DNA from: Escherichia phage vB_Eco_NR1 | Direction: 5' to 3' (one strand) | Sequence record: LR990704 | DNA: 64,000 nucleotides | In this document: piece by piece, positions 1 through 64,000 of the stretch | How positions within the stretch are numbered: the first letter of the stretch is position 1 | How the letters are laid out: every line of letters begins with the position of its first letter | Position numbers and translations under genes: made by a program | Notes under the pieces: model-generated | Told to the model about the DNA's origin: nothing | The model's database searches: none | Seen by the model: the letters and a program-made list of their open reading frames with translations, nothing else

Positions 1-1
1 T

Positions 2-1317
<1,316 letters not shown>

Positions 1318-1318
<1 letters not shown>

Positions 1319-1566
1319 TGGAAGGTTTAATTGAAGCTATTAAATCAAACGACCTCGTAGCCGCTCGTAAATTATTTGCTGAAGCCATGGCTGCAAGAAC
1401 GATTGATTTAATTAAAGAAGAAAAAATCGCTATCGCTCGTAATTTCTTAATCGAAGGTGAAGAACCTGATGACGAGGATGATGACGAAGACGAAGATAGT
1501 GATGATAAAGACGACAAAAAAGACAAAGACTCTGATGAAGATGACGAAGACGAGGATGATGAATAA
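1318..1566 (+). CDS. 67: prohead core protein gp67 with D/E-rich acidic tail
   Basis: 82 aa ORF, ATGA overlap with gene 20 stop, C-terminal poly-Asp/Glu tract; position between 20 and 68 as in T4. Confidence 0.85.
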
Positions 1567-1991
1567 TGCTTCTGATCCCTGAAACTCATGAATTAGTTCT
1601 CGAGAATGTCGAAGCACTTATTCCTGAAGCACAGGGTCGCTTTGACGAATTGTCTTCTGCTTTAAATAAAGACGATATAAATACAATTGTCGAGAATATG
1701 CTTGATGATGAAACTGATTTAGCGGTTGCATTAGCTTCTATTAATGAAAATATGCCGCTAAATGAATTTATCGTTAAACATGTTTCCGCCCGTGGTGAAA
1801 TTACACGTACTAAAGACCGCAAGACGCGTGAACGTAATGCATTTCAAACCACTGGGCTGTCTAAAGCAAAACGTAGACAAATTGCTCGTAAAGCTACCAA
1901 AACGAAGATTGCCAATCCAGCAGGTCAATCTCGTGCTCAGCGTAAGCGTAAAAAAGCTCTTAAACGCCGTAAAGCATTAGGATTAAGCTAA
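1566..1991 (+). CDS. 68: prohead core protein gp68
   Basis: 141 aa ORF, basic C-terminus, start overlaps gene 67 stop; synteny. Confidence 0.85.
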
Positions 1992-2629
1992 TGAATGAAC
2001 CCCAATTACTAATTGAAACTTGGGGTCAACCTGGCGAAATTATTGATGGCGTGCCAATGCTTGAATCTCATGATGGAAAAGACCTAGGTTTAAAACCTGG
2101 TTTATACATCGAAGGAATATTCATGCAAGCGGAAGTCGTCAATAGAAATAAACGTCTTTATCCAAAACGTATATTAGAAAAAGCGGTAAAAGACTATATT
2201 AATGAGCAAGTTTTAACTAAACAAGCTCTCGGAGAATTAAATCATCCTCCACGCGCTAATGTTGACCCGATGCAAGCCGCTATCATTATAGAAGATATGT
2301 GGTGGAAAGGAAATGACGTATACGGACGAGCTCGTGTTATTGAAGGTGACCATGGTCCTGGAGATAAATTAGCAGCTAATATTCGTGCCGGATGGATTCC
2401 AGGAGTTTCTTCTCGTGGATTAGGTTCATTGACTGACACAAATAAAGGTTATCGTATCGTAAACGAAGGATTCAAATTAACTGTAGGTGTTGATGCAGTA
2501 TGGGGTCCAAGTGCTCCAGATGCATGGGTAACTCCTAAGGAAATTACCGAATCACAGACGGCGGAAGCCGATACAAGTGCCGATGACGCCTATATGGCTC
2601 TCGCAGAGGCCATGAAAAAAGCGTTATAA
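1991..2629 (+). CDS. 21: prohead core scaffold protein and maturation protease gp21
   Basis: 212 aa ORF in the canonical position, start overlaps gene 68 stop. Confidence 0.92.
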   Translation: MNEPQLLIETWGQPGEIIDGVPMLESHDGKDLGLKPGLYIEGIFMQAEVVNRNKRLYPKRILEKAVKDYINEQVLTKQALGELNHPPRANVDPMQAAIIIEDMWWKGNDVYGRARVIEGDHGPGDKLAANIRAGWIPGVSSRGLGSLTDTNKGYRIVNEGFKLTVGVDAVWGPSAPDAWVTPKEITESQTAEADTSADDAYMALAEAMKKAL

Positions 2630-2632
2630 ATA
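2625..2632 (+). promoter_or_regulatory. late promoter (TATAAATA) for gene 22
   Basis: Exact TATAAATA about 28 nt upstream of the gene 22 ATG. Confidence 0.7.
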
Positions 2633-2659
2633 TTATTATCTAAACAACAGGACTACAAA

Positions 2660-3469
2660 ATGCTTAAAGAACAACTGATTGCCGAAGCGCAGAAAATTGA
2701 TGCTTCCGTTGCTCTTGATAGTATTTTCGAATCAGTTAATATTTCTCCGGAAGCAAAAGAAACTTTCGGCACTGTATTCGAAGCTACCGTCAAGCAGCAC
2801 GCCGTTAAATTAGCTGAATCTCATATCGCTAAAATTGCTGAAAAAGCAGAAGAAGAAGTAGAAAAAAATAAAGAAGAAGCCGAAGAAAAAGCTGAGAAGA
2901 AAATCGCTGAGCAAGCTTCTAAATTCATTGACCATCTTGCAAAAGAATGGCTCGCTGAAAATAAATTAGCAATTGATAAAGGTATTAAAGCCGAACTGTT
3001 TGAATCCATGCTTGGTGGATTAAAAGAGCTCTTTGTTGAACACAACGTTGTTGTTCCAGAAGAATCAGTTGATGTTGTAGCTGAAATGGAAGAAGAGCTG
3101 CAAGAACATAAAGAAGAATCAGCTCGTCTGTTCGAAGAACTCAATAAGCGTGACGCATATATCAATTATGTGCAGCGTGAAGTGGCATTGAGCGAAAGTA
3201 CTAAAGATCTGACTGAGTCTCAAAAAGAAAAAGTCTCTGCTCTGGTCGAAGGTATGGATTATTCAGATGAATTCTCAAGTAAATTGAGTGCCATCGTAGA
3301 AATGGTGAAGAAGTCTAATAAAGATGAAAGCACTATTACTGAGGGTATAAATACTCCTGATACTGAAGCAGCCGGACTGAATTTCGTCACTGAAGCTGTA
3401 GAAGATAAAGCTGCACCTGGTGCAGAAGATATTGTAAGTGTATATGCGAAAGTCGCATCTCGTTTCTAA
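2660..3469 (+). CDS. 22: prohead core scaffold protein gp22
   Basis: 269 aa, highly charged helical E/K-rich protein; TATAAATA late promoter immediately upstream. Confidence 0.92.
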   Translation: MLKEQLIAEAQKIDASVALDSIFESVNISPEAKETFGTVFEATVKQHAVKLAESHIAKIAEKAEEEVEKNKEEAEEKAEKKIAEQASKFIDHLAKEWLAENKLAIDKGIKAELFESMLGGLKELFVEHNVVVPEESVDVVAEMEEELQEHKEESARLFEELNKRDAYINYVQREVALSESTKDLTESQKEKVSALVEGMDYSDEFSSKLSAIVEMVKKSNKDESTITEGINTPDTEAAGLNFVTEAVEDKAAPGAEDIVSVYAKVASRF

Positions 3470-3487
3470 TTTTAAAGGTTAACACAA

Positions 3488-5053
3488 ATGACTATCAAAA
3501 CTAAAGCTGAACTTTTGAACAAATGGAAACCATTACTGGAAGGTGAAGGTTTACCGGAAATTGCTAATAGCAAACAAGCGATTATCGCTAAAATCTTTGA
3601 AAACCAGGAAAAAGATTTCCATACAGCTCCAGAGTACAAAGACGAAAAAATCGCTCAGGCGTTTGGTTCTTTCTTAACAGAAGCTGAAATCGGTGGTGAC
3701 CACGGTTACAACGCTACTAACATCGCTGCTGGTCAGACTTCTGGCGCAGTAACTCAGATTGGCCCAGCTGTTATGGGTATGGTACGTCGTGCTATTCCTA
3801 ACCTGATTGCTTTCGATATTTGCGGTGTTCAGCCGATGAACAGCCCGACTGGTCAGGTATTCGCACTGCGCGCTGTATACGGTAAAGACCCAATCGCTGC
3901 CGATGCTAAAGAAGCATTCCACCCAATGTATGGCCCAGATGCAATGTTCTCTGGTCAGGGTGCTGCTAAGAAATTCCCAGCTCTGGCTGCTAGCACACAA
4001 ACCACAGTAGGTGATATCTATACTCACTTCTTCCAGGACACTGGTACTGTGTATCTGCAGGCTTCTGCTCAAGTAACAATTGATGCTGGTGCGACTGATG
4101 CTGCTAAATTAGATGCTGAAATTAAGAAACAAATGGAAGCAGGTGTACTGGTAGAAATCGCTGAAGGTATGGCTACTTCTATCGCTGAACTTCAGGAAGG
4201 TTTTAACGGTTCTACCGATAACCCATGGAATGAAATGGGCTTCCGTATCGATAAACAAGTTATCGAAGCTAAATCTCGTCAGCTGAAAGCTGCTTACTCT
4301 ATTGAATTAGCACAAGACCTTCGCGCTGTTCACGGTATGGATGCTGATGCTGAACTGTCCGGTATTCTGGCTACCGAAATTATGCTGGAAATCAACCGCG
4401 AAGTTGTTGATTGGATTAACTACTCCGCTCAGGTTGGTAAATCTGGTATGACCCTGACTCCGGGTTCTAAAGCTGGTGTATTTGACTTCCAGGACCCAAT
4501 CGATATTCGTGGTGCTCGCTGGGCGGGTGAATCCTTTAAAGCTCTGTTGTTCCAGATTGACAAAGAAGCAGTTGAAATTGCTCGTCAGACCGGTCGTGGT
4601 GAAGGTAACTTCATTATCGCTTCCCGTAACGTAGTTAACGTTCTGGCTTCAGTTGATACTGGCATTTCTTATGCTGCACAGGGTCTGGCTACCGGCTTTA
4701 ACACTGATACTACCAAGTCAGTATTTGCTGGTGTTCTGGGTGGTAAATACCGTGTATATATCGACCAGTATGCTAAACAGGATTATTTCACTGTAGGTTA
4801 TAAAGGTCCGAACGAAATGGATGCTGGTATTTACTATGCTCCATATGTAGCTCTGACTCCGCTGCGTGGTTCCGATCCGAAGAACTTCCAACCAGTAATG
4901 GGATTCAAAACTCGTTACGGTATCGGTATCAACCCATTTGCAGAATCCGCTGCTCAGGCTCCGGCTTCTCGCATCCAGAGCGGTATGCCTTCTATTCTGA
5001 ATAGCCTTGGTAAAAACGCTTACTTCCGCCGTGTATATGTTAAAGGTATCTAA
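3488..5053 (+). CDS. 23: major capsid protein gp23
   Basis: 521 aa; N-terminus MTIKTKAELLNKWKPLLEGEG.. recognised as T4 gp23; strong SD; stem-loop terminator downstream. Confidence 0.97.
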   Translation: MTIKTKAELLNKWKPLLEGEGLPEIANSKQAIIAKIFENQEKDFHTAPEYKDEKIAQAFGSFLTEAEIGGDHGYNATNIAAGQTSGAVTQIGPAVMGMVRRAIPNLIAFDICGVQPMNSPTGQVFALRAVYGKDPIAADAKEAFHPMYGPDAMFSGQGAAKKFPALAASTQTTVGDIYTHFFQDTGTVYLQASAQVTIDAGATDAAKLDAEIKKQMEAGVLVEIAEGMATSIAELQEGFNGSTDNPWNEMGFRIDKQVIEAKSRQLKAAYSIELAQDLRAVHGMDADAELSGILATEIMLEINREVVDWINYSAQVGKSGMTLTPGSKAGVFDFQDPIDIRGARWAGESFKALLFQIDKEAVEIARQTGRGEGNFIIASRNVVNVLASVDTGISYAAQGLATGFNTDTTKSVFAGVLGGKYRVYIDQYAKQDYFTVGYKGPNEMDAGIYYAPYVALTPLRGSDPKNFQPVMGFKTRYGIGINPFAESAAQAPASRIQSGMPSILNSLGKNAYFRRVYVKGI

Positions 5054-5066
5054 TCTTTGACGATTT

Positions 5067-5097
5067 AAGGGACCTTCGGGTCCCTTTAGTTGTTTTT
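5067..5097 (+). terminator. intrinsic terminator after gene 23
   Basis: AAGGGACC-TTCG-GGTCCCTT stem-loop followed by a T-rich tract. Confidence 0.8.
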
Positions 5098-5101
5098 ATG
5101 G

Positions 5102-5109
5102 TATAAATA
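5102..5109 (+). promoter_or_regulatory. late promoter (TATAAATA) for gene 24
   Basis: Exact TATAAATA 28 nt upstream of the gene 24 ATG, just after the gene 23 terminator. Confidence 0.75.
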
Positions 5110-5136
5110 AATCATATAAACCAAAAGGAAAGCGCA

Positions 5137-6420
5137 ATGGCTAAAATCAACGAACTTCTGCGCGAATCAACCACAACGAATAGCAACTCAATCGGTCGCC
5201 CAAATCTCGTTGCTTTGACTCGCGCTACCACTAAATTAATATATTCTGACATTGTAGCAACGCAAAGAACTAATCAACCTGTTGCTGCTTTTTATGGTAT
5301 CAAATACCTTAACCCAGACAATGAATTTACATTTAAAACTGGTGCTACTTATGCTGGCGAAGCTGGATATGTAGACCGAGAACAAATCACAGAATTAACA
5401 GAAGAGTCTAAATTAACTCTCAATAAAGGCGATTTATTCAAATATAATAATATTGTTTATAAAGTATTAGAAGATACACCATTTGCTGATATTGAAGAAA
5501 GCGATTTAGAATTAGCTCTTCAGATTGCAATTGTTCTTTTAAAGGTTCGTTTATTTTCTGATGCTGCAGTAACAAGCAAATTTGAAAGCTCTGATAGTGA
5601 AATTGCGGATGCTAGATTCCAGATTAATAAATGGCAAACTGCAGTTAAATCTCGTAAACTTAAAACTGGCATTACGGTTGAATTAGCACAAGATTTAGAA
5701 GCAAATGGATTCGATGCTCCTAATTTCTTGGAAGATTTGCTTGCAACTGAAATGGCAGATGAAATCAATAAAGATATTCTGCAATCTTTGATTACAGTAT
5801 CAAAACGCTATAAAGTTACAGGAATTACTGATACTGGATTCATTGATTTGAGTTATGCATCTGCACCTGAAGCTGGTCGTTCATTATACCGAATGGTATG
5901 TGAAATGGTTTCGCATATCCAAAAAGAATCAACTTATACTGCAACGTTCTGTGTTGCTTCAGCTCGTGCCGCTGCGATTCTTGCTGCATCAGGTTGGTTA
6001 AAACATAAACCAGAAGATGACAAATATCTTTCACAAAATGCCTATGGGTTCTTAGCTAATGGTTTACCGCTTTATTGCGATACTAACAGCCCATTAGATT
6101 ATGTAATCGTTGGCGTAGTAGAAAATATTGGCGAAAAAGAAATTGTTGGATCAATTTTCTATGCTCCATATACAGAAGGTCTTGACTTAGATGACCCTGA
6201 ACATGTAGGTGCATTTAAAGTTGTAGTTGATCCAGAAAGTTTGCAGCCATCTATCGGTTTATTAGTTAGATATGCTTTATCAGCAAATCCTTATACCGTA
6301 GCAAAAGATGAAAAAGAAGCAAGAATAATTGACGGTGGAGACATGGATAAAATGGCGGGTCGTTCAGATTTGTCTGTTTTATTAGGTGTTAAGCTACCAA
6401 AAATTATCGTTGATGAATAA
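5137..6420 (+). CDS. 24: capsid vertex protein gp24
   Basis: 427 aa gp23 paralogue in canonical position; late promoter upstream; terminator downstream. Confidence 0.95.
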   Translation: MAKINELLRESTTTNSNSIGRPNLVALTRATTKLIYSDIVATQRTNQPVAAFYGIKYLNPDNEFTFKTGATYAGEAGYVDREQITELTEESKLTLNKGDLFKYNNIVYKVLEDTPFADIEESDLELALQIAIVLLKVRLFSDAAVTSKFESSDSEIADARFQINKWQTAVKSRKLKTGITVELAQDLEANGFDAPNFLEDLLATEMADEINKDILQSLITVSKRYKVTGITDTGFIDLSYASAPEAGRSLYRMVCEMVSHIQKESTYTATFCVASARAAAILAASGWLKHKPEDDKYLSQNAYGFLANGLPLYCDTNSPLDYVIVGVVENIGEKEIVGSIFYAPYTEGLDLDDPEHVGAFKVVVDPESLQPSIGLLVRYALSANPYTVAKDEKEARIIDGGDMDKMAGRSDLSVLLGVKLPKIIVDE

Positions 6421-6426
6421 AACAAA

Positions 6427-6451
6427 GGGACCTTTCGGTCCCTTTTTATTT
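6427..6451 (+). terminator. intrinsic terminator after gene 24
   Basis: GGGACC-TTTC-GGTCCC stem-loop followed by TTTTTATTT. Confidence 0.8.
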
Positions 6452-7454
6452 AACTTACCAATTCAATCCAAGCCGGACGAAGTACATCTTGTACCATTTT
6501 AACTAATTCCTTTTTAATCAAAGAAGGATTATCCGCTTGAGTTAGAGTAATACCTTCACGAGAAGTTTCTTCCAAAATATCTTGAACAGTTAGTCCCATC
6601 ACCTTTCCAAAATCTTTTGGACCAATTTCGCCAATTTTAGAAATAACGTTATTTACTCGGTTTAGTGTAACGTAACAAGCTAAAATCCCCACCAATTTGT
6701 TATCAGCTTCTGACAGTTCAACTTTAGCTTTAATAGGCTTATCAGACTTTTTCTTTTCACTAAATTTAGAATTCTTGCATTTGATGGCTACACGATTGCG
6801 ATTAGGCAGCCAAGAAGGATAACAAGGTTTCAATACATATCCTTCAGCGGTAAATACTTCGCCTTTTGCTTCGGCATTCCAAACGCATTTATTTGCATCA
6901 ACTAATCCAGCATGGTCTACTGTAAAATTATAATCTTGGACGACAGAATCTAAATCATTTGGCAATTTAATAAGTTCTTCAAATTTACCGCGACCTAAAA
7001 GTGGAGCCATTTTAAATTTAAACGTATTACAGAATGATTCCATCATATAATCATCGACATAAGTCACATCACCACTTTCTGTAGTAACAATAATGTCAAA
7101 TACATAAAAATCTTTATCGCCATAATCAACATTCTTCTGAATGCCAGGTCCAGCGAATTCGCCAAAGACTTGATAAGATACAACCGCTGAGGTTTCCATA
7201 ATATCTTGTACTGCTTTAATGGAATCAGCGTAATTCTTCAAAATAATTTCATACCCAAAGAAATCTTCAGCAGGAAGAATCGGTCCAGTACGTTTAGCAC
7301 AAGTTACTTTATCACGCTCAATAATCAATGAAAAGTTTGTACCATGAATCTTTTCACGAGCTACCCATTCGCCGCCAGTCAATCCTAAACTGTAAAGTTT
7401 TTCAATAAATTTAGAGTTGTAATGATTTTCAAGACTGCTATACTTTTTAAACAT
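6450..7454 (-). CDS. rnlB: RNA ligase 2
   Basis: 334 aa; nucleotidyltransferase lysine motif (..EKIHGTNFS..) and length match T4 Rnl2. Confidence 0.9.
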
Positions 7455-7463
7455 AATTAATCC

Positions 7464-7742
7464 TCAAAATGTAATTTCTAACCAATCACCATCACGCTGA
7501 TCACTATTGACTTTAAAGCTAAATCCTTCTTTTCTCAGCCAATCACCAATTTCTTCAGTAATCAATTTATCGCGAGCAGTACAATAATAACTAAAATATG
7601 TTTTACCTTGTTCAGCTGCTTTATTAGCAAGTTCCGAAAAATCTTTAATAAAACACTCTAGTTTAAACTGTTTACTTTTAAGTGCTTTTTCGCGTAATTG
7701 ATTAGCAAAAGATTCATTTTCATAAAGATCATACTGTTCCAT
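7464..7742 (-). CDS. 24.2: hypothetical protein (T4 24.2 position)
   Basis: 92 aa ORF between rnlB and hoc on the minus strand. Confidence 0.7.
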   Translation of the reverse strand: MEQYDLYENESFANQLREKALKSKQFKLECFIKDFSELANKAAEQGKTYFSYYCTARDKLITEEIGDWLRKEGFSFKVNSDQRDGDWLEITF

Positions 7743-7944
7743 TTTTCACCTTTTTATTAATATGTCTTTTTCTATAGACAACTTTTTCTCGAGTCTCAAA
7801 TTTATTTTTAGCAGTCATAGCTCGAGCCCATAATACAGCCACTTCTTTTGCCTGTAAGTTCAATTCACGAGCAATTTCAATGAATGACTTTCCAGACTCA
7901 TGAAGAGTAAACACCACAACCTCAGTTCTCATAATCAATCTCAT
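7729..7944 (-). CDS. 24.3: hypothetical small protein, possible helix-turn-helix (T4 24.3 position)
   Basis: 71 aa ORF overlapping the 24.2 start. Confidence 0.65.
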   Translation of the reverse strand: MRLIMRTEVVVFTLHESGKSFIEIARELNLQAKEVAVLWARAMTAKNKFETREKVVYRKRHINKKVKNGTV

Positions 7945-8002
7945 GTTATCGAGTTGGTGCCATTATATACATCATTTTCTGATTGTGTTTTGTGTGCTTT
8001 CA

Positions 8003-8027
8003 AAATGAAGAAAGGGGCCGAAGCCCC
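8003..8027 (-). terminator. intrinsic terminator after hoc
   Basis: GGGGC-UUCG-GCCCC stem-loop followed by a U-rich tract on the minus strand. Confidence 0.7.
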
Positions 8028-8032
8028 TAAGA

Positions 8033-9163
8033 TTATGGATAGGTATAGATGATACCAGTTTCTAAAGCAGTTTTATGAATGATGTATCCATTGCGCGATT
8101 CTTGAACATCAACTTCTGGGTAGTCTTTCATCATCTTCTGAAGAGTGTAACGATGCAAGTAGTACTTACTATCTGGGTCGTCAGTTTTCCAATCTTTACC
8201 TTCTTCAGTCATTTTTTGGATTTCATCCATAACCCACCAACCGCACCAGATATAAGCTGAAGTACGATGTGGAAGAGGATGAACATAAGGTAATTCACCT
8301 TCTGGTTCCGGAGCAACTTTATCAGTCACTTGAACTTGGCCTTCTGCTGTAATAGTTTTGCTATCATAATCAGCGGCGGTAACAGTTGCAGTAACTTCAA
8401 TGGTTTGACTTCCAATAGATGATGTATCAACGGTGTATACATTAGTTGACCCTTCTACAGGAGAAGAATCTTTCTTCCATGAATATTCGATTTGTGCTTC
8501 TTCTGGAGCATCCGTAACATTAGCCGTAAATGTAGCCGAAGCATCTTGCTGGACGTTAATAGAAGGAGGAGTCAATGTAACCTGTGGATTCATTGTTTTC
8601 TTATTAACTGTCAATGACACTTCATTAGAAGTAACTTCCTTTGCATCATAATCTGTCGCTGTTACTTGGGCTACGCATTTAATTCTTTTTACTCCACTTG
8701 TAGTTGGAGTATAGCTAAATGTAGCGGAAGTTGCTTCACTAACAGGAGAATCATCTACATACCACTGATACGTAGCAGATACACTTGGTGGCTGTGAATC
8801 TAAAGCAGCGGTAAATTCAACAGCTGTTCCGATTACTCCAGCATCAGGGCTACCAGGAGTTACTGCCAAGGTAGTTGTTTGTGTCTTATTTTGAACTGTG
8901 ATAGTTGTACTAATTTCAGCTGTTTCGGGACTACTATCGGCAACTTGATTGGTTGCAACTACTTTAATAGTTTTTTGACCGGCAGGTCCTTTTAGTACAT
9001 AACTAAAAGTTGCTGACGTTTCTTCCTGTGGTGCATCATCAACAGTCCAAGCATATGTAATAGGTCCATCTCCAGTTTGACCACTGGGTGTAGCAGTAAA
9101 CTGCTGAGTCTGATCTATAACTCCAGTAGGTGTTTTAGGAGTTATATCAACTGTAAAAGCCAT
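8033..9163 (-). CDS. hoc: highly immunogenic outer capsid protein Hoc
   Basis: 376 aa; three tandem Ig-like segments (..ATFSY..TATDYD..) and conserved C-terminal capsid-binding region. Confidence 0.93.
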   Translation of the reverse strand: MAFTVDITPKTPTGVIDQTQQFTATPSGQTGDGPITYAWTVDDAPQEETSATFSYVLKGPAGQKTIKVVATNQVADSSPETAEISTTITVQNKTQTTTLAVTPGSPDAGVIGTAVEFTAALDSQPPSVSATYQWYVDDSPVSEATSATFSYTPTTSGVKRIKCVAQVTATDYDAKEVTSNEVSLTVNKKTMNPQVTLTPPSINVQQDASATFTANVTDAPEEAQIEYSWKKDSSPVEGSTNVYTVDTSSIGSQTIEVTATVTAADYDSKTITAEGQVQVTDKVAPEPEGELPYVHPLPHRTSAYIWCGWWVMDEIQKMTEEGKDWKTDDPDSKYYLHRYTLQKMMKDYPEVDVQESRNGYIIHKTALETGIIYTYP

Positions 9164-9172
9164 AAGTTATCC

Positions 9173-9853
9173 TTATTTTAATGTTACGAAAGAAGAATTG
9201 CGTGTTTCACGAATTAAAACTGATCCGTCACGGTTAATGTAATAAATTAAGCTAAATAAAGTTTGGTGTGCTGACGCGTGTTCAAAACTAGTTGGGTGAG
9301 ATTTCCAATCAGGAGTTTCAGCAATCCATTGATAAATCCACCAAGGAACAGTGCAGAATCCTGGATTTTTTCCAATCAGCTGAAGATTTGGGCTAAAGTT
9401 TTCTGGAAGAGTAAATACAGACGGCTTTTCAGATTCAATAATCTCAGCTACAGCCTGTTCGAATTTTTCTTCAACAAAAGGAGTATCTTCAATCAAAACA
9501 TCGGTATTTTCAGGAATTTTATCCGTTTCTACTACTTCAATTTTAATGTCAGATTTAACCGGAGAATCAATCAGAAGTGCTGCCTCTGGATTGACTTCTT
9601 CATCGTCATATTTTAATCCGTCTGCAGCATCAGCAGCATCAATTAAGTCTTTAATAGATAACCCATCAGTCTCTGGCATAGGTTCACTAGCGAGCTTCTG
9701 GAGGGCTTCTTCAATATCATTAACGATATTATCAAAAGATTTATTCTTTTTGACCTTTATACCAAACTGTTCAGCATATTCAGCTAATTTAGCTTTAGCT
9801 TCTTTATTATCATCAAGAGCCTTCAGCTCTGCAATATAATCTTTATCTATCAT
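9173..9853 (-). CDS. inh: inhibitor of prohead protease Inh
   Basis: 226 aa acidic protein in the hoc-inh-uvsW arrangement. Confidence 0.85.
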   Translation of the reverse strand: MIDKDYIAELKALDDNKEAKAKLAEYAEQFGIKVKKNKSFDNIVNDIEEALQKLASEPMPETDGLSIKDLIDAADAADGLKYDDEEVNPEAALLIDSPVKSDIKIEVVETDKIPENTDVLIEDTPFVEEKFEQAVAEIIESEKPSVFTLPENFSPNLQLIGKNPGFCTVPWWIYQWIAETPDWKSHPTSFEHASAHQTLFSLIYYINRDGSVLIRETRNSSFVTLK

Positions 9854-9866
9854 AATATTTCCTCAG

Positions 9867-9874
9867 TATAAATA
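9867..9874 (+). promoter_or_regulatory. late promoter (TATAAATA) for uvsW
   Basis: Exact TATAAATA 30 nt upstream of the uvsW ATG. Confidence 0.7.
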
Positions 9875-9903
9875 TAGATATATTTATTACATGGTATTTA
9901 GAC

Positions 9904-11415
9904 ATGACTGACATTAAAGTACATTTTTATGATTTTAGTCACGTGAGAATTGATTGTGAAGAAAGTACATTTCATGAACTCCGTGATTTCTTTAGCTTTG
10001 AAGCTGATGGGTATCGTTTTAATCCGAAATACAAATATGGCCACTGGGATGGACGAATCCGTCTTTTAGATTATAATCGTCTTCTTCCATTCGGCTTAGT
10101 CGGGCAAATTAAAAAGTTCTGTGATAACTTTGGCTATAAAGCCTGGATTGACCCACAGATTAACGAAAAAGAAGAATTATCAAGAAAAGATTTTGATGAA
10201 TGGCTTTCTAAATTAGAAATCTATTCAGGAAATAAAAGAATTGAACCGCACTGGTATCAAAAAGATGCAGTGTTCGAAGGATTAGTTAATCGTCGTAGAA
10301 TTCTTAATCTTCCAACATCTGCAGGTAAATCTTTAATTCAAGCTTTGCTTGCGCGATATTATTTGGAAAATTATGAAGGTAAAATTCTTATCATTGTTCC
10401 AACAACTGCCTTAACAACTCAGATGGCTGATGACTTCGTTGACTATCGTTTATTCAGTCATGCAATGATAAAGAAAATTGGTGGCGGAGCATCAAAAGAT
10501 GATAAATATAAAAATGATGCACCAGTCGTTGTTGGTACATGGCAAACTGTAGTAAAACAACCGAAAGAATGGTTCTCACAGTTTGGAATGATGATGAATG
10601 ATGAATGTCATCTTGCTACAGGAAAAAGTATTTCATCCATCATATCAGGTTTAAATAACTGCATGTTCAAATTTGGTCTATCAGGTTCATTACGTGATGG
10701 CAAAGCCAATATCATGCAGTATGTTGGGATGTTTGGTGAAATATTTAAACCAGTAACGACTTCTAAATTAATGGAAGATGGACAAGTAACTGAGCTAAAA
10801 ATTAATAGTATTTTTCTTCGCTATCCCGATGAGTTCACTACTAAATTAAAGGGAAAAACTTATCAAGAAGAAATAAAAATTATTACTGGGCTTAGTAAAA
10901 GAAATAAATGGATCGCTAAATTAGCTATTAAGCTTGCACAAAAAGATGAAAACGCTTTTGTCATGTTTAAACATGTATCACATGGTAAAGCTATTTTCGA
11001 TTTAATTAAAAATGAATACGATAAAGTTTATTACGTATCAGGGGAAGTTGATACCGAAACGCGCAATATAATGAAAACCTTAGCTGAAAATGGTAAAGGA
11101 ATAATTATAGTAGCGAGTTATGGTGTATTTTCTACTGGTATTTCAGTTAAAAATCTGCATCACGTTGTTTTAGCGCACGGTGTTAAATCAAAAATCATTG
11201 TATTACAAACAATCGGTCGTGTATTACGTAAGCATGGTTCTAAGACAATAGCAACAGTCTGGGACCTCATAGATGATTGTGGTGTTAAGCCAAAATCTGC
11301 TAATACGAAAAAGAAATATGTTCATTTGAACTATCTTTTAAAACACGGCATTGATCGTATTCAGCGCTACGCAGATGAAAAATTTAATTACGTAATGAAA
11401 ACAGTTAATTTATAA
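9904..11415 (+). CDS. uvsW: UvsW DNA/RNA helicase
   Basis: 503 aa; Walker A (..LNLPTSAGKS..) and DEAH-like (..MMMNDECHLA..) motifs; late promoter upstream. Confidence 0.93.
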   Translation: MTDIKVHFYDFSHVRIDCEESTFHELRDFFSFEADGYRFNPKYKYGHWDGRIRLLDYNRLLPFGLVGQIKKFCDNFGYKAWIDPQINEKEELSRKDFDEWLSKLEIYSGNKRIEPHWYQKDAVFEGLVNRRRILNLPTSAGKSLIQALLARYYLENYEGKILIIVPTTALTTQMADDFVDYRLFSHAMIKKIGGGASKDDKYKNDAPVVVGTWQTVVKQPKEWFSQFGMMMNDECHLATGKSISSIISGLNNCMFKFGLSGSLRDGKANIMQYVGMFGEIFKPVTTSKLMEDGQVTELKINSIFLRYPDEFTTKLKGKTYQEEIKIITGLSKRNKWIAKLAIKLAQKDENAFVMFKHVSHGKAIFDLIKNEYDKVYYVSGEVDTETRNIMKTLAENGKGIIIVASYGVFSTGISVKNLHHVVLAHGVKSKIIVLQTIGRVLRKHGSKTIATVWDLIDDCGVKPKSANTKKKYVHLNYLLKHGIDRIQRYADEKFNYVMKTVNL

Positions 11416-11430
11416 GGGCTTCGGCCCTTT
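11415..11430 (+). terminator. GC stem-loop between uvsW and uvsW.1 (weak terminator or RNA structure)
   Basis: AGGGC-TTCG-GCCCT followed only by TTT. Confidence 0.45.
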
Positions 11431-11440
11431 GGAGAAAAAG

Positions 11441-11671
11441 ATGTTACTAGAATTTAAACAATTTCTTTATGAAGCTTCTATTGATGAATTTATGGGTAAA
11501 ATTGCCTCTTGTCAAACATTAGAAGGTTTAGAAGAACTTGAAGCTTATTATAAGAAAAGAGTTAAAGAAACTGAATTAAAAGATACTGATGACATCTCTG
11601 TGAGAGATGCTTTGGCAGGAAAAAGAGCTGAATTAGAAGATTCAGACGATGAAGTAGAAGAAAGCTTTTAA
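11441..11671 (+). CDS. uvsW.1: UvsW.1 small acidic protein
   Basis: 76 aa from the ATG at 11441 (the provided ORF starts at an upstream TTG); separate frame from uvsW, after its stop and a GC hairpin. Confidence 0.75.
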   Translation: MLLEFKQFLYEASIDEFMGKIASCQTLEGLEELEAYYKKRVKETELKDTDDISVRDALAGKRAELEDSDDEVEESF

Positions 11672-11680
11672 ATTAAAAAA

Positions 11681-11710
11681 GGCCCAACCGAAAAGGAAGG
11701 GCCAAAACTA
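11681..11710. terminator. stem-loop between uvsW.1 and the uvsY.-2-like ORF, probably bidirectional
   Basis: GGCCC .. GGGCC stem with A-run on one side and T-run on the other. Confidence 0.5.
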
Positions 11711-11726
11711 TAGACTAAAGGTCACA

Positions 11727-11894
11727 CTATAGCAAAAGTTGTGTTTCATTTAATTGTTCTTCCGAACTTTCTGAAACTGGTAGTTCTTTAATGTAATTAT
11801 AGCAAGGCCCAGGATGTACAGGACCTTTGTCTGTTTCAACAACCAATGCAGAATCGATTGGAGTTTTACAGACAACACAAATCTTATCTGACAT
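11727..11894 (-). CDS. uvsY.-2: small Cys-containing protein, 55 aa (T4 uvsY.-2 position)
   Basis: Hand-translated: MSDKICVVCKTPIDS..PGPCYNY..; TATAAATA-type late promoter about 25 nt upstream on the minus strand; not in the ORF track (under 60 aa). Confidence 0.5.
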   Translation of the reverse strand: MSDKICVVCKTPIDSALVVETDKGPVHPGPCYNYIKELPVSESSEEQLNETQLLL

Positions 11895-11919
11895 GATTGT
11901 CTCCTCTGAATTATATATC

Positions 11920-11927
11920 TATTTATA
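11920..11927 (-). promoter_or_regulatory. late promoter (TATAAATA on minus strand) upstream of the uvsY.-2-like ORF
   Basis: Reverse-complement TATAAATA about 25 nt upstream of the ATG at 11894. Confidence 0.5.
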
Positions 11928-12147
11928 CAACTCTCATATGCATATCAATGCCCATATCTTTAGAATAAAAATATTCATCAAGATATCCGGCAAATTTTCC
12001 TTTAATATAAAGGACATCTTCACCGCACGGGTGGTCGGCCAGGATACGAATATCCTGACGCTTAAGATTATGCTTTTTCATTAAGAATTGAATTTCCGTT
12101 TCAAATTCTTCTTCATAATTAAAAGCATCATCAATGCTATATCTCAT
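11923..12147 (-). CDS. uvsY.-1: hypothetical protein (T4 uvsY.-1 position)
   Basis: 74 aa ORF immediately downstream of uvsY. Confidence 0.7.
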   Translation of the reverse strand: MRYSIDDAFNYEEEFETEIQFLMKKHNLKRQDIRILADHPCGEDVLYIKGKFAGYLDEYFYSKDMGIDMHMRVV

Positions 12148-12560
12148 TATTTTCCAGCCTCAAATGCCCGCATGTCTTGAATATGCTTAATAGCAAATCC
12201 ACGTGATTTGATAGCATCAAGAGCTCCGCTACAGAAATCTAATAAAATTCCCCAATATTGTAATGAAGTATCAACCTTTAAAACATCCTTATCAGCTGAT
12301 AGAACTGTCTTCATTTCTGATTTCTCATAACGATCCATACTAAATTCATCACCATCTCCTCGTCCCGAGTAGTAGTCTAATTTAGCTTTAAGAGCAACTT
12401 TTTTCTGCGCGTCAATTCTAAGCATTTCCTTTTTAATACTTGAATGCTTATTGAGCCATTTACTATATAACATTACGTTATTAGCTGCTTCATACTGTAA
12501 TTTAGTCGAATCTATAAACACATCTTTCTTCAATTCTTCTTGAAGATCTTCTAATTTCAT
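12147..12560 (-). CDS. uvsY: recombination mediator UvsY
   Basis: 137 aa; sequence and length as T4 UvsY. Confidence 0.93.
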   Translation of the reverse strand: MKLEDLQEELKKDVFIDSTKLQYEAANNVMLYSKWLNKHSSIKKEMLRIDAQKKVALKAKLDYYSGRGDGDEFSMDRYEKSEMKTVLSADKDVLKVDTSLQYWGILLDFCSGALDAIKSRGFAIKHIQDMRAFEAGK

Positions 12561-12626
12561 ATTGTTCTCTATTCAATTGTTATTGGATGGACTTAGATTC
12601 ATTATACCACGTTTATACGTGAAGCA

Positions 12627-13025
12627 TTATACTCTGTTACTGGAAGCCAGTTGTAGTTTTATCTGCTCAATATCATCAGGGTTATCGATGACTGAAAAGC
12701 GTATTTCTACTATCAGAGTATAATCATCATAAACTGGTATTACATTAACTGCTAATTTATCAATACGTGGCTCGTAGTTTCTTACTGCGCTTTCAATGTT
12801 ACGCTCAACAGTATCAGCAGTAAGAGGAGTCATATTCTCAAAAAGCTGATCAGATAAATCGCATCCAAATTCTGGGTCAAATGGCCTTGACCCTTTCCTG
12901 GTTGTAATAATTCCTAAAAGACTATTTTTAATTGACCTTAATCCAAGAGATCTGGAAACGTCTTTGTCCCAATCCATTTTCATTTCTGGGTCAATGTCAG
13001 AATAAAGCTTATTAATATTTGCCAT
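12627..13025 (-). CDS. 25: baseplate wedge protein gp25
   Basis: 132 aa; gp25/GPW-like. Confidence 0.93.
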   Translation of the reverse strand: MANINKLYSDIDPEMKMDWDKDVSRSLGLRSIKNSLLGIITTRKGSRPFDPEFGCDLSDQLFENMTPLTADTVERNIESAVRNYEPRIDKLAVNVIPVYDDYTLIVEIRFSVIDNPDDIEQIKLQLASSNRV

Positions 13026-13651
13026 TACAATAGCTCAAAGAATTCTTTGAGTCCTCTTATTACATGAGCGTGAGATTTTCCACACTCTGGACACTTAATT
13101 GGAACAGCCAAATAAACAGTAGGCTTTAAAAGCATATCTTTTATAGCTACAATATCTGACTCTGTGATGATAGAATATAAATCTTCCAACTCTTTTTCAT
13201 TTAAGTCTTCAACTGGAATGCTTTCACCGTTAGCATGAATCGTTTCTATACATGATACTATCATGTGGGCTATATTTTTATCATCAAAAATTTTAGGGTA
13301 ATGGAACTTAATTTTAATGTCACCCAGTGTATACCAGAGGTCTTCTGGTGCATCTATTTGTGTATGTAATAGATTTATATGGGTTGGTATTTCAGTTCCA
13401 CAGGTGCACTTCCAGGAGTTTTCGTGATTAACTTCTCCAAGAGAATGTGCCCATAAATGAATCAATAGTAGTTCTGATTCTTGGCGGTTTAAATCTTTTG
13501 CATTTGTGCATTCTTTGATTAGCTTTTTAACGATCTCTTCTACTGAACCGTTCTTTTTAGCAGTAATAAGTTCTAGATATTCTTTAAGAGTAAATGCGCG
13601 ACAGTTGATTATTTTAGAACCAACTCTCACATCAAATTTGTATTCATACAT
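13025..13651 (-). CDS. 26: baseplate hub protein gp26
   Basis: 208 aa; start-overlap with gene 25; divergent from gene 51. Confidence 0.9.
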
Positions 13652-13672
13652 ATTTAGCTCCTTTATTTATCA

Positions 13673-13680
13673 TATTTATA
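13673..13680 (-). promoter_or_regulatory. late promoter (minus strand) for gene 26
   Basis: Reverse-complement TATAAATA 21 nt upstream of the gene 26 ATG; overlaps the plus-strand promoter of gene 51. Confidence 0.6.
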
Positions 13681-13684
13681 AATA
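13677..13684 (+). promoter_or_regulatory. late promoter (TATAAATA) for gene 51
   Basis: Exact TATAAATA 17 nt upstream of the gene 51 ATG with AAGGAG SD between. Confidence 0.7.
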
Positions 13685-13701
13685 GAATAAAAGGAGCATC
13701 T

Positions 13702-14451
13702 ATGGCAAACATTATTCGTTGTAAATTACCAGATGGTGTTCATCGTTTTAAACCATTTACGGTAGAAGATTATCGAGATTTTTTGTTAGTTCGAAACGAT
13801 ATAGAACATCGGTCACCGCAAGAACAAAAAGAAATAATTGCTGATTTAATTGCTGATTATTTTGGAGACTATCCGAAGACTTGGCAACCATTTATATTTT
13901 TGCAGGTATTTGTAGGGTCAATAGGTAAAACTAAAGTACCGGTCACATTTGTATGTCCAAAATGTAAAAAAGAAAAGACAGTTCCATTTGAAATATATCA
14001 AAAAGAATTAAAGGAACCTGTTTTTGATGTAGCTAATGTTAAAATTAAATTAAAGTTTCCTTCTGAGTTTTATGAAAATAAAGCAAAGATGATTACTGAA
14101 AATATTCATTCCGTTCAAGTAGATGAAATGTGGTATGATTGGAATGAAATTAGCGAATCAAGTCAAATAGAACTTGTTGATGCCATCGAGATAGAAACAT
14201 TAGAAAAAATTCTCGATGCAATGAATCCTATTAATTTAACATTGCATATGTCATGTTGTAATAAGTATGTAAAAAAATACACTGATATAGTAGATGTGTT
14301 TAAGCTATTAGTTAACCCAGATGAAATATTTACTTTTTATCAAATCAATCACACGCTCGTAAAAAGTAATTATAGCTTAAATTCAATAATGAAAATGATT
14401 CCTGCTGAGCGCGGATTCGTATTAAAACTGATTGAGAAGGATAAACAATAA
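13702..14451 (+). CDS. 51: baseplate hub assembly protein gp51
   Basis: 249 aa; late promoter upstream. Confidence 0.9.
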
Positions 14452-15626
14452 TGAGTATGTTGCAACGCCCAGGATATCCAAATCTCAGCGTTAAATTATT
14501 TGATAGCTACGACGCTTGGAGTAATAATAGATTTGTTGAATTAGCTGCTACTATTACCACATTAACTATGCGGGATTCTCTTTATGGCCGAAATGAAGGA
14601 ATGCTGCAGTTTTATGATTCTAAAAATATCCATACAAAAATGGATGGAAATGAAATAATTCAGATTTCTGTAGCTAATGCAAACGATATTAATAATGTTA
14701 AAACACGAATTTATGGATGTAAGCATTTTTCCGTGTCAGTAGATTCAAAGGGTGATAACATCATTGCTATTGAATTGGGAACTATTCATTCTATAGAAAA
14801 TCTTAAATTTGGCAGACCGTTTTTCTCTGATGCAGGTGAATCTATAAAGGAAATGCTTGGTGTCATTTATCAGGATCGCACGTTATTAACTCCAGCAATA
14901 AATGCTATAAATGCTTATGTTCCTGATATTCCATGGACTAGCACATTTGAAAACTATTTGTCGTATGTCAGAGAAGTTGCTCTAGCTGTAGGAAGTGACA
15001 AATTTGTATTTGTGTGGCAAGACATCATGGGAGTTAACATGATGGACTATGATATGATGATAAATCAAGAACCGTATCCAATGATTGTCGGTGAGCCATC
15101 TTTAATAGGTCAATTCATCCAAGAATTAAAATATCCATTAGCATATGATTTCGTTTGGTTGACTAAATCAAATCCTCACAAACGTGACCCAATGAAAAAC
15201 GCTACTATCTATGCTCATTCATTTTTAGATTCTTCATTGCCAATGATTACTACAGGAAAGGGCGAAAACTCTATTGTAGTATCAAGGTCAGGTGCTTATT
15301 CTGAAATGACTTATAGGAATGGATATGAAGAAGCTATTCGTCTTCAAACTATGGCACAATACGATGGCTATGCTAAATGTTCTACTGTCGGTAATTTTAA
15401 CTTGACACCTGGCGTTAAAATTATTTTTAACGATAGTAAAAACCAATTTAAAACAGAATTTTACGTTGATGAAGTCATCCATGAATTATCAAATAATAAT
15501 TCAGTAACTCATCTATATATGTTCACTAATGCAACGAAACTGGAAACAATAGACCCAGTTAAGGTTAAAAATGAATTTAAATCTGATACTACCACTGAAG
15601 AAAGTAGTTCTTCCAATAAGCAATAA
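14451..15626 (+). CDS. 27: baseplate hub protein gp27
   Basis: 391 aa; canonical position. Confidence 0.93.
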
Positions 15627-16104
15627 AGAAGTTTCTATTCCTAAAATGGGTCTTAAACATTATAACATTTTAAAAGATGTTAAAGGTCCTGATGAAAATT
15701 TAAAACTTCTTATTGATTCTATTTGTCCGAATTTATCACCGGCAGAAGTTGATTTCGTTTCTATTCATCTATTGGAATTTAATGGAAAGATTAAATCTCG
15801 TAAAGAAATAGATGGTTATACTTATGACATTAATGATGTTTATGTATGCCAAAGATTGGAATTTCAATACCAAGGAAATACATTTTATTTTAGACCTCCT
15901 GGAAAATTTGAACAATTTTTAACGGTGAGCGATATGTTATCCAAATGCTTGCTTAAGGTCAATGATGAAGTTAAAGAAATTAATTTTCTTGAGATGCCAG
16001 CATTCGTTTTAAAATGGGCAAATGATATTTTTACAACTTTAGCAATTCCTGGCCCTAATGGTCCAATAACCGGAATTGGCAATATTATTGGATTATTTGA
16101 ATGA
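15571..16104 (+). CDS. 28: baseplate hub distal subunit gp28
   Basis: 177 aa ORF overlapping the 3' end of gene 27. Confidence 0.85.
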
Positions 16105-17873
16105 AAAAGCCACAAGAAATGCAAACGATGCGTAGAAAAGTTATTTCAGATAATAAACCAACACAGGAAGCGGCTAAATCCGCTTCTAACACTTTATCTG
16201 GACTTAACGATATATCTACGAAATTGGATGATGCTCAAGCTGCTTCTGAATTAATTGCTCAAACTGTCGAAGAAAAATCGAATGAAATAATTGGAGCAAT
16301 TGACAACGTAGAAAGCGCAGTGAGTGATACTACTGCCGGTTCTGAGTTAATTGCTGAAACTGTCGAAATTGGCAATAATATTAATAAAGAAATCGGTGAA
16401 TCACTCGGGAGCAAATTAGATAAATTAACAAGTTTACTAGAGCAAAAAATTCAGACAGCTGGAATTCAACAGACGGGAACTAGTTTAGCTACGGTTGAAA
16501 GCGCTATTCCTGTTAAAGTTGTTGAGGACGATACAGCTGAATCTGTGGGTCCTTTATTACCGGCTCCTGAAGCAGTTAATAATGATCCTGATGCTGATTT
16601 TTTCCCTACCCCTCAGCCAGTCGAACCTAAACAAGAATCGCCAGAAGAAAAACAGAAAAAAGACGCATTTAACTTAAAATTATCTCAAGCTTTAGATAAA
16701 TTAACAAAGACTGTTGATTTCGGATTTAAGAAATCTATTTCAATTACTGATAAAATATCAAGCATGCTATTTAAGTATACCGTCAGTGCTGCTATTGAAG
16801 CTGCTAAAATGACTGCAATGATATTGGCTGTTGTTGTTGGAATAGATCTGCTGATGGTTCACTTTAAATATTGGTCAGATAAATTTTCGCAGGCTTGGGA
16901 TTTGTTTAGTTCAAACTTTACTAAATTCTCTAGCGAAACCGGAACATGGGGTCCTTTATTACAGAGCATCTTTAGTTCTATTGATGAAATTAAAAAATTC
17001 TGGGAAGAGGGAGATTGGGGCGGTTTGACGGTAGCTATTGTAGAAGGGCTTGGAAAGGTTCTTTATAATTTAGGAGAACTTATTCAGCTTGGAATGGCTA
17101 AATTATCTGCTGCAATTCTTCGAGTCATTCCTGGCATGAAGGATACCGCTGATGAAGTAGAAGGAAGAGCACTAGAAAATTTCCAAAATTCTACTGGAGC
17201 ATCTCTCAATAAAGAAGACCAGGAAAAAGTTGCAAATTATCAAGATAAACGAATGAACGGAGACCTTGGTCCGATAGCAAAAGGATTAGATAAAATTGCT
17301 AATTGGAAAACTCGTGCATCTAACTGGATTCGTGGCGTTGATAATAAAGAAGCACTAACTACCGACGAAGAACGCGCAGCAGAAGAAGAAAAATTAAAGC
17401 AACTTTCACCAGAAGAAAGAAAAAATGCTTTAATGAAGGCTAATGAAGCTCGGGCCGCGATGATTCGTTTTGAAAAATATGCTGATTCAGCTGATATGAG
17501 TAAAGACTCAACGGTTAAATCAGTTGAAGCTGCCTATGAAGACCTTAAAAAACGGATGGATGACCCGGATTTAAATAATTCACCGGCAGTTAAAAAAGAA
17601 CTTGCTGCTAGATTTTCTAAAATTGATGCTACTTATCAAGAGCTCAAGAAAAATCAGCCTAATGCCAAACCTGAAACTTCTGCTAAATCGCCAGAAGCAA
17701 AACAAGTCCAGGTAATAGAAAAGAACAAAGCACAGCAAGCTCCTGTTCAACAAGCATCTCCTTCGATCAATAATACTAATAATGTTGTTAAGAAAAATAC
17801 TGTCGTTCATAATATGACACCCGTAACGAGCACGACTGCTCCTGGTGTATTTGACGCGACTGGAGTTAATTAA
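16101..17873 (+). CDS. 29: tail tube length determinator / baseplate hub gp29
   Basis: 590 aa; canonical position. Confidence 0.93.
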   Translation: MKKPQEMQTMRRKVISDNKPTQEAAKSASNTLSGLNDISTKLDDAQAASELIAQTVEEKSNEIIGAIDNVESAVSDTTAGSELIAETVEIGNNINKEIGESLGSKLDKLTSLLEQKIQTAGIQQTGTSLATVESAIPVKVVEDDTAESVGPLLPAPEAVNNDPDADFFPTPQPVEPKQESPEEKQKKDAFNLKLSQALDKLTKTVDFGFKKSISITDKISSMLFKYTVSAAIEAAKMTAMILAVVVGIDLLMVHFKYWSDKFSQAWDLFSSNFTKFSSETGTWGPLLQSIFSSIDEIKKFWEEGDWGGLTVAIVEGLGKVLYNLGELIQLGMAKLSAAILRVIPGMKDTADEVEGRALENFQNSTGASLNKEDQEKVANYQDKRMNGDLGPIAKGLDKIANWKTRASNWIRGVDNKEALTTDEERAAEEEKLKQLSPEERKNALMKANEARAAMIRFEKYADSADMSKDSTVKSVEAAYEDLKKRMDDPDLNNSPAVKKELAARFSKIDATYQELKKNQPNAKPETSAKSPEAKQVQVIEKNKAQQAPVQQASPSINNTNNVVKKNTVVHNMTPVTSTTAPGVFDATGVN

Positions 17874-17881
17874 GGAATAAT

Positions 17882-18976
17882 ATGGCAATTGTTAAAGAAA
17901 TAACTGCTGATTTAATTAAAAAGTCCGGTGAGAAAATTTCAGCCGGACAGAGTACTAAATCAGAAGTAGCAACTAAAACATACACTGCCCAGTTTCCAAC
18001 TGGGCGTGCTAGTGGTAATGACACTACAGGGGACTTCCAGGTAACAGATCTATATAAGAATGGATTATTATTTACTGCATACAATATGTCATCTAGGGAT
18101 TCTGGAAGTCTTAGATCGATGAGATCTAACTACTCTTCTTCATCTTCGAGTATTTTAAGTACAGCTAGAAACACTATTAGTAGTACAGTATCAAAACTAT
18201 CAAATGGATTAATATCAAACAATAATTCAGGAACAATAAGTAAAGCTCCTGTCGCAAACATTCTTTTACCGAGATCTAAATCTGACGTTGATACATCATC
18301 ACATAGATTTAACGATGTTCAAGAAAGTCTTATCAGCAGAGGCGGAGGTACTGCTACTGGTGTGCTAAGTAATATTGCTTCAACTGCAGTATTTGGAGCA
18401 CTGGAAAGTATAACACAAGGTATAATGGCTGATAATAATGAACAAATATACACTACGGCTCGAAGTATGTATGGTGGTGCTGAAAATAGAACTAAAGTGT
18501 TTACTTGGGATTTGACTCCACGTTCAACAGAAGATTTAATGGCTATTATTAATATCTATCAATATTTTAACTATTTTTCTTATGGTGAAACTGGTAAATC
18601 TCAATATGCTGCTGAAATAAAGGGGTATTTAGATGATTGGTATCGTTCTACGTTAATTGAACCTTTATCTCCGGAAGACGCAGCTAAAAATAAAACACTA
18701 TTTGAGAAAATGACATCGAGTTTAACTAACGTTCTAGTAGTTTCAAACCCGACAATTTGGATGGTGAAAAACTTTGGTGCAACATCTAAGTTTGATGGAA
18801 AAACGGAAATATTTGGCCCATGCCAAATACAAAGCATCAGATTTGATAAAACACCTAATGGTAACTTTAACGGATTAGCTATTGCTCCAAACCTCCCTAG
18901 TACATTTACTCTTGAGATTACTATGAGAGAAATTATCACGTTAAACCGTGCTTCTTTATATGCGGGGACTTTTTAA
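17882..18976 (+). CDS. 48: baseplate tail-tube junction protein gp48
   Basis: 364 aa; canonical position. Confidence 0.93.
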   Translation: MAIVKEITADLIKKSGEKISAGQSTKSEVATKTYTAQFPTGRASGNDTTGDFQVTDLYKNGLLFTAYNMSSRDSGSLRSMRSNYSSSSSSILSTARNTISSTVSKLSNGLISNNNSGTISKAPVANILLPRSKSDVDTSSHRFNDVQESLISRGGGTATGVLSNIASTAVFGALESITQGIMADNNEQIYTTARSMYGGAENRTKVFTWDLTPRSTEDLMAIINIYQYFNYFSYGETGKSQYAAEIKGYLDDWYRSTLIEPLSPEDAAKNKTLFEKMTSSLTNVLVVSNPTIWMVKNFGATSKFDGKTEIFGPCQIQSIRFDKTPNGNFNGLAIAPNLPSTFTLEITMREIITLNRASLYAGTF

Positions 18977-19941
18977 TGTATTCTTTAGAGGAATTTAATA
19001 ATCAAGCAATAAACGCAGATTTCCAACGTAATAATATGTTTAGCTGCGTTTTTGCGACAACTCCATCAACTAAAAGCTCTTCGTTGATAAGTTCAATTAG
19101 CAACTTTTCTTATAATAACTTGGGCCTAAATTCAGATTGGTTAGGATTGACTCAAGGTGATATTAATCAGGGAATTACCACGCTAATTACTGCTGGCACA
19201 CAAAAACTGATAAGAAAATCAGGGGTTAGTAAATATCTTATTGGTGCCATGAGTCAACGTACAGTTCAAAGTTTATTAGGCTCATTTACAGTTGGTACAT
19301 ATTTAATTGACTTCTTTAACATGGCATATAACTCATCTGGATTGATGATATACTCTGTAAAAATGCCAGAGAATAGATTATCCTATGAAACTGACTGGAA
19401 CTACAATTCTCCTAATATTCGCATAACCGGGAGAGAATTAGACCCTTTGGTTATTTCATTTAGAATGGATTCAGAAGCTTGTAACTATCGTGCAATGCAA
19501 GACTGGGTTAACGCTGTTCAAGACCCAGTAACTGGATTGCGTGCTTTGCCACAGGATGTCGAGGCAGATATTCAGGTTAATCTTCATTCTCGTAATGGAT
19601 TGCCTCATACTGCGGTGATGTTCACCGGATGCATTCCAATATCAGTGAGCGCTCCTGAGTTATCATATGATGGAGATAACCAAATAACTACATTTGATGT
19701 TACTTTTGCGTATAGAGTCATGCAGGCTGGAGCAGTTGATAGACAAGCTGCGCTTGAATGGCTTGAATCTGCTGCTATAAATGGTATTCAAAGCGTTCTC
19801 GGAAATAGTGGAGGTGTTACTGGACTATCTAATTCGCTTTCACGACTCAGTAGATTAGGTGGAACTGCAGGAAGCATTTCAAACATTAATACTATGACAG
19901 GAATTGTCAATTCGCAAAGTAAAATATTAGGAGCAATATAA
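18976..19941 (+). CDS. 54: baseplate tail-tube initiator gp54
   Basis: 321 aa; followed by a strong stem-loop terminator. Confidence 0.93.
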   Translation: MYSLEEFNNQAINADFQRNNMFSCVFATTPSTKSSSLISSISNFSYNNLGLNSDWLGLTQGDINQGITTLITAGTQKLIRKSGVSKYLIGAMSQRTVQSLLGSFTVGTYLIDFFNMAYNSSGLMIYSVKMPENRLSYETDWNYNSPNIRITGRELDPLVISFRMDSEACNYRAMQDWVNAVQDPVTGLRALPQDVEADIQVNLHSRNGLPHTAVMFTGCIPISVSAPELSYDGDNQITTFDVTFAYRVMQAGAVDRQAALEWLESAAINGIQSVLGNSGGVTGLSNSLSRLSRLGGTAGSISNINTMTGIVNSQSKILGAI

Positions 19942-19943
19942 CA

Positions 19944-19975
19944 ATGGGGACCTTTCGGTCCCCATATTTTTATTT
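19944..19975 (+). terminator. intrinsic terminator after gene 54
   Basis: ATGGGGACC-TTTC-GGTCCCCAT stem-loop followed by ATTTTTATTT. Confidence 0.85.
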
Positions 19976-20260
19976 ACGGAATGAAATAAAAGCAGCAACT
20001 GAAGCAACTAAACTGTCTTCAATATAAACCTCAATTTTTACCGGAGCTTCTGACTCAAATTTACCTGTTACTACACCTTGGAAAATACTTTCAGTCTGTT
20101 CTGGCTTTGAAAAATTTTCAGAAGGAAAAATTCCGAACTTTTTATCTGTTCCAAAAATTTTGATAAATTCATCGTAAACTGCTTCATTAAAAGCATTATC
20201 AGCAGGAATAACGCCTTCAACTACAAGTTCTTGACCTAAAAAGCGTAAAGAAGATTTCAT
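19970..20260 (-). CDS. hypothetical protein, 96 aa
   Basis: ORF directly downstream of the repeated early-promoter/leader cassette (20268..20321), GAGGA Shine-Dalgarno. Confidence 0.65.
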   Translation of the reverse strand: MKSSLRFLGQELVVEGVIPADNAFNEAVYDEFIKIFGTDKKFGIFPSENFSKPEQTESIFQGVVTGKFESEAPVKIEVYIEDSLVASVAAFISFRK

Positions 20261-20267
20261 TTTGTGT

Positions 20268-20321
20268 TCCTCATGTTATGTCAGTAAGACTACTATAACA
20301 CAACACGAGGGACTTGTAAAC
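20268..20321 (-). repeat. 54 bp early promoter/5' leader cassette, copy 1
   Basis: 53 of 54 nt identical to 35115..35168; minus strand GTTTACA, 17 nt, TATAGT, then leader ending in GAGGA. Confidence 0.85.
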
Positions 20322-22378
20322 TACATTTTGAACTTTTTAGACATTCCGTTGATGTTAACCAAAGAAGCTAAGATTTGAGAAACTTCATTTTCCTCTTCTT
20401 TTGATTCTTCTACAAGGAATTGATTAAATCCAGCCATTGGACGAACTTCACCAGTTTCCATTAAATGGTCGCCATCATATACTGATTCTTCTAATTGTTC
20501 AGAAGGAGGAACGATTGTACCTTCTATTAGATACTTGTTATAAGCAGTTTCTTTCATAAAGTACGTGCTCACTTTATTAATCTTCAGTAAAATTCCACGC
20601 GGTAGAATAACTTCAGCTTCTGATGGAAATCCTGATAAATGACCTGGAACGATAACTTTGATTCGCTCAGCTCCTTTAATTACCATACCCACGCTAATTT
20701 CAGCATCTTCATTAGCATATGTAGAATGACTACCCATATGCATCAAATCTTCTGCATCAACGGAACCTTCTCCTTCACCAGAAAATACTGCACCGGAATC
20801 ATCTAGAGCCATATAGTTTTTACCATGCTCACCGAAGATATTTGGTTTAAGCGATGTGGATACGAAGTTCTTGAAATAGAACATTTTATTTTCAATGTTA
20901 TGACGCAAAGTTTTAAAGGTAACTTCTTGCCCACGATAAAGAGTAGTTCCTGGAGGAAGAACAGAACCTTTAGCAAATGCAGAATCCAACGTCTCGATGT
21001 GTTTAATAGCTCGTTCCATATATTCTTCACGGGTAGAATCAGGTTTACCTAAAAGGAACGAGTTCATTTCAACATATGAATCTGCACAATAATCTTCAAT
21101 TACATCAGACTCAGCCTGAGTTAATCCTTTTGGAGTTACTTCAGTGCTTGCGTATTCATATGCCTGAGCGGCAGATTCATTAATCAATTTATAAATGCCA
21201 TTCATGACAAATTGAATAATAGCTGTCTTTTCATCTGGTGTAGCTTTAGAACCTTTAACTAAATCATTGATAATTTTCTTAATAACATCAAAGCTATTAG
21301 AAATATTAATGTCAGCAAGATCGCTTAAAATTTTATCAGTTTTATAATCAAAGAATTCTTTATTCTTTAAATATTCTTGAGAACCTTGATATGTTATATC
21401 GCTCTGCAACTTGATAGATGGATCACGTAAACGTGCATGGGCTAATGCAATATGATTTCGGAAACTTTCTAGTTCATAATCGTTAGATTTAAAACGAGAA
21501 GCACTTCTCATACCACCGATAGCTCCTTTGCTAAAGTTTGAACCAATCTGAATAACGCCAGAGTTCATCGGACCTTCTGCTTTATATACCGGAACTTTAG
21601 ATTCAAACTCTTGATATTTCTTAGCAGCGAAGCTATCACCCTGAAGTGAAGCATCAACAGTAGAATATTGAGCTTGTGCTGCTAATCGACGACTAATTTT
21701 AGTTTTCTGAATAACAGCTTGGTCCGTGCGCTTATCATTTTCTAAAGCAATAGAAGCAGCAACAGCAACAGCTTTAGGAACAGCATTACCTGTTTTAACA
21801 TCTACATAAACATCACCAATCTTTGATTCAACTTTTGCGAATAACTCAGTTGAAATAGGAGGTACACCTGGAATGTCTTCTAAATTGGCATTTTTACGGT
21901 AAACCATAATATATGCGTACTTTTTATCATAATCCCAGATTTCCTTTAAAAGAACATATCGACCTGCTCCTTTAGTACGTACTAAACGGTCAGCAATAAC
22001 TTGCATTTGACGAGCTGCGCCATTTGTTTTACTTTTTAGTACGCGGAATAGGCATGCGTCGATTTTATACTGTTTCATTGTTTGAAGAGCAGTATCAAAA
22101 ACAGCATTAATGACGCCAATTGGATTTCCACCCAAGTTTCTAAGCTTGACTAACGATAATTTCTCGTTGACACCTATCATTACGATATGCATCATTTTGT
22201 CGCCTGGCTTAACGTTTTTATTCGTATCACCGCCAGAGGTGTATGTACAAAATCTAAATCCAGGAAGCACGCTTTCTTCACCGGCTTGAATAGCAAAAAT
22301 TTGTGGTATTTTATGCTTAGGATTTAAGTTAACAACCGGCGCCGAAGCGCCGTCAAATAATTCTGTAATAAGTTCCAT
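20321..22378 (-). CDS. Alt-like ADP-ribosyltransferase, second paralogue (685 aa)
   Basis: N-terminus MELITELFD.. almost identical to Alt; C-terminal region has Arg (YRGQ), STS (FVSTSL) and EAE (PSEAEVILPRG) ART motifs. Confidence 0.85.
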   Translation of the reverse strand: MELITELFDGASAPVVNLNPKHKIPQIFAIQAGEESVLPGFRFCTYTSGGDTNKNVKPGDKMMHIVMIGVNEKLSLVKLRNLGGNPIGVINAVFDTALQTMKQYKIDACLFRVLKSKTNGAARQMQVIADRLVRTKGAGRYVLLKEIWDYDKKYAYIMVYRKNANLEDIPGVPPISTELFAKVESKIGDVYVDVKTGNAVPKAVAVAASIALENDKRTDQAVIQKTKISRRLAAQAQYSTVDASLQGDSFAAKKYQEFESKVPVYKAEGPMNSGVIQIGSNFSKGAIGGMRSASRFKSNDYELESFRNHIALAHARLRDPSIKLQSDITYQGSQEYLKNKEFFDYKTDKILSDLADINISNSFDVIKKIINDLVKGSKATPDEKTAIIQFVMNGIYKLINESAAQAYEYASTEVTPKGLTQAESDVIEDYCADSYVEMNSFLLGKPDSTREEYMERAIKHIETLDSAFAKGSVLPPGTTLYRGQEVTFKTLRHNIENKMFYFKNFVSTSLKPNIFGEHGKNYMALDDSGAVFSGEGEGSVDAEDLMHMGSHSTYANEDAEISVGMVIKGAERIKVIVPGHLSGFPSEAEVILPRGILLKINKVSTYFMKETAYNKYLIEGTIVPPSEQLEESVYDGDHLMETGEVRPMAGFNQFLVEESKEEENEVSQILASLVNINGMSKKFKM

Positions 22379-22381
22379 GAT

Positions 22382-24478
22382 TTATCCTTGAACGAACTTG
22401 TAAGGCATGTTTGTAATATCTATGCAAGACGCAATAATTCCAAGAGATGATTCTACTTTCTGTTTAATATTTGATGAAACAAATGATGCAAAGTCAACTC
22501 TGTCTTCTATTTCAATATCACCTGTCATTGCAACTACTTCGCCAGTTTCCATTAAACGGTCACCGTCATAAATTACCGATTCGGTGAGTTCTTCGGTGGT
22601 CATAACTTCAGCTTGAATGAGTTTTGTATTATTAGACGTGGTTCCGTCATTATTAGAAGCATCAGTTATTTTATTAACTTTGACCATCAATCCGCGCGGT
22701 AGAATAACTTCGGCTTCTGTTGCTATTCCGAGACTTCCTGGATATACAACATTAACTTTATGAGCTCCATCAATTGCCCATCCTATTTGAACTTTAACGT
22801 ATTCAGGATTTTCTTTATACGCTCTTATTTCGTTTGGATTAATAGTTATTCCTTCTTCATTTTTATCAACTGTTAATTCATTGCGAGCTTCTGGTTCTAA
22901 AAGACCAATACCAGCATGTGTAATTCCAAAACGTCCAAAAATGATAGGAGTTAAAGAAGTAGATACAAAATTTCTGAAATAGAACACTTTATTTTTAACT
23001 AGTGCTTCGTATATAGGAGCAGTCATACTTTGAGCACGATAAACTGTAATGCCTTCCGGTATACGGTCACCATTTTCAAAAGCTGAATCTAAATTATTTA
23101 TAGCAGATTCAATTTCTTTTTCACTCATTATATCATATCGTTCTGGATTGTAACGACCTAAAAGAAGATTATTGATGTCTGTATATCCTGAACCACAATA
23201 CTCTCTAATGCCGCGCTTTTGTGATGGAGTATATTTAGAACCATCACGGGCAATAGTAATATCAATCATTGGACCTGCACCAATTCCGGAAAAGCTATAA
23301 ATCATTCGTTTGAGGAATTTAGTTTTTGCTGCATTCCAGGCATTTTTAGTTATTTCTCCCCAGACTTCATCTGGTTGCCCTTTACGAGTTTTATTATGTT
23401 TATCAAGCCAATTATCTTTATATTCTTCAAAGAATTTATTAACAGCTGCTGCGTATTTCTCTAAACATTTTATTGAAGTAGTTGGTTCATTTTTGATTGC
23501 GTTAAAAATTACATCTTTAATTTTTTCGGAAACTTCATCAACCTCACTTTTTGAAAAGAATTTATAGTCATAGTGAAGTTCATTCGCAGTTCCTTCGGCA
23601 ATAATTTTTGCTGCCTTAGTTTTAGAAGCTAATGAATTAATTCCAAGCTTCATTTCTTCTGCTTCGGGAATTAAAGGAGCGGTAGCAGGTTTATTGAAAT
23701 TAGCTGCGGTAGATTCATACTTCTGGAATAATTCACTTTCAAATCTAGAAGACTCTAACGATTGACTTTGTGCAATTGCTCTACGGGAAATTTTAACTTT
23801 AACGATTACAGCTTGGTCAGAACGTTTATCGTTTTCTTGTGCAATAGATGCTGCAATTGCCTCATTTTTAGTTACTTGAGCCCCAGTATCTTTATTGATA
23901 TAAACATCACCGACCTTCGATTCAACTTTAGTAAAGAGCTCGGTACTAATTTCCGGAACTCCTGGAATGTCTTCTAGTGATACATTTTTGCGATGTATAA
24001 GAATATATGCATACTTTTTATCATAATCCCAGAGTTCCTTAAGAAGGACGTATCTGCCACCTGAACGACTACGGATAAGTCTATCAGCAATAACTTGAAT
24101 TTGTCGAGCTTGACCAGCGGTTTTAGACTTAAGAATACGGAGCATACAGGCATCAATTTTATACTGACGCATTGTTTGCATTGCAACAGTAAAAACTGAA
24201 TTGATATAATTAATTGGGCTTGGACCAAGACCTTTTAATTTAGCAATTGAACCTTTAGCAGTTAATGTAAAAGGAACAATATGCATCATTTTATCGCCCA
24301 TCTTTAAATCGCGATTAGTATCACCTCCAGATGTATAGGTACATAAACGAAAGCCTGGCTGTTCAATTGCATCATCAACGTGAACTGAAAAAATTTGCGG
24401 TATTTTCTTCTTTGGATTTAAGTTTGTAATCGGAAGAGTAGTATCTTCGTCAAATAATTCTGTAATAAGTTCCATCAT
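22382..24478 (-). CDS. alt: Alt ADP-ribosyltransferase (capsid-packaged, injected)
   Basis: 698 aa; MMELITELFDEDTTLPITNLNPKKKIPQIF.. recognised as T4 Alt; R / STS / EAE motifs; late promoter and SD upstream. Confidence 0.9.
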   Translation of the reverse strand: MMELITELFDEDTTLPITNLNPKKKIPQIFSVHVDDAIEQPGFRLCTYTSGGDTNRDLKMGDKMMHIVPFTLTAKGSIAKLKGLGPSPINYINSVFTVAMQTMRQYKIDACMLRILKSKTAGQARQIQVIADRLIRSRSGGRYVLLKELWDYDKKYAYILIHRKNVSLEDIPGVPEISTELFTKVESKVGDVYINKDTGAQVTKNEAIAASIAQENDKRSDQAVIVKVKISRRAIAQSQSLESSRFESELFQKYESTAANFNKPATAPLIPEAEEMKLGINSLASKTKAAKIIAEGTANELHYDYKFFSKSEVDEVSEKIKDVIFNAIKNEPTTSIKCLEKYAAAVNKFFEEYKDNWLDKHNKTRKGQPDEVWGEITKNAWNAAKTKFLKRMIYSFSGIGAGPMIDITIARDGSKYTPSQKRGIREYCGSGYTDINNLLLGRYNPERYDIMSEKEIESAINNLDSAFENGDRIPEGITVYRAQSMTAPIYEALVKNKVFYFRNFVSTSLTPIIFGRFGITHAGIGLLEPEARNELTVDKNEEGITINPNEIRAYKENPEYVKVQIGWAIDGAHKVNVVYPGSLGIATEAEVILPRGLMVKVNKITDASNNDGTTSNNTKLIQAEVMTTEELTESVIYDGDRLMETGEVVAMTGDIEIEDRVDFASFVSSNIKQKVESSLGIIASCIDITNMPYKFVQG

Positions 24479-24498
24479 AGCCTCTCTAGTGTTTATTC

Positions 24499-24506
24499 TA
24501 TTTATA
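24499..24506 (-). promoter_or_regulatory. late promoter (minus strand) for alt
   Basis: Reverse-complement TATAAATA about 20 nt upstream of the alt ATG; fits Alt being a late, capsid-packaged protein. Confidence 0.65.
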
Positions 24507-24529
24507 AAATTAAAGGCCCGAAGGCCTTT
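24500..24529 (-). terminator. intrinsic terminator upstream of alt
   Basis: AAAGGCC-UUCG-GGCCUUU stem-loop followed by a U-rich tract on the minus strand. Confidence 0.65.
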
Positions 24530-24716
24530 AGTAATCTAGTGGTAAGAGAGTACGATATATTTCAAACTTTGGTCCTTTTTCATAGGCATCAAATGTTTCT
24601 GTAAATTTATTATAAGCGTATGCATCTACAAATTCGAGAATGACTTGTGATACAGAAGTAGAAACATCTCCACCTTCTTTTTGAGCAATGACAATTGTTT
24701 CTAAGTAAGCTTTCAT
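24528..24716 (-). CDS. hypothetical protein, 62 aa (alt.1-like position)
   Basis: Small ORF whose start overlaps the ligase stop; terminator hairpin downstream. Confidence 0.6.
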   Translation of the reverse strand: MKAYLETIVIAQKEGGDVSTSVSQVILEFVDAYAYNKFTETFDAYEKGPKFEIYRTLLPLDY

Positions 24717-26176
24717 AGACCAGTTACCTCATGAAAATCACCAAATACATCCTCGAATGTATTAGCTTTAGTTTTATCTTCACGTAAACGAATCGCAATC
24801 GGAAGAAATAATTTAACGTAATCAGTGCGGCCATCAGATTTTAACCAACCGTTGCATTCGCACTCTAGAATTTTTCCAATATAATAATTTTGGTTTTCCA
24901 TAATGCGAGTACGGTCAAGCTCATGTGATTTTACGCCGGCTTTATCTTTTAAGCCTGAACCAGCATTTACTTTAATTTTTCCACATTCTGATTCAAGAAT
25001 AAATCCACCCGCTTTAGTAGGGTCTTTACGGTGAGGATAAATTCCTACAATTTTTAAATCAACATCAATTACTTCTTTAAATTTATAAAGATTTTTTGAA
25101 CGAGCATTTTCCCATAATCCATCGATATTTTTGAGAATAATACCTTCAAGACCTTGGTCAATATACTTTTTATAAATTACCTTAGCTTCATCTAGGTTAT
25201 TTACTACCTGGTTTTCAATTAAAATTACTTTATCATATCCTGATGTCATTTGTTCTAGTTTAGAAAAACGTACATCATATTTTAAACGAAACGCCGGAAG
25301 ACCATATATTTCTACTAACGGGACATAATCCCAGACCTGAAACTTCATGCATTGAGCTTCTTTTTCAGAAATGGTTCCTTTTAAGGATTTATTGGCGATT
25401 CCATTAGAAGTAGTACGAGATTCCGCTACTTCAGCAAACTCTTTAGCTTTACTAATTTCAGGATAAGCATCAAAAAGAAAATCTAGGCCTTCTGGCTCCT
25501 TTTTAACTTGCTCATGGTATACCAATTCGCCATCAATTAACACACCTTCTGGATGAATCTGGCGGGCTTCAGCGGTCATTTTGATTAACTCTTCCTTAAG
25601 AAGATCTAATCCTAGATATTCATTACCAGCTCGTGATAAAAGACGGACATCATCTAATTCATCACCTCTAACTTCAGCAAAACACCGAGCTCCATCTGCT
25701 TTTAATTGTGCAAAGGCTGGAAATTTGATATTCTTACTAATGCCTTTTTCATCATAAGAACTTGCGAGCATTTGAGGTTGTTCAGGAATTAAACCTGGCC
25801 AAACTTTGTTTGCAATAGATACTGAAGCACCACATTCAAGGTCTCGCATCATCACTCGACGCAAAACTTCAACATCATCTTTTTTACCATCAGTGATATA
25901 TCCAGATAATTCCTCAATTGCCGCATTTCCGGTCAATTTCCGAGTAGCTAACGTGAATTCAATGAAGTCAAGCATATCGGTAAGAGTCAACATTCCAAAA
26001 CTCTGGGTAGCAATACCAGATTTAGGCCATTTCTTGATATAATACTGCAACCCACGAGAATAAGTCAGACGATATACTCGTTTAAGCAATTCATTATCTT
26101 TATTCTTTTCAAGAATTGCTTGCTTCTGCTTAGTTGAACCAATAGATGCTATTTCGTTCAGAATTTTAAGAATCAT
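24713..26176 (-). CDS. 30: ATP-dependent DNA ligase gp30
   Basis: 487 aa; N-terminus MILKILNEIASIGSTKQKQ.. and adenylation lysine motif (..AQLKADGAR..). Confidence 0.95.
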   Translation of the reverse strand: MILKILNEIASIGSTKQKQAILEKNKDNELLKRVYRLTYSRGLQYYIKKWPKSGIATQSFGMLTLTDMLDFIEFTLATRKLTGNAAIEELSGYITDGKKDDVEVLRRVMMRDLECGASVSIANKVWPGLIPEQPQMLASSYDEKGISKNIKFPAFAQLKADGARCFAEVRGDELDDVRLLSRAGNEYLGLDLLKEELIKMTAEARQIHPEGVLIDGELVYHEQVKKEPEGLDFLFDAYPEISKAKEFAEVAESRTTSNGIANKSLKGTISEKEAQCMKFQVWDYVPLVEIYGLPAFRLKYDVRFSKLEQMTSGYDKVILIENQVVNNLDEAKVIYKKYIDQGLEGIILKNIDGLWENARSKNLYKFKEVIDVDLKIVGIYPHRKDPTKAGGFILESECGKIKVNAGSGLKDKAGVKSHELDRTRIMENQNYYIGKILECECNGWLKSDGRTDYVKLFLPIAIRLREDKTKANTFEDVFGDFHEVTGL

Positions 26177-26442
26177 TGTTCATCCTTTAGAGTTTGGTTT
26201 ACAGCTCTATTATAAATCAATTCATCATTAAGCTCAGTCAAAGACCTATGGTACGTGGTTCTAACTTTATTTCCTTGCATCCAGTGTTTGACGTAAATGA
26301 AACCTTGCTCTACACATTTTTTAAAAATTCGTTCGTCTTTTTGAGCTCGGAATTCTGGATTGCATCTAAAAAATTGATTTACGTGACCGTAATCACGTGT
26401 AGTATTACCTTCATTTTCATAAATAGTGTGAACAACAAACAT
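26173..26442 (-). CDS. 30.1: hypothetical protein (T4 30.1 position)
   Basis: 89 aa ORF with ATGA overlap to the ligase start. Confidence 0.65.
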   Translation of the reverse strand: MFVVHTIYENEGNTTRDYGHVNQFFRCNPEFRAQKDERIFKKCVEQGFIYVKHWMQGNKVRTTYHRSLTELNDELIYNRAVNQTLKDEQ

Positions 26443-27278
26443 TAGAATGCTCCTTGGAAAATATTATCACCACTAGTAGGTCTATTATACAAATACTCTA
26501 TGCCACCAGGTTTAATATAGTTCCATGTCTGAAACGGATGTGTCTGATATGGATGATATGGATTATAAGGATTAAATCCAGGAGTTCTCCAGGTAGTGTT
26601 CCAACGAAAAGAATCATTTTTAATCATCTTTTCAATTACATCTTTTATAGCTTTTTCACTATCAAAACTTTCTTTATTTTCCTTTGGTGAAAAAAGCTTA
26701 TTCTCTACATCGTTCCATGTATAAACTCGCTGAGCGGTTTTTGGAATACTGTCACGTTCCCCTCGAGCCATCCAATACACAGGAACACGTAATATTTCAC
26801 TCGCATGATCGCAGTGGTGAGCGAGATCGTCAATATAACAAATTACGTTATATTTCTCTTTTGCCTTTTTGAACAACTCTTCTTTTGAAGAATCATGACC
26901 ACACATCATTACTTCTGAGAAGGCACCAGGAAAAAGAGCATTCAAATTAAATTGACGATTCAGCAGAGCGTCAATAGAATCACCCAATGCTGTAACAGCT
27001 ACAAAATTATAATCTTCTTTTAATTTGTTAATTACACACAGAGCATCTTTATATGGAGACAAATAACGAATAAAATCTGATCGATTGTATTTTTCAATTA
27101 GCTTAACGCCAAGTTCTTCATCACAGTTAAAGAGTTTACCAGGAGAAATAAATTTCTCATCCTGGATCATTTTTAAAATATGTTCTAACGGAAGATTATA
27201 TTTCTGAGCAAAATAAGGAAGGCCTGATTGCCAGCTTAAACATACTCCATCAATATCAGTTAAAATAGTAGGCTTCAT
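26442..27278 (-). CDS. 30.2: HAD-superfamily hydrolase-like protein (T4 30.2 position)
   Basis: 278 aa; N-terminal DIDGV motif (HAD motif I). Confidence 0.75.
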   Translation of the reverse strand: MKPTILTDIDGVCLSWQSGLPYFAQKYNLPLEHILKMIQDEKFISPGKLFNCDEELGVKLIEKYNRSDFIRYLSPYKDALCVINKLKEDYNFVAVTALGDSIDALLNRQFNLNALFPGAFSEVMMCGHDSSKEELFKKAKEKYNVICYIDDLAHHCDHASEILRVPVYWMARGERDSIPKTAQRVYTWNDVENKLFSPKENKESFDSEKAIKDVIEKMIKNDSFRWNTTWRTPGFNPYNPYHPYQTHPFQTWNYIKPGGIEYLYNRPTSGDNIFQGAF

Positions 27279-27598
27279 AGAGAGTCTCTTAATAGGTTTA
27301 ACACATCAATAAATTCAGCTTCGGTTAGTATTGTATCATCTTTTGTTAGACCACTAGCCATGCTGTGCTTCAAAACTTTTCCTTTCGAGGCTTGTAATGC
27401 ATCACGAAAGCCCTTGTTTTGGATCGCTGCTTCAAAATATGCATTTGTGTATAATTCTTTCCACGCCGGGGAGTATCTTGAAAATGGAACTCCAAGCCAG
27501 AAGAAGGGTCCCACGGTCCTGAGCTCTAGCATAAGACCTTCCAGCTTGTTGAGCGGCAAGCCCGGATAACCCAAATATACGACGTTGTTGTTCAACAT
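27275..27598 (-). CDS. 30.3: NADAR-like domain, C-terminal segment (T4 30.3 position)
   Basis: 107 aa ORF; ..SRYSPAWKELYTNAYFEAAIQNKGFRDALQ.. resembles the C-terminal half of YbiA/NADAR proteins. Confidence 0.55.
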   Translation of the reverse strand: MLNNNVVYLGYPGLPLNKLEGLMLELRTVGPFFWLGVPFSRYSPAWKELYTNAYFEAAIQNKGFRDALQASKGKVLKHSMASGLTKDDTILTEAEFIDVLNLLRDSL

Positions 27599-27740
27599 TT
27601 TTCACCTTGCACCCTTGGAGGAATCCTTCAAGACCTCCAAATTGAATACCATCCATAACGAAAGGCCATTGGGCGAAATTACTTAATGCGCATGATGGCC
27701 ATCTAAAATTACTTCTAATCTCTAACTCAGACATTTTCAA
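27432..27740 (-). CDS. 30.3': NADAR-like domain, N-terminal segment in an overlapping frame (T4 30.3' position)
   Basis: 102 aa ORF; ..LSNFAQWPFVMDGIQF..EGFLQGCK.. resembles the N-terminal NADAR motif; overlaps 27432..27598 in a different frame. Confidence 0.5.
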   Translation of the reverse strand: MKMSELEIRSNFRWPSCALSNFAQWPFVMDGIQFGGLEGFLQGCKVKNVEQQRRIFGLSGLAAQQAGRSYARAQDRGTLLLAWSSIFKILPGVERIIHKCIF

Positions 27741-27933
27741 TGCTTATAATTTCAACATCAGCCCAATGACCATAGCAAGGAAGACGAAATTCAACTGGCC
27801 AGTTAGGGTCCTTTTCTAATATAATAGACTCAACTTTCGGTTCTTCGTGTTCATCAGTATACGGATTTTTATCTGTTACTTTATATGTGACCTTAATGTA
27901 CTGAATTCCAAAAATCTTATTAATTATATTCAT
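27727..27933 (-). CDS. 30.4: hypothetical protein (T4 30.4 position)
   Basis: 68 aa ORF, overlapping-start chain typical of phage early operons. Confidence 0.6.
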   Translation of the reverse strand: MNIINKIFGIQYIKVTYKVTDKNPYTDEHEEPKVESIILEKDPNWPVEFRLPCYGHWADVEIISIENV

Positions 27934-28127
27934 ACTAATTCCTTTAATCCGTAAATAGGAGATAATTCATCACCCATACGAAGGTCTTCATTTCCATCTA
28001 CCCAGGAAACAATATAAGCCTCTTTTATTTGAATACCACTCCATTTAAATGGAGGTAGAACCTTAGAAATTAATCCAGGTATACCAACTCCCTTTAATTC
28101 AACAGTTTGACCTAAAAAGAATTTCAT
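27930..28127 (-). CDS. 30.5: hypothetical protein (T4 30.5 position)
   Basis: 65 aa ORF, ATGA coupling to neighbours. Confidence 0.6.
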   Translation of the reverse strand: MKFFLGQTVELKGVGIPGLISKVLPPFKWSGIQIKEAYIVSWVDGNEDLRMGDELSPIYGLKELV

Positions 28128-28414
28128 TAGAACCTCATCTGAAAACCGTGCGATTTAACATTACCGCCGCCAATATCAGAAATGTTAATTTCGCGCGCAA
28201 TTGAAGGGTCAATGTCAATTTCACGATTGAGTTTAGTGATAGCTAAAGTATCGCGCCCATTTACAGTACGGAACTCTAAAGGACAAACCACATCAACGTA
28301 GTTTTTAATCGATTCGCTAGTAGGTTGCAAATGTGCAGGAAGGTCTTTAGGCGACTTTGAGAAAACTACTTCGCAGAAGTTTTTACGGGTATCAAAATAA
28401 GTAGTCATAAACAT
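28127..28414 (-). CDS. 30.6: hypothetical protein (T4 30.6 position)
   Basis: 95 aa ORF. Confidence 0.65.
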   Translation of the reverse strand: MFMTTYFDTRKNFCEVVFSKSPKDLPAHLQPTSESIKNYVDVVCPLEFRTVNGRDTLAITKLNREIDIDPSIAREINISDIGGGNVKSHGFQMRF

Positions 28415-28455
28415 AACATTTTCCTCAGTAAGGGGCCAAAGCCCCTCATTTTATT

Positions 28456-28821
28456 TTAAATATCAAATTCATTAAGAACTACATCAAAGATTGCTTCAAG
28501 ATGCTCAGGTTTGGCTTTGTTACTCAGAATATGACGAATCCAAGTTTTAACTAAAAGTTTACGATTAACACCATTCCAGCAAGGATGAGTCCCTAAATCG
28601 CGTTGACGGAAATCATCATCCAGAGCGATTTTAAAGTTGGAACCTTCCATCGTGATTGAAACCGTGATACCGTTTTCAAATCGCATATAAACGTAGTTAG
28701 GAGTCATATACTGTTCAATTTCGCATACTGAACCATTTTGATGTTTCCAAAGGCAGATGGTATCAATAGAACCTGCAATACCATTAGAAACATATTTACG
28801 TTCAAAGTTGATGTAGTTCAT
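28456..28821 (-). CDS. 30.7: hypothetical protein (T4 30.7 position)
   Basis: 121 aa ORF downstream of an early promoter with dyad symmetry. Confidence 0.7.
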   Translation of the reverse strand: MNYINFERKYVSNGIAGSIDTICLWKHQNGSVCEIEQYMTPNYVYMRFENGITVSITMEGSNFKIALDDDFRQRDLGTHPCWNGVNRKLLVKTWIRHILSNKAKPEHLEAIFDVVLNEFDI

Positions 28822-28858
28822 TTTTATTCTCCGGGATGTTTAATTGCGGTACAGGTAT

Positions 28859-28887
28859 ATAATATCATATCCTGTACCAAAGTAAAC
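28859..28887 (-). promoter_or_regulatory. sigma70-type early promoter upstream of 30.7, -10 bracketed by an 8 bp inverted repeat
   Basis: Minus strand GTTTAC, 17 nt, TATTAT; inverted repeat GGTACAGG / CCTGTACC at 28848..28878. Confidence 0.5.
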
Positions 28888-29032
28888 AATTATTTTACTA
28901 CTTTCCAGTGCTTCATGTCAAGTTTACCAACTTTTTTCATCTTCTCAATTAAGCGTTCGGCACGTTGGCGAGCTGTAACATAATGCCATTCACCTAATTC
29001 ATTTTGTTCAATTTTTCCAACGATTACTGTAT

Positions 29033-29221
29033 TCAATTCATAAATCCAACCAGTAAAGAAATTATGAACTTGAATTGTAAAGGTGAAATCTGTTCCATAC
29101 CTTCTGCTGTTTCTACTTCAATAATATCACCTTCAACTGCCATTAAGAACCACATAGTTTCATCATATTTACCATTGAAGCATTTAGTTTTAACTGTAGC
29201 GTTCAGATTAATCGTTTTCAT
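29033..29221 (-). CDS. 30.8: hypothetical protein, 62 aa, possibly the N-terminal part of a frameshifted 30.8
   Basis: ORF with SD (AAGGAG) and early promoter upstream; the -1 frame stays open for about 46 more codons to 28890. Confidence 0.55.
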   Translation of the reverse strand: MKTINLNATVKTKCFNGKYDETMWFLMAVEGDIIEVETAEGMEQISPLQFKFIISLLVGFMN

Positions 29222-29294
29222 TTTATTCTCCTTTGTTTGTGTAAGATAATACTATCACAAAGGAGCTATACTGTAAACAACTTTATGCAATCTT

Positions 29295-29327
29295 TGGAAA
29301 ATAAAAAAGGACTCCCGAAGGAGTCCT
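29295..29327 (-). terminator. intrinsic terminator after 30.9
   Basis: AGGACUCC-UUCG-GGAGUCCU stem-loop followed by UUUUUUAUUUU on the minus strand. Confidence 0.8.
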
Positions 29328-29331
29328 CAAC

Positions 29332-29508
29332 TTATGCTTTCTGCTTACCAAAACGAGAAGCATCATCTCGAAGAACCGCACGTGCTCGGCGCATGATCTT
29401 CTCAACAGTTTGATTGATACGAGAGTTCGACCCACGCTTGTAGCCAGCGCGTTTAGAATCACCAACTTTCTTTTCAACTGCTTTCTTTGCTTTAACTTGT
29501 TTTGCCAT
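29332..29508 (-). CDS. 30.9: small basic protein (T4 30.9 position)
   Basis: Likely start is the internal ATG (MAKQVKAKKAVEKK..); the provided ORF 29332..29550 starts upstream inside a hairpin; terminator downstream. Confidence 0.6.
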   Translation of the reverse strand: MAKQVKAKKAVEKKVGDSKRAGYKRGSNSRINQTVEKIMRRARAVLRDDASRFGKQKA

Positions 29509-29628
29509 TATAAATTCTCTTTTAAATGAAAATGCAGGACTTATTGGCATTGCCTGCGCAAGCCCTCAAAGGGGTACTTAGGTTTTGAATATTTACCGAC
29601 AGGATAACCATAAACCTCGTCAACATAA

Positions 29629-29877
29629 TTACTTCAGTGTTACCACAAAGTGACGAACTGCTTTTCGTGCAGCGGAAGCCAGAGGCTTAGCATATTTAAG
29701 TTCATCTTTTTCCTGAAGCTCAGCAGCTAATGCAGTTTGAGCAGGATTCAGATGTTTGAAATAACGCAGGATTTCAAGAGCTTCGGCTTCAACATCAATA
29801 GATGCGCCATAGTTTTCGTGACCATTATTCCATGCGTTTCGTTGCAGTTCAAGAGCGTGTTGTAATTGTTTAATCAT
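29629..29877 (-). CDS. rIII: lysis inhibition accessory protein rIII
   Basis: 82 aa; MIKQLQHALELQRNAWNNG.. recognised as rIII. Confidence 0.9.
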   Translation of the reverse strand: MIKQLQHALELQRNAWNNGHENYGASIDVEAEALEILRYFKHLNPAQTALAAELQEKDELKYAKPLASAARKAVRHFVVTLK

Positions 29878-30016
29878 TTAAAAATTCTCGTTAGAGATTA
29901 AAACTCGGTAGTCACGTTCTTCTGAATTTCATCTTCTTTCGACAGATCTCTCAGTTGTAGACTACCACATAGAATTGTTCGGTTAACTTATTATTCCGAC
30001 ACCCAATTCATATTAT

Positions 30017-30024
30017 TATTTATA
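30017..30024 (-). promoter_or_regulatory. possible late promoter (minus strand) reading toward rIII
   Basis: Reverse-complement TATAAATA abutting the gene 31 stop, about 140 nt upstream of the rIII ATG. Confidence 0.3.
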
Positions 30025-30360
30025 TCACTTATAAAGACACGGAATAGCTTTATAGTGACAAGTAACGAATTTTTGTTTAATTTCTTTTGGCTGCTTAAGA
30101 CCCAGAGCTACAAAAGGATGCGGAACGTTTCGAATTTGACCAACTGGAAGAGAAGTCAAATCACCGACTTCGCAGAAACCTTCAGGAACATCAGGACCAA
30201 CAGAGTGAACTACACACAGTTCAGGAACTTCACCTTGAACACGTTTACCGATAATAAGTCCTGATTCTGTAACTTCTTCATCACCGGCTTGTGCAGGTTC
30301 AGAAACTAAAATAACATATTCACCGACAGCACGAATTGGTAGCTGTTGTACTTCAGACAT
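30025..30360 (-). CDS. 31: co-chaperonin gp31 (GroES analogue)
   Basis: 111 aa; [21 protein letters not shown].. recognised as gp31. Confidence 0.95.
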
Positions 30361-30416
30361 CGTTTTTCCTTTTTGTTAACAGATGAATTAATAATAACAA
30401 ATAATTCTTAAAGCAT

Positions 30417-30725
30417 TTATTTACCAATAAATTGGAGCAAATGCTCAACTTTCATACCATTAACAGAAATCAATTTGTCAATAGAAAAACCTCGCCATGC
30501 ACCAAGCTCAACATCAAACACTGGAATCATGTCAGTAGATTCTTTCCGAGTAGATTCAGTCAATTTACCAGTTTGCATGGTTGGCATAAAGTCTGCATCA
30601 CGAGTACCTTTCATAGTACGAATAGTACCATCAGACTTTTCAAAAACTACGTTTGAAACACCCATGGACAATTTAGTTTTCAAAATTTCACGAATTGCTA
30701 CTTTCTGCTCAGTTGTCAGTTTCAT
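30417..30725 (-). CDS. 31.1: hypothetical protein (T4 31.1 position)
   Basis: 102 aa ORF. Confidence 0.7.
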   Translation of the reverse strand: MKLTTEQKVAIREILKTKLSMGVSNVVFEKSDGTIRTMKGTRDADFMPTMQTGKLTESTRKESTDMIPVFDVELGAWRGFSIDKLISVNGMKVEHLLQFIGK

Positions 30726-30962
30726 TTATTTACCTATCACAGTTTTAATATGAGTTGTTCCACGTTCTTTAAGGGTGGAAAGTAATTTTTGGCATTTTTC
30801 TAAATCAGATTTCCAACTATATGGTCTATCAATACTAGTCCAATCAGTTTTATAATACTGTTTCCATTTAGAGAAAAAATATTTCTTATACTCTACAGCA
30901 AATGAGATGTTCTCGTTAGAATAAGAACTAATTGCTGTGAGCTTTACCAAACGAAATTTCAT
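30726..30962 (-). CDS. 31.2: hypothetical protein (T4 31.2 position)
   Basis: 78 aa ORF. Confidence 0.65.
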   Translation of the reverse strand: MKFRLVKLTAISSYSNENISFAVEYKKYFFSKWKQYYKTDWTSIDRPYSWKSDLEKCQKLLSTLKERGTTHIKTVIGK

Positions 30963-31543
30963 TATTCACCACAGAATTCGTTGATATTTTCCCAGTTTAA
31001 CTTATTCAAGTTTTTCTTAGGAACATTAAACACTTCAATACCTGCATTTCGCAGAATATCATCCCAGCCAGGTTTATTTTTATCGTATGTTTCACAATAA
31101 ACCAGCTTTTTAATACCAGATTGAGCTATCGCTTTTGCGCAATCTGGACAGGGAGAAAGTGTTACATACATAGTAGCACCTTCAATAGAAGAACCATTTC
31201 GTGCAGCAAACAAAATTGCATTTAGTTCAGCATGAATTTCATTTTTAGACGACCATTCAGAGTGAGCGCTACGGTGTTCTTTCGCCAAAACAAAACGATC
31301 AGTTGAACCAAACGATACACATTCAGGCTTATGACCTTGAATGATAGTATGTTTAGGCTTATTCAGCAACCAACCTTGCTCAGCAGCATAATCGCAGCAG
31401 TTCACACCCCCGGCAGGTGAACCATTATATCCGGTAGAAATAATACGTCCATTCTTTTCAATTACTGCTCCTACTTTCCAGGAGCAACATTTTGATTCTT
31501 GTGATACTAAATATGCAATTTGAAGTACTGTACTCGCTTTCAT
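30962..31543 (-). CDS. cd: dCMP deaminase
   Basis: 193 aa; cytidine/dCMP deaminase zinc motifs (..HAELNAILFAA.. and ..PCPDCAKAI..). Confidence 0.93.
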   Translation of the reverse strand: MKASTVLQIAYLVSQESKCCSWKVGAVIEKNGRIISTGYNGSPAGGVNCCDYAAEQGWLLNKPKHTIIQGHKPECVSFGSTDRFVLAKEHRSAHSEWSSKNEIHAELNAILFAARNGSSIEGATMYVTLSPCPDCAKAIAQSGIKKLVYCETYDKNKPGWDDILRNAGIEVFNVPKKNLNKLNWENINEFCGE

Positions 31544-31878
31544 TTCATAATCACCAGATAAGCAGATTTAGCAGTTTCAACACGATAAATTTCGTGACGA
31601 AGTTTAGTTATACTTTTAATAACAGAACTAATTATATTCTGCCCATCTTTAAAGCGGTTTTTCTTATCAATAAAAATTGCACCAGCCATCTTTTTGTGAA
31701 GCTCAACTGGATACTTCGTCACAATAATAGCATCATACACAGAAGGATGAATACTATTCACTAGAGTATCATTCATTAAAGTTATTCTAATGAACTGTGC
31801 TGTTTCAGAATCAAGCGCTCTATGATCGCCAGTATCATTTTCAAGACAATTATCAATTATATCAGTTAAATTCATCAT
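31540..31878 (-). CDS. hypothetical protein, 112 aa (cd.x cluster)
   Basis: ORF with ATGA overlap to cd. Confidence 0.65.
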   Translation of the reverse strand: MMNLTDIIDNCLENDTGDHRALDSETAQFIRITLMNDTLVNSIHPSVYDAIIVTKYPVELHKKMAGAIFIDKKNRFKDGQNIISSVIKSITKLRHEIYRVETAKSAYLVIMK

Positions 31879-32111
31879 AGTACGCCATACACCCTTTGTG
31901 CTTCAACTAATCCATCAAAATCCAGTTTAAGATGCGATATTTGATCGCCATCACCTGGATTCACAATTACTAATACTGAACGAGGAGTTTCGGTAATAAC
32001 ACGAACCGATGTTTCAGGAAATCGTTCAGAAACCTTATTTACCAATTCCTGCGCAAATAGTTTAACTTTTTCTTGGAATTCTTTAACAGTAATTGGTTTT
32101 TCACTTAGCAT
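31875..32111 (-). CDS. hypothetical protein, 78 aa (cd.x cluster)
   Basis: ORF downstream of an early promoter with dyad symmetry. Confidence 0.6.
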   Translation of the reverse strand: MLSEKPITVKEFQEKVKLFAQELVNKVSERFPETSVRVITETPRSVLVIVNPGDGDQISHLKLDFDGLVEAQRVYGVL

Positions 32112-32139
32112 TTTGTTTTCCTCATTTGTTTTGGTAGAG

Positions 32140-32171
32140 CTATAATATCACAACTCTACCATAAAGTAAAC
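32140..32171 (-). promoter_or_regulatory. sigma70-type early promoter upstream of the 78 aa cd.x ORF, -10 bracketed by a 7 bp inverted repeat
   Basis: Minus strand GTTTAC .. TATTAT; inverted repeat GGTAGAG / CTCTACC at about 32133..32160. Confidence 0.5.
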
Positions 32172-32173
32172 TG

Positions 32174-32479
32174 TTAAATTGCCTTGAATTCTGATGTCTG
32201 TGATTCAAAACGAATATCGCCTTTGATGACTAGCTCAGCATCAAGACCAAATACGACAATGATATGCGCGGAACCTGGATACAACGTAATGGCAATAGAA
32301 TCCACCTGGTCTGGAAGCAAAGTGTTCAATACATGAGTCACTTGAGCATGGATTCGAAGCTCGGCTGCGTTATCAAGCTTTTCAAACATATTATTAGCGA
32401 TAATTTGACTAAACACTACTTCTACGATTTTAGAATAAGTCGGAAACATATTTACCTCACATAATTTTCTTCGAGCCAA
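32174..32479 (-). CDS. hypothetical protein, about 91 to 101 aa (cd.x cluster)
   Basis: ORF between pseT and the cd cluster; start ambiguous (internal Met at residue 11). Confidence 0.6.
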   Translation of the reverse strand: MARRKLCEVNMFPTYSKIVEVVFSQIIANNMFEKLDNAAELRIHAQVTHVLNTLLPDQVDSIAITLYPGSAHIIVVFGLDAELVIKGDIRFESQTSEFKAI

Positions 32480-32513
32480 TTAATAATATCCCAAGTTTCA
32501 TGATGCCACGCCA

Positions 32514-33739
<1,226 letters not shown>

Positions 33740-33973
33740 TTATTTTTTCTCAACTAATGATTGAATATAATCATGTAGGTCTTTAGATGCTTTACCCCAC
33801 TTATTTTGATATTCATTTTTGAGATTAGCACGTGATTGAGCTAATAAAACATCATTAGTTGGAGGTAAAGATTCTAATCGTTGAATCTGACGTCCATAAA
33901 TCATTGCTGCCATCTCGGATTCATAAATCAATCCTTTGAGATGTTCAAATTGATGCCATGAAATCATTTGCAT
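33740..33973 (-). CDS. hypothetical protein, 77 aa
   Basis: ORF between the 106 aa ORF and the lipoprotein gene. Confidence 0.55.
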   Translation of the reverse strand: MQMISWHQFEHLKGLIYESEMAAMIYGRQIQRLESLPPTNDVLLAQSRANLKNEYQNKWGKASKDLHDYIQSLVEKK

Positions 33974-34263
33974 TTATCCTCTTTTAACTCTTGACGATAA
34001 TAACATATCATAGTTTTCTGATCATGTACATATCGTTTTACATCATTAAGCCAAATACGAAATTCCTGAGAATCTTCAAATGGCATACCGACCCAAGCTT
34101 TACCATCAATAACTTTAACTTGCCAAGATAGTTTAGCTTCGTCATATGACTTTATTTGCACAGGCCAATTAGGATGAACTGTTTCTTTCTTTACTTCTAG
34201 AGGCTTTGTAGAACAACCAACTAGAAGACCAATAGATAATATTACTGCTGATAGTTTAATCAT
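33964..34263 (-). CDS. outer-membrane spanin (lipoprotein; T4 pseT.2-like)
   Basis: 99 aa; signal peptide with lipobox LLVGC. Confidence 0.7.
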   Translation of the reverse strand: MIKLSAVILSIGLLVGCSTKPLEVKKETVHPNWPVQIKSYDEAKLSWQVKVIDGKAWVGMPFEDSQEFRIWLNDVKRYVHDQKTMICYYRQELKEDKCK

Positions 34264-34613
34264 TTAGAAAGGTCCTGGATGTCTTCTGCGAACTTGTTGA
34301 AGGAATTGTTGATTTGTTTTTCAACCAATCCTGGCTTACGAGCCACCACATCCGCCTTCTTTGCGTCTTTGCGCAGCTTTTCATTTTCACGCTCAATAGC
34401 AGCAATTGCCTCACGATTTTTAGTATTCATCGCATCAATATAATTATACTGAATTCGCAAATTATTTAATGCTAAAGCGTTTTCATTGGCTGTTTTTGTA
34501 ATTTCAGTAACTGATGTTTCTAATCTTTCTACCTTATTTTTTAAAATAATAGATGTTCCGCCAAATGCTATTACAAGTAATAGCAATCCAGCTGTTGTAT
34601 TACTTAATTGCAT
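34260..34613 (-). CDS. inner-membrane spanin (T4 pseT.3-like)
   Basis: 117 aa; N-terminal transmembrane helix followed by coiled-coil; ATGA coupling to the o-spanin. Confidence 0.7.
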   Translation of the reverse strand: MQLSNTTAGLLLLVIAFGGTSIILKNKVERLETSVTEITKTANENALALNNLRIQYNYIDAMNTKNREAIAAIERENEKLRKDAKKADVVARKPGLVEKQINNSFNKFAEDIQDLSK

Positions 34614-35107
34614 AAAGTTTTAATAACCTCTATAATATCGTCTTGAGAAAGACCGTTAATTAAAATATGATGTTCAGCCGGAGATTTAGAAATTTTAAAG
34701 CATGCCTCAACATCTTCTGCCATATCCGATGCACTACGATTTGGATTACTAATTCCAAGACGATGCTTTCCAGTCAAAGGATTAACGATGATATAGCATT
34801 TGCAGCTATTGATATGAACATTAGGCTGAGTCTGATTAATGAACACTTCGCAATCATACTTAGCGAGTTGATTTTCTAAAAAGACTTTCATCTCTTCAAC
34901 CGCATCAGGAAGCATATCACGGGCTTGCTCAAGACGACGATTTCGATATTCTTTAATGGTCGTTTTCCGCTTGACTTGCTTAGCTAAATCTTTCTTAAGA
35001 TCGGTGATATATCCAACTCGACGATTTCCTTTGAATACAGAAATCCCATCTGTAGTATCACCGTATGCTTCAACGACCATTTCAGTAGTAATAAGTTGTA
35101 AATCCAT
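34604..35107 (-). CDS. alc: Alc, inhibitor of host transcription elongation
   Basis: 167 aa from the second Met; preceded by the repeated early promoter/leader cassette. Confidence 0.85.
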   Translation of the reverse strand: MDLQLITTEMVVEAYGDTTDGISVFKGNRRVGYITDLKKDLAKQVKRKTTIKEYRNRRLEQARDMLPDAVEEMKVFLENQLAKYDCEVFINQTQPNVHINSCKCYIIVNPLTGKHRLGISNPNRSASDMAEDVEACFKISKSPAEHHILINGLSQDDIIEVIKTLCN

Positions 35108-35114
35108 CATAAAG

Positions 35115-35168
35115 TCCTCATGTTATGTCAGTAAGACTACTGTAACACAACACGAGGGACTTGTAAAC
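35115..35168 (-). repeat. 54 bp early promoter/5' leader cassette, copy 2 (upstream of alc)
   Basis: 53 of 54 nt identical to 20268..20321; starts 3 nt after the rnlA stop. Confidence 0.85.
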
Positions 35169-35171
35169 AGC

Positions 35172-36759
<1,588 letters not shown>

Positions 36760-36760
36760 A

Positions 36761-36781
36761 ATAAAATGGGCCTTGCGGCCC
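36761..36781 (-). terminator. GC stem-loop between nrdB and denA
   Basis: GGGCC-GCAA-GGCCC stem-loop followed by AUUUUAUU just before the denA ATG. Confidence 0.5.
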
Positions 36782-36786
36782 ACTCC

Positions 36787-37965
36787 TTAAAAGTATTTTT
36801 TAAAACTCATCATAACTTTATCATCAACATCATTATCAATCTGTGCAACAAGGTAAGATGACAGTTCTACTTCTTGTGGCGCGGATTGAACATTATCAGA
36901 ATTAAGATATTCACGAATCCAAGGATATGGATGTTTAACCGGAGCATCGGTAATCGGGCATGGAAGACCACACTGTTTCATACGAGATACAGTTAAGTAA
37001 TCAATAAAGCTCCACATGCTATTTGTATTTAATCCAGGAACATCGCCATCTTTAAATAAATGAACTGCCCAATCTTTTTCTTGGCGGTTAACTTCCATGA
37101 AAATATCAACTGCTTCTTGTTCACACTCTTGAGCAATTTTAACCCATTGATCGCCATCAGTACCAGATTGAAGTTGACGAATAATATATTGGGTGCCTTT
37201 AAGGTGAAGCTGTTCATCGCGTGCAATGAACTTCATAATCTTGGCATTACCTTCCATGATTTCCATGTTCTTATGGAAGTTAAAGGTACATGCGAAAGAT
37301 ACATAAAAACGAATAGCTTCCAATGCGTTAATTACATGCAAACAGAGGTAAAGAGATTTCATTAGCTCACGCTTCCAATATGTCTCATGCTCAATAGCAT
37401 CTTCAATAACGTCTTCGTCTGCATTAATTTCTTTTTGGTATTCGATATCAGCTTTAGCGTTTTCCCAATAACGAGTTTTAATCAGAACATCATCATAATA
37501 ACGTCCAATGGATTCAGCACGTTTCATAATAGCTTCATCTAATACAATTTCATCAAATACCTTCGATGGATCAGTATAAAGATTTCGCATGATATGTGTA
37601 TATGAACGGCTGTGAATAGTTTCACTAAAAGTCCATGTAGCAACCCATGTATCAAGGCTTGGGTCTGAAATTAATGACATAAGTACAGCAGATGGCGCAC
37701 GACCCTGAATGCTATCCAAAAGTGATTGATACTTCAGGTTATTAGTAAAAATATTTTGCTGATACTGAGGAAGCTTGTTAAATTGTGCAGCATCCATCAT
37801 TAAGTTTACTTCTTCAGGACGCCAGAAAAATGACAATTGCTTTTCGGTTAAATCTTCAAAAACTTTATGGCGTTGAATATCATAACGCGCAATACCAAGA
37901 CCTGAACCGAAGAACATAGGTTCTTTTAAAACATCAACTGGATTTGTATTAAAAACTGTAGACAT
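36787..37965 (-). CDS. nrdB: ribonucleotide reductase beta subunit, uninterrupted
   Basis: 392 aa contiguous ORF; no intron. Confidence 0.95.
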   Translation of the reverse strand: MSTVFNTNPVDVLKEPMFFGSGLGIARYDIQRHKVFEDLTEKQLSFFWRPEEVNLMMDAAQFNKLPQYQQNIFTNNLKYQSLLDSIQGRAPSAVLMSLISDPSLDTWVATWTFSETIHSRSYTHIMRNLYTDPSKVFDEIVLDEAIMKRAESIGRYYDDVLIKTRYWENAKADIEYQKEINADEDVIEDAIEHETYWKRELMKSLYLCLHVINALEAIRFYVSFACTFNFHKNMEIMEGNAKIMKFIARDEQLHLKGTQYIIRQLQSGTDGDQWVKIAQECEQEAVDIFMEVNRQEKDWAVHLFKDGDVPGLNTNSMWSFIDYLTVSRMKQCGLPCPITDAPVKHPYPWIREYLNSDNVQSAPQEVELSSYLVAQIDNDVDDKVMMSFKKYF

Positions 37966-37999
37966 ATTATTCTCGCTTATTATGGTTTAAATTATTTAA

Positions 38000-38791
38000 T
38001 CACATATTGTGTATAAGCACTTCGGTCTGAAATGATGCACCCTTCTTTTGCTTCCTATACATGGTTTCAAAATATTCAATTTTGAAATTATTAGAAAGGG
38101 CCCAATCTTTTAAAATATAATTATTAATATCGTCTGATAGATTATTAGTGATAATAAATTTAGACTTCGATTGTTTAATTTTGTCTAATAATTCTAATTC
38201 ATCCTTTTCTTCCCAGCCTGAATATTTAAATTTAGTAGAAAGATACGGCGGGTCAATGAATAAATTTTTGTTTTCAAAATCCAAATCTCTGAATGATTTA
38301 TTACTAAATGTAAATCGGTGCTGTCTATTTTTAAATTCAGAAAATTTATCCTGCTGAGACTTATTAAAAGAAGTTCTGGAATACTTGGCTCTATTGGCGA
38401 AAGCCGCGTTATAATTCCCATTACTAGAAAATCGGATTAACGAACTGAATGAAAATAAATGTAGAACATAAAGATATAATCCGTTTTTGGTTTTATCGTA
38501 TTCTTTTGACAGATTATAAAAAGGTGCTGAATCTTTGTCATTCAAATTAAAATCTTCAATAATTTTAACTATATCATTAATTGAAGATGATTTCATCTTT
38601 TTATACATGTCTATAAGAGGAGTATTAATATCATTACATATAACATCTCTCTGACAATTCATAGAAAATCCAAGACCACCACAAAAAGCATCCAAAACAG
38701 GCTTATCGTCAAAGCGGTTTGAAAATTGTCTAATAAATGGCATATACTTATGTTTTGCACCTGGATATGTTATGGCAGGTAGGTCTTTCAT
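38000..38791 (-). CDS. Dam-family N6-adenine DNA methyltransferase-like protein
   Basis: 263 aa; N-terminal YPGAK, motif I DAFCGGLGF (FxGxG) and motif IV IDPPYL in alpha-class order; AT-rich relative to the flanking nrd genes. Confidence 0.8.
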   Translation of the reverse strand: MKDLPAITYPGAKHKYMPFIRQFSNRFDDKPVLDAFCGGLGFSMNCQRDVICNDINTPLIDMYKKMKSSSINDIVKIIEDFNLNDKDSAPFYNLSKEYDKTKNGLYLYVLHLFSFSSLIRFSSNGNYNAAFANRAKYSRTSFNKSQQDKFSEFKNRQHRFTFSNKSFRDLDFENKNLFIDPPYLSTKFKYSGWEEKDELELLDKIKQSKSKFIITNNLSDDINNYILKDWALSNNFKIEYFETMYRKQKKGASFQTEVLIHNM

Positions 38792-38834
38792 ATTATTTCT
38801 CGTTGTTGGTGACTCGTCCGTGAGTCAAATTATA

Positions 38835-41099
38835 TCATAATTTACAGGATGAACAATCTTCAGCTTTTGGAGTTTCTATTTCATAATCATCAGTACCAGA
38901 ACCATCACGGGTATTATGATAATAGAAATTTTTTCCGCCAAAATACCAAAAGTACAAAAGGTCATCAATCATTACAGACATTGGAACCTTTCCTTTTGGA
39001 AAAATCTGCGGGTCATAATATGTATTTGCTGAAGCTGATTGACATACCCATTTAAGCATAATAGCTACCTGCGTAAGATAAGGTTTATTACCTTTCTTAG
39101 CTAATTTCCATGTATAATCATAGAGGTCTATGTTATGCTCAATATTGGGCACGACTTGATTAAAGGAGCCCTCTTTTGATTCTTTAACAGAGACTGGTCC
39201 ACGTGGAGGCTCGATACCGTTTGTACTGTTAGAAACTTGGGAAGATGACTCACATGGCATAAGTGCTGATAATGTGCTATTACGGATGCCAAAGAGCTTA
39301 AGGTCTTCCCGCAGCGACGACCAGTCACAAACGTATTTTGGAGCTGCGATTTGGTCAATCTTTTTATTGTACCAGTCGATAGGTAATTCGCCTCGAGACC
39401 AACGAGTGTCTGAATAATATTCGCAAGGTCCTTTTTCTTTGGCGAGCTTAATGGATGCTTTAATGAGTCCATACTGTAATCTCTCAAATAGTTCATGTGT
39501 TAAATCGTTAGCATCTTCATAAGAAGCAAAGTTACTTGCCAGCCAAGCTGCATAGTTAGTAACACCTACACCGAGGTTACGACGCTTTTTAGCTTTTTCT
39601 GCTTCAGGAACTGGATATCCTTGGTAATCCAAAAGATTATCAAGAGCACGAACTTGGACTTCTGCCAATTCATTAATTTTATCTTGGTCTTGCCAGTCAA
39701 AATTATCCAGTACGAATGCAGATAACGTACACAATCCAATTTCAGCATCAGGACTATTCACATCATTTGTTGGAATAGCAATTTCACAACACAAGTTACT
39801 CTGACGAATAGGTGCCTTTTCACGAATAAACGGAGTATAGTTATTCGTATTATCAATGAACTGTACATAAATCCTTGCTGTTCCTGAACGTTCAGTCATG
39901 AGCAATTCAAATAGTTCACGGGCTTTAATACGCTTTTTACGAATATTAGGGTCTTTTTCTGCTGCTTCGTATAATTCACGGAAACGGTCTTGGTCTTTAA
40001 AATAAGAATAATAAAGCTCTCCACCCATTTCATGTGGACTGAACAAAGTAATGTAATCGTTCTTTCCAAATCGTTCCATCATCAAATCATTCAGCTGAAC
40101 GCCATAATCCATATGACGAATGCGGTTTTCTTCTACGCCTTTGTTATTTTTCAAAACGAGAAGATTTTCAACTTCCAAATGCCAAATAGGATAATAAGCA
40201 GTAGCAGCGCCGCCACGAATTCCACCCTGTGAACATGATTTAACTGCAGTCTGAAAATGTTTCCAAAAAGGAATAACACCAGTATGACGTACTTCACCCA
40301 TGCCAATCTTAGAACCTTCAGCACGAATCATACCAACATTAATACCAATTCCAGCGCGTTTAGAGATATATTCAACAATTGAAGCGGAAGCCTTATTGAT
40401 AGACTTCAATGAATCACCTGCCTCAATAACAACACATGAACTAAACTGTCGAGTTGGAGTACGGCAACCAGCCATAATAGGAGTTGGCAATGAAATCTGT
40501 CGAGTAGATACTGCTTCATAAAAACGGATAACATGTTTTAATCTATCAACAGGTTCATCTTGATGCAGTGCCATTCCAATAGTCATAAATGCAAACTGCG
40601 GAGTTTCATAAATTTGACCAGTGGTTTTATCTTTAACTAGATATTTTTCTTTTAATTGCATCGCACCGGAATAAGTAAATTCCATATCCCGCTCGTGCTT
40701 AATTTTTGATTCTAAAAATGTAATTTCTTCTGCTGAATATTTTGACAATAATTCAGGGTCATATTTACCTGCATTTACACAGTAAGAAATATGGTCAATA
40801 AATGAACGCGGTTCATACTGCCCGTAAACATGCTTACGAAGAGCAAACATTAAACAGCGTGCAGCTACATATTGATAATCAGGCTCTTCAACCGAAATAG
40901 AATTCGCAGCAGCCTTAATTACAATAGTTTGAATGTCATCAGTGGTCATTCCATCACGGAGATATGATTTAATATTTTCATATAATTCATAAGGATCTAC
41001 AGATGTTCCTTCAGCTGCCCAAGATAAAACTTTAATAATTTTTTGTGGGTCAAAGCTCTGAGAAACACCACTACTTTTGATAACATTAATTAATTGCAT
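38835..41099 (-). CDS. nrdA: ribonucleotide reductase alpha subunit
   Basis: 754 aa; [22 protein letters not shown].. recognised as T4 NrdA. Confidence 0.97.
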   Translation of the reverse strand: MQLINVIKSSGVSQSFDPQKIIKVLSWAAEGTSVDPYELYENIKSYLRDGMTTDDIQTIVIKAAANSISVEEPDYQYVAARCLMFALRKHVYGQYEPRSFIDHISYCVNAGKYDPELLSKYSAEEITFLESKIKHERDMEFTYSGAMQLKEKYLVKDKTTGQIYETPQFAFMTIGMALHQDEPVDRLKHVIRFYEAVSTRQISLPTPIMAGCRTPTRQFSSCVVIEAGDSLKSINKASASIVEYISKRAGIGINVGMIRAEGSKIGMGEVRHTGVIPFWKHFQTAVKSCSQGGIRGGAATAYYPIWHLEVENLLVLKNNKGVEENRIRHMDYGVQLNDLMMERFGKNDYITLFSPHEMGGELYYSYFKDQDRFRELYEAAEKDPNIRKKRIKARELFELLMTERSGTARIYVQFIDNTNNYTPFIREKAPIRQSNLCCEIAIPTNDVNSPDAEIGLCTLSAFVLDNFDWQDQDKINELAEVQVRALDNLLDYQGYPVPEAEKAKKRRNLGVGVTNYAAWLASNFASYEDANDLTHELFERLQYGLIKASIKLAKEKGPCEYYSDTRWSRGELPIDWYNKKIDQIAAPKYVCDWSSLREDLKLFGIRNSTLSALMPCESSSQVSNSTNGIEPPRGPVSVKESKEGSFNQVVPNIEHNIDLYDYTWKLAKKGNKPYLTQVAIMLKWVCQSASANTYYDPQIFPKGKVPMSVMIDDLLYFWYFGGKNFYYHNTRDGSGTDDYEIETPKAEDCSSCKL

Positions 41100-41416
41100 A
41101 AGTCCTCAACTTGAAAATCGTCTTTAAACAATCGGTTAACTATATGAGCTATTATATCACCATGACACGGCTTTGGTTTACATGTGCATCCTAGCCTCAT
41201 TCCACGTAAAGGCTCTAAATGTGCTTTAGTTATTTCTCCGGATTTAATTCGACGTATAAAATCTTTTTTGAATAATTCAATGGCAGCCTCCCGGCTGCCA
41301 GCATCTTTACCGACGTAATTTCCCCAAAATGTACCACGGTGAATATTAACATCAAAGTCGGATTTGTATTTATTCACTACCCGGCATAGACGGCCCACGC
41401 TGGAATAATTCGTCAT
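41090..41416 (-). CDS. small protein with DUF4326-like C-terminal Cys/His motif
   Basis: 108 aa; ..[39 protein letters not shown]..; overlaps nrdA start by 10 nt. Confidence 0.6.
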
Positions 41417-41633
41417 ATTGTTTTTCCGTTAAAACAGTAATATCGTAGTAACAGTCAGAAGAAGTTTTAACTGTGGAAATTTTATTATCAAAATACTCAC
41501 GAGTCATTTTATGAGTATAATATTTTTTACCATAAATGATAATAGGCTGTTCTGGTCCTGGAACTTCTAACTCGCTTGGGTTAGGAAGTGTAAAAAGAAC
41601 AACGCCAGAAGTATCTTTAAATCGTAAAATCAT
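41370..41633 (-). CDS. hypothetical protein, 87 aa
   Basis: ORF with ATGA coupling to the td stop; overlaps the next ORF by 47 nt in another frame. Confidence 0.5.
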
Positions 41634-42490
41634 ATTGCCATTTTCCCTTTAATTGCTGGATGCGATTCATAATTTTCAAGGATAAAATCTTTCGGTTTCA
41701 TGTATTCAGTTAACCAGTAAAGCTGTGTTTCGGTGTCACAATTTCCAAACTCTATAGGCCAATCAATTTTAAGTTCACATAGTTCTTTAGGCTCACGACG
41801 TAAAATTTCTTTACATTGCTCAGTATGATTCATATAGATGTGAGTATTACCACCAGAAAATATCAAATCTCCTGGGATAAGATTACACATCTTAGCCACA
41901 ATATGCGTCAAGGCAGCGTACGAGGCAATGTTGAATGGCAATCCCAAGAAAACATCTACACTTCTTTGGTACCATTGTAAATCAAGATAACCATTACGCA
42001 CATTAAACTGATAGAACATATGACAGGGCGGTAATGCCATTTGATTGATTTCAGCTGGATTCCATGCTGAAACGATTTGACGTCGATCAGTTGGTAATTT
42101 TTTAATACGATCAATAGTTTCAACTAATTGATCCACACCACCGAAATCACGCCATTGTTTACCGTATATAGGACCAAGTTCACCACTATGATATCCTAGG
42201 TCTTTAGCCTGGTTTTCATAGTTATCGTCCCAAATAGTTTTGCCTTGAATAAGACTACCATGAGTGCGAAGACGTAAATCATTAACATTGGTAGAACCGG
42301 AAATAAACCATAAAAGCTCAGCAATGCATGCATTCCAGGCGAGCTTCTTAGTTGTTACTGCAGGAAAACCTTTACTTAAATCCCAGCGTAATTTAGTACC
42401 GAACAAAGCAATTGTTCCTGTGCCCGTTCGGTCATCGGTTTCATAGCCATTTTCAAAAATGTCTTTAATTAAATCTTGGTATTGTTTCAT
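41630..42490 (-). CDS. td: thymidylate synthase, uninterrupted
   Basis: 286 aa contiguous ORF (..[10 protein letters not shown]..); no group I intron. Confidence 0.97.
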
Positions 42491-42535
42491 TTAGTACCTT
42501 ATATAAATTATAATACATTTTATGAAGCTAAATAA

Positions 42536-42883
42536 TCAATACGGTTTAGCATCAAATTTTCTCTCAATTTCAGGCGTGAAATATAATTCTTTACCGCGTT
42601 TGGAAAAGCGACCAATAATATGATAATTATTCTCATCAAACGTGATATTACCAATATCCATAGCTTTCAACCAAATATCGATATTTCTATCCAACTTTAT
42701 GTCAAAATTCCAATACGGAGAACTATTACCGAAAATACTGCAAGCGGATTCAGTAAAACAACTACTATAAATCTTGTCTTTAGGAACTACTAATTGATAA
42801 ACGCCTTTAATAAACTGAGGACCCTGCCACTTTGGCTGTTTCTCATCTTTTTCTAATAGAATAGGGTAATAATTAAAATTCAT
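42536..42883 (-). CDS. hypothetical protein, 115 aa, between frd and td
   Basis: ORF filling the frd-td interval; AT-rich. Confidence 0.6.
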   Translation of the reverse strand: MNFNYYPILLEKDEKQPKWQGPQFIKGVYQLVVPKDKIYSSCFTESACSIFGNSSPYWNFDIKLDRNIDIWLKAMDIGNITFDENNYHIIGRFSKRGKELYFTPEIERKFDAKPY

Positions 42884-42902
42884 ATTTCCGCCACGCGTTA
42901 TT

Positions 42903-43729
<827 letters not shown>

Positions 43730-43739
43730 ATTATTTTCC

Positions 43740-43982
43740 TTAAACAGACTTTTTCACAATTTTCCAATCGGCTTTAAACTGCTCGACGTCAGAATGGTAA
43801 ATCCAAAATCCTGCGCTTTCACCGTCTTCATAAAGCGGACACCCATCACATTCATCTTCCCATCCCATGCCACGTAAAAGGTGTTCAGCTTTTTCAACAA
43901 GTTCAGAATCTTTACCGATGATATTAAAATACCATTTACCTCTAACTTCCGAATCTTTGATGCTCTGACGTTGTAATCTCAT
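43740..43982 (-). CDS. hypothetical protein, about 80 aa (frd.2-like)
   Basis: ATG with AAGGAG SD at 43982; the provided ORF extends to an upstream TTG at 44039. Confidence 0.6.
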   Translation of the reverse strand: MRLQRQSIKDSEVRGKWYFNIIGKDSELVEKAEHLLRGMGWEDECDGCPLYEDGESAGFWIYHSDVEQFKADWKIVKKSV

Positions 43983-44009
43983 TTTATTCTCCTTAGTTGA
44001 TAAGGCTAT

Positions 44010-44037
44010 AGTATCATTACCATAGCCCGTTGTAAAC
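44010..44037 (-). promoter_or_regulatory. sigma70-type early promoter upstream of the frd.2-like ORF, with 6 bp inverted repeat
   Basis: Minus strand GTTTACA, 17 nt, TACTAT; inverted repeat GGCTAT / ATAGCC at about 44004..44027. Confidence 0.45.
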
Positions 44038-44039
44038 AA

Positions 44040-44342
44040 TTATTTTTGAATTTTATCGAGCCACTTACCAAGCTTAATCATTTCTTTAGTAGCCTTTTCC
44101 ATACTTCTGAACTTGACCAATAGAGGATAGGTATCGACACCCATAACTAAACTGGTTACAAGACTGTGTTCACCCACAAGCCATAACGAATACGTTTGAA
44201 TATCGAGCCCGTAATTTCTGTCTTTATGGACCCGTACACCCATCACTTCAAATTTCTCACTAGCTTTTTCTACCGCATCCAGGAAATCATCTTTAGTCAT
44301 ATTAGGCCTTAAAAGTTTTTCGCAAAAGTTCAATGATTTCAT
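44040..44342 (-). CDS. hypothetical protein, 100 aa
   Basis: ORF. Confidence 0.6.
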   Translation of the reverse strand: MKSLNFCEKLLRPNMTKDDFLDAVEKASEKFEVMGVRVHKDRNYGLDIQTYSLWLVGEHSLVTSLVMGVDTYPLLVKFRSMEKATKEMIKLGKWLDKIQK

Positions 44343-44682
44343 CTACATTGTTTTCATCTACAATGCAGTGAATTTTTGTTACGCCAGAAACCTTGTCTTT
44401 GACTTCATCTTCTTCAGAAGTCGGTTCTTTATACTCACGAAAACAATGAAATTCATCTTCGCAAATTTCTAAAAGTCTATCTTTGAGGTAAAAATGCTTT
44501 CCATTTGCGCATTCAATGTGTTTTACTGCTTTATATCCATTAGCGACGGAAACTTCTTTAACTTCAAACCATCCGCCATTATCTCGAATAGCTTTAACGA
44601 TTGATGAATTAGAACGTGGGCTATAATTAATAAATGTATCAATAAGTCTTGGAACAAGTTCATACTTTTTACCGGTATACAT
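44302..44682 (-). CDS. hypothetical protein, 126 aa (frd.3-like)
   Basis: ORF with SD upstream. Confidence 0.65.
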   Translation of the reverse strand: MYTGKKYELVPRLIDTFINYSPRSNSSIVKAIRDNGGWFEVKEVSVANGYKAVKHIECANGKHFYLKDRLLEICEDEFHCFREYKEPTSEEDEVKDKVSGVTKIHCIVDENNVDEIIELLRKTFKA

Positions 44683-44726
44683 TACGGTTTCCTCATTTTA
44701 ATAGGGGCTTGATAGCCCCTTGATAA

Positions 44727-44957
44727 TTATTGTTCAATCAGTCCCATGTAAAATTCTGCGTCTTCAGAATCCATGCCATCACAATATTCATTAGCCATAA
44801 AGCGGGTAAGGTCTTCAAGAGGACCTTCAATGACAATAGAAAAATTGCAATAATTGGGATCATCGTGAATACTTGTGATACTAAGTTCAGGATAACGATT
44901 ACGAATAATTTCTTCGATATATTCAAAATCAACGATGTCAATATCAACTTTAGCCAT
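44727..44957 (-). CDS. hypothetical acidic protein, 76 aa
   Basis: Internal ATG with GAGGA SD ([11 protein letters not shown]..); the provided ORF extends upstream across the gene 32 terminator. Confidence 0.55.
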
Positions 44958-45051
44958 ATTATTTTCCTCTTTAATCATCAGCAGTATTGCCGATAGTTGT
45001 ATAGTACCATAGAAGGACAAGGATGTAAACCATTTTGTGAAAAAATTTTTG

Positions 45052-45081
45052 AAATAAAAAAAGGGGACCCTAGAGGTCCCC
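45052..45081 (-). terminator. intrinsic terminator after gene 32
   Basis: GGGGACC-UCUAG-GGUCCCC stem-loop followed by UUUUUUUAUUU on the minus strand. Confidence 0.85.
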
Positions 45082-45103
45082 AATTAATTAGTAATATAAT
45101 CTA

Positions 45104-46012
45104 TTAAAGGTCATTCAAAAGGTCATCCAGGTCCGTGTCATCAGCACTAGATGAACTGCCAGAGCTTGAGCTCATAAAATCATCTTCAGTTTTTGTATTG
45201 AAGTCATCAACATTGAATGCATCCAAATCATCAGCAACTTTATCAGCTTTCTTAGCGGCAGTTGCAGCGGCACCGCCCATCACAGCAGTTCCCATAACTT
45301 GACCGAATTTAGTGCTCAGTTCTTCAAATGATTTGAATTTATCTTTAGAAGTCATTTCAGAAAGGTCAACCATTTGTTCGAACAGTTCTTTCTGGAAAGA
45401 TTCATCGTCAATGTTTGGAATCGCAGATTGATTCAGGAATTTAGATTCATCGTAGTTACTAAATCCAGAAACCTGTTTAACTTTCAGTACAAAGTTAGCA
45501 CCTTCCCACGGACAAGTTACATCAACCGGAGTTTCACCCATTTCAACATCAACCGCAATCATCGCGTTGATTTTATCCCAGATTTTCTTACCGAAACGAT
45601 ATTTAAATACTTTACCTTCATTTTCTGGAGCAGCTGGGTCTTTTACAACAAGGATATTAGCCCAGTAAGAAGTTTTACGTTTAACAAGACTGTACTCTTT
45701 ATTGTCAGTGTTGTACAGATCATTTTTACTGATGTATTGACATACTGGGCAAGAATCGTAATCACCGTGGGTAGATGAACAATTTTCGATATACCATTTA
45801 CCATTTTTCTTGAAACCGTGATTTACAAGAATTGCGAATGGTGCTTGTTCATCATTTTTAGACGGAAGAAAACGAATTACTGCTTGACCGTTACCCGCAT
45901 TGTCGAGTTTCAGTTTCCACTCGCCTTTATCTTCAGAAGAAAAACCACCTTTATTTCCAGCCAGTTTAGCCATTTGTGCAGCGAGTTCAGCAGTAGATTT
46001 ACGTTTAAACAT
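45104..46012 (-). CDS. 32: single-stranded DNA-binding protein gp32
   Basis: 302 aa; [23 protein letters not shown].. and acidic C-terminal tail; autoregulatory leader upstream. Confidence 0.97.
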
Positions 46013-46080
46013 TTTTATTTCCTTTTTAATTTAATTAACAGTTGGTGCTATGACGATGTATGACCTCATAGCTGGTCAGT
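46013..46080 (-). promoter_or_regulatory. gene 32 autoregulatory leader (dyad with pseudoknot potential plus A/U-rich tract)
   Basis: mRNA-sense GCUAUGAGGUCAUACAUCGUCAUAGC dyad followed by UUAAAUUAAAAAGGAAAUAAAA directly before the ATG. Confidence 0.7.
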
Positions 46081-46095
46081 GAGATAATTATAATC

Positions 46096-46103
46096 TATTT
46101 ATA
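46096..46103 (-). promoter_or_regulatory. late promoter (minus strand) for gene 32
   Basis: Reverse-complement TATAAATA about 85 nt upstream of the gene 32 ATG. Confidence 0.6.
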
Positions 46104-46111
46104 ATAAGCAA

Positions 46112-46765
46112 TTAATATTTGCAAGATTTCACAGTTTCAATAAAAACACTTTTAGCTTTCTGTGAATCAATATTTAAAATTTTTCTATAAGCCTTTAACT
46201 TTATAGAATAATTATTCCAGACTAAATTATCAGTCTGTTCATCATGTTTATCAATTATATTTAAAAATGAATCAAGCAAGATAAACGTCTCAAACGAAAT
46301 TATATTCGATTGAAGTAGTTTAAAAATATAACTTGATTGAACTTTTGGATTATACTCAAAGATTTCTTTAAAAGCAGAAACTTCAACTTTTTTACTAAAA
46401 TAATAGATATTCCTAATATCTTCTTCAAATTTAAATTTAACTTGCTTTAAGCGACCGATATATTCACGATAAAACACAAGTGCATCAGCGTCAGAGATAT
46501 CACCAATCCAAGCATCTTGGTTAGCAACCAAATTGCTTATAAAGATTAAAGCAAGTTCCTTTAATTTATATTTTTCTGATAACTTCTGGAAAAAATACTT
46601 ATCCCTTCGCTTTTGATAAGCAGCATCAGACACCCGCATGCACCAATTATACTTAATAACATCATACTTTCCATTCATATGCTGTTTTATCATTAAGTAT
46701 AATTTATAAACTGATTTACCATCAATGTATCTTTCACCACCAGCAGGCATGCGGAGTTTAATCAT
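46112..46765 (-). CDS. 59: helicase loader gp59
   Basis: 217 aa; MIKLRMPAGGERYIDGKSVYKLY.. Confidence 0.93.
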   Translation of the reverse strand: MIKLRMPAGGERYIDGKSVYKLYLMIKQHMNGKYDVIKYNWCMRVSDAAYQKRRDKYFFQKLSEKYKLKELALIFISNLVANQDAWIGDISDADALVFYREYIGRLKQVKFKFEEDIRNIYYFSKKVEVSAFKEIFEYNPKVQSSYIFKLLQSNIISFETFILLDSFLNIIDKHDEQTDNLVWNNYSIKLKAYRKILNIDSQKAKSVFIETVKSCKY

Positions 46766-47100
46766 AGCAGAAAATCTAATGTATTAGTTTTTTCACAACG
46801 AACAACAGAAGGACGTAAAAGATTTTCGTCAATAGCTTCTGACTGAATTTTTTCAATTATACCCGAAGGAATAAATTTAGCAAATTGAGTTTCAGGAATA
46901 GAATTTTCTTCCAAGAATGCTGTTGTAGCTTCAAGATAACTCATTCCAAACTCTTCTACCATTTTTTCAATAATAAATCCGTTTTCTTGACGATCAAGAA
47001 GCTTTGCTATTTCATCCTTTTCTTTCTTGATTGAAAGTTCTTTTTCTGAAAGACCGGTCTCATCGACCGGACGAATATCATTTAGAGAAAACTGTGTCAT
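46762..47100 (-). CDS. 33: late transcription co-activator gp33
   Basis: 112 aa from MTQFSLNDIRPV.. Confidence 0.88.
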   Translation of the reverse strand: MTQFSLNDIRPVDETGLSEKELSIKKEKDEIAKLLDRQENGFIIEKMVEEFGMSYLEATTAFLEENSIPETQFAKFIPSGIIEKIQSEAIDENLLRPSVVRCEKTNTLDFLL

Positions 47101-47347
47101 AAAGTTCAACTACCTCTTCAGTTTCAGCTTCAAACACATCACGGTTATCTTTATGATACAAAGCTAATAGACGATTAAACATCTTACCATCAACGCCAAG
47201 TTCATCTTTGGCACGAATTCGAATATCTTTAATCAGTTCATTATAACCGGAAATTTTCAGTTTATGATCAGATGCTTCTTTAATAAATTTAGCCAAGTCT
47301 TCGCCATGGATAGCTTCATCAAATTCAACCATTTCTTTTTTAGCCAT
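47078..47347 (-). CDS. dsbA: dsDNA-binding protein DsbA
   Basis: 89 aa. Confidence 0.85.
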   Translation of the reverse strand: MAKKEMVEFDEAIHGEDLAKFIKEASDHKLKISGYNELIKDIRIRAKDELGVDGKMFNRLLALYHKDNRDVFEAETEEVVELYDTVFSK

Positions 47348-47355
47348 TATTCACC

Positions 47356-48273
47356 TCAAAATTCATTAATGCTATTAGTTAATTTAGAAAGACCCGCTTT
47401 TACAAAATATGAATAAATTTTGCCACGCGGTGGTAATTTATATGAATTATAGTAATTCACAATGTTTGAAGCAATATTATCAGGAATATAATCAAAATCA
47501 ATTAGAACTAAATTTTCTTTATAACGATTATATTCAGATTCAGTGAGAAGCACTTTAGCTTGCTCACGGTCATTAGCAATAGCTTCAACGATTGAAGTTT
47601 TCATTGAAGGAGTTCGTTCACCTTCAACTCTGGTAAACCAAAAGTCAGATCGTACTTTAACTGAAGCAACGTTGTCCTTTTTGTCGCCTTTAAGGATTTT
47701 AGTCATACAGTCAATTTCAGCAGAACCGCTTTTAATTTTAACCCATTTCTTATGCATCGGTGACCATTGCTTAACATTTGGGTATTTATGAAGCTGTGTA
47801 AAGTCACCATCCGATGAAATGATTAAAATCTTGTGTCCTTCTAAAGAGAACTTTTTAACAAGAACAGCAATGTGGTCATCTGCTTCATACTTATCAATAT
47901 CCATAACAATGTATGGCATATAAGCTTTCAATTCATCTATAACTTTATGACTGGATTCAAAATAACCTTCCCAGTCCCAAGTCGATTCTTCTCGTGCTTT
48001 TCCACGGTTTTTCTTATAATAATAAGCGAAATCACGACGCCAGTATCCAGATTTCGCGTTATCAATACACAGTACAATTTTAGTGTATCCAAGCGTTTTT
48101 GCTTTTTTGACATTAAACTTAATTGAGTTCAATATCAAATGACGAACCATTGATAAATTAATTTTTTCTTTATCTGGGAAGTTTACCAGAGCAGTTGAAA
48201 GCGCAATTTGACTAAAGTCAATAAAGCAAATTCCTTCTTTGTAATCTTCATCCAGCATCATTTCTAAATCCAT
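47356..48273 (-). CDS. rnh: RNase H (5'-3' exonuclease / flap endonuclease)
   Basis: 305 aa from MDLEMMLDEDYKEGI.. Confidence 0.93.
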   Translation of the reverse strand: MDLEMMLDEDYKEGICFIDFSQIALSTALVNFPDKEKINLSMVRHLILNSIKFNVKKAKTLGYTKIVLCIDNAKSGYWRRDFAYYYKKNRGKAREESTWDWEGYFESSHKVIDELKAYMPYIVMDIDKYEADDHIAVLVKKFSLEGHKILIISSDGDFTQLHKYPNVKQWSPMHKKWVKIKSGSAEIDCMTKILKGDKKDNVASVKVRSDFWFTRVEGERTPSMKTSIVEAIANDREQAKVLLTESEYNRYKENLVLIDFDYIPDNIASNIVNYYNSYKLPPRGKIYSYFVKAGLSKLTNSINEF

Positions 48274-48335
48274 ATGAACCTCGTTCAATTAGTGAGATTT
48301 CTATTATATACCATCCGAATCTTAAAGTAAACAAG

Positions 48336-48343
48336 TATAAATA
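48336..48343 (+). promoter_or_regulatory. late promoter (TATAAATA) for gene 34
   Basis: Exact TATAAATA about 35 nt upstream of the gene 34 ATG. Confidence 0.7.
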
Positions 48344-48377
48344 CTTATTATTGAAAACACAATAGGAGCCCGGGAGA

Positions 48378-51300
48378 ATGGCCGAGATTAAAAGAAAGTT
48401 CAGAGCAGAAGACGGTCTGGACGCAGGTGGCGATAAAATAATCAACGTAGCTTTAGCTGATCGTACCGTAGGAACTGACGGTGTTAACGTTGATTACTTA
48501 ATTCAAGAAAACACAGTTCAACAATACGATCCAACTCGTGGATATTTAAAAGATTTTGTAATCATTTATGATAACCGCTTTTGGGCTGCTATAAATGATA
48601 TTCCAAAACCAGCAGGAGCTTTTAATAGCGGACGCTGGAGAGCATTACGTACCGATGCTAACTGGATTACGGTTTCATCTGGTTCATATCAATTAAAATC
48701 CGGTGAAGCTATTTCGGTTAACACTGCAGCTGGAAATGACATCACGTTTACTTTACCATCTACTCCAATTGATGGTGATACTATCGTTCTCCAAGATATT
48801 GGAGGAAAACCTGGAGTTAACCAAGTTTTAATTGTAGCTCCAGTGCAAAGTATTGTAAACTTCAGAGGTCAACAAGTACGTTCAGTACTAATGACTCATC
48901 CAAAATCGCAGATAGTTTTAATTTTTAGTAATCGTCTGTGGCAAATGTATGTTGCTGATTATAGTAGAGAAGCTGTAGTTGTAACACCAGCAAGTCTCTA
49001 TCAGGCGCAATCTAATGATTTTATCGTACGTAGATTTACTTCTGCTGCACCAATTAATGTTAAACTTCCAAGATTTGCTAATCATGGCGATATTATTAAT
49101 TTCGTTGATTTAGATAAACTGAATCCACTTTATCATACAATTGTTACTACATACGATGAAACGACTTCAGTACAAGAAGTTGGAACTCATTCCATTGAAG
49201 GCCGTACATCAATTGACGGTTTCTTGATGTTTGATGATAATGAGAAATTGTGGAGATTGTTTGACGGGGATAGTAAAGCACGTTTACGCATTATAACGAC
49301 TAATTCTAATATTCGTCCAAACGAAGAAGTCATGGTATTTGGTGCGAATAACGGAACAACTCAAACAATTGAGCTTCAGCTTCCAACTAATATTTCTGTT
49401 GGTGATACTGTTAAAATTTCCATGAATTACATGAGAAAAGGACAAACAGTTAAAATCAAAGCTGCGGGCGAAGATAAAATTGCTTCTTCAGTTCAATTAC
49501 TGCAATTCCCAAAACGCTCAGAATATCCACCTGAAGCTGAATGGGTTACAGTTCAAGAATTAGTTTTTAACGGTGAAACTAATTATGTTCCAGTTTTACA
49601 ACTTGCTTATATAGAAGATTCTGATGGAAAATACTGGGTTGTACAGCAAAACGTTCCAACTGTAGAAAGAGTTGATTCTTTAAATGATTCTACTAGAGCA
49701 AGATTAGGCGTAATTGCTTTAGCTACACAAGCTCAAGCTAATGCCGATTTAGAAAATTCTCCACAAAAAGAATTAGCAATTACTCCAGAAACATTAGCTA
49801 ACCGTACTGCTACTGAAACTCGCAGAGGTATTGCAAGAATAGCAACTACTGCTCAAGTGAATCAGAACACCACATTCTCTTTTGCAGATGACCTTATCAT
49901 TACTCCTAAAAAGCTGAATGAAAGAACTGCTACAGAAACTCGCAGAGGTGTTGCTGAAATTGCTACGCAGCAAGAAACTAATGCAGGAACCGATGATACT
50001 ACAATCATCACTCCTAAAAAGCTTCAAGCTCGCCAAGGTTCTGAATCATTATCTGGTATTGTAACTTTTGTATCTACTGCAGGTGCTACTCCAGCTTCTA
50101 GTCGTGAATTAAATGGTACGAATGTTTATAATAAAAACACTAATAATTTAGTTGTTTCACCTAAAGCTTTGGATCAGTATAAAGCTACTCCAACACAGCA
50201 AGGTGCAGTAATTTTAGCAGTTGAAAGTGAAGTAATTGCTGGACAAAGCCAAGAAGGATGGGCAAATGCGGTTGTAACGCCAGAAACGTTACATAAAAAG
50301 ACATCAACTGATGCAAGAATTGGTTTAATTGAAATTGCTACGCAAAGTGAAGTTAATACAGGAACTGATTATACTCGTGCAGTCACTCCTAAAACTTTAA
50401 ATGACCGTAGAGCAACTGAAAGTTTAAGTGGTATAGCTGAAATTGCTACACAAGTTGAATTCGACGCAGGCGTCGACGATACTCGTATCTCTACACCATT
50501 AAAAATTAAAACCAGATTTAATAGTACTGATCGTACTTCTGTTGTTGCTCTATCTGGATTAGTTGAATCAGGAACTCTCTGGGACCATTATACCCTTAAT
50601 ATTCTTGAAGCAAATGAGACACAGCGTGGTACACTTCGTGTAGCTACACAGGTCGAAGCTGCTGCAGGAACATTAGATAATGTTTTAATAACTCCTAAAA
50701 AGCTTTTAGGTACTAAATCTACCGAATCGCAAGAAGGTGTTATTAAAGTTGCAACTCAGTCTGAAACTGTGGCTGGAACGTCAGCAAATACTGCTGTATC
50801 TCCAAAAAATTTAAAATGGATTGCGCAGAGTGAACCTACCTGGGCAGCTACTACTGCGATAAGAGGTTTTGTTAAAACTTCATCTGGTTCAATTACATTC
50901 GTTGGTAATGATACAGTCGGTTCTACCCAAGATTTAGAACTGTATGAGAAAAATAGCTATGCAGTATCACCATATGAATTAAACCGTGTATTAGCAAATT
51001 ATTTGCCGTTAAAAGCAAAAGCTGCTGATACAAATTTATTGGATGGTCTAGATTCATCTCAGTTCATTCGTAGGGATATTGCACAGACAGTTAATGGTTC
51101 ACTAACCTTAACTCAACAAACGAATCTGAGTGCCCCTCTTGTATCATCTAGTACTGCTACGTTTGGCGGATCAGTTTCGGCAAACAGCACATTAACTATT
51201 TCTAATACTGGAACGGCAACTCGTCTGATTTTTGAGAAAGGACCTCAAACTGGAACTAACCCAGCGCAGACGATGACTATCAGAGTTTGGGGAAATCAGT

Positions 51301-52247
51301 TTGGTGGCGGTTCAGATACAATGCGTTCTACTGTATTTGAAGTTGGTGATGAAACGTCTAATCACTTTTATTCTCAACGCAATAAAGCTGGGAATATAAC
51401 GTTTAGTATCAATGGTACTGTAATGCCAATAAATGTTAATGCTTCGGGTTCTTTGAATGCGAACGGCGTTGCAACATTTGGTAGTTCAGTTACTGCTAAT
51501 GGTGAATTCATCAGCAAGTCTGCAAATGCTTTCAGAGCAATAAATGGCGACTATGGATTCTTTATTCGCAATGATGCTGCTAACACCTATTTTATGCTTA
51601 CTGCATCGGGTGATCAGACTGGCGGATTTAATGGATTACGTCCTTTAGCTATTAATAATGCATCTGGTCAAGTAACGATTGGTGAAAGCTTAATCATTGC
51701 CAAAGGTGCTACTATAAATTCAGGTGGTTTAACTGTTAACTCGAGAATTCGTTCTCAGGGCACTAAAACATCTGACTTATATACCCGTGCGCCAACGTCT
51801 GATACTGTAGGATTCTGGTCAATCGATATTAATGATTCAGCTACTTATAACCAGTTCCCAGGTTATTTTAAAATGGTTGAAAAAACTAATGAAGTGACTG
51901 GGCTTCCATACTTAGAACGTGGCGAAGAAGTTAAATCTCCTGGTACATTGACTCAGTTTGGTAACACACTTGATTCGCTTTACCAAGATTGGATTACTTA
52001 TCCAACGACTCCAGAAGCACGTACCACTCGCTGGACACGTACATGGCAGAAAACCAAAAACTCTTGGTCAAGTTTTGTTCAGGTATTTGACGGAGGTAAC
52101 CCTCCTCAGCCGTCTGATATCGGTGCTTTACCATCTGATAATGCTACAATGGGGAATCTTACTATTCGTGATTTCTTACGAATTGGTAATGTTCGCATTA
52201 TTCCTGACCCAGTGAATAAAACGGTTAAATTTGAATGGGTTGAATAA
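48378..52247 (+). CDS. 34: long tail fibre proximal subunit gp34
   Basis: 1289 aa; late promoter upstream; internal tandem repeats. Confidence 0.95.
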   Translation: MAEIKRKFRAEDGLDAGGDKIINVALADRTVGTDGVNVDYLIQENTVQQYDPTRGYLKDFVIIYDNRFWAAINDIPKPAGAFNSGRWRALRTDANWITVSSGSYQLKSGEAISVNTAAGNDITFTLPSTPIDGDTIVLQDIGGKPGVNQVLIVAPVQSIVNFRGQQVRSVLMTHPKSQIVLIFSNRLWQMYVADYSREAVVVTPASLYQAQSNDFIVRRFTSAAPINVKLPRFANHGDIINFVDLDKLNPLYHTIVTTYDETTSVQEVGTHSIEGRTSIDGFLMFDDNEKLWRLFDGDSKARLRIITTNSNIRPNEEVMVFGANNGTTQTIELQLPTNISVGDTVKISMNYMRKGQTVKIKAAGEDKIASSVQLLQFPKRSEYPPEAEWVTVQELVFNGETNYVPVLQLAYIEDSDGKYWVVQQNVPTVERVDSLNDSTRARLGVIALATQAQANADLENSPQKELAITPETLANRTATETRRGIARIATTAQVNQNTTFSFADDLIITPKKLNERTATETRRGVAEIATQQETNAGTDDTTIITPKKLQARQGSESLSGIVTFVSTAGATPASSRELNGTNVYNKNTNNLVVSPKALDQYKATPTQQGAVILAVESEVIAGQSQEGWANAVVTPETLHKKTSTDARIGLIEIATQSEVNTGTDYTRAVTPKTLNDRRATESLSGIAEIATQVEFDAGVDDTRISTPLKIKTRFNSTDRTSVVALSGLVESGTLWDHYTLNILEANETQRGTLRVATQVEAAAGTLDNVLITPKKLLGTKSTESQEGVIKVATQSETVAGTSANTAVSPKNLKWIAQSEPTWAATTAIRGFVKTSSGSITFVGNDTVGSTQDLELYEKNSYAVSPYELNRVLANYLPLKAKAADTNLLDGLDSSQFIRRDIAQTVNGSLTLTQQTNLSAPLVSSSTATFGGSVSANSTLTISNTGTATRLIFEKGPQTGTNPAQTMTIRVWGNQFGGGSDTMRSTVFEVGDETSNHFYSQRNKAGNITFSINGTVMPINVNASGSLNANGVATFGSSVTANGEFISKSANAFRAINGDYGFFIRNDAANTYFMLTASGDQTGGFNGLRPLAINNASGQVTIGESLIIAKGATINSGGLTVNSRIRSQGTKTSDLYTRAPTSDTVGFWSIDINDSATYNQFPGYFKMVEKTNEVTGLPYLERGEEVKSPGTLTQFGNTLDSLYQDWITYPTTPEARTTRWTRTWQKTKNSWSSFVQVFDGGNPPQPSDIGALPSDNATMGNLTIRDFLRIGNVRIIPDPVNKTVKFEWVE
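49698..50898 (+). repeat. about nine degenerate 35 to 40 aa tandem repeats within gp34
   Basis: Recurring ..ITPKKL..R.ATE..RG.A.IATQ.E...GTDDT.. units visible in the translation. Confidence 0.7.
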
Positions 52248-52255
52248 GAGGTATT

Positions 52256-53371
52256 ATGGAAAAATTTATGGCAGAGTTTGGACAAGGATATGTCCAAACG
52301 CCATTTTTATCGGAAAGCAATTCAGTAAGATACAAAATAAGTATAGCGGGTTCTTGCCCGCTTTCTACTGCAGGACCATACGTTAAATTTCAGGATAATC
52401 CTGTAGGAAGTCAAACATTTAGCGCAGGACTTCATTTAAGAGTTTTTGACCCTTCCACCGGAGCATTAGTTGATAGTAAGTCATATGCTTTTTCGACTTC
52501 AAATGATACTACATCAGCTGCTTTTGTTAGCTTCATGAATTCTTTGACAAATAATAGAATTGTTGCTATATTAACTAACGGAAAGGTTAATTTTCCTCCT
52601 GAAGTAGTATCTTGGCTAAGAACTGCAGGAACGTCTGCTTTTCCATCTGATTCTATATTGTCAAGATTCGACGTATCATATGCTGCTTTTTATACTTCTT
52701 CTAAAAGAGCTATCGCATTAGAGCATGTTAAATTAAGTAATAGAAAAAGCACAGATGATTATCAAACTATTTTAGATGTTGTATTTGACAGTTTAGAAGA
52801 CGTTGGAGCTACCGGGTTTCCAAGAAGAACGTATGAAAGCGTTGAGCAATTCATGTCAGCGGTTGGTGGAACTAATAACGAAATTGCGCGATTGCCAACT
52901 TCAGCTGCTATAAGTAAATTATCTGATTATAATTTAATTCCTGGCGATGTTCTTTATCTTAAAGCTCAGTTATATGCTGATGCTGATTTACTTGCGCTTG
53001 GAACTACGAATATATCCATTCGATTTTATAATGCATCAAATGGATATATTTCCTCAACACAGGCTGAATTTACCGGGCAAGCTGGATCTTGGGAATTAAA
53101 GGAAGATTATGTAGTTGTTCCAGAAAACGCTGTAGGATTTACGATATATGCACAAAGAACTGCACAAGCTGGCCAAGGTGGCATGAGAAATTTAAGCTTT
53201 TCTGAAGTATCAAGAAACGGCGGCATTTCAAAACCTGCTGAATTTGGCGTCAATGGTATTCGTGTTAATTATATCTGTGAATCTGCTTCACCTCCGGATA
53301 TAATGGTACTTCCTACACAAGCATCGTCTAAAACTGGTAAAGTGTTTGGGCAAGAATTTAGAGAAGTATAA
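52256..53371 (+). CDS. 35: long tail fibre hinge protein gp35
   Basis: 371 aa. Confidence 0.9.
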   Translation: MEKFMAEFGQGYVQTPFLSESNSVRYKISIAGSCPLSTAGPYVKFQDNPVGSQTFSAGLHLRVFDPSTGALVDSKSYAFSTSNDTTSAAFVSFMNSLTNNRIVAILTNGKVNFPPEVVSWLRTAGTSAFPSDSILSRFDVSYAAFYTSSKRAIALEHVKLSNRKSTDDYQTILDVVFDSLEDVGATGFPRRTYESVEQFMSAVGGTNNEIARLPTSAAISKLSDYNLIPGDVLYLKAQLYADADLLALGTTNISIRFYNASNGYISSTQAEFTGQAGSWELKEDYVVVPENAVGFTIYAQRTAQAGQGGMRNLSFSEVSRNGGISKPAEFGVNGIRVNYICESASPPDIMVLPTQASSKTGKVFGQEFREV

Positions 53372-53376
53372 ATTGA

Positions 53377-53402
53377 GGGAGCCTTCGGGTTCCCTTTTTC
53401 TT
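53377..53402 (+). terminator. intrinsic terminator after gene 35
   Basis: GGGAGCC-TTCG-GGTTCCC imperfect stem-loop followed by TTTTTCTTTAT. Confidence 0.7.
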
Positions 53403-53410
53403 TATAAATA
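53403..53410 (+). promoter_or_regulatory. late promoter (TATAAATA) for gene 36
   Basis: Exact TATAAATA 24 nt upstream of the gene 36 ATG. Confidence 0.7.
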
Positions 53411-53433
53411 CTATTAAAATAAAGGGGCATACA

Positions 53434-54096
53434 ATGGCTGATTTAAAAGTAGGTTCAACAACTGGAGGCTCTGTCATTTGGCATCAAGGAAATTTTCCAT
53501 TGAATCCAGCCGGTGACGATGTACTCTATAAATCATTTAAAATATATTCAGAATATAACAAACCACAAGCTGCAGATAACGATTTCGTTTCTAAAGCTAA
53601 TGGTGGTACTTACGCCGCGACTGTTCGATTTAATGGAGGCGTACATGTTCCTACTATAGGTAGTAGTCAACAGTGTGGTGTTTATCCAGGTAACGGTGAT
53701 GCAGCTACTTTTGCTATGGCAAATATTGACATCGTTTCGTGGAATGGTATTGGTTTTAAATCATCACAAGGTTCAGCAGACCGAACTGTTGTAATTAATG
53801 CACGTAATGGTGATATTAGTACAAAAGGCGTTGTGACAGCAGTAGGTCAAATAAGAAGTAATGCAGTTTCTCCTGTATCAGCAAATGACCTTACTAGAAA
53901 GGACTATGTTGATGGAGCAATAAATACTGTTACAGCAAATGCGAACTCTAGAGTGTTGCGTTCTGGCGACACTATGATAGGTAATTTAACCGCGCCAAAC
54001 TTTTTCTCACAGAATCCTGCATCTCAACCTTCACATGTTCCACGATTTGACCAAATCGTAATTAAGGATTCTGTTCAAGATTTCGGCTATTATTAA
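53434..54096 (+). CDS. 36: long tail fibre distal connector gp36
   Basis: 220 aa; late promoter upstream. Confidence 0.9.
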   Translation: MADLKVGSTTGGSVIWHQGNFPLNPAGDDVLYKSFKIYSEYNKPQAADNDFVSKANGGTYAATVRFNGGVHVPTIGSSQQCGVYPGNGDAATFAMANIDIVSWNGIGFKSSQGSADRTVVINARNGDISTKGVVTAVGQIRSNAVSPVSANDLTRKDYVDGAINTVTANANSRVLRSGDTMIGNLTAPNFFSQNPASQPSHVPRFDQIVIKDSVQDFGYY

Positions 54097-54104
54097 GAGG
54101 ACTT

Positions 54105-57100
54105 ATGGCTACTTTAAAACAAATACAATTTAAAAGAAGCAAAACCGCAGGTGCACGTCCTGCTGCTTCAGTATTAGCCGAAGGTGAATTGGCTATAAAC
54201 TTAAAAGATAGAACACTTTTTACTAAAGATGATTCAGGAAATATCATTGATTTAAGCATTTCCACTGGCGGTAATATCAGTGGAAATATCACTCAAACTG
54301 GAGATTATTTACAGAACGGTACATATAATCTCAATGGAAATCAGTTTGTTTATGCAGGAAAATATATTGAATTTTTACCTAAAACTGCAGGTAATGGCGC
54401 TTGGGCAAATCAACACCTAAATAAAGCCCCTATTTTTACAGATTTAAGTTCAACTACTTCTACTTCAGAATACCATCCGCTAATTAAACAGCGTTATAAA
54501 GATGGGACTTTTTCTGTTGGTACGCTAGTAAACGAAGGAAGTTTTAAAATTCATTATATCAATGAATCGGGAACTTCAAAATACTGGACATTTCGTAGAG
54601 ATGGTGGATTTGTTGTTGATACAGGAAGTTTGACAGTAACAGATGGAAATATTTCTGCTTCTGGTAATATTAATTCGGCTACTGGGGTAGTTTCTGCGCC
54701 ACGTGTCAACACAAAAAATATTAACATAAGCACGAAAACCTTTATCCCGAATAATGACGCGGGTTATGACATTGTTTCTTTACCTACCTGGGTTTATAAC
54801 CCACCGGCCGATGGTTCCGACAATACTACAAATGGATTGAACTATTTGCGTAAATTACGTGCATCAAGCGCATCAAGTATTTTCCATGAAATTGTTGATT
54901 GTCGAAAAGGTAAGCCGCAAGAAATTTCTTGGTGGACTGGTGTAGGACCTTCGTCTTTCCAGTGGGCGTTTGATACCTCTGGACGTATTACTGCAGGTAA
55001 ATCTATTTCTGTAGGTCTTCCTGATAGTGGTACAAATGGTCGTTATCCTTTAGATTCTGCAATTTCTATTGGTATTGCGATTGGCGATAACGATACCGGT
55101 ATTAAATGGGTCCGCGATGGCGTTTATGACCTGATGGCTAACGGTATTTCATCTGCTACCATTTTGAATAATGGTATTAATAGTACTAAAAAATTGATGG
55201 TTGGTTATAGTCGAGATTCCGGTTCTACTTGGGATTTCCCAAATAATAACCAAGCAATGTTTACTGCGCGTACCGATGTTGATGGTAATAATAACGGCGA
55301 TGGACAGACTCATATCGGATATAGCAGCAATGCTAAGATGTATCACTATTTCCGTGGTACAGGTCGTATGTCCGTTAGTATGGGTGATGGGCTTCTTGTT
55401 GAGCCTGGCATTTTAGATATTAAAACCGGTTCTAATAGCGTTGCTATTAGAGCAGACGGAACAATTAACTCCACCCAGCGTATTTCTATGCGTACGGGCT
55501 TGTTTTTAAATGGTGATGATAATACTAATGCTTTATCGTTTAAAGCTCCTTCCGGTGTAGATGGTACCAAAACCATTAACTGGGATGCAGGTACTCGTAA
55601 TGGTCAGAATAAAAATACCGTAACCATTAAAGCATGGGGTAATTCATTTAACGCTGAAAAGGGTAATAGAGAAACTGTATTCGAAGTTTCAGATTCACAA
55701 GGTTATTATTTCTACGCTCAACGTACTAATCCTGCGTCAGGTCAAACAGTAGGTCCGGTTAACTTTAAATTTAACGGAACTGTCGAAACAGGCCATATCA
55801 TAGGCCTTGGTAATATAAGTGCCTCCGGTACAGGTTCTTTTGGTGGCAATGTTACTATGTCTAACGGTTTGTTTGTCCAAGGTGGTTCTTCTATTACAGG
55901 CCAAGTAAAAATTGGTGGAACAGCTGACGCATTAAGAATTTGGAATGCTGAATACGGCGCAATTTTCCGTCGTTCTGAAAGTAACTTTTATATTATTCCA
56001 ACTCTTAAAGATGCTGGAGAATCAGGTGGTATAAGTAATCTTAGACCATTGATAATAGAACTGAACACCGGCACAGTTAAAATGTCGCATGATGTTCATT
56101 TAGGAGATTCTGGATCTGGTACAGGATTATTACAAGTAAGTAATAGTCTTAAAACTATTAAAATGATATGTCCAGTAACTATTAATGAACGTAATGCAGC
56201 GCTTACTCTAGATTCTCCTTCATCTTCTTCTGCTAATTATTTACAAGGTTCTAAAGCTGGAATTAGATCGTGGTATGTTGGTCTTGGTGGCGCTGGAAGT
56301 GATTTATCGCTTTATAGTCAATCATATGGACACGGTCTTGTTATAAGCGATAATTTCGTGTCAATCAGTAAACCTCTTAAAGTCGGAAATGCCCAACTAG
56401 GAACTGACGGTAATATTACCAACGGTTCTGGTAATTTTGCTAACTTAAACACCACGCTAAATCGTAAAGTTAATTCTGGATTTATTACTTATGGAGCAAC
56501 TGCTGGATGGTATAAGTTTGCAACAGTAACAATGCCACAATCCACTTCTACGGTCTTCTTTAAAATAGCCGGTGGTTCTGGATTTAATAGTGGATTATTC
56601 ACACAATGCAATATTGCTGAAATTGTTTTACGTACTAGTAATGAAAGACCTGCTGACTTAAATGCTGTATTATACACAAGAACAATTGCAGCTGCATTTA
56701 AAAATATTGCAGTTAATAACGTCTCTGGAGATACATATGACATTTATGTTTATGCCGGAACATATTGCAATCAATTAACTTGTGAATGGTCATGTACCGA
56801 AAATGCTACTGTTAGCGTTATTGGTATTAACTCATCTACCCAATCACCTGTGGATGCTCTTCCAGATACAGCAGTTGATGGGCAAGTTGCTAATGTTCTT
56901 AATAACTTGGTTGATCGCGGCAAAGTTAAGCGTTATGAAGCCGATTCTGAAATAGCTATTAATAACCAAACTGGTATTCGTATTAGAAGCAACAGCGATA
57001 AAACTGGTTCTGTTGCTACAATGCTACGAAATGATGGCAGTAGTTTTTATATTCTGTTTACAGATAAAAATGCCACCGATGGCGAAGCAACTGTTAACGG

Positions 57101-57905
57101 TGATTGGAATAGTAAGCGTCCTTTCGCAATTAACTTAACAACAGGCGAAGTATTAATGAATAACGGCATAGCTGTTCGCAGTGCTGCTTTATTCTATAAT
57201 AGCATAAATGTCAAAGATAATGGTTCTATTAACTTTGATAAGTCTGGTGCTAACCCAAGAAATATGAGAATATTTCATGCTGGCGATGCTTCTCGTGGTA
57301 ACCGTATTGAAATTGCCGATGAAACTAACTATATTGCTTACTTTGAAAAAGCTCCAGGTGGAGCTAACCGCTTTGTAGTAAATAATGCTACTGTAGCTGG
57401 TGTTAACCAAATGAATTCATTTGGTATTAATATCAATAACGCACTTGGTGGAAATAGTATAGCATTTGGTGATAGCGATACTGGTATTAAGCAAAATGGC
57501 GATGGATTATTAGACATATATGCGAACAGCGTACAAGTATTCCGTTTCCAAAACGGTGATTTGTACTCATATAAAAATATAAATGCTCCAAACGTTTATA
57601 TTCGTTCTGATATTCGCTTAAAATCTAATTTCAAACCTATCGAAAATGCACTTGATAAAGTTGAAAAACTCAATGGTGTCATTTATGATAAAGCTGAATA
57701 CATCGGTGGAGAGGCAATTGAAACTGAAGCGGGTATTGTAGCTCAAACGTTACAAGACGTTTTACCAGAAGCCGTCCGTGAAACAGAAGACAGCAAGGGT
57801 AATAAAATACTCACTGTTTCTTCTCAAGCCCAGATTGCTCTTCTGGTTGAAGCTGTGAAAACGCTTTCTTCTCGTGTAAAAGAACTTGAATCTAAACTTA
57901 TGTAA
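54105..57905 (+). CDS. 37: long tail fibre distal subunit gp37 with C-terminal intramolecular chaperone-like domain
   Basis: 1266 aa; conserved N-terminus (MATLKQIQFKRSKTAGARPAAS..); C-terminal ..NAPNVYIRSDIRLKSNFKPIENALDKVEKLNGVIYDKAEY.. resembles self-cleaving chaperone domains. Confidence 0.93.
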   Translation: MATLKQIQFKRSKTAGARPAASVLAEGELAINLKDRTLFTKDDSGNIIDLSISTGGNISGNITQTGDYLQNGTYNLNGNQFVYAGKYIEFLPKTAGNGAWANQHLNKAPIFTDLSSTTSTSEYHPLIKQRYKDGTFSVGTLVNEGSFKIHYINESGTSKYWTFRRDGGFVVDTGSLTVTDGNISASGNINSATGVVSAPRVNTKNINISTKTFIPNNDAGYDIVSLPTWVYNPPADGSDNTTNGLNYLRKLRASSASSIFHEIVDCRKGKPQEISWWTGVGPSSFQWAFDTSGRITAGKSISVGLPDSGTNGRYPLDSAISIGIAIGDNDTGIKWVRDGVYDLMANGISSATILNNGINSTKKLMVGYSRDSGSTWDFPNNNQAMFTARTDVDGNNNGDGQTHIGYSSNAKMYHYFRGTGRMSVSMGDGLLVEPGILDIKTGSNSVAIRADGTINSTQRISMRTGLFLNGDDNTNALSFKAPSGVDGTKTINWDAGTRNGQNKNTVTIKAWGNSFNAEKGNRETVFEVSDSQGYYFYAQRTNPASGQTVGPVNFKFNGTVETGHIIGLGNISASGTGSFGGNVTMSNGLFVQGGSSITGQVKIGGTADALRIWNAEYGAIFRRSESNFYIIPTLKDAGESGGISNLRPLIIELNTGTVKMSHDVHLGDSGSGTGLLQVSNSLKTIKMICPVTINERNAALTLDSPSSSSANYLQGSKAGIRSWYVGLGGAGSDLSLYSQSYGHGLVISDNFVSISKPLKVGNAQLGTDGNITNGSGNFANLNTTLNRKVNSGFITYGATAGWYKFATVTMPQSTSTVFFKIAGGSGFNSGLFTQCNIAEIVLRTSNERPADLNAVLYTRTIAAAFKNIAVNNVSGDTYDIYVYAGTYCNQLTCEWSCTENATVSVIGINSSTQSPVDALPDTAVDGQVANVLNNLVDRGKVKRYEADSEIAINNQTGIRIRSNSDKTGSVATMLRNDGSSFYILFTDKNATDGEATVNGDWNSKRPFAINLTTGEVLMNNGIAVRSAALFYNSINVKDNGSINFDKSGANPRNMRIFHAGDASRGNRIEIADETNYIAYFEKAPGGANRFVVNNATVAGVNQMNSFGININNALGGNSIAFGDSDTGIKQNGDGLLDIYANSVQVFRFQNGDLYSYKNINAPNVYIRSDIRLKSNFKPIENALDKVEKLNGVIYDKAEYIGGEAIETEAGIVAQTLQDVLPEAVRETEDSKGNKILTVSSQAQIALLVEAVKTLSSRVKELESKLM

Positions 57906-57907
57906 AA

Positions 57908-57935
57908 GAGGGCTTCGGCCCTCTAAGGATTTTTA
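57908..57935 (+). terminator. stem-loop after gene 37
   Basis: AGAGGGC-TTCG-GCCCTCT stem-loop, short T-tract, directly before the gene 38 start. Confidence 0.55.
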
Positions 57936-58721
57936 ATGGCAATTGTAGGTGTTCCTGGCTGGATTGGTGAATCTGCCGTGAATGAAACTGGACAGCGTTG
58001 GATGGATGCTGCGATGAGAGCAGTTCGTGTTTCAGTTCCTGGTTGGATGAGCTCAATGGCTGGGCAATCTAAAGAAGTATATTATAGCATTGGTGCTAGC
58101 AATTCTTACAATAAAGACACACTAATAAATTGGATAAAAGCCCAAGGAAGTACTCCTGTTGTTATTACTATTACAGGAAATATCGTTTCTTCATCGACAG
58201 GTCAACCATGCTTAGATTTTCCTAGCTCATTAACTAATGCATACGTGACACTTAATATCAATTCAGGCGTGCATGTTTGGGGTCGCGGCGGGAATGGTGG
58301 AAATAACTCTGCTGGCGGAGCAGGAGGAACTGCAATAAATAACGGAATTGGAACTAGATTACGTATTAATAACAATGGTGTTATCGCAGGTGGCGGTGGC
58401 GGCGGTGGCGGCGGATACTACTCTCCTTTTTCACAAATGAGATTGACTTTTGGCGGTGGAGGTGGTCGTCCATTTGGTGCTGCTGGTGGGTCTGCTAATA
58501 TGGAACAGGGTGCTACTGCTGGTACTATTTCTGCGCCCGGTAAAGGGTCTGTCAATGGTATCTATAATGGCGGGAATGGTGGTGATGCCGGTGCCGCAGG
58601 AGGTAAATGTAATATTCGCGGTCAAGGATCAGAATATAACGGCGGCGCTGCTGGTAAAGCTGTTACTGGTAATGCTCCAACTTGGACTAAAGTTGGCACA
58701 ATATATGGTTCAAGAGTATAA
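57936..58721 (+). CDS. 38: gp38 receptor-recognising adhesin (T2-type) with glycine-rich motifs
   Basis: 261 aa; conserved N-terminus MAIVGVPGWIGESAVNETGQRWM..; glycine-rich motifs and a G9 run separating variable segments. Confidence 0.88.
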   Translation: MAIVGVPGWIGESAVNETGQRWMDAAMRAVRVSVPGWMSSMAGQSKEVYYSIGASNSYNKDTLINWIKAQGSTPVVITITGNIVSSSTGQPCLDFPSSLTNAYVTLNINSGVHVWGRGGNGGNNSAGGAGGTAINNGIGTRLRINNNGVIAGGGGGGGGGYYSPFSQMRLTFGGGGGRPFGAAGGSANMEQGATAGTISAPGKGSVNGIYNGGNGGDAGAAGGKCNIRGQGSEYNGGAAGKAVTGNAPTWTKVGTIYGSRV

Positions 58722-58753
58722 TTTTTGAATAAATATCCTTAAAAGGAGGGTCT

Positions 58754-59410
58754 ATGGCAGCACCTAGAATATCATTTTCGCCCTCTGATATTCTATTTGG
58801 TGTTCTAGATCGCTTGTTCAAAGATAACGCTACCGGGAAAGTTCTTGCTTCCCGGGTAGCTGTCGTAATTCTTTTATTTATGATGGCGATTGTTTGGTAT
58901 AGGGGAGATAGTTTCTTTGAGTACTATAAGCAATCAAAGTATGAAACATACAGTGAAATTATTGAAAAGGAAAGAAATGCACGCTTTGAATCTGTCGCCC
59001 TGGAACAACTCCAGATAGTTCATATATCATCTGAGGCAGACTTTAGTGCGGTGTATTCTTTCCGCCCTAAAAACTTAAACTATTTTGTTGATATTATAGC
59101 ATACGAAGGAAGATTACCTTCAACAATAACTGAAAAATCACTTGGAGGATATCCTGTTGATAAAACTATGGATGAATATATAGTTCATTTAAATGGACGT
59201 CATTATTATTCTGACTCAAAATTTGCTTTTTTACCAACTAAAAAGCCTACTCCCGAAATAAACTACATGTACAGTTGTCCATATTTTAATTTGGATAATA
59301 TCTATGCTGGAACGATAACCATGTACTGGTATAGAAATGATCATATAAGTAATGACCGCCTTGAATCAATATGCGCTCAGGCGGCCAGAATATTAGGAAG
59401 GGCTAAATAA
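58754..59410 (+). CDS. t: holin T
   Basis: 218 aa; MAAPRISFSPSDILFGVLDRLF.. with a single transmembrane helix. Confidence 0.95.
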   Translation: MAAPRISFSPSDILFGVLDRLFKDNATGKVLASRVAVVILLFMMAIVWYRGDSFFEYYKQSKYETYSEIIEKERNARFESVALEQLQIVHISSEADFSAVYSFRPKNLNYFVDIIAYEGRLPSTITEKSLGGYPVDKTMDEYIVHLNGRHYYSDSKFAFLPTKKPTPEINYMYSCPYFNLDNIYAGTITMYWYRNDHISNDRLESICAQAARILGRAK

Positions 59411-59683
59411 TTATTTGTTCGTATACATCTCTAGATATCGATATACACCCTCAAAACCCTCGTTGAATTCGTCGATGAGGGTTTTCTTATCTTCTTGAGT
59501 TAATTCAGAAACAATTTTACGGAATGAATTCTGATTTAATTTTCTACCTTCATGCGTTACTCCAATCTCATTCAGAAATGCAATAAAATTAGCACGATTC
59601 TCAACAATATCTTCTCTGGAAAATTTAATCAAAATAGACGCAACAGTAATAATTTCACGAACTGTATCAATATTTTTATTCAT
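59411..59683 (-). CDS. asiA: anti-sigma70 factor AsiA
   Basis: 90 aa; MNKNIDTVREIITVASILIKFSRED.. Confidence 0.95.
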   Translation of the reverse strand: MNKNIDTVREIITVASILIKFSREDIVENRANFIAFLNEIGVTHEGRKLNQNSFRKIVSELTQEDKKTLIDEFNEGFEGVYRYLEMYTNK

Positions 59684-59695
59684 TAACTATACCAC

Positions 59696-59848
59696 TCAAT
59701 TAGTTGACTTTGTTATAATATCATCAGACGCTTGATTTGTAAACTGGTCTGTGTTATTTTCTTCAAAAATTTTTTCTACGAATTCCTTGAACGACTTACG
59801 TTCCTGAGCTACATTATGCTCGATTACCTTTTCAAGATTATGACTCAT
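59696..59848 (-). CDS. small ORF, 50 aa (asiA.1-like position)
   Basis: Hand-translated MSHNLEKVIEHNVAQERKSF..; ATGA overlap with the arn stop; contains the predicted asiA early promoter. Confidence 0.4.
   Translation of the reverse strand: MSHNLEKVIEHNVAQERKSFKEFVEKIFEENNTDQFTNQASDDIITKSTN
59715..59744 (-). promoter_or_regulatory. sigma70-type early promoter for asiA
   Basis: Minus strand GTTTACA, about 17 nt, TATTAT, roughly 30 nt upstream of the asiA ATG. Confidence 0.5.
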
Positions 59849-60123
59849 TCGAAATAATCTTCAATTTCATAATCATGGACATAAATCATTATAGTTTTTA
59901 ATACATCATCGATACTTTTTCCTGGAGCTGGAATTACGTAAAAATATCCTGCTTTTGAGAGGTCTTTATAAGTTCCAATCAAGAAATCATTATTCTCGAG
60001 ATGTAGTTCTTCAACTAATTCATTAACAATTGAGTGGTATAAATTTGGTAGAAACTTATATAGCTTTTCTAGAATATCAATTTTGATTGTGTATTGAACC
60101 ACGGATTGAGAATCAATAATCAT
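59845..60123 (-). CDS. arn: anti-restriction nuclease Arn (McrBC inhibitor)
   Basis: 92 aa acidic protein; MIIDSQSVVQYTIKIDILEKLY.. Confidence 0.88.
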   Translation of the reverse strand: MIIDSQSVVQYTIKIDILEKLYKFLPNLYHSIVNELVEELHLENNDFLIGTYKDLSKAGYFYVIPAPGKSIDDVLKTIMIYVHDYEIEDYFE

Positions 60124-60206
60124 AGACCTTCCCCTTATGTTTCTGTTTGCGATTAGATTCTTTAAACGCTTTCTTCTTATCCTTATGGACAGAAGCTTTA
60201 TTAAAA

Positions 60207-60425
60207 TTATGTTTTGCGACTAAATTGTTCATAGTGCTGAATTACCTCTCTTAAACACTTGCATGTGAATGAAAACTTTTTAGCTACACCACATTCAAAT
60301 ATATGTTCTCTTAAATCGCGTGTATCAGTATATCCCATCTCAACAATAAAATGCCGTATTAGATTTTTATCTTTATCATTGAGAGAATTAAAATAATCAG
60401 ATTTTGAATTAATTTCCCTGGCCAA
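60207..60425 (-). CDS. hypothetical protein, 72 aa (arn.x cluster)
   Basis: ORF. Confidence 0.6.
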   Translation of the reverse strand: MAREINSKSDYFNSLNDKDKNLIRHFIVEMGYTDTRDLREHIFECGVAKKFSFTCKCLREVIQHYEQFSRKT

Positions 60426-60705
60426 ATTGAATCACCTTCAGTTGACGTTTTAACTCTTTTATCATCTCTTCGTTCATCGCAATATAAAGATCGCGTAGAG
60501 CAGGTTTTAGCATTCCATTTACCGGAGAACTAAATGGGCATACATAATCTTTTCCTACAAGCTTTTTGGTGAATTCCATATTACAGAACTTAAATCCCGG
60601 CTCATTGGTATAAATTCCCCAATTAGTTGACATCATTTTATTAGCATATTCCAGCGCCTGGATTTGATTCATAATTCCATCAATTTGAAACTTTTTAATA
60701 TTCAT
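60409..60705 (-). CDS. hypothetical protein, 98 aa (arn.x cluster)
   Basis: ORF. Confidence 0.65.
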   Translation of the reverse strand: MNIKKFQIDGIMNQIQALEYANKMMSTNWGIYTNEPGFKFCNMEFTKKLVGKDYVCPFSSPVNGMLKPALRDLYIAMNEEMIKELKRQLKVIQFGQGN

Positions 60706-61166
60706 TAGTAAAGGTCCTCAGAGTAAAGCTCTTTTTCATTACCACCACGTTCAATACGTACTTGTCCAGCGTAAGTTGCAATAATCATTGCTTCTTCACG
60801 CGTCCAATAATTACTATATTGATCAATAAACCCTTGGTCATCATCACAAACTTGTTGAGTAACTAATTGAGGTTTAACTACATCTAAAACTTCTGCCATA
60901 TCTTTAGAATAATGACGAGCACCTGGAATAATAAGAGTTCGTCCATCTTTTAATTTAAAACGATTAGCTGCACAGACAATTCGTCGTTGATACTTTTGGT
61001 TTTCATCCCAATACACAGTCTGCCAACAGATTTCAGGAACTTCATCTAAAACATTTTGTTCTGTATATTCACCACCGTAAGAAGCTAATTTAGCAGCCAG
61101 ACTTTCCGGAGTCTCACGAGATAAAGCTTTATCTAACAGAGCTAAACGTTCTTTAAAAGTTTTCAT
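60705..61166 (-). CDS. hypothetical protein, 153 aa (arn.x cluster)
   Basis: ORF with start/stop coupling to neighbours. Confidence 0.7.
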
Positions 61167-61492
61167 TTAAACCATCCTTTAATACGTTGCCACAAAGTTT
61201 TCTGTTGAGCTTTGTTAACACCAATTGAACGAATAACCGGTTGAGATTCCTGGAATTCTTTATAATCGGCAAGGTAAATTTCGTAAGCTGCATCTGTAAA
61301 GGAACTTATCGCTGCCATGAAATTATTGCGAATACCTACTGGAGCATCTTTACTTTCACGAATAATCATGTATTTACCAGTCTTAATCTTTACGATAGTT
61401 CCAAGATAAGCTCCGTGGTACCAGATGTCCCAACCCTCTTGAGTAGGTTCTGCACAACGACGAAGTTCATTAACAATTTCTAACTTGTTCAT
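61163..61492 (-). CDS. hypothetical protein, 109 aa (arn.x cluster)
   Basis: ORF. Confidence 0.7.
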
Positions 61493-61502
61493 TATTTATT
61501 CC

Positions 61503-62138
61503 TCACAGTTCAGATGCTACAGTGATTACTGCTTCAATGTTTTCTACCGAGCGTTTAATGTCAAGATACACATTACCGTTTTTAGCGATTTTACATGACA
61601 TTCCGATGTCAGTAAATTTCTGAATATGATGTTCCATCATTTTGTATCCAAAAATTCGCATGTTTCCATTGTTGTTAATTTCAAAATTACGAATTCCGTG
61701 AGTGCGTTTTTCTAAAATGGCAAGATAATTACTACGATAAGTTTCAACCTTTTTAAGAACAAATCCATTTTCATCTAAAAGTTTTAACATGAGGTCTTTA
61801 TCTTCTTCCATATCGGAAGTAATCTCGCGAGCTTTACGAGTTGCTCGTTTTTTCAGTAGTTCCGGAGCATTTTCCTGTGCATATAAAGTTGCTGCATTTG
61901 AAATAATATCCTGAGCTTCACCAGTAATGATTAATCCATCACCAGATTTCTCCACCAGGCCTTTTTTAATCAATACCCCAATATTACTATTAACTACTGC
62001 GTTACCTAAATCTGGATGCACCTCACGAACTTCTGCAGCTGTAATGAAATCTTTCTTAGCAATAGTAATTAAAATCGCAGCAGTTTTTTCATTCAGAACA
62101 TCGTTAGAAGCTTTGATGATGTAAGTTACTTTAGACAT
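61503..62138 (-). CDS. motA: middle transcription activator MotA
   Basis: 211 aa; MSKVTYIIKASNDVLNEKTAAIL.. Confidence 0.95.
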   Translation of the reverse strand: MSKVTYIIKASNDVLNEKTAAILITIAKKDFITAAEVREVHPDLGNAVVNSNIGVLIKKGLVEKSGDGLIITGEAQDIISNAATLYAQENAPELLKKRATRKAREITSDMEEDKDLMLKLLDENGFVLKKVETYRSNYLAILEKRTHGIRNFEINNNGNMRIFGYKMMEHHIQKFTDIGMSCKIAKNGNVYLDIKRSVENIEAVITVASEL

Positions 62139-62235
62139 TTTCTAATCTCCGTAATTCTGTATCAGTAGTTGATAGTTGTATAGTACCACAGTATGCTTTG
62201 GTTGTAAACCGTTTTGTGAAAAAAAAAAAATTTTG

Positions 62236-62266
62236 AAATAAAAAAGGGAGAGCCTCGGCTCTCCCT
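62236..62266 (-). terminator. intrinsic terminator after the small membrane-peptide gene
   Basis: GGGAGAGCC-GAG-GGCUCUCCC stem-loop followed by a long U-rich tract on the minus strand. Confidence 0.85.
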
Positions 62267-62270
62267 AAAA

Positions 62271-62420
62271 TTACTGCATGACTGTGATAACTGTCATGAT
62301 AACACGTTGAATGCCGAACGCAAGAAGACCTCCTGCTACGGCTGGAACAACACCTACCCCCGCTAGTAAAATGCTACCAGATACTAATGCAGCGCTTGTA
62401 ATACCAATGAATGGACTCAT
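62271..62420 (-). CDS. small hydrophobic membrane peptide, 49 aa
   Basis: Hand-translated MSPFIGITSAALVSGSILLAGVGVVPAVAGGLLAFGIQRVIMTVITVMQ; ATGA overlap with gene 52 stop; strong terminator downstream; not in the ORF track. Confidence 0.5.
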   Translation of the reverse strand: MSPFIGITSAALVSGSILLAGVGVVPAVAGGLLAFGIQRVIMTVITVMQ

Positions 62421-63745
62421 TTGATTTCCTCTAAATCTTTGGTGTATTCGGTAACTACATCAGTAGTTTTCCAATATTCGTTTTCTTCTTTTTTAGCTTT
62501 AGCTTCTTCATCAAGTTTCTTTGCTTCATCGGAAGTCATATGAAAAATATTCATTCCAACTAGTTTATCAACATAAGAAGAATACATATCGATTTTCGAA
62601 AGTTCTTCGGTCAGTTCTTTACGAGTTTTACCCTGTACAACGATTTCACCTGAAATTACTTTCTTAATGAAATGTGCTTTGGCAAAGGCTAAACGAAAAG
62701 CTGACTCAGTTTCTTTAATTTTGTTATCAATTCGTTTTTGGACATAAGTTTTACGAACTTCAACAAAGTCTTTAATTAAATCAACTACGTTATCGTAAAC
62801 TTGTAGTTTTCCTTTCTCATTAATAACCGTAATATTCTGAGAACGACGCTCAATCAACCCGAAGTCTTTCATAATTTTTGCATGGCGTTCTTCTTCGTTA
62901 TCGCCCAAAGAGTATTCTTTGCGGAATTTAACTTTGAAGCCAAAACCGTGCTCACCGCAAGCATCATCCCATGTAATGAAGCCTTTATCTTCAAGTGGGT
63001 CTAAGATTTTACTCACGTAAGTTTCACGATCATACTTATATGGAATCTCAGTGATATGCATTTGAGTTCGTGAAGTAAACTTATATGTTCCACGAATTTC
63101 ATACTGCCCATCAATTTCAACGACTTCACCACGAAATTCTGGGAATTCTACCTTCGGTTTAGTTACTTTCTTTCCTTGAAGAGCTTGCAGTACAGCTTTC
63201 TTGACAGAAGAAACACTATGAGGAAGAATGTAAGTTGCATAACCAGTTGCAATACCGGAAACACCATTAAGAAGAACAGTAGGAATAATAGGCAAATAGA
63301 AAGCAGGCGGAATGTGTTCTTTATCTTGATGTACCGGAGCATATTCAGTATCTTTATATACGTTATAGAAATTTTTACTTACACGAGCAAAAATATAACG
63401 ACTAGCTGCTGCCTTTTGGACAGTACGAGAACCGAAGTTTCCTTGACCATCTAACAAAGGAAAGTTATTATTCCAAGTATTAGCCATCAAAGCCCCTGCA
63501 TCTTGTGCAGAGTTTTCACCATGGTGATATCCAAGGTCCGCTACACCACCTGCAATAGAAGCAAGTTTGTGAAACTTATCTTTATTTCCTCGTGCCAAAT
63601 CAAGAGCTCGAGCAATAACAAATCGTTGAACTGGCTTAAATCCATCAATCATATTTGGAATAGCACGATTTTCAACCGTGTACATAGCATAAGCCAATGC
63701 TTCATTATCAATGATACTTTTTAAATCGCGATTATTCAGTTGCAT
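62417..63745 (-). CDS. 52: DNA topoisomerase II medium subunit gp52
   Basis: 442 aa; MQLNNRDLKSIIDNEALAYAMYTVENRAIP.. Confidence 0.95.
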   Translation of the reverse strand: MQLNNRDLKSIIDNEALAYAMYTVENRAIPNMIDGFKPVQRFVIARALDLARGNKDKFHKLASIAGGVADLGYHHGENSAQDAGALMANTWNNNFPLLDGQGNFGSRTVQKAAASRYIFARVSKNFYNVYKDTEYAPVHQDKEHIPPAFYLPIIPTVLLNGVSGIATGYATYILPHSVSSVKKAVLQALQGKKVTKPKVEFPEFRGEVVEIDGQYEIRGTYKFTSRTQMHITEIPYKYDRETYVSKILDPLEDKGFITWDDACGEHGFGFKVKFRKEYSLGDNEEERHAKIMKDFGLIERRSQNITVINEKGKLQVYDNVVDLIKDFVEVRKTYVQKRIDNKIKETESAFRLAFAKAHFIKKVISGEIVVQGKTRKELTEELSKIDMYSSYVDKLVGMNIFHMTSDEAKKLDEEAKAKKEENEYWKTTDVVTEYTKDLEEIK

Positions 63746-63882
63746 AAATTTACCATACTAGTGAATGTAGTGCCATAATAACATCAGAAATGAAAAGCAC
63801 GACTTGAATCAATCCGAACATTACTCCATAATATAGTGCTACTAATAAAGTAGCAAGGGCTAATGAATAGCCCAAGATTTTC

Positions 63883-63999
63883 TTAATCATTAGTAGATAA
63901 CAACACAAATGTTAAATATGCACACATACCCTGAGCTAAAGCTTGCGAAAACACACTGCTAGCATCGATACAGATAGTTAAAACACATGCTACTATCCA
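63883..63999 (-). CDS. hydrophobic small protein, 3' part only (start beyond window end)
   Basis: Frame open from the window edge to a TAA at 63883..63885; translated ..WIVACVLTICIDASSVFSQALAQGMCAYLTFVLLSTND. Confidence 0.3.
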   Translation of the reverse strand, partial: WIVACVLTICIDASSVFSQALAQGMCAYLTFVLLSTND

Positions 64000-64000
64000 A

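Follow-up and report, generated by a model that had tools for sequence, protein, structure and literature searches.

The tandem Alt-family ADP-ribosyltransferase genes alt and alt.-2 of Escherichia phage vB_Eco_NR1, a pair common to most T4 relatives

T4 Alt is a capsid-packaged, injected NAD+-arginine mono-ADP-ribosyltransferase (ART), and its gene, alt, is non-essential. About 40 copies of the protein are carried per capsid and ejected with the DNA. The prohead protease gp21 cuts T4 Alt at ITE-6 and LTE-619, as established by virion mass spectrometry (PMC5694885), and a mass calculation from these cleavage sites reproduced the published 68.2 kDa. Transcriptome and proteome data show T4 alt to be expressed late (PMC9697503), and replacement of "E577" by Ala abolishes activity (PMC11404850). 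Biochemistry of the family, including RNA polymerase alpha Arg265, MazF and the copy number per head, comes from the T4 allele only.

T4 has a single full-length alt, as the sequence-only reading had stated, and its second copy persists as the remnant ORFs alt.-1 and alt.-2, described in the T4 annotation as an old duplication of alt. In most T4 relatives a tandem pair is the usual condition and has already been annotated. The alt.-2 of RB32 is annotated as "similar to alt", T6 and T2 have the same pair of 697 and 685 aa, and a full-length alt.-2 orthologue is present in 402 phage records (Tequatrovirus genomes), annotated as hypothetical or "Alt-like". T2 labels its orthologue alt.-1. Paralogues of alt, including Straboviridae duplications, were listed in 2006 (PMC1524935); at the same locus these duplications comprise 44RR ORF187c/188c, RB49 ORF183c and JSE gp190, and the second gene of JSE is a 274-aa stand-alone ART without the N-terminal domain. 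[quoted passage not shown] The novelty of the duplication, implied when the locus was read from sequence alone, is therefore lost, because the same arrangement had been described in close relatives (RB32, T2, T6 and about 400 genomes), and the hypothesis of divergent targets is already in print.

The window analysed here is a stretch of 64,000 nt from Escherichia phage vB_Eco_NR1 (record LR990704). It contains the two neighbouring minus-strand ORFs of 698 and 685 aa that had been reported (Table 1). The longer one includes an extra in-frame ATG (ATGATG) at 24476-24478, which stretches the alt ORF to 22382..24478(-). The alt start belongs at the second ATG (24475), as judged from every annotated homologue and from T4 Alt, whose loss of six N-terminal residues is published. 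Both genes lie between alt.1/gene 30 and alt.-3/gene 54, 3' of a late promoter. In pairwise protein alignment they are 41% identical end to end (E = 8e-158), a paralogy far beyond chance. Both proteins match phrog_802 over 1-685/696 (E 5e-255 and 5e-272) and are homologous to T4 Alt over their full length. End-to-end homology and intact catalytic motifs thus bear out the description of two full-length Alt-type ARTs in tandem. The window's alt.-2 shares its length, place and 3-nt spacing with the genes of RB32, T6, T2 and about 400 Tequatrovirus genomes; these orthologues are 95-99.6% identical to it, and nothing material differs.

Table 1. Features of the alt/alt.-2 locus in the 64,000-nt window of vB_Eco_NR1
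Feature	Coordinates	Strand	Remarks
alt, upstream copy	22382..24475	(-)	ORF, 697 aa counted from annotated start
alt.-2, downstream copy	20321..22378	(-)	ORF, 685 aa
alt.-2 N-terminal alpha/beta domain, aa 1-240	21659..22378	(-)	alt counterpart 23756-24475
alt.-2 central all-helical region, about aa 241-415	21134..21658	(-)	alt counterpart 23246-23755
alt.-2 ART catalytic domain, about aa 416-622	20513..21133	(-)	alt counterpart about 22580-23245
alt codons 1-6 (MELITE)	24458..24475	(-)	putative N-terminal propeptide ending in gp21 motif I-T-E
alt.-2 codons 1-6 (MELITE)	22361..22378	(-)	putative propeptide with identical I-T-E motif
alt codons 630-632 (L-T-E)	22580..22588	(-)	counterpart of T4 Alt LTE-619
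alt.-2 codons 629-631 (L-E-E)	20486..20494	(-)	aligned to C-terminal gp21 site
First CTAAAAAGT repeat in alt.-2	22031..22039	(-)	
Second CTAAAAAGT repeat in alt.-2	20332-20340	(-)	
T4-type late promoter TATAAATA upstream of alt	24499..24506	(-)	
Terminator-like hairpin after alt.1, just upstream of late promoter	24511..24530	(-)	
Gap between alt stop (TAA) and alt.-2 ATG	22379..22381	(-)	3 nt
Second exact TATAAATA, inside alt	23095..23102	(-)	codons A-I-N-N
alt.-3, last gene of block	19970..20260	(-)	96 aa, DUF5498

The Arg / S-T-S / E-x-E signature is kept in both copies. In alignment, the segments YRAQ/YRGQ, FVSTSL and EAEVILPRG line up with the Arg, S-x-S and E-x-E elements of T4 Alt, ModA and ModB. 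Catalytic residues are R480, S505-T506-S507 and E587-x-E589 in alt, and R482, S507-T508-S509 and E587-x-E589 in alt.-2; R482, S507, S509, E587 and E589 (alt.-2 numbering) are invariant in 29 homologues covering both paralogues. Scores against Pfam PF03496 (ADPrib_exo_Tox) are 128.3 bits for alt (E 2.9e-37) and 72.1 bits for alt.-2 (E 5.2e-20), both above the curated gathering threshold of 23.4 bits, and the structural model of alt.-2 has the ART (C3/VIP2-like) fold. Toxins of the R-S-E clade (Vis, C3 exoenzymes, VIP2, iota Ia, CDTa; PF03496) show 14-23% identity and depend on a binary-toxin pore or secretion, whereas delivery in the Alt family is by the phage head. The Alt family has, beyond these toxins, a phage-specific N-domain of ~240 aa, a helical middle and two propeptides removed by protease. 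ModA and ModB of T4 share the R-S-E motif, with all three elements aligning, but they are early-expressed proteins of about 200 aa that are not packaged and lack both N-domain and propeptides. Assignment of alt.-2 to this small type was ruled out by its 685 aa with full Alt architecture.

A Shine-Dalgarno sequence, GAGAGG (24481-24486), lies between the late promoter and alt, a layout that is the same in T4, RB32, T2, T6, WL-3 and CT01, and the hairpin after alt.1 sets the 5' limit of the alt unit. The Shine-Dalgarno sequence of alt.-2 (AAGGA) sits within the last codons of alt, and no terminator was found between alt and alt.-2; together with the short gap, this makes the suggested co-transcription of the copies plausible. 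A late promoter was said to precede the upstream copy only. The site does precede alt, but a second exact TATAAATA occurs inside this gene, 717 nt upstream of alt.-2. It is kept in RB32, T6, T2 and WL-3, lost in CT01, and absent from T4 and the Dhakavirus dhaeg; because of this distribution and its position in coding triplets, it is probably a coding coincidence and not a promoter. The block ends with alt.-3 and, after it, a bidirectional terminator (19944-19965); an early-promoter-like site (TTTACA-N17-TATAGT, 20292-20320) belongs to this gene itself. In T4, C-terminal extensions of alt.-3 escape CmdTAC defence (PMC11618068).

Similarity between the copies differs strongly from one domain to the next. 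Residues 1-9 (MELITELFD) are the same; over the N-terminal domain of ~240 residues, identity is about 67%, so that the N-termini described as "almost identical" are similar and no more than that. The centre and the far C-terminus have diverged, as proposed: the central region, the most diverged part of alt.-2 relative to alt, is 16-20% identical and the C-terminal tail 23-42%, and the ART domain stands at about 32%. We propose that the N-terminal domain is a shared packaging or core-association module. A GNAT (acyl-CoA N-acyltransferase) fold was weighed as a tentative candidate for this domain, with structural match and a cofactor-binding motif as the criteria.

Candidate gp21 motifs were recognized at both termini of both proteins (ITE-6 and LTE-632 in alt, ITE-6 and LEE-631 in alt.-2), which extends the N-terminal motif predicted earlier for both copies. 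Among 29 homologues, E6 is invariant with L or I at P3 of the N-terminal site, and E631 (alt.-2) is invariant with L, I or M at P3 of the C-terminal site; the invariant block S-V-Y-D-G-D-x-L-M-E-T-G-E follows alt.-2 L-E-E. In the alt.-2 model, pLDDT falls below 50 at residues 1-10 and 630-648, and its three disordered segments are the two gp21-site regions and the extreme C-terminus (678-685). Cuts at LTE-632 and LEE-631 would remove 65 C-terminal residues from alt and 54 from alt.-2. Since (L/I)-x-E is short and occurs as 7-10 triplets per protein, the motif alone is no proof of cleavage. Among the capsid-targeting-sequence (CTS) proteins of T4 (IPI, IPII and IPIII type), sufficiency for prohead targeting was demonstrated only for the 10-residue CTS of IPIII (PMC9026906); both copies have a putative cleavable (L/I)-x-E propeptide of 6 residues, whose core-targeting role is an assumption.

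On balance, we favour the reading that alt and alt.-2 are ancient paralogues within the T4 Alt family of Arg-specific mono-ADP-ribosyltransferases, each maintained in its own right, and that both are probably expressed late, packaged, cleaved and injected and probably have different targets. One late message from TATAAATA upstream of alt would run through alt.-2 and possibly extend across alt.-3 as far as the terminator at 19944-19965. Each protein would join the prohead scaffolding core by its related N-domain and short propeptide, and gp21 would trim it after I-T-E (residue 6) and after L-x-E located ~55-65 residues before the C-terminal end, which would yield products of about 69-70 kDa. 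Both products would be retained in the head and ejected with the DNA, and each would modify arginines of host proteins in an NAD+-dependent manner. Their target sets most probably differ, because the central helical region, the loop from S-T-S to E-x-E and the residues preceding E-x-E differ strongly. Any distinct role of alt.-2 is conditional, since T4 and about 90 relatives thrive without it and alt is non-essential.

Alternatively, Alt.-2 may be an active late ART that is not packaged and acts in the producing cell, or a core component of the assembly phase that is degraded or expelled, in which case only Alt would be injected. In the literature searched, nothing directly placed Alt.-2 in virions: proteomic, genetic or biochemical work on this protein was found for no phage, nor any report of its packaging, injection or targets; for the T2/T6-type Alt allele, no capsid or ejection data were found either. 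[quoted passage not shown] We nevertheless regard this alternative as unlikely, as Alt.-2 keeps the whole Alt architecture (MELITELFD, the N-domain, both terminal sites and YDGDxLMETGE), features that an enzyme acting only in the cytoplasm would not obviously need. The N-terminal domain is missing from the cytoplasmic T4 enzymes ModA and ModB and from the 274-aa ART of JSE.

In the Dhakavirus dhaeg, tandem Alt-family genes 62 and 63 occupy the same locus. In a tree of the ART domain, alt.-2 groups with dhaeg_63 and alt with dhaeg_62, each with 100% bootstrap, which identifies them as ART-domain orthologues and places the duplication before the Tequatrovirus-Dhakavirus split. N-terminal domains cluster by genome and not by paralogue. 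Across six phages, dN/dS of alt.-2 is 0.03-0.08 at dS 0.10-0.26, the same as for alt (0.03-0.07, T2/T6/RB32-type orthologues), and alt.-2 is thus under strong purifying selection. New in this analysis are the dating of the duplication, the contrasting clustering of the domains and the selection on alt.-2. They argue against redundant, packaged copies that share RNA polymerase alpha Arg265 and other targets, with the second adding only dose or robustness. Common family, E-x-E arginine-type motif, locus and promoter fit such redundancy, as does the loss of one copy by T4-type phages without obvious harm. However, redundant copies would be expected to homogenise or decay, while these have remained distinct since before the split of the genera, each lineage under strong purifying selection, with low identity in the ART domain and central region, and their N-domains remain similar while the effector parts do not. 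We therefore consider redundancy quite improbable.

The single-copy state of T4 is derived by secondary loss. T4 alt.-1 corresponds to residues 1-54 of the window's Alt.-2 and the short T4 ORF alt.-2 to residues 62-116 (phrog_23015 and phrog_15247 are T4's two ORFs). Remnant DNA is 95.5% identical to the window's alt.-2 over nt 1-355, a 1-nt deletion in an A-run causes a frameshift, and 1,699 bp are deleted between 9-bp direct repeats CTAAAAAGT, which removed the remainder of the gene with the ART domain. Only such a frameshifted, truncated remnant is present in T4 and about 91 records. In UTI-E4, alt.-2 was matched in two pieces. That alt.-2 is a functionless duplicate decaying towards the T4 state, as these about 91 records and the split match might suggest, is highly improbable and already contradicted by the intact 685 aa in 6/6 phages examined with their low dN/dS, by the 402 full-length records, by the invariance of all catalytic residues, and by the orthologue kept in another genus.

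The alt genes of T4 and the window are alike in locus, between alt.1/gene 30 and gene 54, in late promoter and architecture, and in the R/S-T-S/E-x-E and ITE-6/LTE cleavage motifs. Their products are 70% identical overall, in a mosaic manner: identity is 99-100% over residues 1-245 and 84-91% over residues 601-697, but 24-36% over residues 251-400 and 44-66% in the ART domain. The dS is about 1.2-1.4 in the central/catalytic cassette versus 0.10 in the N-domain. This strong difference between T4 Alt and the window's Alt in the central and catalytic cassette is new in this analysis. The window's Alt.-2 is just 41-48% identical to T4 Alt overall.

More tentatively, the T-even alt locus may be a modular two-slot system for injected effectors, in which a loading module is combined with reassorted central/ART cassettes, and of which T4 is unrepresentative. 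A genome-specific N-module, alike between the paralogues of one phage and different between genera, would handle head loading together with the two protease-removed propeptides. The cassettes would have diverged deeply long ago and been reassorted between phages, as in T4-type versus T2/T6-type alt and in the presence or deletion of alt.-2. T4, the laboratory model, would under-represent such a system because one slot is deleted and the other holds a minority cassette. If this is true, the majority of natural T-even phages deliver a pair of arginine ARTs that differ in their host targets, which may be counter-defence targets such as toxins of toxin-antitoxin systems.

Knowledge of injected phage ADP-ribosyltransferases comes almost wholly from T4 Alt, and T4 is atypical twice, by its deleted alt.-2 and by an Alt whose central and catalytic cassette shares only 24-66% identity with its counterpart in T2, T6, RB32 and the phage of the window. 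The alt/alt.-2 pair is a sensible experimental lead, and T2 or T6 offer ready-made systems for it. The conserved architecture of Alt.-2 suggests that it is packaged; if so, most T-even infections would begin with two different ARTs, and targets in host takeover or counter-defence may have gone unnoticed.

The pair lies in a T4-like (Tequatrovirus) segment, of which positions 19900-24800 share 99.1% identity with Escherichia phage vB_EcoM-S1P5QW and 97-98% with RB27, RB32, RB3 and many further phages. The two adjacent minus-strand ORFs described in the sequence-only reading are present as reported (698 and 685 aa); at one end they are flanked by alt.1 and DNA ligase (gene 30), at the other by alt.-3 and genes 54 and 48. 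The start region of alt consists of two consecutive ATG codons (24473-24478), as in T4 (record L002, around 6503). The second ATG is the start in every annotated Alt homologue, and it fits the six-residue removal from T4 Alt, so alt is taken to extend over 22382-24475 and to encode 697 aa. Alt and its downstream paralogue Alt.-2 align over their full length with 41% identity (E = 8e-158). Of the nearly identical N-terminus proposed earlier, the first nine residues, MELITELFD, are the same in both proteins, and identity over residues 1-240 is only about 67%.

Both proteins match the Pfam family ADPrib_exo_Tox, with 128 and 72 bits (gathering cutoff 23.4 bits). The signature of ADP-ribosyltransferases (ARTs) ascribed to both copies was borne out by a domain-only alignment, in which Arg (YRAQ or YRGQ), S-T-S (FVSTSL) and E-x-E (EAEVILPRG) line up with T4 Alt, ModA and ModB. 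Residues R482, S507, S509, E587 and E589 (alt.-2 numbering) are invariant in 29 of 29 homologues, both paralogues included. Among C2/C3-like ARTs, E-x-E, as opposed to Q-x-E, goes with arginine acceptors. The catalytic Glu pair of T4 Alt is E574 and E576 in 682-aa numbering. The catalytically dead T4 Alt mutant was published as “E577A” (PMC11404850), and E577 would be the second catalytic Glu only if residues were numbered from the upstream ATG. Alt.-2 was modelled with AlphaFold2 from an alignment of 29 sequences, with a mean pLDDT of 76.5 and a pTM of 0.68 for the model. Single-sequence and profile searches of the PDB returned distant ART toxins only, with no solved Alt or close relative. 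Neither protein matched any NCBIfam family, and the isolated N-terminal and central regions gave no significant match in Pfam. PF26846, precomputed for homologues, was not returned by local Pfam scans of the window proteins.

Virion mass spectrometry has established that the prohead protease gp21 cuts T4 Alt at ITE-6 and LTE-619, with a loss of 63 C-terminal residues and a product of 68.2 kDa (PMC5694885). These sites are numbered from the downstream ATG, and the mass computed for residues 7-619 is likewise 68.2 kDa, so that residue numbering agrees with the published cleavage sites. The corresponding motifs are ITE-6 and LTE-632 in the window Alt (predicted mature size 70.1 kDa) and, in Alt.-2, ITE-6 and, at the aligned position, LEE-631 (69.2 kDa). 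Both terminal motifs are also found in homologues from Dhakavirus, Mosigvirus and Gelderlandvirus. At the two putative sites the P1 Glu is invariant in 29 homologues, while P3 is L, I or, once, M. Confidence in the Alt.-2 model is low at residues 1-10, 630-648 and 678-685 only. The first and second of these segments coincide with the proposed cleavage sites, which in this predicted structure fits exposed, flexible substrates. Directly after the C-terminal site stands a block, S-V/I-Y-D-G-D-x-L-M-E-T-G-E, nearly invariant in the 29 homologues. It lies within the piece predicted to be removed, occurs in both paralogues and in four genera, and holds a second L-M-E triplet.

Transcriptome and proteome time courses of T4 place alt among the late genes (PMC9697503). 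The promoter arrangement of alt in the window is the same in T4, RB32, T2, T6, WL-3 and CT01. The late promoter octamer TATAAATA was earlier said to precede the upstream copy only; it is indeed found there, and a second exact copy is present inside alt. The internal copy is kept in most relatives, lost in CT01 and absent from the T4 allele. Considered as a late promoter for alt.-2, it was treated as a coding coincidence, given its A-I-N-N codons and its loss in CT01. The alt stop and the alt.-2 start are separated by 3 nt, AAGGA lies within the last codons of alt, and no terminator-like site was found between the two genes on the minus strand. Co-transcription is the simplest reading of this arrangement, and the two genes are probably expressed together. 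Farther downstream, C-terminal extensions of T4 Alt.-3 have been described as the mutations by which the phage escapes CmdTAC defence (PMC11618068).

Features of the alt locus and segments used in comparisons (window coordinates unless indicated)
Feature	Position	Strand	Remarks
alt ORF	22382..24478	minus	698 aa counted from first ATG
alt.-2 ORF	20321..22378	minus	685 aa
Late promoter TATAAATA	24499-24506	minus	before alt; GAGAGG, then start codon
Terminator-like hairpin	24511-24530		just before late promoter of alt
Second exact TATAAATA	23095-23102		inside alt; A-I-N-N codons
Sigma-70-like site	23127-23154		GTTACA-N16-TATAAT; precedes internal TATAAATA
alt.1	24528-24716		62 aa; matches Pfam PF24647 'Phage blade protein', E 1.9e-29; overlaps ligase stop by 4 nt
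alt.-3	19970-20260		96 aa; DUF5498, phrog_1739
Early-promoter-like site of alt.-3	20292-20320		TTTACA-N17-TATAGT
Bidirectional terminator	19944-19965		after alt.-3
CTAAAAAGT repeats in intact alt.-2	22031-22039 and 20332-20340		9-nt direct repeat; T4 alt.-1/alt.-2 remnant at L002 4030-4460
S-V/I-Y-D-G-D-x-L-M-E-T-G-E block	20438-20485		alt.-2 residues 632-647, plus aligned part of alt
N-domains compared	21659-22378 (alt.-2) and 23756-24475 (alt)		against dhaeg (L008), ATK47 (L009) and STML-198 (L011)
Mosaic segment	22676-23740		alt residues 246-600; compared with T4 (L002) 4455-6503

We lean towards a reading in which both enzymes would be made late in infection, loaded into the prohead core, trimmed by gp21 at both ends and ejected along with the DNA, after which they would ADP-ribosylate arginines of different host proteins. 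An unlikely alternative is that Alt.-2 is active but not packaged. The terminal motifs are shared by both proteins; they are no proof of cleavage or packaging, because so short a motif as (L/I)-x-E turns up 7-10 times in each protein. Redundancy of Alt and Alt.-2 is less likely still. Their catalytic residues are the same, and the divergence of central and C-terminal regions asserted from the sequence holds, with identities of 16-20% over residues 241-410, about 32% in the ART domain and 23-42% in the C-terminal tail.

That alt.-2 is a pseudogene or decaying duplicate was rejected as highly improbable, being contradicted by dN/dS of 0.03-0.08 and by ORFs intact in six phages (the window phage, RB32, T6, T2, WL-3 and CT01). 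Among these six, dS of alt.-2 is 0.10-0.26, and dN/dS of alt (0.03-0.07) is indistinguishable from that of alt.-2, which is a live gene. A tblastn search disclosed a full-length alt.-2 orthologue with at least 80% identity in 402 phage records, and one protein cluster at 99% identity comprises 772 member sequences. Metagenomic alt.-2-like variants without a close cultured counterpart were also observed, at 74% (P0009) and 50% (P0011) identity. The longest contig given is 14,051 bases for P0009 as well as for P0018, an alt-like protein of 697 aa, so the two may represent another tandem pair.

The single full-length alt ascribed to T4 in the sequence-only reading is correct, and its alt.-2 is a remnant. 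T4 alt.-1 (61 aa) corresponds to Alt.-2 residues 1-54, followed by a frame shift, and T4 alt.-2 (67 aa) to residues 62-116. T4 DNA matches nt 1-355 of the window alt.-2 region with 95.5% identity and a 1-nt deletion in an A-run. The match resumes at nt 2046-2129, and the overlap of the two stretches is the 9-nt repeat CTAAAAAGT. This repeat is found at both positions in the intact gene, so T4 has undergone a deletion of 1,699 bp between the two short direct repeats; together with the A-run deletion, this accounts for its alt.-1/alt.-2 remnant. The T4-like state was found in about 91 records, compared with roughly 400 carrying full alt.-2.

Trees of the two domains conflict. In the ART-domain tree, grouping is by paralogue across genera: alt.-2 joins dhaeg_63 of the Dhakavirus dhaeg and alt joins dhaeg_62 (100% bootstrap each), the latter pair followed by T4 Alt and then by the genes of Mosigvirus and Gelderlandvirus, which are single-copy. 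It follows that the duplication predates the split between the genera. In the N-domain tree, grouping is by genome lineage, with dhaeg_62, dhaeg_63 and ATK47 together at 100% and Tequatrovirus alt and alt.-2 together at 72%. The N-domains of both paralogues have stayed alike inside each lineage, which could be due to conversion long ago or to a common partner that co-evolves with them, such as the scaffolding core. Recent gene conversion is ruled out by the saturated dS between the paralogous N-domains (1.49), so the likeness within a genome is either of old date or maintained at the level of the protein. The window and dhaeg share 47% identity in the Alt N-domain, 81% in the alt ART domain and 57% in the alt.-2 ART domain. 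Between genera the N-domain is 42-47% identical, against 62-65% for flanking core proteins (window versus dhaeg), indicating its faster divergence.

By segment-wise comparison, the window Alt and T4 Alt are mosaic relative to each other. They are 98-100% identical over residues 1-200 and 94% over 201-250 (dS 0.105 over 1-245), 24-36% over 251-400 (dS 1.38 over 246-410), 44-64% over 401-600 (dS 1.18 over 411-600) and 84-91% in the tail. Because of this mosaic, with saturated dS of 1.2-1.4 over residues 246-600, T4 biochemistry may not transfer to Alt of the T2/T6 type, which the window carries. The window-type alt cassette is present in about 351 phage records, and in some phages a T4-type alt seems, from match patterns, to occur together with another match to the Alt family. 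The Krischvirus JSE (L010, 2423-5377) accommodates its second ART at this locus in a different way: full-length alt is followed not by a full-length alt.-2 but by a 274-aa stand-alone ART without the N-terminal domain (motifs YRG, STS and ECEVILP).

The observation made from sequence alone is thus confirmed and its interpretation partly supported, while the novelty it implied did not hold, as the tandem arrangement is already known. T6 and T2 carry the same 697 and 685 aa pair. The RB32 record describes alt.-2 as “apparent insertion in alt.-2; similar to alt”, and the T4 annotation treats alt.-1 and alt.-2 as the initial part of alt, duplicated long ago. Nolan et al. [quoted passage not shown] On virion proteomics or function of Alt.-2, biochemistry of T2/T6 Alt and links between Alt paralogues and anti-defence, our literature search gave annotation-level remarks only, and within the library searched it brought up no study of the additional injected-type ART that T2, T6 and most of their relatives carry. 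What interest is left lies in experiments: in this respect the model phage T4 is the exception among its relatives.

Follow-up and report, generated by a model that had tools for sequence, protein, structure and literature searches.

The question raised by this locus is why a 54-nt sequence with the look of an early promoter and leader should occur twice, almost letter for letter, at sites about 15 kb apart in the genome of a T4-like phage. The DNA that we analyzed is a 64,000-nt stretch of Escherichia phage vB_Eco_NR1 (sequence record LR990704; referred to here as the window), an RB32/T4-like Tequatrovirus with approximately 98% identity to RB32-like phages. The original prediction held that the two copies (Table 1) agree at 53 of 54 positions and that their identity extends well beyond the consensus elements of a promoter. 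Both points were borne out by direct comparison. On the minus strand, the two copies read GTTTACAAGTCCCTCGTGTTGTGTTA[T/C]AGTAGTCTTACTGACATAACATGAGGA, and the sole mismatch is the third base of the -10 hexamer (T versus C at cassette position 27, giving TATAGT or TACAGT); the identity runs through the spacer and the leader. Its edges are sharp, lying at the G of GTTTACA at one end and at the last A of GAGGA at the other, and the flanks are unrelated. The copies are in direct orientation.

Further copies were then sought in the window and elsewhere. When the window was scanned with up to 3 mismatches allowed, exactly two sites were recovered, where 0 were expected from 100 dinucleotide shuffles, and no third copy was present. 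The 54-mer was found in 499 phage records, T4 and 498 others, at a total of 997 places, which is two per genome; in T4 itself (NC_000866), it lies at 123040-123093 and 136283-136336. An exact-pattern scan of IMG/VR returned 9 loci. The cassette pair is a fixed property of the T4 genus and not a quirk of this isolate. An Rfam search gave 0 matches at the gathering score for the whole window, and the matches to microRNAs and long noncoding RNAs obtained with positions 20200-20400 were at chance level (E > 2). Our literature search found no paper on a hairpin at alc or on the 54-nt repeat; an earlier account in the older literature is possible.

Gene names were taken from the annotation of RB32 and T4 together with Pfam. 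Copy 1 lies between alt.-2 and alt.-3, in agreement with its predicted placement between the stop codon of an Alt paralogue and a 96-aa open reading frame (ORF), and copy 2 lies between rnlA and alc. The TAG stop codon of alt.-2 overlaps the first base of copy 1, and in both copies, the -35 element follows the upstream stop codon at a distance of only 0 to 3 nt. For alc, the T4 annotation uses the second ATG (35107), which is 7 nt past GAGGA. The alc product is an inhibitor of host transcription, and alt.-3 mutants escape the CmdTAC defence. It had been suggested that the cassette might mark a breakpoint in gene content, but a comparison of the flanks with those of relatives spoke against this: synteny at the rnlA-alc and alt-alt.-3 junctions is retained in most of the genera examined, the exceptions for rnlA-alc being Gaprivervirus and Acj9, which have an extra ORF in between.

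The promoter was examined with a consensus scan, which reported TTTACA, a 17-nt spacer, and TATAGT in copy 1 or TACAGT in copy 2, with a TG extended -10 in each. Both copies are thus sequence look-alikes of a sigma70-type promoter followed by a GAGGA Shine-Dalgarno sequence (SD), as had been proposed. The -10 element occupies cassette positions 25 to 30, and from its placement, we infer a transcription start near A37. The T-to-C change at position 27 would weaken the -10 element of copy 2, and equal promoter function of the two copies is not assured. Upstream of the -35 element, the copies are dissimilar, with A-rich coding sequence in copy 1 and mixed sequence in copy 2. T4 early promoters are of the UP, -35 GTTTAC, TGn, -10 class, for which an extended consensus beyond the -35 and -10 elements has been reported, and the cassettes likewise contain GTTTACA, a 17-nt spacer, TGn, and TAnnnT. 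Ordinary T4 early promoters share the consensus blocks only, whereas the cassette copies are also identical across spacer and leader. The two cassette copies have no conserved UP region in common. No T4 transcription start map was found in our literature search.

The RNA encoded by the cassette is predicted to fold into a hairpin with a stem of 14 to 15 bp, in which positions 12 to 25 (CCCUCGUGUUGUGU) pair with positions 40 to 53 (GACAUAACAUGAGG) and a short inner stem sits on top. When the 54-mer was folded, copy 1 gave -22.0 kcal/mol (z score of -5.4) and copy 2 gave -23.3 kcal/mol (z score of -4.6), and none of 200 shuffles folded as well. The 5' arm opens shortly after the -35 element with an anti-SD (CCCUC), and the 3' arm consists of the leader and the SD of the downstream gene, so that GAGG pairs with CCUC. 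The hairpin begins approximately 11 to 14 nt past the upstream stop codon. The Tequatrovirus stem contains three G.U pairs, and the sense RNA folds 6 to 8 kcal/mol better than the antisense RNA. The motif TGTTAT..ATAACA, previously read as an inverted repeat of the leader, turned out to be the middle of this longer stem, the 5' half of which falls within the promoter, ahead of the expected start. Since the stem spans both the promoter spacer and -10 region and the SD, it can form only in RNA that was begun upstream of this promoter. The computed cost of opening GAGGA was 10 to 11 kcal/mol in the read-through RNA and 1.6 to 2.0 kcal/mol in the RNA beginning at A37.

Two other identities were considered for this structure. 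An intrinsic terminator was rejected, given that there is no U tract, that the tails are AACACAAAAUG and CUUUAUGAUG, and that the terminator scan reported neither cassette. A RegB site in the T4 SD was dropped as well, the Tequatrovirus SD being GAGGA without GGAG, although other genera have GGAG. As a separate observation, the 5' arm sequence UUGUGUUAUAGUA weakly resembles the RegA operator (SELEX sequence in T4 review) and is far from the AUG.

Table 1. Locations of the cassettes and associated features in the window and stem arms of the alc hairpins of other genera
Feature	Position	Strand	Description
Copy 1 of 54-nt cassette	20268..20321	-	Position 1, G of GTTTACA, is 20321; position 54, last A of GAGGA, is 20268; upstream of alt.-3
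Copy 1 promoter-like site	20292..20320	-	-35 TTTACA, 20320-20315; 17-nt spacer with TGn; -10 TATAGT, 20297-20292
Copy 1 predicted transcription start, A37	20285	-	7 nt after the -10 element, from standard sigma70 geometry; equivalent base in copy 2 is 35132
Copy 1 hairpin 5' arm	20297..20310	-	Positions 12-25, CCCTCGTGTTGTGT; anti-SD CCCTC plus promoter spacer, TGn, and first base of -10; minimum-free-energy structure
Copy 1 hairpin 3' arm	20269..20282	-	Positions 40-53, GACATAACATGAGG; includes the Shine-Dalgarno GAGG
alt.-3	19970..20260	-	96 aa, DUF5498; downstream of copy 1
Bidirectional terminator-like hairpin after alt.-3	19944..19965	.	End of the leftward transcription unit
alt.-2	20321..22378	-	Full-length Alt paralogue, 685 aa, Pfam ADP-ribosyltransferase
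T4 late-promoter motif TATAAATA	24499..24506	-	20-23 nt upstream of the tandem alt start codons ATGATG, 24478-24473
Gene 30.8 cassette	29219..29278	-	Unrelated sequence, same design; early promoter; spacer anti-SD CTCCTTTGT pairs with ACAAAGGAG (SD)
alc	34604..35110	-	Pfam ALC; downstream of copy 2
Copy 2 of 54-nt cassette	35115..35168	-	Upstream of alc; C for T at position 27 relative to copy 1
Copy 2 promoter-like site	35139..35167	-	TTTACA, 17 nt, TACAGT, with TGn
Copy 2 hairpin 5' arm	35144..35157	-	
Copy 2 hairpin 3' arm	35116..35129	-	Includes the SD
rnlA (RNA ligase 1)	35172..36296	-	Stop codon 3 nt before copy 2
Gelderlandvirus alc stem arms			TCTCCGTTTAGTT / AACTAAACGGAGA
Karamvirus alc stem arms			TCTCCATTTGGTT / AACCAAATGGAGA
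Jiaodavirus alc stem arms			TCCTCATCAG / CTGATGAGGA
Bragavirus alc stem arms			ACCTCTCATTTTT / GAAAATGAGAGGT
Marfavirus alc stem arms			CCTCGTTTGTT / AACAAACGAGG
Dhakavirus alc stem arms			TCTCCTCAT / ATGAGGAGA
Roskildevirus alc stem arms			TCTCCTCAG / CTGAGGAGA
Winklervirus alc stem arms			TCCTCATTTCGTT / AACGAAATGAGGA

The region upstream of alc was then compared across genera. Homologues of Alc were found in 1136 phage records, and the spacer between rnlA and alc was approximately 60 nt long across the genera read. A hairpin at alc was present in at least nine genera (Tequatro-, Gelderland-, Karam-, Jiaoda-, Braga-, Marfa-, Dhaka-, Roskilde-, and Winklervirus), with z scores from -3.9 to -6.8 and with the SD paired to positions 8 to 13, directly after the -35 element. 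These hairpins share a geometry while their stem sequences differ: the 5' arm starts immediately after GTTTACA, the loop or the 5' arm holds the -10 element, and the SD forms the end of the 3' arm. The structure has therefore been kept over at least nine genera while the sequence of its stem turned over. Mosigvirus and Gaprivervirus, in which no hairpin was found at alc, have lost it, and on the sequences compared here, the hairpin is ancestral at alc. In a wider sample, made up of cases from IMG/VR and GenBank (54 cassettes, 38 of them distinct), pairing between the promoter spacer and at least three of the four SD bases was seen in 30 of the 38 distinct alc cassettes.

Covariation was scored in a register set by a programmatic rule, anchored one base past the final GGAG or GAGG and comprising 13 pairs. 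In this register, 89% of the cells paired, compared to 67% in column shuffles; the covariation score was 0.605, compared to 0.21; and there were 95 double-sided changes, compared to 35, with 0 of 1,000 shuffles reaching the observed value for any of the three measures. The result was the same when ten sequences were aligned by hand, and partners slid by 1 to 3 columns scored no higher than 0.16. The SD alternated between GGAG and GAGG in step with a spacer that alternated between TCTCC and TCCTC, and the Watson-Crick pairs numbered 30 of 30 and 29 of 30. The alignments were structure guided and the set was chosen for a paired SD, which biases pairs 1 to 4 and not pairs 5 to 12, and it is pairs 5 to 12 that hold most of the covariation. 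Because MAFFT brings the promoter blocks into register and thereby displaces the arms, RNAalifold yielded only 6 pairs from a MAFFT alignment of nine alc leaders. A covariance model search matched the alc leaders and further cassettes; its alignment was left out of the counts since it misplaced the register of the T4-type stem and included reverse-strand matches to near-palindromes. We consider it very probable that the hairpin is a selected RNA structure.

What the hairpin might do is suggested by the placement of the promoter within it. We propose that a strong T4 early promoter of the sigma70 type is embedded in the DNA encoding an RNA hairpin, the 5' arm of which would be the promoter's own spacer, TGn, and the start of its -10 element. 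RNA made from the embedded promoter, beginning at about A37, would lack the 5' arm, its SD would be open, and alc or alt.-3 would be translated. RNA begun further upstream would carry both arms, its SD would be locked in a helix of approximately -22 kcal/mol, and the downstream cistron would be silent. The read-through RNAs silenced in this way would be the late alt/alt.-2 transcript at copy 1 and the nrd-denA-rnlA transcripts at copy 2, and the translation of each gene would depend on whether its own early promoter is active. The model also has the alc cassette copied to alt.-3 and the copies homogenized by gene conversion. We assign a probability of about 60% to this promoter-dependent translational gating of alc and alt.-3. 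What was observed or computed is the repeat, the structure prediction, the covariation across genera, the absence of the hairpin from alt.-3 outside the genus, and the variants common to both copies; the start site, read-through, translational effect, and biological purpose are deductions.

Sources for the read-through RNA were sought on the minus strand upstream of each copy. The late-promoter motif before alt (Table 1) is the likely source of late RNA across copy 1. No terminator-like site was reported by the scan on the minus strand from this late promoter to 19965, and given the late promoter before alt, late alt/alt.-2 mRNA should run through copy 1 into alt.-3. The scan reported no terminator-like site between rnlA and alc either. 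No TATAAATA motif was present near rnlA, so no late promoter was found upstream of alc, and neither cassette contains the motif.

A comparable design is known for other T4 genes. In e, soc, 49, and I-TevI, helices sequester the SD of read-through RNA from the early and middle periods, and translatable RNA comes from a late promoter located in the region of the 5' strand (T4 review); this occlusion design is conserved among T4 relatives (T4 review). The cassettes have, by prediction, the same architecture, with the SD in a helix of upstream-begun RNA and a promoter in or near the DNA of the 5' strand. The timing would be reversed: the known hairpins embed a late promoter (TATAAATA) and silence late genes early, whereas the cassettes embed a sigma70 early promoter and would silence an early gene in RNAs that are later or longer. 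We read the cassette as the early-promoter counterpart, or mirror image, of the e, soc, 49, and I-TevI hairpins. The T4 review that lists SD-occluding structures makes no mention of alc, alt.-3, or 30.8, and the SD-occluding hairpins of T4 in the literature that we searched (e, soc, 49, and I-TevI) all serve to prevent the expression of late genes from early RNA. With an early promoter in this position, the switch would work the other way and would limit an early gene to the transcripts of its own promoter. This would offer a concrete, testable mechanism for time-limited synthesis of early proteins, here from the gene for the host-transcription inhibitor and the gene whose mutants escape CmdTAC, and the presence of the cassettes in T4 itself would permit a direct test by standard genetics.

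The alt.-3 cassettes of other genera provided a natural control. Homologues of alt.-3 were found in 836 records, and the cassettes outside Tequatrovirus were sampled in six GenBank genomes and in eight distinct sequences from 19 IMG/VR loci. The promoter consensus and a ...CATGAGGA leader are common to these cassettes, and their SD is not sequestered: 0 SD bases were paired to the promoter, and the z scores ranged from -2.5 to +0.6. They have a small hairpin within the spacer instead. Among the genera sampled, the long hairpin at alt.-3 was confined to Tequatrovirus, which indicates that the cassette was copied from alc to alt.-3. Read parsimoniously, these sequences point to replacement of the alt.-3 cassette by that of alc in the Tequatrovirus ancestor, probably by ectopic gene conversion.

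Both copies were also read in nine Tequatrovirus genomes. PP01 and UFV10 carry G29A and G32A in both copies, with G29A turning the -10 element into a perfect TATAAT, and GBLB0003 carries G16A and T27C in both copies. One IMG/VR genome has G29A and G32A in the alt.-3 copy only, and the alt.-3 copies of T6, GBLB0003, and L078 have C11T, C15T, and G16A in common. Many of the changes within the genus preserve the stem, G16A by converting G.U49 to an A-U pair and C15T with G50A by converting C-G to U-A, and T27C and G40A fall on the two partners of one U.G wobble. The exceptions are G16T in the alc copy of T6 and G40T in the alc copy of GBLB0003, each of which breaks the stem by one mismatch. The presence of the same derived variants in both paralogous copies of one genome points to gene conversion, and taken together, these variants indicate that conversion between the copies acts in short tracts and is still ongoing. 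A regulatory module would thus have been copied between loci 15 kb apart and then kept alike. The copies had been put forward as potential substrates for recombination or inversion. Recombination is supported by the variants shared within genomes, with gene conversion the only form of it that is visible; inversion is impossible because the copies are direct repeats. For the same reason, a crossover between them would delete or duplicate approximately 15 kb, including genes 30 and 31. Genes 30 and 31 are essential in T4.

The strongest competing explanation is that the hairpin serves the upstream message as an element of processing or stability, whether as a barrier to 3' exonucleases after leader cleavage, as a site of the RNase III type, or as a shield of the SD from RegB, and that SD masking is a by-product of an intergenic space of only about 60 nt. 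The hairpin does lie close behind the upstream gene, approximately 11 to 14 nt after the stop codon of rnlA or alt.-2 with the -35 element at 0 to 3 nt, and in some lineages and at other early promoters it stops before the SD. In the alc cassettes of Providencia PSTCR6, L056, L062, and L072, for instance, a strong hairpin encloses the -10 element and ends 3 to 5 nt before the SD. Hairpins that end short of the SD weaken the case for SD masking as the only selected function and make a role in processing or stability possible, and selection could have acted primarily on a hairpin that spans the promoter and not on SD masking itself. Against this explanation, a stem of 14 to 15 bp with G.U pairs is shorter than the classical substrates of RNase III, and the precise covariation of SD and anti-SD (GGAG with TCTCC and GAGG with TCCTC) is what would be expected if pairing of the SD were selected. 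The two functions are also compatible, as the structure itself entails translational masking on physical grounds. Protection of GGAG sites from RegB by RNA secondary structure has been reported (T4 review), and GGAG is the alc SD in many genera, which fits the shield version. On balance, we regard a processing or stability element as an unlikely explanation, though one with a real chance of being correct.

The cassettes had originally been likened to the mobile promoter and stem-loop modules of T4-type genomes, in which case their main role would be to supply homology for modular shuffling, deletion, or the formation of mini-circles. In these modules, known as PeSLs (promoter-early stem-loops), a terminator stem-loop lies just upstream of the promoter, and many copies occur in hyperplastic regions beside variable ORFs and indels (Arbiol 2010; Comeau 2014). 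The two have in common a compact cassette of early promoter, SD, and start codon that is repeated in the genome with recombination between the copies, and recombination between promoter cassettes was shown in the PeSL papers (Arbiol 2010; Comeau 2014). Here too, the two cassettes exchange sequence within genomes. The Mosigvirus alc cassette resembles cassettes of the alt.-3 type, being 82% identical to the Dhakavirus alt.-3 cassette against a background of 56 to 73%, and there is a likeness between the cd.3 promoter cassette of the window and the cassettes found at alc in L056 and L072. The likeness fails, however, on the defining feature, the terminator upstream of the promoter; in the cassettes, the stem encloses the -10 element and the SD, and nothing lies upstream of the -35 element. 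PeSLs are also many and clustered by variable ORFs, whereas the cassettes number two per genome in 499 records and have mostly syntenic flanks, with junctions and gene order conserved in most genera examined. A crossover between the direct repeats would, moreover, remove genes 30 and 31, and homology for recombination leaves unexplained the covariation, which is a mark of selection on RNA pairing. We therefore consider this role improbable.

An element acting at the level of DNA is very improbable, whether a cruciform or the operator of a dimeric protein responsible for early-promoter shut-off: the 12-nt loop disfavors cruciform extrusion, the arm sequences vary among promoters and genera so that there is no common operator, and the three G.U pairs and the better folding of the sense RNA also count against it. 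What speaks for such an element is that inverted repeats are centered on the -10 element at six of the nine early promoters in the window and that the mechanism of early-promoter shut-off has been described as incompletely understood (T4 review). Equally remote is the simple duplication of a strong early promoter, with an incidental hairpin and an identity due to recency, which the excellent promoter consensus and the extended consensus shared by T4 early promoters would favor, but which does not account for hairpin z scores of -4.6 to -5.4, for a structure kept with differing sequences in nine genera, for a duplication that predates the radiation of 499 genomes, or for another promoter repeat in the window (44992-45045 versus 62171-62224), which keeps the UP, -35, -10, and +1 regions and not the spacer. 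The covariation likewise speaks against simple duplication.

Promoter-dependent translational gating may extend beyond the two copies. The window contains nine cassettes made up of an early promoter and an ORF, and significant hairpins enclosing the -10 element (z scores of -3.4 or lower) were found in six of the nine. We tentatively suggest, at somewhat less than even odds, that these represent a general T4-type class of early promoters placed in RNA hairpins, with the SD in the stem at alc, alt.-3, and 30.8 and with the -10 element enclosed at cd.3, 30.7-like, and others. In this class, translation of a cistron would depend on which promoter had produced the mRNA, synthesis would be limited to the immediate-early period, and the cassettes would act as exchangeable modules. 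Cassettes of the alt.-3 type may arrive at such a limit by another route, with a CsrA-like GGA hairpin located within the spacer of the promoter. Such exchange would have run from alc to alt.-3 in Tequatrovirus and, apparently, from an alt.-3-type cassette to alc in Mosigvirus. If true, this would contribute to the rapid fall in early protein synthesis, which is still unexplained. Among the six hairpins in the window, the SD was within the stem at the alc, alt.-3, and gene 30.8 promoters, and at 32109-32171, 28819-28887, and 43980-44037, the hairpin enclosed the -10 element without the SD.

The cassette design, in which an early promoter lies inside a predicted RNA hairpin and a spacer anti-SD pairs with the Shine-Dalgarno (SD) sequence of read-through RNA, was also found at the early promoter of gene 30.8. 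There, the spacer anti-SD CTCCTTTGT was predicted to pair with the SD-containing ACAAAGGAG (z-score versus shuffles, -3.7), and the stem showed covariation in Dhakavirus Bp7, where the arms are TCTCCGGT/ACTGGAGA. A terminator-like hairpin at 29307-29328 lies ahead of this promoter.

Features noted in the window and in other phage records (L-numbers, loci; D-numbers, repeat families)
Feature	Location	Strand	Remark
Gene 30.8 early-promoter cassette	window 29219-29278	-	cassette-like design, unrelated sequence
Gene 30.8 cassette counterparts	T4 (L002) 10752-10811; Bp7 (L012) 11084-11156		
Three more early promoters	window 32109-32171, 28819-28887, 43980-44037	-	strong predicted hairpin, z -3.5 to -5.9
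Non-Tequatrovirus alt.-3 cassettes	L012 ~19945-20003; L013 19942-20003; L082-L100 upstream of position 401		
Mosigvirus alc cassettes	L013 (JK42) 6574-6637; L007; L060		
Promoter repeat D11	window 44992-45045 and 62171-62224		second promoter repeat; 83% over 54 nt
Terminator hairpin D17, GGGACCTTTCGGTCCC	window 19944-19965 and 6427-6442		two sites
Full-length Alt ADP-ribosyltransferase paralogues	window 20321-22378 and 22382-24478		two, in tandem
Additional 77-aa ORF between rnlA and alc, Gaprivervirus	L014 5446-5679; L005 1257-1490		annotated Alc-like

At the three other early promoters with strong predicted hairpins, the -10 element falls in the loop or arms and the SD lies outside, 3' of the stem. 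One of them (32109-32171) is the cd.3 promoter, and its hairpin loop is annotated in the T4 record as "inverted complement of previously reported sequence." The two copies of D11 have only the UP region, -35, -10, and +1 blocks in common and their spacers are unlike, which is the usual pattern of T4 early promoters.

Outside Tequatrovirus, the promoter spacer of the alt.-3 cassettes holds a 5- to 6-bp hairpin whose stem shows covariation and whose loop, ACA(A/U)GGA(A/U)GU, nearly matches RUACARGGAUGU, which we take to be the CsrA consensus. The GGA of the SD follows approximately 35 nt downstream. Since this spacer hairpin would be present only in read-through RNA, CsrA acting there might silence that RNA. 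The string RUACARGGAUGU turned up in 23 papers, PMC4347634 among them. The Mosigvirus alc cassette is without the SD hairpin and resembles the alt.-3-type cassette: identity is 82% with the alt.-3 cassette of Dhakavirus and 79% with that of Mosigvirus itself, against a background of 56 to 73%. This likeness suggests a cassette swap in Mosigvirus in the direction opposite to that of the Tequatrovirus swap.

The tandem of Alt paralogues was seen as repeat families D1, D6, D9, D14, and D20, spaced by approximately 2.1 kb. Whereas the second paralogue is full-length in the window, in T4 it has shrunk to the fragments alt.-1 and alt.-2, and the stop codon of the truncated alt.-2 ORF is a TAG within the -10 of the cassette. 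The D17 terminator hairpin at 19944-19965 is bidirectional and is flanked by alt.-3 and gene 54.

In Gaprivervirus, a terminator-like GGGG...CCCC hairpin is followed by a promoter and then by the 77-aa ORF, a layout closer than that of T4 to PeSL (a terminator stem-loop just upstream of an early promoter). In phage Bp7 (NC_019500), an alc ORF at L012 ~4709-5200 is missing from the RefSeq annotation.

Follow-up and report, generated by a model that had tools for sequence, protein, structure and literature searches.

A single extra T splits the NADAR gene adfN (30.3) of Escherichia phage vB_Eco_NR1: a probable strain-specific null allele

INTRODUCTION

How does a gene that encodes one enzyme in phage T4 come to be spread over two overlapping reading frames in Escherichia phage vB_Eco_NR1? 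The window, meaning the whole 64,000 nt stretch of record LR990704.1 (167,153 bp) that was analysed, is a T4-like (Tequatrovirus) genome segment syntenic with T4 GT7 and with Citrobacter phage PhiZZ6; the gp30.2, gp30.7 and 30.8 fragment that it encodes are exact matches to CAD7712028, CAD7712033 and CAD7712035 of vB_Eco_NR1. An earlier note, made from the letters of this DNA, had described a NADAR-like domain divided between the two frames and offered as explanations a +1 translational frameshift, a conserved pseudogene or an overlapping gene pair. A one-base mutation and an artefact of sequencing, assembly or stock have to be weighed beside these.

T4 gene 30.3 has been renamed adfN, for ‘anti-DarT factor NADAR’, and encodes a DNA ADP-ribosylglycohydrolase countering DarTG1 (PMC11825919); the UniProt name of the T4 protein is NADAR_BPT4, ‘Anti-DarT factor NADAR’. 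AdfN strips the guanine ADP-ribosylation laid down by DarT1, whereby T-even phages are resistant to DarTG1 (PMC11825919), and an independent study found that gp30.3 hydrolyses guanine-ADPr in vitro (PMC11125620). The E36A and K43A mutants are impaired, both residues and also the C-terminal helix being needed for full activity, and E36A, K43A and C-terminally truncated AdfN all retain partial activity (PMC11825919). The reversal of DarT DNA ADP-ribosylation that the earlier note had proposed is thus the published function of T4 gp30.3/AdfN (PMC11825919, PMC11125620). The literature already covers the gene, the NADAR fold of its product and its role against DarTG1.

RESULTS AND DISCUSSION

Two reading frames share one domain

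The adfN locus occupies the T4-type position between 30.4 and 30.2, near the DNA ligase gene. The features of the region are as follows.

24713..26176, minus strand: DNA ligase gene 30, followed by 30.1, 30.2, the adfN region and 30.4 to 30.8
26442..27278, minus strand: gene 30.2, phrog_420, 278 aa, with HAD-like motifs; its start codon and the stop of adfN share ATGA (27275-27278)
27275..27734, minus strand: adfN (T4 gene 30.3) locus, a disrupted NADAR gene of 460 nt, that is 459 nt plus one inserted T
27275..27598, minus strand: ORF B, 107 aa; 32 codons from the 30.3′ start, then AdfN residues 78-152
27365-27367, minus strand: invariant H123, on ORF B together with the C-terminal helix
27432..27734, minus strand: ORF A, 100 aa; AdfN residues 1-77, then 23 residues out of frame up to a TGA (27432-27434)
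27504..27505, minus strand: the extra T (TT here, T in relatives), at gene nt 230/231 in codon 77, placed by alignment to T4 GT7 and PhiZZ6
27603..27608, minus strand: putative Shine-Dalgarno-like AAGGTG, read from the sequence, 4 nt before the ATG of ORF B and 30.3′ (27596-27598)
27606-27608, minus strand: catalytic K43, on ORF A
27627-27629, minus strand: catalytic E36, on ORF A
27727..27933, minus strand: gene 30.4, 68 aa; stop codon overlapping the start of adfN (ATGTCTGA)

Both overlapping ORFs are present on the minus strand, ORF B in the +1 frame relative to ORF A, and the motifs that had been quoted for them are there. ORF A had been listed as 27432..27740, which is a TTG-extended version; the real ATG is at 27734. 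In Pfam searches ORF A matches PF08010 (Phage_30_3) over profile positions 1-71 of 138 (E 4.9e-33) and ORF B over positions 63-138 (E 2.1e-31), whereas the in-silico +1 fusion of the two matches over positions 1-138 (E 1.2e-65). Each ORF thus carries one half of the family profile, which bears out the claim of a domain split over two overlapping frames, and the split match is far beyond chance. A full-length match within one encoded polypeptide is lacking, as only the fusion spans positions 1-138. Judged by these profile matches the locus is a member of PF08010 by descent, but a disrupted one. The catalytic residues are likewise parted: E36 and K43 lie on ORF A and H123 on ORF B, so that no one polypeptide holds all three, each of which is invariant or nearly so across the family.

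The first ~31 codons of ORF B follow T4 30.3′, after which the insertion switches the frame to that of AdfN. ORF B is an exact match to the annotated NR1_066 (CAD7712029.1), and annotators should be warned that this entry is a frameshift chimera of 30.3′ and adfN and no genuine protein.

The NADAR assignment is reached through relatives of the window sequences. A direct search with Pfam NADAR (PF08719) gave no match at E<=10 for ORF A, ORF B or the in-silico fusion, so the NADAR link runs only via family members, profile and fold search. PF08719 is matched by 22 of 55 family members (best E 1.5e-7). With the family profile, YbiA of E. coli (2b3w) is found at E 0.008, the match covering the SNF...E..Q..K motif. 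The intact homolog P0003 was modelled with AlphaFold2 (pLDDT 93.6), and a Foldseek search of the PDB with this model has YbiA 2b3w as its best match (E 1.6e-4, TM 0.66), followed by the NADAR proteins of Phytophthora (8bau) and Geobacter (8bat); all other matches have E>2. The gene 30.3 family, as modelled, has the NADAR (YbiA) fold. The identification of a NADAR-like domain therefore holds at the level of family, profile and fold, but not in the PF08719 search of either frame or of the fusion.

One extra base accounts for the split

In a three-way alignment there is exactly one indel, the window reading GGGACCCTTCTTCTGG where T4 GT7 and PhiZZ6 both read GGGACCC-TCTTCTGG. The codons at this point change from CTC TTC TGG to CTT CTT CTG G. 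Gene 30.3 is annotated in T4 GT7 and in PhiZZ6 as a single ORF of 459 nt and 152 codons, and deletion of the extra T from the window restores a 152-aa protein that is identical to T4 AdfN at 151 of 152 residues (the difference being I125M), with one synonymous difference left against PhiZZ6. Beyond the extra T the gene is undamaged, as would be expected of a very recent mutation and of an artefact alike.

The break is absent from all relatives searched at the nucleotide level. A 71-nt query centred on the site was covered by 392 phage records, none of which carries the insertion or matches at 100 %; even in the best of these matches, 71 query bases are aligned to 70 record bases. An exact 29-mer containing the insertion has no matches in IMG/VR. 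At the protein level, family loci from IMG/VR with 36-97 % identity consist of one uninterrupted ORF in 79 of 80 cases; the remaining locus (L017) is cut by a contig end and was set aside, and 3 of the 79 complete loci start at a downstream ATG. A tblastn search with the intact protein returned 1510 phage records, 1503 of them covering at least 80 % of the query, and in all 60 records sampled evenly down the ranking of the 1510 the match is in one piece and one frame.

The earlier note had named an alignment of the overlap across T4-like genomes as a check, and relatives with the domain in a single uninterrupted frame as the sign of a simple indel or sequencing error. That alignment showed that the frame break is not conserved, and single-frame relatives are what was found. 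With the break missing from the 392 records and from IMG/VR, the proposed programmed +1 frameshift loses its ground; the conserved split or overlapping pair fails likewise, given that every relative examined in these comparisons has an uninterrupted 152-codon ORF. Since relatives encode the domain in one frame, a simple indel is left and the recoding and conserved-split readings are refuted. From the alignments, then, the feature is a strain-specific one-base insertion in an already known gene.

Mutation or artefact

The strongest competing explanation is that the phage has an intact adfN, the extra T being an error of the consensus or a minority variant, or else that the mutation became fixed only in the sequenced laboratory stock. 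Taken jointly these variants are unlikely, though they deserve serious weight. The insertion is unique among the 392 records, the gene is otherwise pristine with its one synonymous difference from PhiZZ6, and the 30.8 homolog, a mere 1.6 kb away, has a private 1-nt indel of its own, which could mean that the region is locally poor. However, the phage was sequenced on an Illumina NovaSeq with a 250-bp paired-end protocol and assembled with SPAdes (PMC13390438), a combination that rarely yields indels at a T/TT site.

The quality of the rest of the window can be gauged from its synteny with PhiZZ6. When 101 PhiZZ6 CDSs were compared with the window by tblastn, 83 were found as a single full-length piece, or 84 including gp24, which was flagged only through a scoring quirk. 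Frameshift splits were seen in two CDSs only, both of the 30.x cluster: 30.3 and the homolog of 30.8. The remaining CDSs lack a match, have diverged strongly or run past the end of the window. Two split CDSs out of the 101 compared across 64 kb, with the essential genes all unbroken, speak against a generally faulty sequence.

The second lesion bears directly on the question.

28890..29221, minus strand: 30.8 homolog (PhiZZ6_216, 110 aa, phrog_1507), with a 1-nt deletion near 29095 (CCC to CC on the plus strand)

The deletion splits the 30.8 homolog into an ORF of 62 aa and one of 48 aa; 414 phage records were compared and none carries it. An independent Logan assembly (P0107), differing at two residues, nevertheless has the same out-of-frame tail as the 30.8 fragment, for which reason the 30.8 lesion looks like a genuine allele and not like a product of poor sequence. 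A 30.8 frameshift allele thus probably circulates, to judge from this second occurrence. A genuine-looking allele at 30.8, combined with the absence of frameshifts from the other comparable CDSs, favours a real and very recent mutation in adfN.

Predicted consequence of the insertion

The reading that we prefer, and hold to be probable, is that vB_Eco_NR1 carries a recent strain-specific null allele of adfN and no recoding device. Intact AdfN, with its 152 residues, removes guanine ADP-ribose from phage DNA and so neutralises the DarT1 toxin of DarTG1. The extra T in codon 77 shifts the frame such that translation from the native start yields residues 1-77, with E36 and K43, followed by 23 junk residues. 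H123 and the terminal helix belong to the C-terminal 75 residues, which can be read only from the internal 30.3′ start codon. In the P0003 model the break falls mid-fold in a beta-hairpin (residues 76-85, a 10-residue block with pLDDT 82-87). As the active site is divided between two polypeptides, the AdfN enzyme is most likely dead, and the insertion most likely abolishes AdfN function, although the fragments may keep residual activity. By analogy with T4 lacking adfN and with RB69, vB_Eco_NR1 is predicted to be sensitive to DarTG1. The origin of the allele would be a very recent, strain-specific loss of a dispensable counter-defence gene.

The phage can be flagged as a probable natural adfN-null T-even phage, with a prediction that is cheap to check: DarTG1 sensitivity, which T4 adfN provided in trans should relieve.

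Recoding, fragment reassembly and an overlapping gene

Retention of useful AdfN activity, whether through low-level +1 slippage at CUU-CUU-C or through non-covalent reassembly of the ORF A and ORF B products, is improbable. If true, vB_Eco_NR1 would be a natural case in which recoding, or complementation between fragments, rescues a counter-defence enzyme.

In its programmed or efficient form, +1 ribosomal frameshifting at CUU-CUU-C restoring full-length AdfN is very improbable. A +1 shift exactly at the insertion would recreate the native protein (...DRGTL-FWLGVPF...), and the trans-frame peptide to be expected from it would span ...AQDRGTLFWLGVPFSR...; moreover, prfB and Ty1 also shift to +1 with CUU as the P-site codon, and a G-rich GGG lies 3 nt upstream of the site. 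Against this, every relative has an unshifted single ORF, so that a recoding signal would have had no time to evolve. The local context is also wrong for a slippery P-site codon followed by a stop or slow codon: the codons read ACC CTT CTT CTG GCT, and what follows the slippery codon (CUU CUU CUG) is neither a stop nor a rare codon such as a rare Arg codon. The +1 frameshift of the prfB type takes place at CUU UGA C with an upstream Shine-Dalgarno sequence. The vB_Eco_NR1 site resembles it in having a CUU codon where the +1 shift would be needed, and differs from it in that the A-site codon is neither a stop nor rare and the site is not conserved in any relative. Transcriptional slippage was considered separately and ruled out, the site having no homopolymer run.

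Equally improbable is a split enzyme, in which ORF A and ORF B would both be made and their products reassemble non-covalently into an active NADAR. The break does lie in one of the lower-confidence parts of the model, the beta-hairpin of residues 76-85, the two fragments together carry all the catalytic residues, and ORF B has a plausible, though putative, ribosome-binding site in AAGGTG. However, each fragment has 23-32 unrelated residues at the junction, the arrangement is seen in none of the relatives, and it is the result of a one-off mutation and not an evolved architecture. Additionally, a published C-terminal truncation of merely 15 residues already lowers activity.

Of the overlapping pair 30.3/30.3′ that the earlier note had named for T4, the existence is correct but the role is not. 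T4 30.3′ is a 75-aa ORF (PF11097/DUF2883) in an alternative frame inside intact 30.3 (L001:1703-1930), and does not hold the rest of the domain. The first 40 residues of ORF B match PF11097 positions 1-40 of 75, yet the 75-codon alternative-frame ORF itself (27370..27598, minus strand) is not intact in the window, the frame switching after about codon 31. A conserved gene pair with both frames coding for functional proteins is barely credible: 30.3′ is annotated in T4 and all 15 close relatives compared have the +1 ORF open (3 of them without the upstream ATG), but ~14 % of synonymous recodings of AdfN yield a +1 ORF of at least 75 codons, third-position divergence is not lower inside the overlap (28 differences in 228 nt) than outside it (26 in 231 nt), distant homologs have no consistent ORF, the overlap in T4 involves no split domain, and in vB_Eco_NR1 the insertion destroys 30.3′ as well. 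As a real, constrained gene 30.3′ is thus unsupported, both by the chance frequency of such an ORF and by the unreduced synonymous divergence.

Neighbourhood and gene 30.2

The earlier note had placed gene 30.2 directly upstream and suggested that a HAD-type hydrolase and the NADAR protein form a small ADP-ribose-processing module. In the direction of transcription, gene 30.2 lies downstream of 30.3. The HAD motifs I-IV (DxD, S/T, K, DD) are present in gp30.2, and the residues concerned (D8, D10, T96, K132/K140 and D150-D151) do not vary among 10 homologs, which reach down to 41 % identity; the UniRef label of the protein is likewise HAD-like. Beyond these motifs, the profile and structure evidence is weak. 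Only 1 of 10 gp30.2 members matches PF00702 (E 2e-4), and the protein of the window does not; the best PDB match of the gp30.2 profile is the deoxyribonucleotidase 2jao at E 1.3, and phmmer against the PDB found nothing. In an hhalign comparison with the T4 Pnk phosphatase the alignment covered motif I alone (E 0.014, probability 3 %), and a single-sequence AlphaFold2 model had a pLDDT of 35.5 and was unusable. By its motifs, gene 30.2 is plausibly a HAD hydrolase.

Homologs of 30.2 adjoin homologs of adfN in 21 of the 80 loci, all of them with T4-type synteny near the ligase gene, and the majority of the distant adfN loci have no 30.2 homolog within 1.5 kb. Adjacency that is confined to T4-type synteny does not by itself show a functional link between 30.2 and 30.3, and the ADP-ribose module remains a lead. 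T4 AdfN has been reported in published work to need an unidentified T-even factor, for which gp30.2 is a candidate. In vB_Eco_NR1 ORF A ends 157 nt upstream of 30.2, and translational coupling into 30.2 may be weakened. AdfN proteins of 152 aa are also found in the 90%-identity cluster to which gp30.2 (278 aa) belongs; the cause may be gene calls in some assemblies that read through or fuse the two genes.

Several further differences from PhiZZ6 are evident elsewhere in the window. The SegD homing endonuclease gene is absent (the differences from PhiZZ6 lying at ~5064-5122, ~54100-58700 and ~62219), and a poly-A tract near 62219 is 5 bases longer than in PhiZZ6. gp37 is highly diverged (~47 % identity) and there is no detectable gp38 homolog in the window, which by sequence comparison amounts to different tail-fibre and adhesin modules.

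Comparison with known systems

The NADAR superfamily, as represented by YbiA (2b3w), the Phytophthora protein (8bau) and the Geobacter DarG1-type protein (8bat), shares with the vB_Eco_NR1 locus the YbiA fold and the SNF...E..Q..K motif. One difference concerns the last strand: other subfamilies have Glu or Asp there, phage NADARs of the gp30.3 type a histidine (PMC11125620). T4 AdfN is closer still, being encoded at the same place, with 30.4 and 30.2 on either side and DNA ligase nearby, and with E36, K43 and H123 all present in both phages; however, the frame of vB_Eco_NR1 is broken at codon 77 and the full-length protein is not encoded.

Other broken alleles turned up in the homolog search. 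P0015 has a different adfN frameshift, just after LFWL, and P0105 is a second, independent 107-aa fusion of 30.3′ and 30.3, five codons further downstream. In P0014, P0051 (phage vB_EcoM-RPN226) and P0094, the C-terminal part of AdfN has become fused, through deletions, to 30.7, 30.8 or 30.4. P0021 is also listed among the natural deletion fusions and the independent frameshifts close to this site in T4-like genomes and assemblies. The 30.3-30.8 block accordingly looks like a hotspot for loss, as far as these sequences go. Together with RB69, the broken alleles fit a counter-defence gene that phages can do without and lose where they do not meet DarTG1, and the vB_Eco_NR1 allele would be further evidence of repeated adfN loss in the absence of DarTG1.

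RB69 is the nearest precedent and already a textbook case of a natural frameshift allele, so that little is new overall. Its adfN has a natural T insertion at nt 411 and encodes a protein 15 residues shorter, which correlates with sensitivity to DarTG1 (PMC11825919). Both phages are T-even, and in both a natural single-T insertion has shifted the frame of the same gene. The two alleles differ in severity: RB69 loses the last 15 residues only and is left with partial activity (PMC11825919), whereas the lesion of vB_Eco_NR1 at nt 230/231 halves the fold, parting E36 and K43 from H123.

Follow-up and report, generated by a model that had tools for sequence, protein, structure and literature searches.

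Gene 30.8 of the Escherichia phage vB_Eco_NR1 (hereafter, NR1) is probably an authentic, natural frameshift null allele, that is, a recent pseudogene of a dispensable accessory gene. In the 64,000-nt stretch of NR1 DNA that was analyzed (sequence record LR990704; hereafter, the window), the gene has a single G fewer than its relatives, and its conserved coding sequence is divided between a 62-aa ORF and a downstream segment in the -1 frame. An authentic mutation is preferred because of the Illumina chemistry used for NR1, the restriction of private frameshifts to accessory genes, and the occurrence of the same allele in a clean, independent contig.

Gene 30.8 and its divided reading frame

T4 proteins, when used as translated queries, map collinearly on the window at 95-100% identity. 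In INPHARED, which has no identical record, the complete genomes nearest to the window are those of Tequatroviruses, with ~97.5% identity (Kha5h). Gene 30.8 shows the synteny typical of T-even phages, being flanked by 30.9 and 30.7 within the block that runs from gene 30 to rIII. The locus and its surroundings comprise the following features.

29033..29221, minus strand: 62-aa ORF of gene 30.8, from ATG 29221..29219 to TGA 29035..29033; NR1 annotation CAD7712035.1
29221..29096, minus strand: residues 1-42 of the 62-aa ORF, the native gp30.8 N-terminus according to the T4 alignment
29095..29096, minus strand: deletion site; the GGG of T4 and its aligned relatives consists of the final base of codon 42 (ATG) and the two leading bases of codon 43 (GGA)
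28890..29096, minus strand: native gp30.8 residues 43-110 plus TAA, now -1 relative to the start codon
29117 to TAA 28890..28892, minus strand: open -1 frame, in the phase of 29219
28890..29036, minus strand: 48-aa TTG-initiated ORF, native residues 63-110; TTG 29036..29034 overlaps the TGA (TTGA)
29228..29233, minus strand: Shine-Dalgarno sequence AAGGAG, with a 6-nt spacer to the ATG at 29221; the same in relatives
29249..29277, minus strand: sigma-70/T4-early-type promoter-like site of 30.8 (TTTACA, 17 nt, TG-n-TAGTAT), a consensus match only
29307..29328, minus strand: intrinsic terminator-like hairpin closing the upstream gene 30.9; a terminator is annotated at the homologous place in Kha5h
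28921..28892, minus strand: promoter-like TTGACA-18-TAAAAT at the 3' end of 30.8, a consensus match only
28886..28859, minus strand: promoter-like TTTACT-16-TATTAT just past the 3' end of 30.8, a consensus match only
30025..30360, minus strand: neighboring T4 gene, gp31
29629..29877, minus strand: neighboring T4 gene, rIII (30.9 and 30.7 are likewise minus-strand neighbors)

From start to stop, 30.8 spans 332 nt in the window versus 333 nt (110 aa) in T4 and in the five relatives aligned with it (UFV-AREG1, Sf22, AR1, slur07, and Kha5h), all of which carry one intact CDS. The sole gap in this alignment falls where GGTATGGGAACAG of the relatives is matched by GGTATGGAACAG in the window, GGG having become GG. 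Residues 1-42 of T4 gp30.8 align with 29221..29096 at 95%, and residues 43-110 align with 29096..28893, in the other frame, at 98.5%. The frame therefore breaks at codons 42/43, and a stop follows 20 out-of-frame codons; these specify residues 43-62 of the ORF, EQISPLQFKFIISLLVGFMN, and run into the TGA at 29035..29033. The 62-aa product was identical to NR1 protein CAD7712035.1 in a protein search. The -1 frame comprises 75 codons plus its stop, with ~46 of these lying past the stop of the 62-aa ORF.

Both frames match the family profile PF06019 (Phage_30_8; 124 positions, curated gathering score of 25 bits, domain of ~105-121 aa). The 62-aa ORF covers profile positions 1-48 (70.8 bits), and the -1 frame covers positions 46-124 (117.8 bits); with E=3.5e-34 for the latter, the openness of the -1 frame is not due to chance. 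When one G is put back, the match extends over all positions 1-124 at 195.5 bits. The 48-aa TTG ORF retains positions 67-124. All 18 of the 18 full-length PF06019 representatives are single-frame, single-domain proteins; in the window, by contrast, the domain is divided over two frames at 29096. The intact 110-aa form of gp30.8 constitutes a 90%-identity cluster with 252 member sequences. Judged by sequence and synteny, the window locus belongs to the gp30.8 family, but without one intact frame, and is thus a putative pseudogene of that family.

A preliminary description of this DNA had named the gene as 30.8 and reported a 62-aa ORF with a promoter and Shine-Dalgarno sequence, followed by a -1 frame open from 29117 to the TAA at 28890..28892 (~46 codons past the ORF), with a fused product of ~110 aa. 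The gene assignment holds, as T4 alignment, PF06019, and synteny agree; the ATG, the AAGGAG, and the promoter-like TTTACA-17-TG-TAGTAT are all seen, the -1 frame is as described, and intact T4 gp30.8 is indeed 110 aa in length. Two points call for amendment. The ORF and the -1 frame are, as proposed, two frames of one gene, but the break lies at codons 42/43 and not at the end of the ORF. Likewise, the -1 frame was said to possess neither a start codon nor a Shine-Dalgarno sequence of its own; the latter is indeed lacking, but TTG 29036..29034 opens a 48-aa ORF. A check was also made for homologues that stop at residue 62 and show no conservation past it; the homologues proved instead to be 110 aa in length, with the downstream frame conserved.

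With regard to transcription, the terminator-like hairpin after 30.9 would set 30.8 apart as its own small transcription unit. The promoter-like sites at 28859..28921 would give independent expression of 30.7, such that little polarity is to be expected from the frameshift.

Occurrence of the deletion and other frameshifts

INPHARED was queried with 101 nt around the site, using both the window haplotype and the common haplotype, each of which returned 442-443 matching records. With either haplotype, no gap-free, full-length match to the deletion allele was found among ~440 INPHARED Tequatrovirus records, and the top hits at the 30.8 site all span 102 bases, i.e., they carry a gap relative to the query. 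The deletion-specific pattern was not found in IMG/VR or JGI metagenome contigs; with a two-allele pattern, all four of the matching IMG/VR contigs possessed GGG and none had the deletion. The identical deletion (GGTATGGAACAG) is present, from an unrelated run, in the 8,955-nt Logan contig SRR25464452_24 (L018 6001..6332). The contig, which comes from a different, undeposited Tequatrovirus (best INPHARED match only 97.5%), shows ~97% identity to the window as well as to T4 and Kha5h, and its SNPs differ 8 nt upstream of the site and further downstream. Its 30.3 gene is apparently intact, and every other gene on the contig is of the expected T4 length. The presence of an identical deletion on two backgrounds points either to repeated mutation of this site or to the transfer of an old allele by recombination.

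Loss of 30.8 has also occurred by another route. In the complete genome of vB_EcoM-RPN226 (OL770073.2), a deletion of ~1.67 kb spans a short microhomology, takes out 30.7 to 30.4, and joins codon 36 of 30.8 to the C-terminus of 30.3, with the following result.

L016 3001..3261: 86-aa chimeric ORF of RPN226, consisting of 30.8 residues 1-36 and the C-terminal 50 residues of 30.3

The same 30.8-30.3 fusion is seen in the Logan assembly of SRR27297327 (L017). The RPN226 deletion supports the dispensability of 30.8, or of the block as a whole. Two metagenome contigs with disrupted 30.8 genes were not counted as independent alleles, one (L014, P0002) having an inverted, chimeric end and the other (L015, P0003) having a coverage of 1.25x; the seeming cluster of independent events that they formed within the same 4 nt was dropped on account of the poor contigs.

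To place the deletion in context, indels were listed relative to Kha5h, UFV-AREG1, and T4 wherever the window aligns, and ~90 T4 CDSs were mapped onto the window. In the aligned parts, only two private CDS indels are not multiples of 3, namely those in 30.8 and 30.3. No private frameshift in an essential gene was found in the aligned parts of the window, and none in ~70 other T4 genes checked. Selection acting on real mutations would be expected to leave private frameshifts in small accessory genes only, as is seen here. Two further differences from T4 were considered and set aside as features of the lineage: a split in uvsW, initially a candidate third private frameshift, and an indel in cd.2, both of which are shared with Kha5h. 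The uvsW gene (9910..11668, plus strand) encodes UvsW (~502 aa) and UvsW.1 (~76 aa), with a junction at ~11413..11440; it is split, with a net +1, relative to the corrected 587-aa T4 reference, and Kha5h annotates both ORFs.

The second private frameshift involves the following features.

27275..27740, minus strand: gene 30.3 (adfN), with a +1 insertion at 27504
27734..27432, minus strand: N-terminal 30.3 fragment, 100 aa
27598..27275, minus strand: 30.3 ORF of 107 aa, identical to NR1_066 (CAD7712029.1)

On the gene strand, the window reads CCCTTCTTCTGG versus CCCT-CTTCTGG in T4, Kha5h, and UFV-AREG1, and the frame shifts at ~codon 78 of 152. The insertion appears to be private, as the best 25 of 426 INPHARED matches to a 101-nt query all lack it; these best 25 span 100 bases at 99.0% identity, the gap being the sole difference. 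A Logan contig once thought to share it (SRR21849201_1288, or L019; 983 nt, of uncertain quality) has a different extra A in 30.3, 14 nt downstream (GGATTGGAAGTTCC, L019 1..215). The adfN product is a NADAR DNA ADP-ribosylglycohydrolase that counters DarTG1 (bioRxiv 10.1101/2024.07.11.602962). In RB69, a natural +T frameshift in 30.3/adfN abolishes the anti-DarTG1 activity, and the phage is DarTG1-sensitive (bioRxiv 10.1101/2024.07.11.602962). By analogy, NR1 is predicted to be without AdfN activity and would be sensitive to DarTG1 unless adfA compensates.

Several other features of the window were recorded. The 30.9-rIII intergenic region (29550..29630) is unusually divergent, with four 1-nt indels within 50 nt, and is without ~125 nt of T4, Kha5h, and UFV-AREG1, the alignment breaking at 29626/29627; it looks like a replaced or deleted segment and not like scattered errors. 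At 20296..24475 on the minus strand, there are two full-length, tandem alt-like ADP-ribosyltransferase paralogues with ~68% DNA identity to each other. The pair is also found in Kha5h and UFV-AREG1; in T4, the place is occupied only by two short remnants, alt.-1 and alt.-2. The distal tail-fiber region (54105..58750) is not of the T4 type; identity to T4 gp37 is only 39%, and no match to T4 gp38 was found, which points to a different adhesin module (T2/T6-like or other). No match in the window was found for the T4 mobile/homing-endonuclease genes segD, segE, segG, and mobE, or for nrdB.1 and cd.4; unlike the window, Kha5h carries segE at the corresponding site. An intergenic A-run between motA and motA.1 (~62219) is 5 bases longer than that of T4 (~A12-13 vs. 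A6-7). Finally, gene 67, encoding the prohead core protein gp67, has an in-frame 9-nt deletion relative to Kha5h at position 1494, in the acidic C-terminal part, and T4 gp67 aligns to the window over residues 1-50 only.

Mutation, record error, and recoding

NR1 is a coliphage of the Durham Collection, used as a test phage for defense systems; its DNA, which carries hypermodified cytosines, was sequenced by MicrobesNG on an Illumina platform (paired-end reads of 250 bp), with SPAdes 3.7 used for assembly and Prokka for annotation (PMC13390438). The record itself might be at fault, such that the true phage possesses GGG and an intact 110-aa gp30.8, with one base lost in the deposited sequence. 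A sequencing or assembly error of this kind would accommodate a length change in a short homopolymer that is unique among ~440 related complete genomes, a downstream frame that is perfectly kept, the presence of another private 1-nt indel at a distance of 1.6 kb, in 30.3, and the two other disrupted 30.8 alleles that lie on poor contigs (1.25x coverage and a chimeric end, respectively). It is nonetheless unlikely. NR1's type of reads, assembled with SPAdes, seldom yields a consensus indel at a run of 3 bases, the contig from an unrelated run carries the identical deletion and is otherwise without broken genes, and random error would show no preference for the small, non-essential genes in which the two private frameshifts are found. 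Illumina reads taken together with an identical deletion in an unrelated run, on another haplotype, make random error improbable in particular; in DNA with hypermodified cytosines, a site-specific, systematic error (the run reads CCC on the plus strand) could in principle be the source in both datasets. The absence of decay in the downstream frame fits a recent mutation, and equally an artefact or some recoding. The preliminary description had offered an authentic indel and a sequencing error as its two preferred options, and between these, the evidence favors the authentic indel; we infer that the deletion resides in the phage itself and is not a read artefact.

Two further explanations would rescue some function from the divided gene. 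Programmed FRAMESHIFTING, whereby a -1 ribosomal frameshift or transcriptional slippage within 29117..29033 restores the ~110-aa protein (with VETAEGMGTDFTF as the trans-frame junction peptide of the restored gp30.8), could draw upon two weak single-tRNA slip sites in the overlap (T_TTA at 29081 and 29057), upon the 101 nt from 29085, which fold better than shuffled sequences (-22.4 kcal/mol, z = -2.69), and upon the observation of the allele in two phages that both keep an intact downstream frame. The overlap, however, contains neither an X_XXY_YYZ heptamer, as had already been pointed out in the preliminary description, nor a homopolymer of 5 or more, and the only XXXYYYZ in 30.8 (AAAAAAG at 28937) lies past the zero-frame stop. 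Were the ribosome to slip at either T_TTA, 4-12 residues of the native core would be exchanged for others. A stimulatory structure is expected 5-9 nt downstream of a slip site, and the predicted helix begins at the T_TTA itself, with a sequence identical in intact-gene relatives; since both the slip sites and the fold are unchanged in these single-frame phages, they are probably not adaptations. Whereas genuine programmed frameshifts are conserved, the two-frame arrangement is absent from ~440 relatives, and its only other occurrence is in one Logan contig; the break also coincides exactly with a 1-nt deletion from an ancestral single-frame state. Following scans for heptamers, single-site slips, and homopolymers, together with RNA folding, the programmed class was rejected as extremely improbable, and the earlier ranking of an indel or sequencing error above programmed frameshifting is upheld by the 1-nt deletion and the absence of the two-frame state from the ~440 genomes. 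Only slightly less improbable is a split gene, in which the stop at TGA 29035..29033 is coupled to a TTG restart and the resulting 62-aa and 48-aa fragments keep some function. The TTGA overlap has a geometry compatible with termination-reinitiation, the 48-aa ORF holds its share of PF06019 (positions 67-124), and a gene caller predicts an equivalent ORF in Logan contig SRR25464452_24. Set against this, TTG is a weak start with no visible Shine-Dalgarno sequence and is the native codon Leu63 in intact relatives, and neither fragment would contain native residues 43-62, the stretch that holds the invariant D45 and the long central strand (41-54). In addition, NR1's next accession, CAD7712034, lies upstream of 30.8 and leaves no gap for the 48-aa ORF, suggesting that the latter is unannotated.

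Predicted consequences and comparison with known systems

Under the preferred reading of an authentic null allele, one G would have been lost from the GGG run at codons 42/43 in a frameshift of the strand-slippage type, which is the probable mechanism of the deletion. Translation would begin normally, served by the promoter and Shine-Dalgarno sequence of 30.8 itself, and the ribosome would make 42 native residues, read 20 out-of-frame codons, and stop. The resulting 62-aa product, lacking ~60% of the fold, would render the locus a null allele of an early accessory gene, and the 68 downstream native codons would still be intact only because the mutation is recent. The AlphaFold model of intact gp30.8 (pLDDT 94.5, pTM 0.82) shows a single compact domain, rich in beta-strands and bearing a C-terminal helix. 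The parts that come after the break are strands 41-54, 60-63, 70-73, and 79-82, helix 84-98, and two short terminal strands; hence, six of the ten strands and the only helix are located after residue 42, and the 62-aa product is without the invariant D45, G99, and W106. On the basis of this model, a product without ~60% of the domain is presumably non-functional. Gene 30.8 itself appears to be dispensable. No functional annotation of gp30.8 was found in PDB, PADLOC, or PHROG.

The main value of these results is one of annotation. The 62-aa "conserved hypothetical protein" of NR1 should be labelled a frameshifted 30.8 pseudogene, and neither a new gene nor recoding should be seen in the open downstream frame. 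That NR1 has privately lost 30.8, and above all adfN, also matters for the interpretation of its defense-system sensitivity profile. A frameshift null of 30.8 is ordinary biology and opens no new biological question, the identical deletion on two backgrounds being the only mildly intriguing element. Together with the RPN226 loss and the private adfN frameshift of NR1, it might be taken to mean that gp30.8 has been repeatedly selected against, or that the G-run is a mutational hotspot serving as an on/off switch, although we consider this quite improbable. In the former case, gp30.8 might be sensed by, or be costly alongside, some host defense system. If either were true, it would provide the first functional handle on the structurally orphan gp30.8 family.

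Among known systems, the closest is gp30.8 of T4 itself (NP_049822.1; T4 129921..130253; PF06019; PHROG 1507), with which the window has the locus, promoter, Shine-Dalgarno sequence, and stop in common; the window differs in being without one G at codons 42/43, with a 62-aa product of which 42 residues are native. Slippage frameshifts of the Streisinger type were first defined in T4 lysozyme and rII, and in the window, too, a short mononucleotide run differs by one base in length, which is the class to be expected of spontaneous frameshifts, with no distinguishing feature. Programmed -1 frameshifting, as in E. coli dnaX (A_AAA_AAG) and the phage tail chaperone G/GT, likewise involves two overlapping frames of one protein family; in contrast to these systems, the window possesses no slippery heptamer, its arrangement is not conserved, and its ancestor was single-frame. 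RPN226, like the window, is a natural loss of intact gp30.8 in a Tequatrovirus, but by way of a ~1.67 kb deletion and an 86-aa chimera as opposed to a point frameshift. Together with RPN226 and the RB69 adfN mutation, the NR1 allele adds one more natural case in which the gene-30 to rIII accessory block tolerates knock-outs. The RB69 example resembles 30.8 of the window in being a natural, single-base frameshift of a small accessory gene in the same block of a viable isolate, and it differs in affecting another gene, one with a known function and a demonstrated phenotype.

Follow-up and report, generated by a model that had tools for sequence, protein, structure and literature searches.

The window analyzed here is a 64,000-nucleotide stretch of Escherichia phage vB_Eco_NR1 (sequence record LR990704). 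Around positions 35115 to 35168, this DNA is 98 to 99% identical to that of Tequatrovirus (T4-like) phages, and its minus strand encodes denA, rnlA, alc, and the spanins. A 54-bp cassette lies between rnlA and alc (copy 2) and is identical at 53 of 54 positions to a second stretch at 20268 to 20321 (copy 1), which lies between an alt paralogue and alt.-3; both copies, and all of the genes concerned, are on the minus strand (Table 1). A sequence-only reading of this DNA had described copy 2 as a near-identical repeat of copy 1 that starts 3 nt after the rnlA stop codon and ends 4 nt before the alc start codon, and the copy, its positions, and both distances proved to be exact. The rnlA stop codon TAA occupies 35174 to 35172, with the cassette beginning 3 nt further on at 35168, and the cassette ends at 35115, 4 nt short of the first alc ATG (35110 to 35108). 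A second in-frame ATG at 35107 to 35105 is the start annotated for alc in T4. Copy 1 starts on the last base of the stop codon TAG (20323 to 20321) of the 685-aa Alt paralogue and ends 7 nt short of the ATG (20260) of the 96-aa ORF alt.-3. Full-length alt is present twice at 20321 to 24478 on the minus strand, as tandem paralogues of 698 and 685 aa; at the position of the paralogue, T4 carries the decayed alt.-1/alt.-2 fragments after alt.

Searching the window with the 55-nt cassette at up to 3 mismatches returned just the two sites and no further copy, with a chance expectation of 0 in 100 shuffles. When the 55-mer was searched for at ≥90% identity among phage records, it was found at 997 places in 499 records, i.e., nearly always twice per genome. 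The repeat occupies the same two loci, rnlA-alc and alt-alt.-3, in about 500 Tequatrovirus genomes; IMG/VR held just a handful of Tequatrovirus contigs.

Table 1. Coordinates of the genes, promoter elements, and predicted hairpin arms at the two cassette loci
Feature	Position in window	Strand	Basis or remark
alc, 168 aa, inhibitor of host transcription	34604..35110	-	Pfam ALC, 7.9e-92; annotations
rnlA, RNA ligase 1, gene upstream of copy 2	35172..36296	-	Start 36296 placed from the 374-aa T4 protein
alt.-3, 96 aa, Pfam DUF5498	19970..20260	-	The "96 aa ORF near alt" of the sequence-only reading
Second alt paralogue, 685 aa, upstream of copy 1	20321..22378	-	ORF
Late-promoter motif TATAAATA, 21 nt before the alt ATG	24499..24506	-	Motif
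Cassette copy 2	35115..35168	-	Between rnlA and alc; ~500 Tequatrovirus records have the cassette at the same locus
-35 hexamer TTTACA (early type GTTTACA), copy 2	35162..35167	-	Promoter scan; invariant in 10-genus alignment
Extended -10, TGT TACAGT, copy 2	35139..35147	-	Promoter scan
Predicted transcription start A, 7 nt past the -10, copy 2	35132	-	Promoter geometry
5' arm AAGUCCCUCGUGUUGUGUUACAGUA (promoter spacer plus -10), copy 2	35138..35162	-	Folds and covariation; missing from the cassette's own predicted transcript
Hairpin loop GUCU, just upstream of predicted start	35134..35137	-	Fold
3' arm UACUGACAUAACAUGAGGACUU (leader), copy 2	35112..35133	-	Fold; runs 3 nt past the repeat end
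Shine-Dalgarno GAGG of alc, within the 3' arm	35116..35119	-	Accessibility prediction
Cassette copy 1	20268..20321	-	Between alt paralogue and alt.-3
-35 hexamer, copy 1	20320-20315	-	Scan and geometry
Extended -10, copy 1	20300-20292	-	Scan and geometry
Predicted transcription start A, copy 1	20285	-	Scan and geometry
GAGG, copy 1	20272-20269	-	Scan and geometry
Hairpin 5' arm, copy 1	20291..20313	-	Fold
Hairpin 3' arm with Shine-Dalgarno, copy 1	20266..20286	-	Fold and accessibility

A promoter scan of copy 2 found TTTACA-17-TG-T-TACAGT at 35167 to 35139, which follows the -35/spacer/TGn/-10 arrangement of T4-type early (sigma-70) promoters, and copy 1 reads TTTACA-17-TGTTATAGT at 20320 to 20292. 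Both copies have GTTTACA at the -35 and TG at -15/-14 within the 17-bp spacer; the -10 is TATAGT in copy 1 and in both T4 copies and TACAGT in copy 2. The predicted starts, A35132 and A20285, lie ~22 to 25 nt ahead of the AUG, and GAGG is located 5 nt before the first alc AUG. Both copies match the published T4 early-promoter pattern (UP/-35/TGn/-10 class), with which they share GTTTACA, the 17-bp spacer, TGn, a TAnnnT-type -10, and a position directly before early-class genes (PMC2988021), and they also match the PST/T4 PeSL consensus TTTACW-N17-TAYWAT (PMC4122927). They differ from T4 early promoters in having coding DNA upstream of the -35, namely, the end of the rnlA or alt coding sequence, where the A-runs AAAAATTATAAAAAATTTAT and CTAAAAAGTTCAAAATG form partial A-tracts, candidates at most for the A-rich UP element expected around -40 to -60. 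The same early-promoter elements recur in 12 further lineages, and the record of one related genome annotates the cassette as a "predicted early promoter." Judged by these elements, the cassette is a T4-type early (sigma-70) promoter plus leader, with its start position predicted from promoter geometry.

The sequence-only reading had also called the cassette an early promoter with a leader, and the promoter elements and the GAGG-containing leader bear this out. What it overlooked, however, is that the cassette is an imperfect inverted repeat in which the promoter half is complementary to the leader half. RNA reading through copy 2 is predicted to form a 22- to 25-bp hairpin in which AAGUCCCUCGUGUUGUGUUACAGUA pairs with UACUGACAUAACAUGAGGACUU across the loop GUCU. 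The predicted fold of the read-through RNA has an energy of -28.6 kcal/mol at copy 2 (z score of -5.75 versus dinucleotide shuffles) and of -23.0 kcal/mol at copy 1 (z score of -3.9), these energies being thermodynamic predictions that ignore both co-transcriptional folding and ribosomes on the upstream gene. Since the predicted start follows closely on the loop, the cassette's own transcript would have the 3' arm only and be unstructured, and the transcript from the predicted start is indeed essentially unfolded in the predictions (-0.8 kcal/mol). In Tequatrovirus, the sense strand folds 6 to 8 kcal/mol better than the antisense strand because of 3 to 4 G.U pairs. A search of Rfam across 34800 to 35500 returned no match at an E value of ≤1.

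The predicted hairpin markedly changes the accessibility of the ribosome-binding site. When read-through RNA was folded in a 370-nt context, the Shine-Dalgarno sequence had a predicted probability of being unpaired of 0.001 at both loci, in contrast with 0.58 for alc in its own transcript. The predicted cost of opening the alc Shine-Dalgarno sequence was 10.3 kcal/mol in the read-through RNA relative to 1.1 kcal/mol in its own transcript, and the corresponding values for alt.-3 were 11.0 and 3.1 kcal/mol. In RNA initiated upstream, the Shine-Dalgarno sequence is thus placed inside a stable helix by prediction and by the covariation described below. Both leaders (35105 to 35121 and 20258 to 20274, minus strand) also contain an AUG, within CAUGAGGA, that opens a frame of 4 to 5 codons whose UGA overlaps the gene start (AUGA); no Shine-Dalgarno sequence serves this mini-ORF (AUG AGG ... 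UGA), which is probably coincidental. RegB cleavage requires GGAG, and cleavage by RegB at the cassette was ruled out because the Tequatrovirus Shine-Dalgarno sequence is GAGG rather than GGAG.

The region upstream of alc was compared in 15 other lineages. Nine genera (Gelderlandvirus, Karamvirus, Jiaodavirus, Moonvirus, Dhakavirus, Bragavirus, Roskildevirus, Kanagawavirus, and Winklervirus) have the same layout built from different stem sequences, examples of the paired arms being AUCUCCGUUUAGUU/AACUAAACGGAGAU, AUCCUCAUCAG/CUGAUGAGGAU, and AACCUCUCAUUUUUA/UGAAAAUGAGAGGUU. This common alc-type layout runs from the stop codon through TTTACA, the 5' arm, TGn plus the -10, and the start to a 3' arm that includes the Shine-Dalgarno sequence, and the rnlA-alc spacer in these nine genera measures 57 to 72 bp. 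Gualtarvirus reaches the same outcome with another geometry, its 5' arm being formed by the -10 together with the nucleotides that follow. In 10 alc-type genera, transcription is predicted to start immediately past the loop, on the opening bases of the 3' arm, and in Gualtarvirus it is predicted to start past the 5' arm. Relative to these predicted starts, the 5' arm is always wholly upstream, and transcripts of the internal promoter would lack the 5' strand of the helix; the 3' arm always spans about -26 to -5 from the AUG, Shine-Dalgarno sequence included.

Several comparisons indicated that the complementarity of the two arms is maintained. In an alignment-free swap test, each spacer found its best partner in its own leader in 10 of 10 hairpin genera, with energies of -15 to -24 kcal/mol for the cognate pairings, whereas the off-diagonal ones averaged -9.8 kcal/mol. 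A per-position pair table showed 2 to 4 canonical pair types at each of spacer positions 1 to 10. In a covariance-model alignment, 87.4% of cells paired, relative to 70.2 ± 1.5% in shuffles (0/500) and 37 to 45% when the partner was slid; the covariation score was 0.424, relative to 0.159 for shuffled alignments (0/500), and both sides had changed in 12 of 17 pairs. Because the structure itself guided this alignment, some of whose rows are antisense or weak, its counts lean toward structure, although the slid and shuffled controls were far lower. RNAalifold detected no structure in a plain MAFFT alignment because the 3' arms are misaligned in it. In all, compensatory change has maintained pairing upstream of alc in 11 genera. 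Since compensatory changes amid such sequence divergence would otherwise be unexpected, they point to selection on pairing, and pairing, not primary sequence, is by these comparisons what is conserved upstream of alc across genera.

The size of the predicted switch, i.e., the opening cost in read-through RNA minus that in the cassette's own transcript, was 7 to 11.5 kcal/mol in 12 of 13 alc-type cassettes, the exception being that of Jiaodavirus at 2.7 kcal/mol. It was -1.1 to +1.9 kcal/mol in the alt.-3-type cassettes of other genera and at Mosigvirus alc. Among the lineages compared, the alc hairpin was absent from Mosigvirus and from the distant Ac42, phiAS4, and LPCS28, so the hairpin is dispensable. 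In Gaprivervirus VR25, a 77-aa ORF has been inserted between rnlA and alc (290 to 604 of the stretch compared). This ORF is named "inhibitor of host transcription" in the record and has two hairpins before it, one terminator-like and one of its own that covers the Shine-Dalgarno sequence (GGUUCCAUCA/UGAUGAGGACC); VR25 alc follows only 10 bp after it.

Given that pairing rather than primary sequence is conserved, the cassette probably serves to make translation depend on promoter origin, beyond driving two genes alike. On balance, we favor a model in which translation of alc and alt.-3 would be restricted to transcripts from their own early promoter. According to this model, the early promoter is built into a hairpin whose 5' arm is the spacer plus the -10 and whose 3' arm is the leader with its Shine-Dalgarno sequence. 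RNA from this promoter would carry the 3' arm only, leaving the ribosome-binding site open, such that alc and alt.-3 would be translated right after infection. RNA from upstream, which would come from rnlA and earlier genes in the case of alc and from the late alt message in the case of alt.-3, would carry both arms, fold at -23 to -29 kcal/mol, and bury the Shine-Dalgarno sequence, leaving the downstream gene untranslated. Translation would in this way be tied to promoter origin, and synthesis of Alc and Alt.-3 would be limited to the immediate-early window. The model is grounded in the repeat, the promoter elements, the predicted structure, the covariation, and the difference in accessibility, from which we infer the start site, read-through transcription, and the translation block.

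The arrangement of the neighboring genes is compatible with read-through RNA entering both cassettes. A terminator scan of the minus strand found no terminator-like site between rnlA and alc or between the late motif/alt and alt.-3. Upstream of alt lie a terminator and the late motif TATAAATA, and from this motif to copy 1 no terminator-like site was found, so late alt RNA should run into alt.-3; late read-through RNA reaching copy 1 thus probably originates at the motif. In T4 omics data, alc and alt.-3 both fall in the class of early RNA and early protein, while rnlA is classed as early RNA and late protein and alt as middle RNA and late protein (PMC9697503); these classes fit the model, although they do not discriminate between explanations. 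The sequence-only reading had proposed that alc and alt.-3 are co-regulated, and this is plausible because both are early in RNA and protein in T4 and both have early-promoter elements. A G+C-rich hairpin, GGGGACC-GAAA-GGTCCCC, at 19944 to 19965 between the convergent genes alt.-3 and 54 is probably a bidirectional terminator, and a similar hairpin, GGGACCTTTCGGTCCC, is found at 6427 to 6442.

Three other explanations of the hairpin were weighed against the evidence. Published PeSLs combine early promoters with stem-loops, mostly located in the -35/-10 spacer or over the -10. One RB49 stem-loop decreased lacZ expression as much as rrnB T1 did in a transcriptional fusion, a result pointing to attenuation (PMC2839356). 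The hairpin at alc and alt.-3 could likewise be a PeSL-type terminator or attenuator, or an RNA-end element (an exonuclease barrier or RNase III site), for rnlA or alt RNA, with the promoter restarting transcription and the pairing of the Shine-Dalgarno sequence being incidental. Such a role would suit the long T4-type stem (22 to 25 bp with a 4-nt loop), the UUUAUGAU that follows the stem at alc, and the hairpins in the window with a -35 at 44036 and 28886, which span the -10 and leave the Shine-Dalgarno sequence untouched. Nevertheless, we regard it as unlikely: a U-tract follows the stem only at alc, where it is weak, and neither at alt.-3 nor in other genera; the 12- to 21-nt loops of most genera are unlike those of intrinsic terminators; and the terminator scan does not flag the cassette. 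Moreover, a terminator needs neither a Shine-Dalgarno sequence in its 3' arm nor a 5' arm upstream of the start, yet both are conserved.

Translational coupling via hairpin opening is an established mechanism, and in most genera the stem begins to pair 9 to 14 nt after the upstream stop codon, the pairs at its base being those that hold the Shine-Dalgarno sequence. Ribosomes terminating on rnlA (or alt) could therefore partly open these pairs, melting the stem base and freeing the Shine-Dalgarno sequence, which would result in coupling instead of silencing. That this is what the hairpin does seems improbable to us, however, since the distance from stop codon to stem is not conserved (~23 nt in Roskildevirus and ~30 nt in Gualtarvirus), a ribosome on the stop codon would open one pair at most at 12 to 14 nt, and the spacing is no more than the -35 hexamer requires. 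T4 protein kinetics also differ between the upstream genes, which are late, and the downstream genes, which are early. It is just as doubtful that the cassette is only a duplicated strong early promoter and leader whose self-complementarity is functionless or acts at the DNA level, as an operator-like dyad, cruciform, or recombination site. The copies did arise by duplication, the two loci appear to have exchanged cassettes (that of Tequatrovirus alt.-3 is alc-type, and Mosigvirus alc has a promoter whose 5' half is alt.-3-like), and PeSLs have been proposed as recombination sites (PMC2839356, PMC4122927). Still, the complementarity is kept by compensatory changes across genera, and the G.U pairs that favor sense over antisense RNA in Tequatrovirus argue against a DNA dyad. 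The presence of exactly two copies at fixed loci in almost all of 499 genomes also argues against active mobility, and the one third copy observed, in phage G28, belongs to a plain 351-bp tandem duplication rather than to a cassette-cassette exchange. Restriction of translation to RNA from the early promoter thus remains the reading we prefer.

Two known systems resemble the cassette in part. Like PeSLs (Arbiol et al. 2010, PMC2839356; Comeau et al. 2014, PMC4122927), it has a sigma-70-type early promoter, a stem-loop in or over the promoter, and a Shine-Dalgarno sequence and start codon on its 3' side; like them, it occurs as similar copies repeated within a genome, with signs of exchange between loci. 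The cassette also agrees with the definition of a PeSL in that a stable stem-loop overlaps the promoter, its 5' arm lying in the -35/-10 spacer and the -10. In contrast, the PeSL stem-loop has been taken for a terminator or attenuator and its cassette for a site of recombination, and the 2010 paper (PMC2839356) uses neither "sequester" nor "translation," whereas the 3' arm described here is a leader with a Shine-Dalgarno sequence and only a weak U-tract (at alc). The cassette also occupies two fixed loci beside conserved genes rather than sites among shuffled ORFans, and no ORF shuffling was seen around the two loci; the alt paralogue beside copy 1, decayed in T4, is variable.

The second system consists of the hairpins with internal late promoters that hide the ribosome-binding sites of e, soc, 49, I-TevI/II/III, segB, and Aeh1 mobE (PMC3014915, PMC2988022). 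There, too, a promoter lies within the DNA of the 5' strand of a Shine-Dalgarno helix, and in the known cases the long RNA is silent while the internal RNA is translated. These cases, however, "are all late genes" with late (gp55) promoters (PMC2988022), whereas neither a late promoter nor a late gene was found at alc or alt.-3: the internal promoter is an early sigma-70 promoter, the genes are immediate-early, and the predicted timing is reversed, with activity early and silence on middle or late read-through RNA. Since both promoter and genes are early, the cassette would be a variant of the late-hairpin class rather than a member of it as described. It likewise departs from ordinary T4 early promoters, in which the spacer is normally unconstrained, in that its spacer is constrained by pairing with the leader. 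In the searchable literature, which leaves older T4 work out of reach and a prior description possible, we found no hairpin or mapped promoter at alc and no hiding of a Shine-Dalgarno sequence by an early promoter.

The two loci appear to differ in their history. In other genera, alt.-3 has an early promoter directly after the alt stop codon, with only a small hairpin inside the spacer and no predicted switch; outside Tequatrovirus, alt.-3 thus manages without a Shine-Dalgarno-hiding hairpin. The outer pairs AAGU/ACUU of Tequatrovirus are present at the alc locus only, and the T4 cassettes are predicted to fold at -30.5 kcal/mol at alc in comparison with -23.7 kcal/mol at alt.-3. In Mosigvirus, the alc leader would pair perfectly with a T4-type 5' arm (-20.6 kcal/mol), and the promoter half is 77 to 78% identical to alt.-3-type promoters. 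The sequences on which any history of exchange between the loci rests are short and no more than suggestive. In the simplest reading, the hairpin type would be ancestral at alc, and the alc cassette would have been copied in front of alt.-3 in an ancestor of Tequatrovirus, replacing an ordinary early promoter there. Cassette replacement between the loci appears to have occurred in both Tequatrovirus and Mosigvirus.

Within the Tequatrovirus sample, the 3' arm is invariant, and changes in the main stem keep or improve pairing; a haplotype specific to alt.-3 (GTTCCTTATG) regains pairing with the local GGAAC. Gene conversion as the process keeping the copies alike was unsupported, given that variants were mostly locus specific in the nine genomes in which both copies were read, derived bases common to both copies being found only in G28 and partly in T2. 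Purifying selection or a recent origin is enough to account for the likeness of the copies. Phage vB_EcoM-G28 (NC_054916) contains a perfect 351-bp tandem duplication at 15500 to 16202 that runs from the end of rnlA through the cassette into the first ~145 bp of alc, yielding a third cassette copy and a truncated alc ORF. This duplication could be real or an assembly artifact; it was rejected as evidence of cassette-mediated recombination, since it simply spans the cassette.

Pairing between the promoter spacer and the downstream Shine-Dalgarno sequence is not confined to the two copies. Among the early-promoter-like cassettes of the window, 5 of 10 showed such pairing with a probability of >0.9, namely, those before alc, alt.-3, frd.3, a 30.8-like ORF, and a cd.2-like ORF, in comparison with 2 of 51 control start sites. 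We tentatively raise the possibility that early-promoter hairpins hiding the Shine-Dalgarno sequence could be a general, unnamed device of T4-like phages, a translational insulator whereby the expression class of a gene would be set by the promoter of the RNA. If so, synthesis of Alc, Alt.-3, Frd.3, and 30.8 would end at the shut-off of their own promoters despite middle or late read-through RNA, which would explain the early-only protein profile of genes inside long middle or late transcription units. The PeSL stem-loop would then be at least partly a translational element, not a terminator alone, and so have a second, testable function. T4 is the reference system for timed gene expression, and its early-to-middle switch is usually put down to promoter shut-off, RegB cleavage, and MotA/AsiA; silencing of immediate-early cistrons on read-through RNA would, if true, add a simple cis-acting layer to this timing. 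Because one arm lies in the spacer and can be mutated with the -35 and -10 intact, the device should be easy to probe and is a potential synthetic part ("translate only from this promoter").

The window also contains a second pair of similar cassettes, at 44992 to 45045 and 62171 to 62224 (minus strand), which are 83% identical over 54 nt. The former precedes frd.3 (start at 44957), and the latter precedes motA (start at 62138); the probability of pairing between the Shine-Dalgarno sequence and the spacer is 0.97 in the frd.3 copy and 0.2 in the motA copy. At 43982 to 44036 and 28821 to 28886 (minus strand), early-promoter-like sequences carry strong hairpins over the -10 and start that leave the Shine-Dalgarno sequence free, and these resemble PeSLs without sequestration. 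Two more pairing cassettes are located at 29221 to 29277 and 32111 to 32170 (minus strand). One of these, which pairs as CUCCUUUGUG/CACAAACAAAGGAG at -20.4 kcal/mol, precedes a truncated, 62-aa 30.8-like ORF and was also picked up, in phage T2 as well as in this window, by the covariance model derived from alc; the other precedes a DUF7320 (cd.2-like) ORF.
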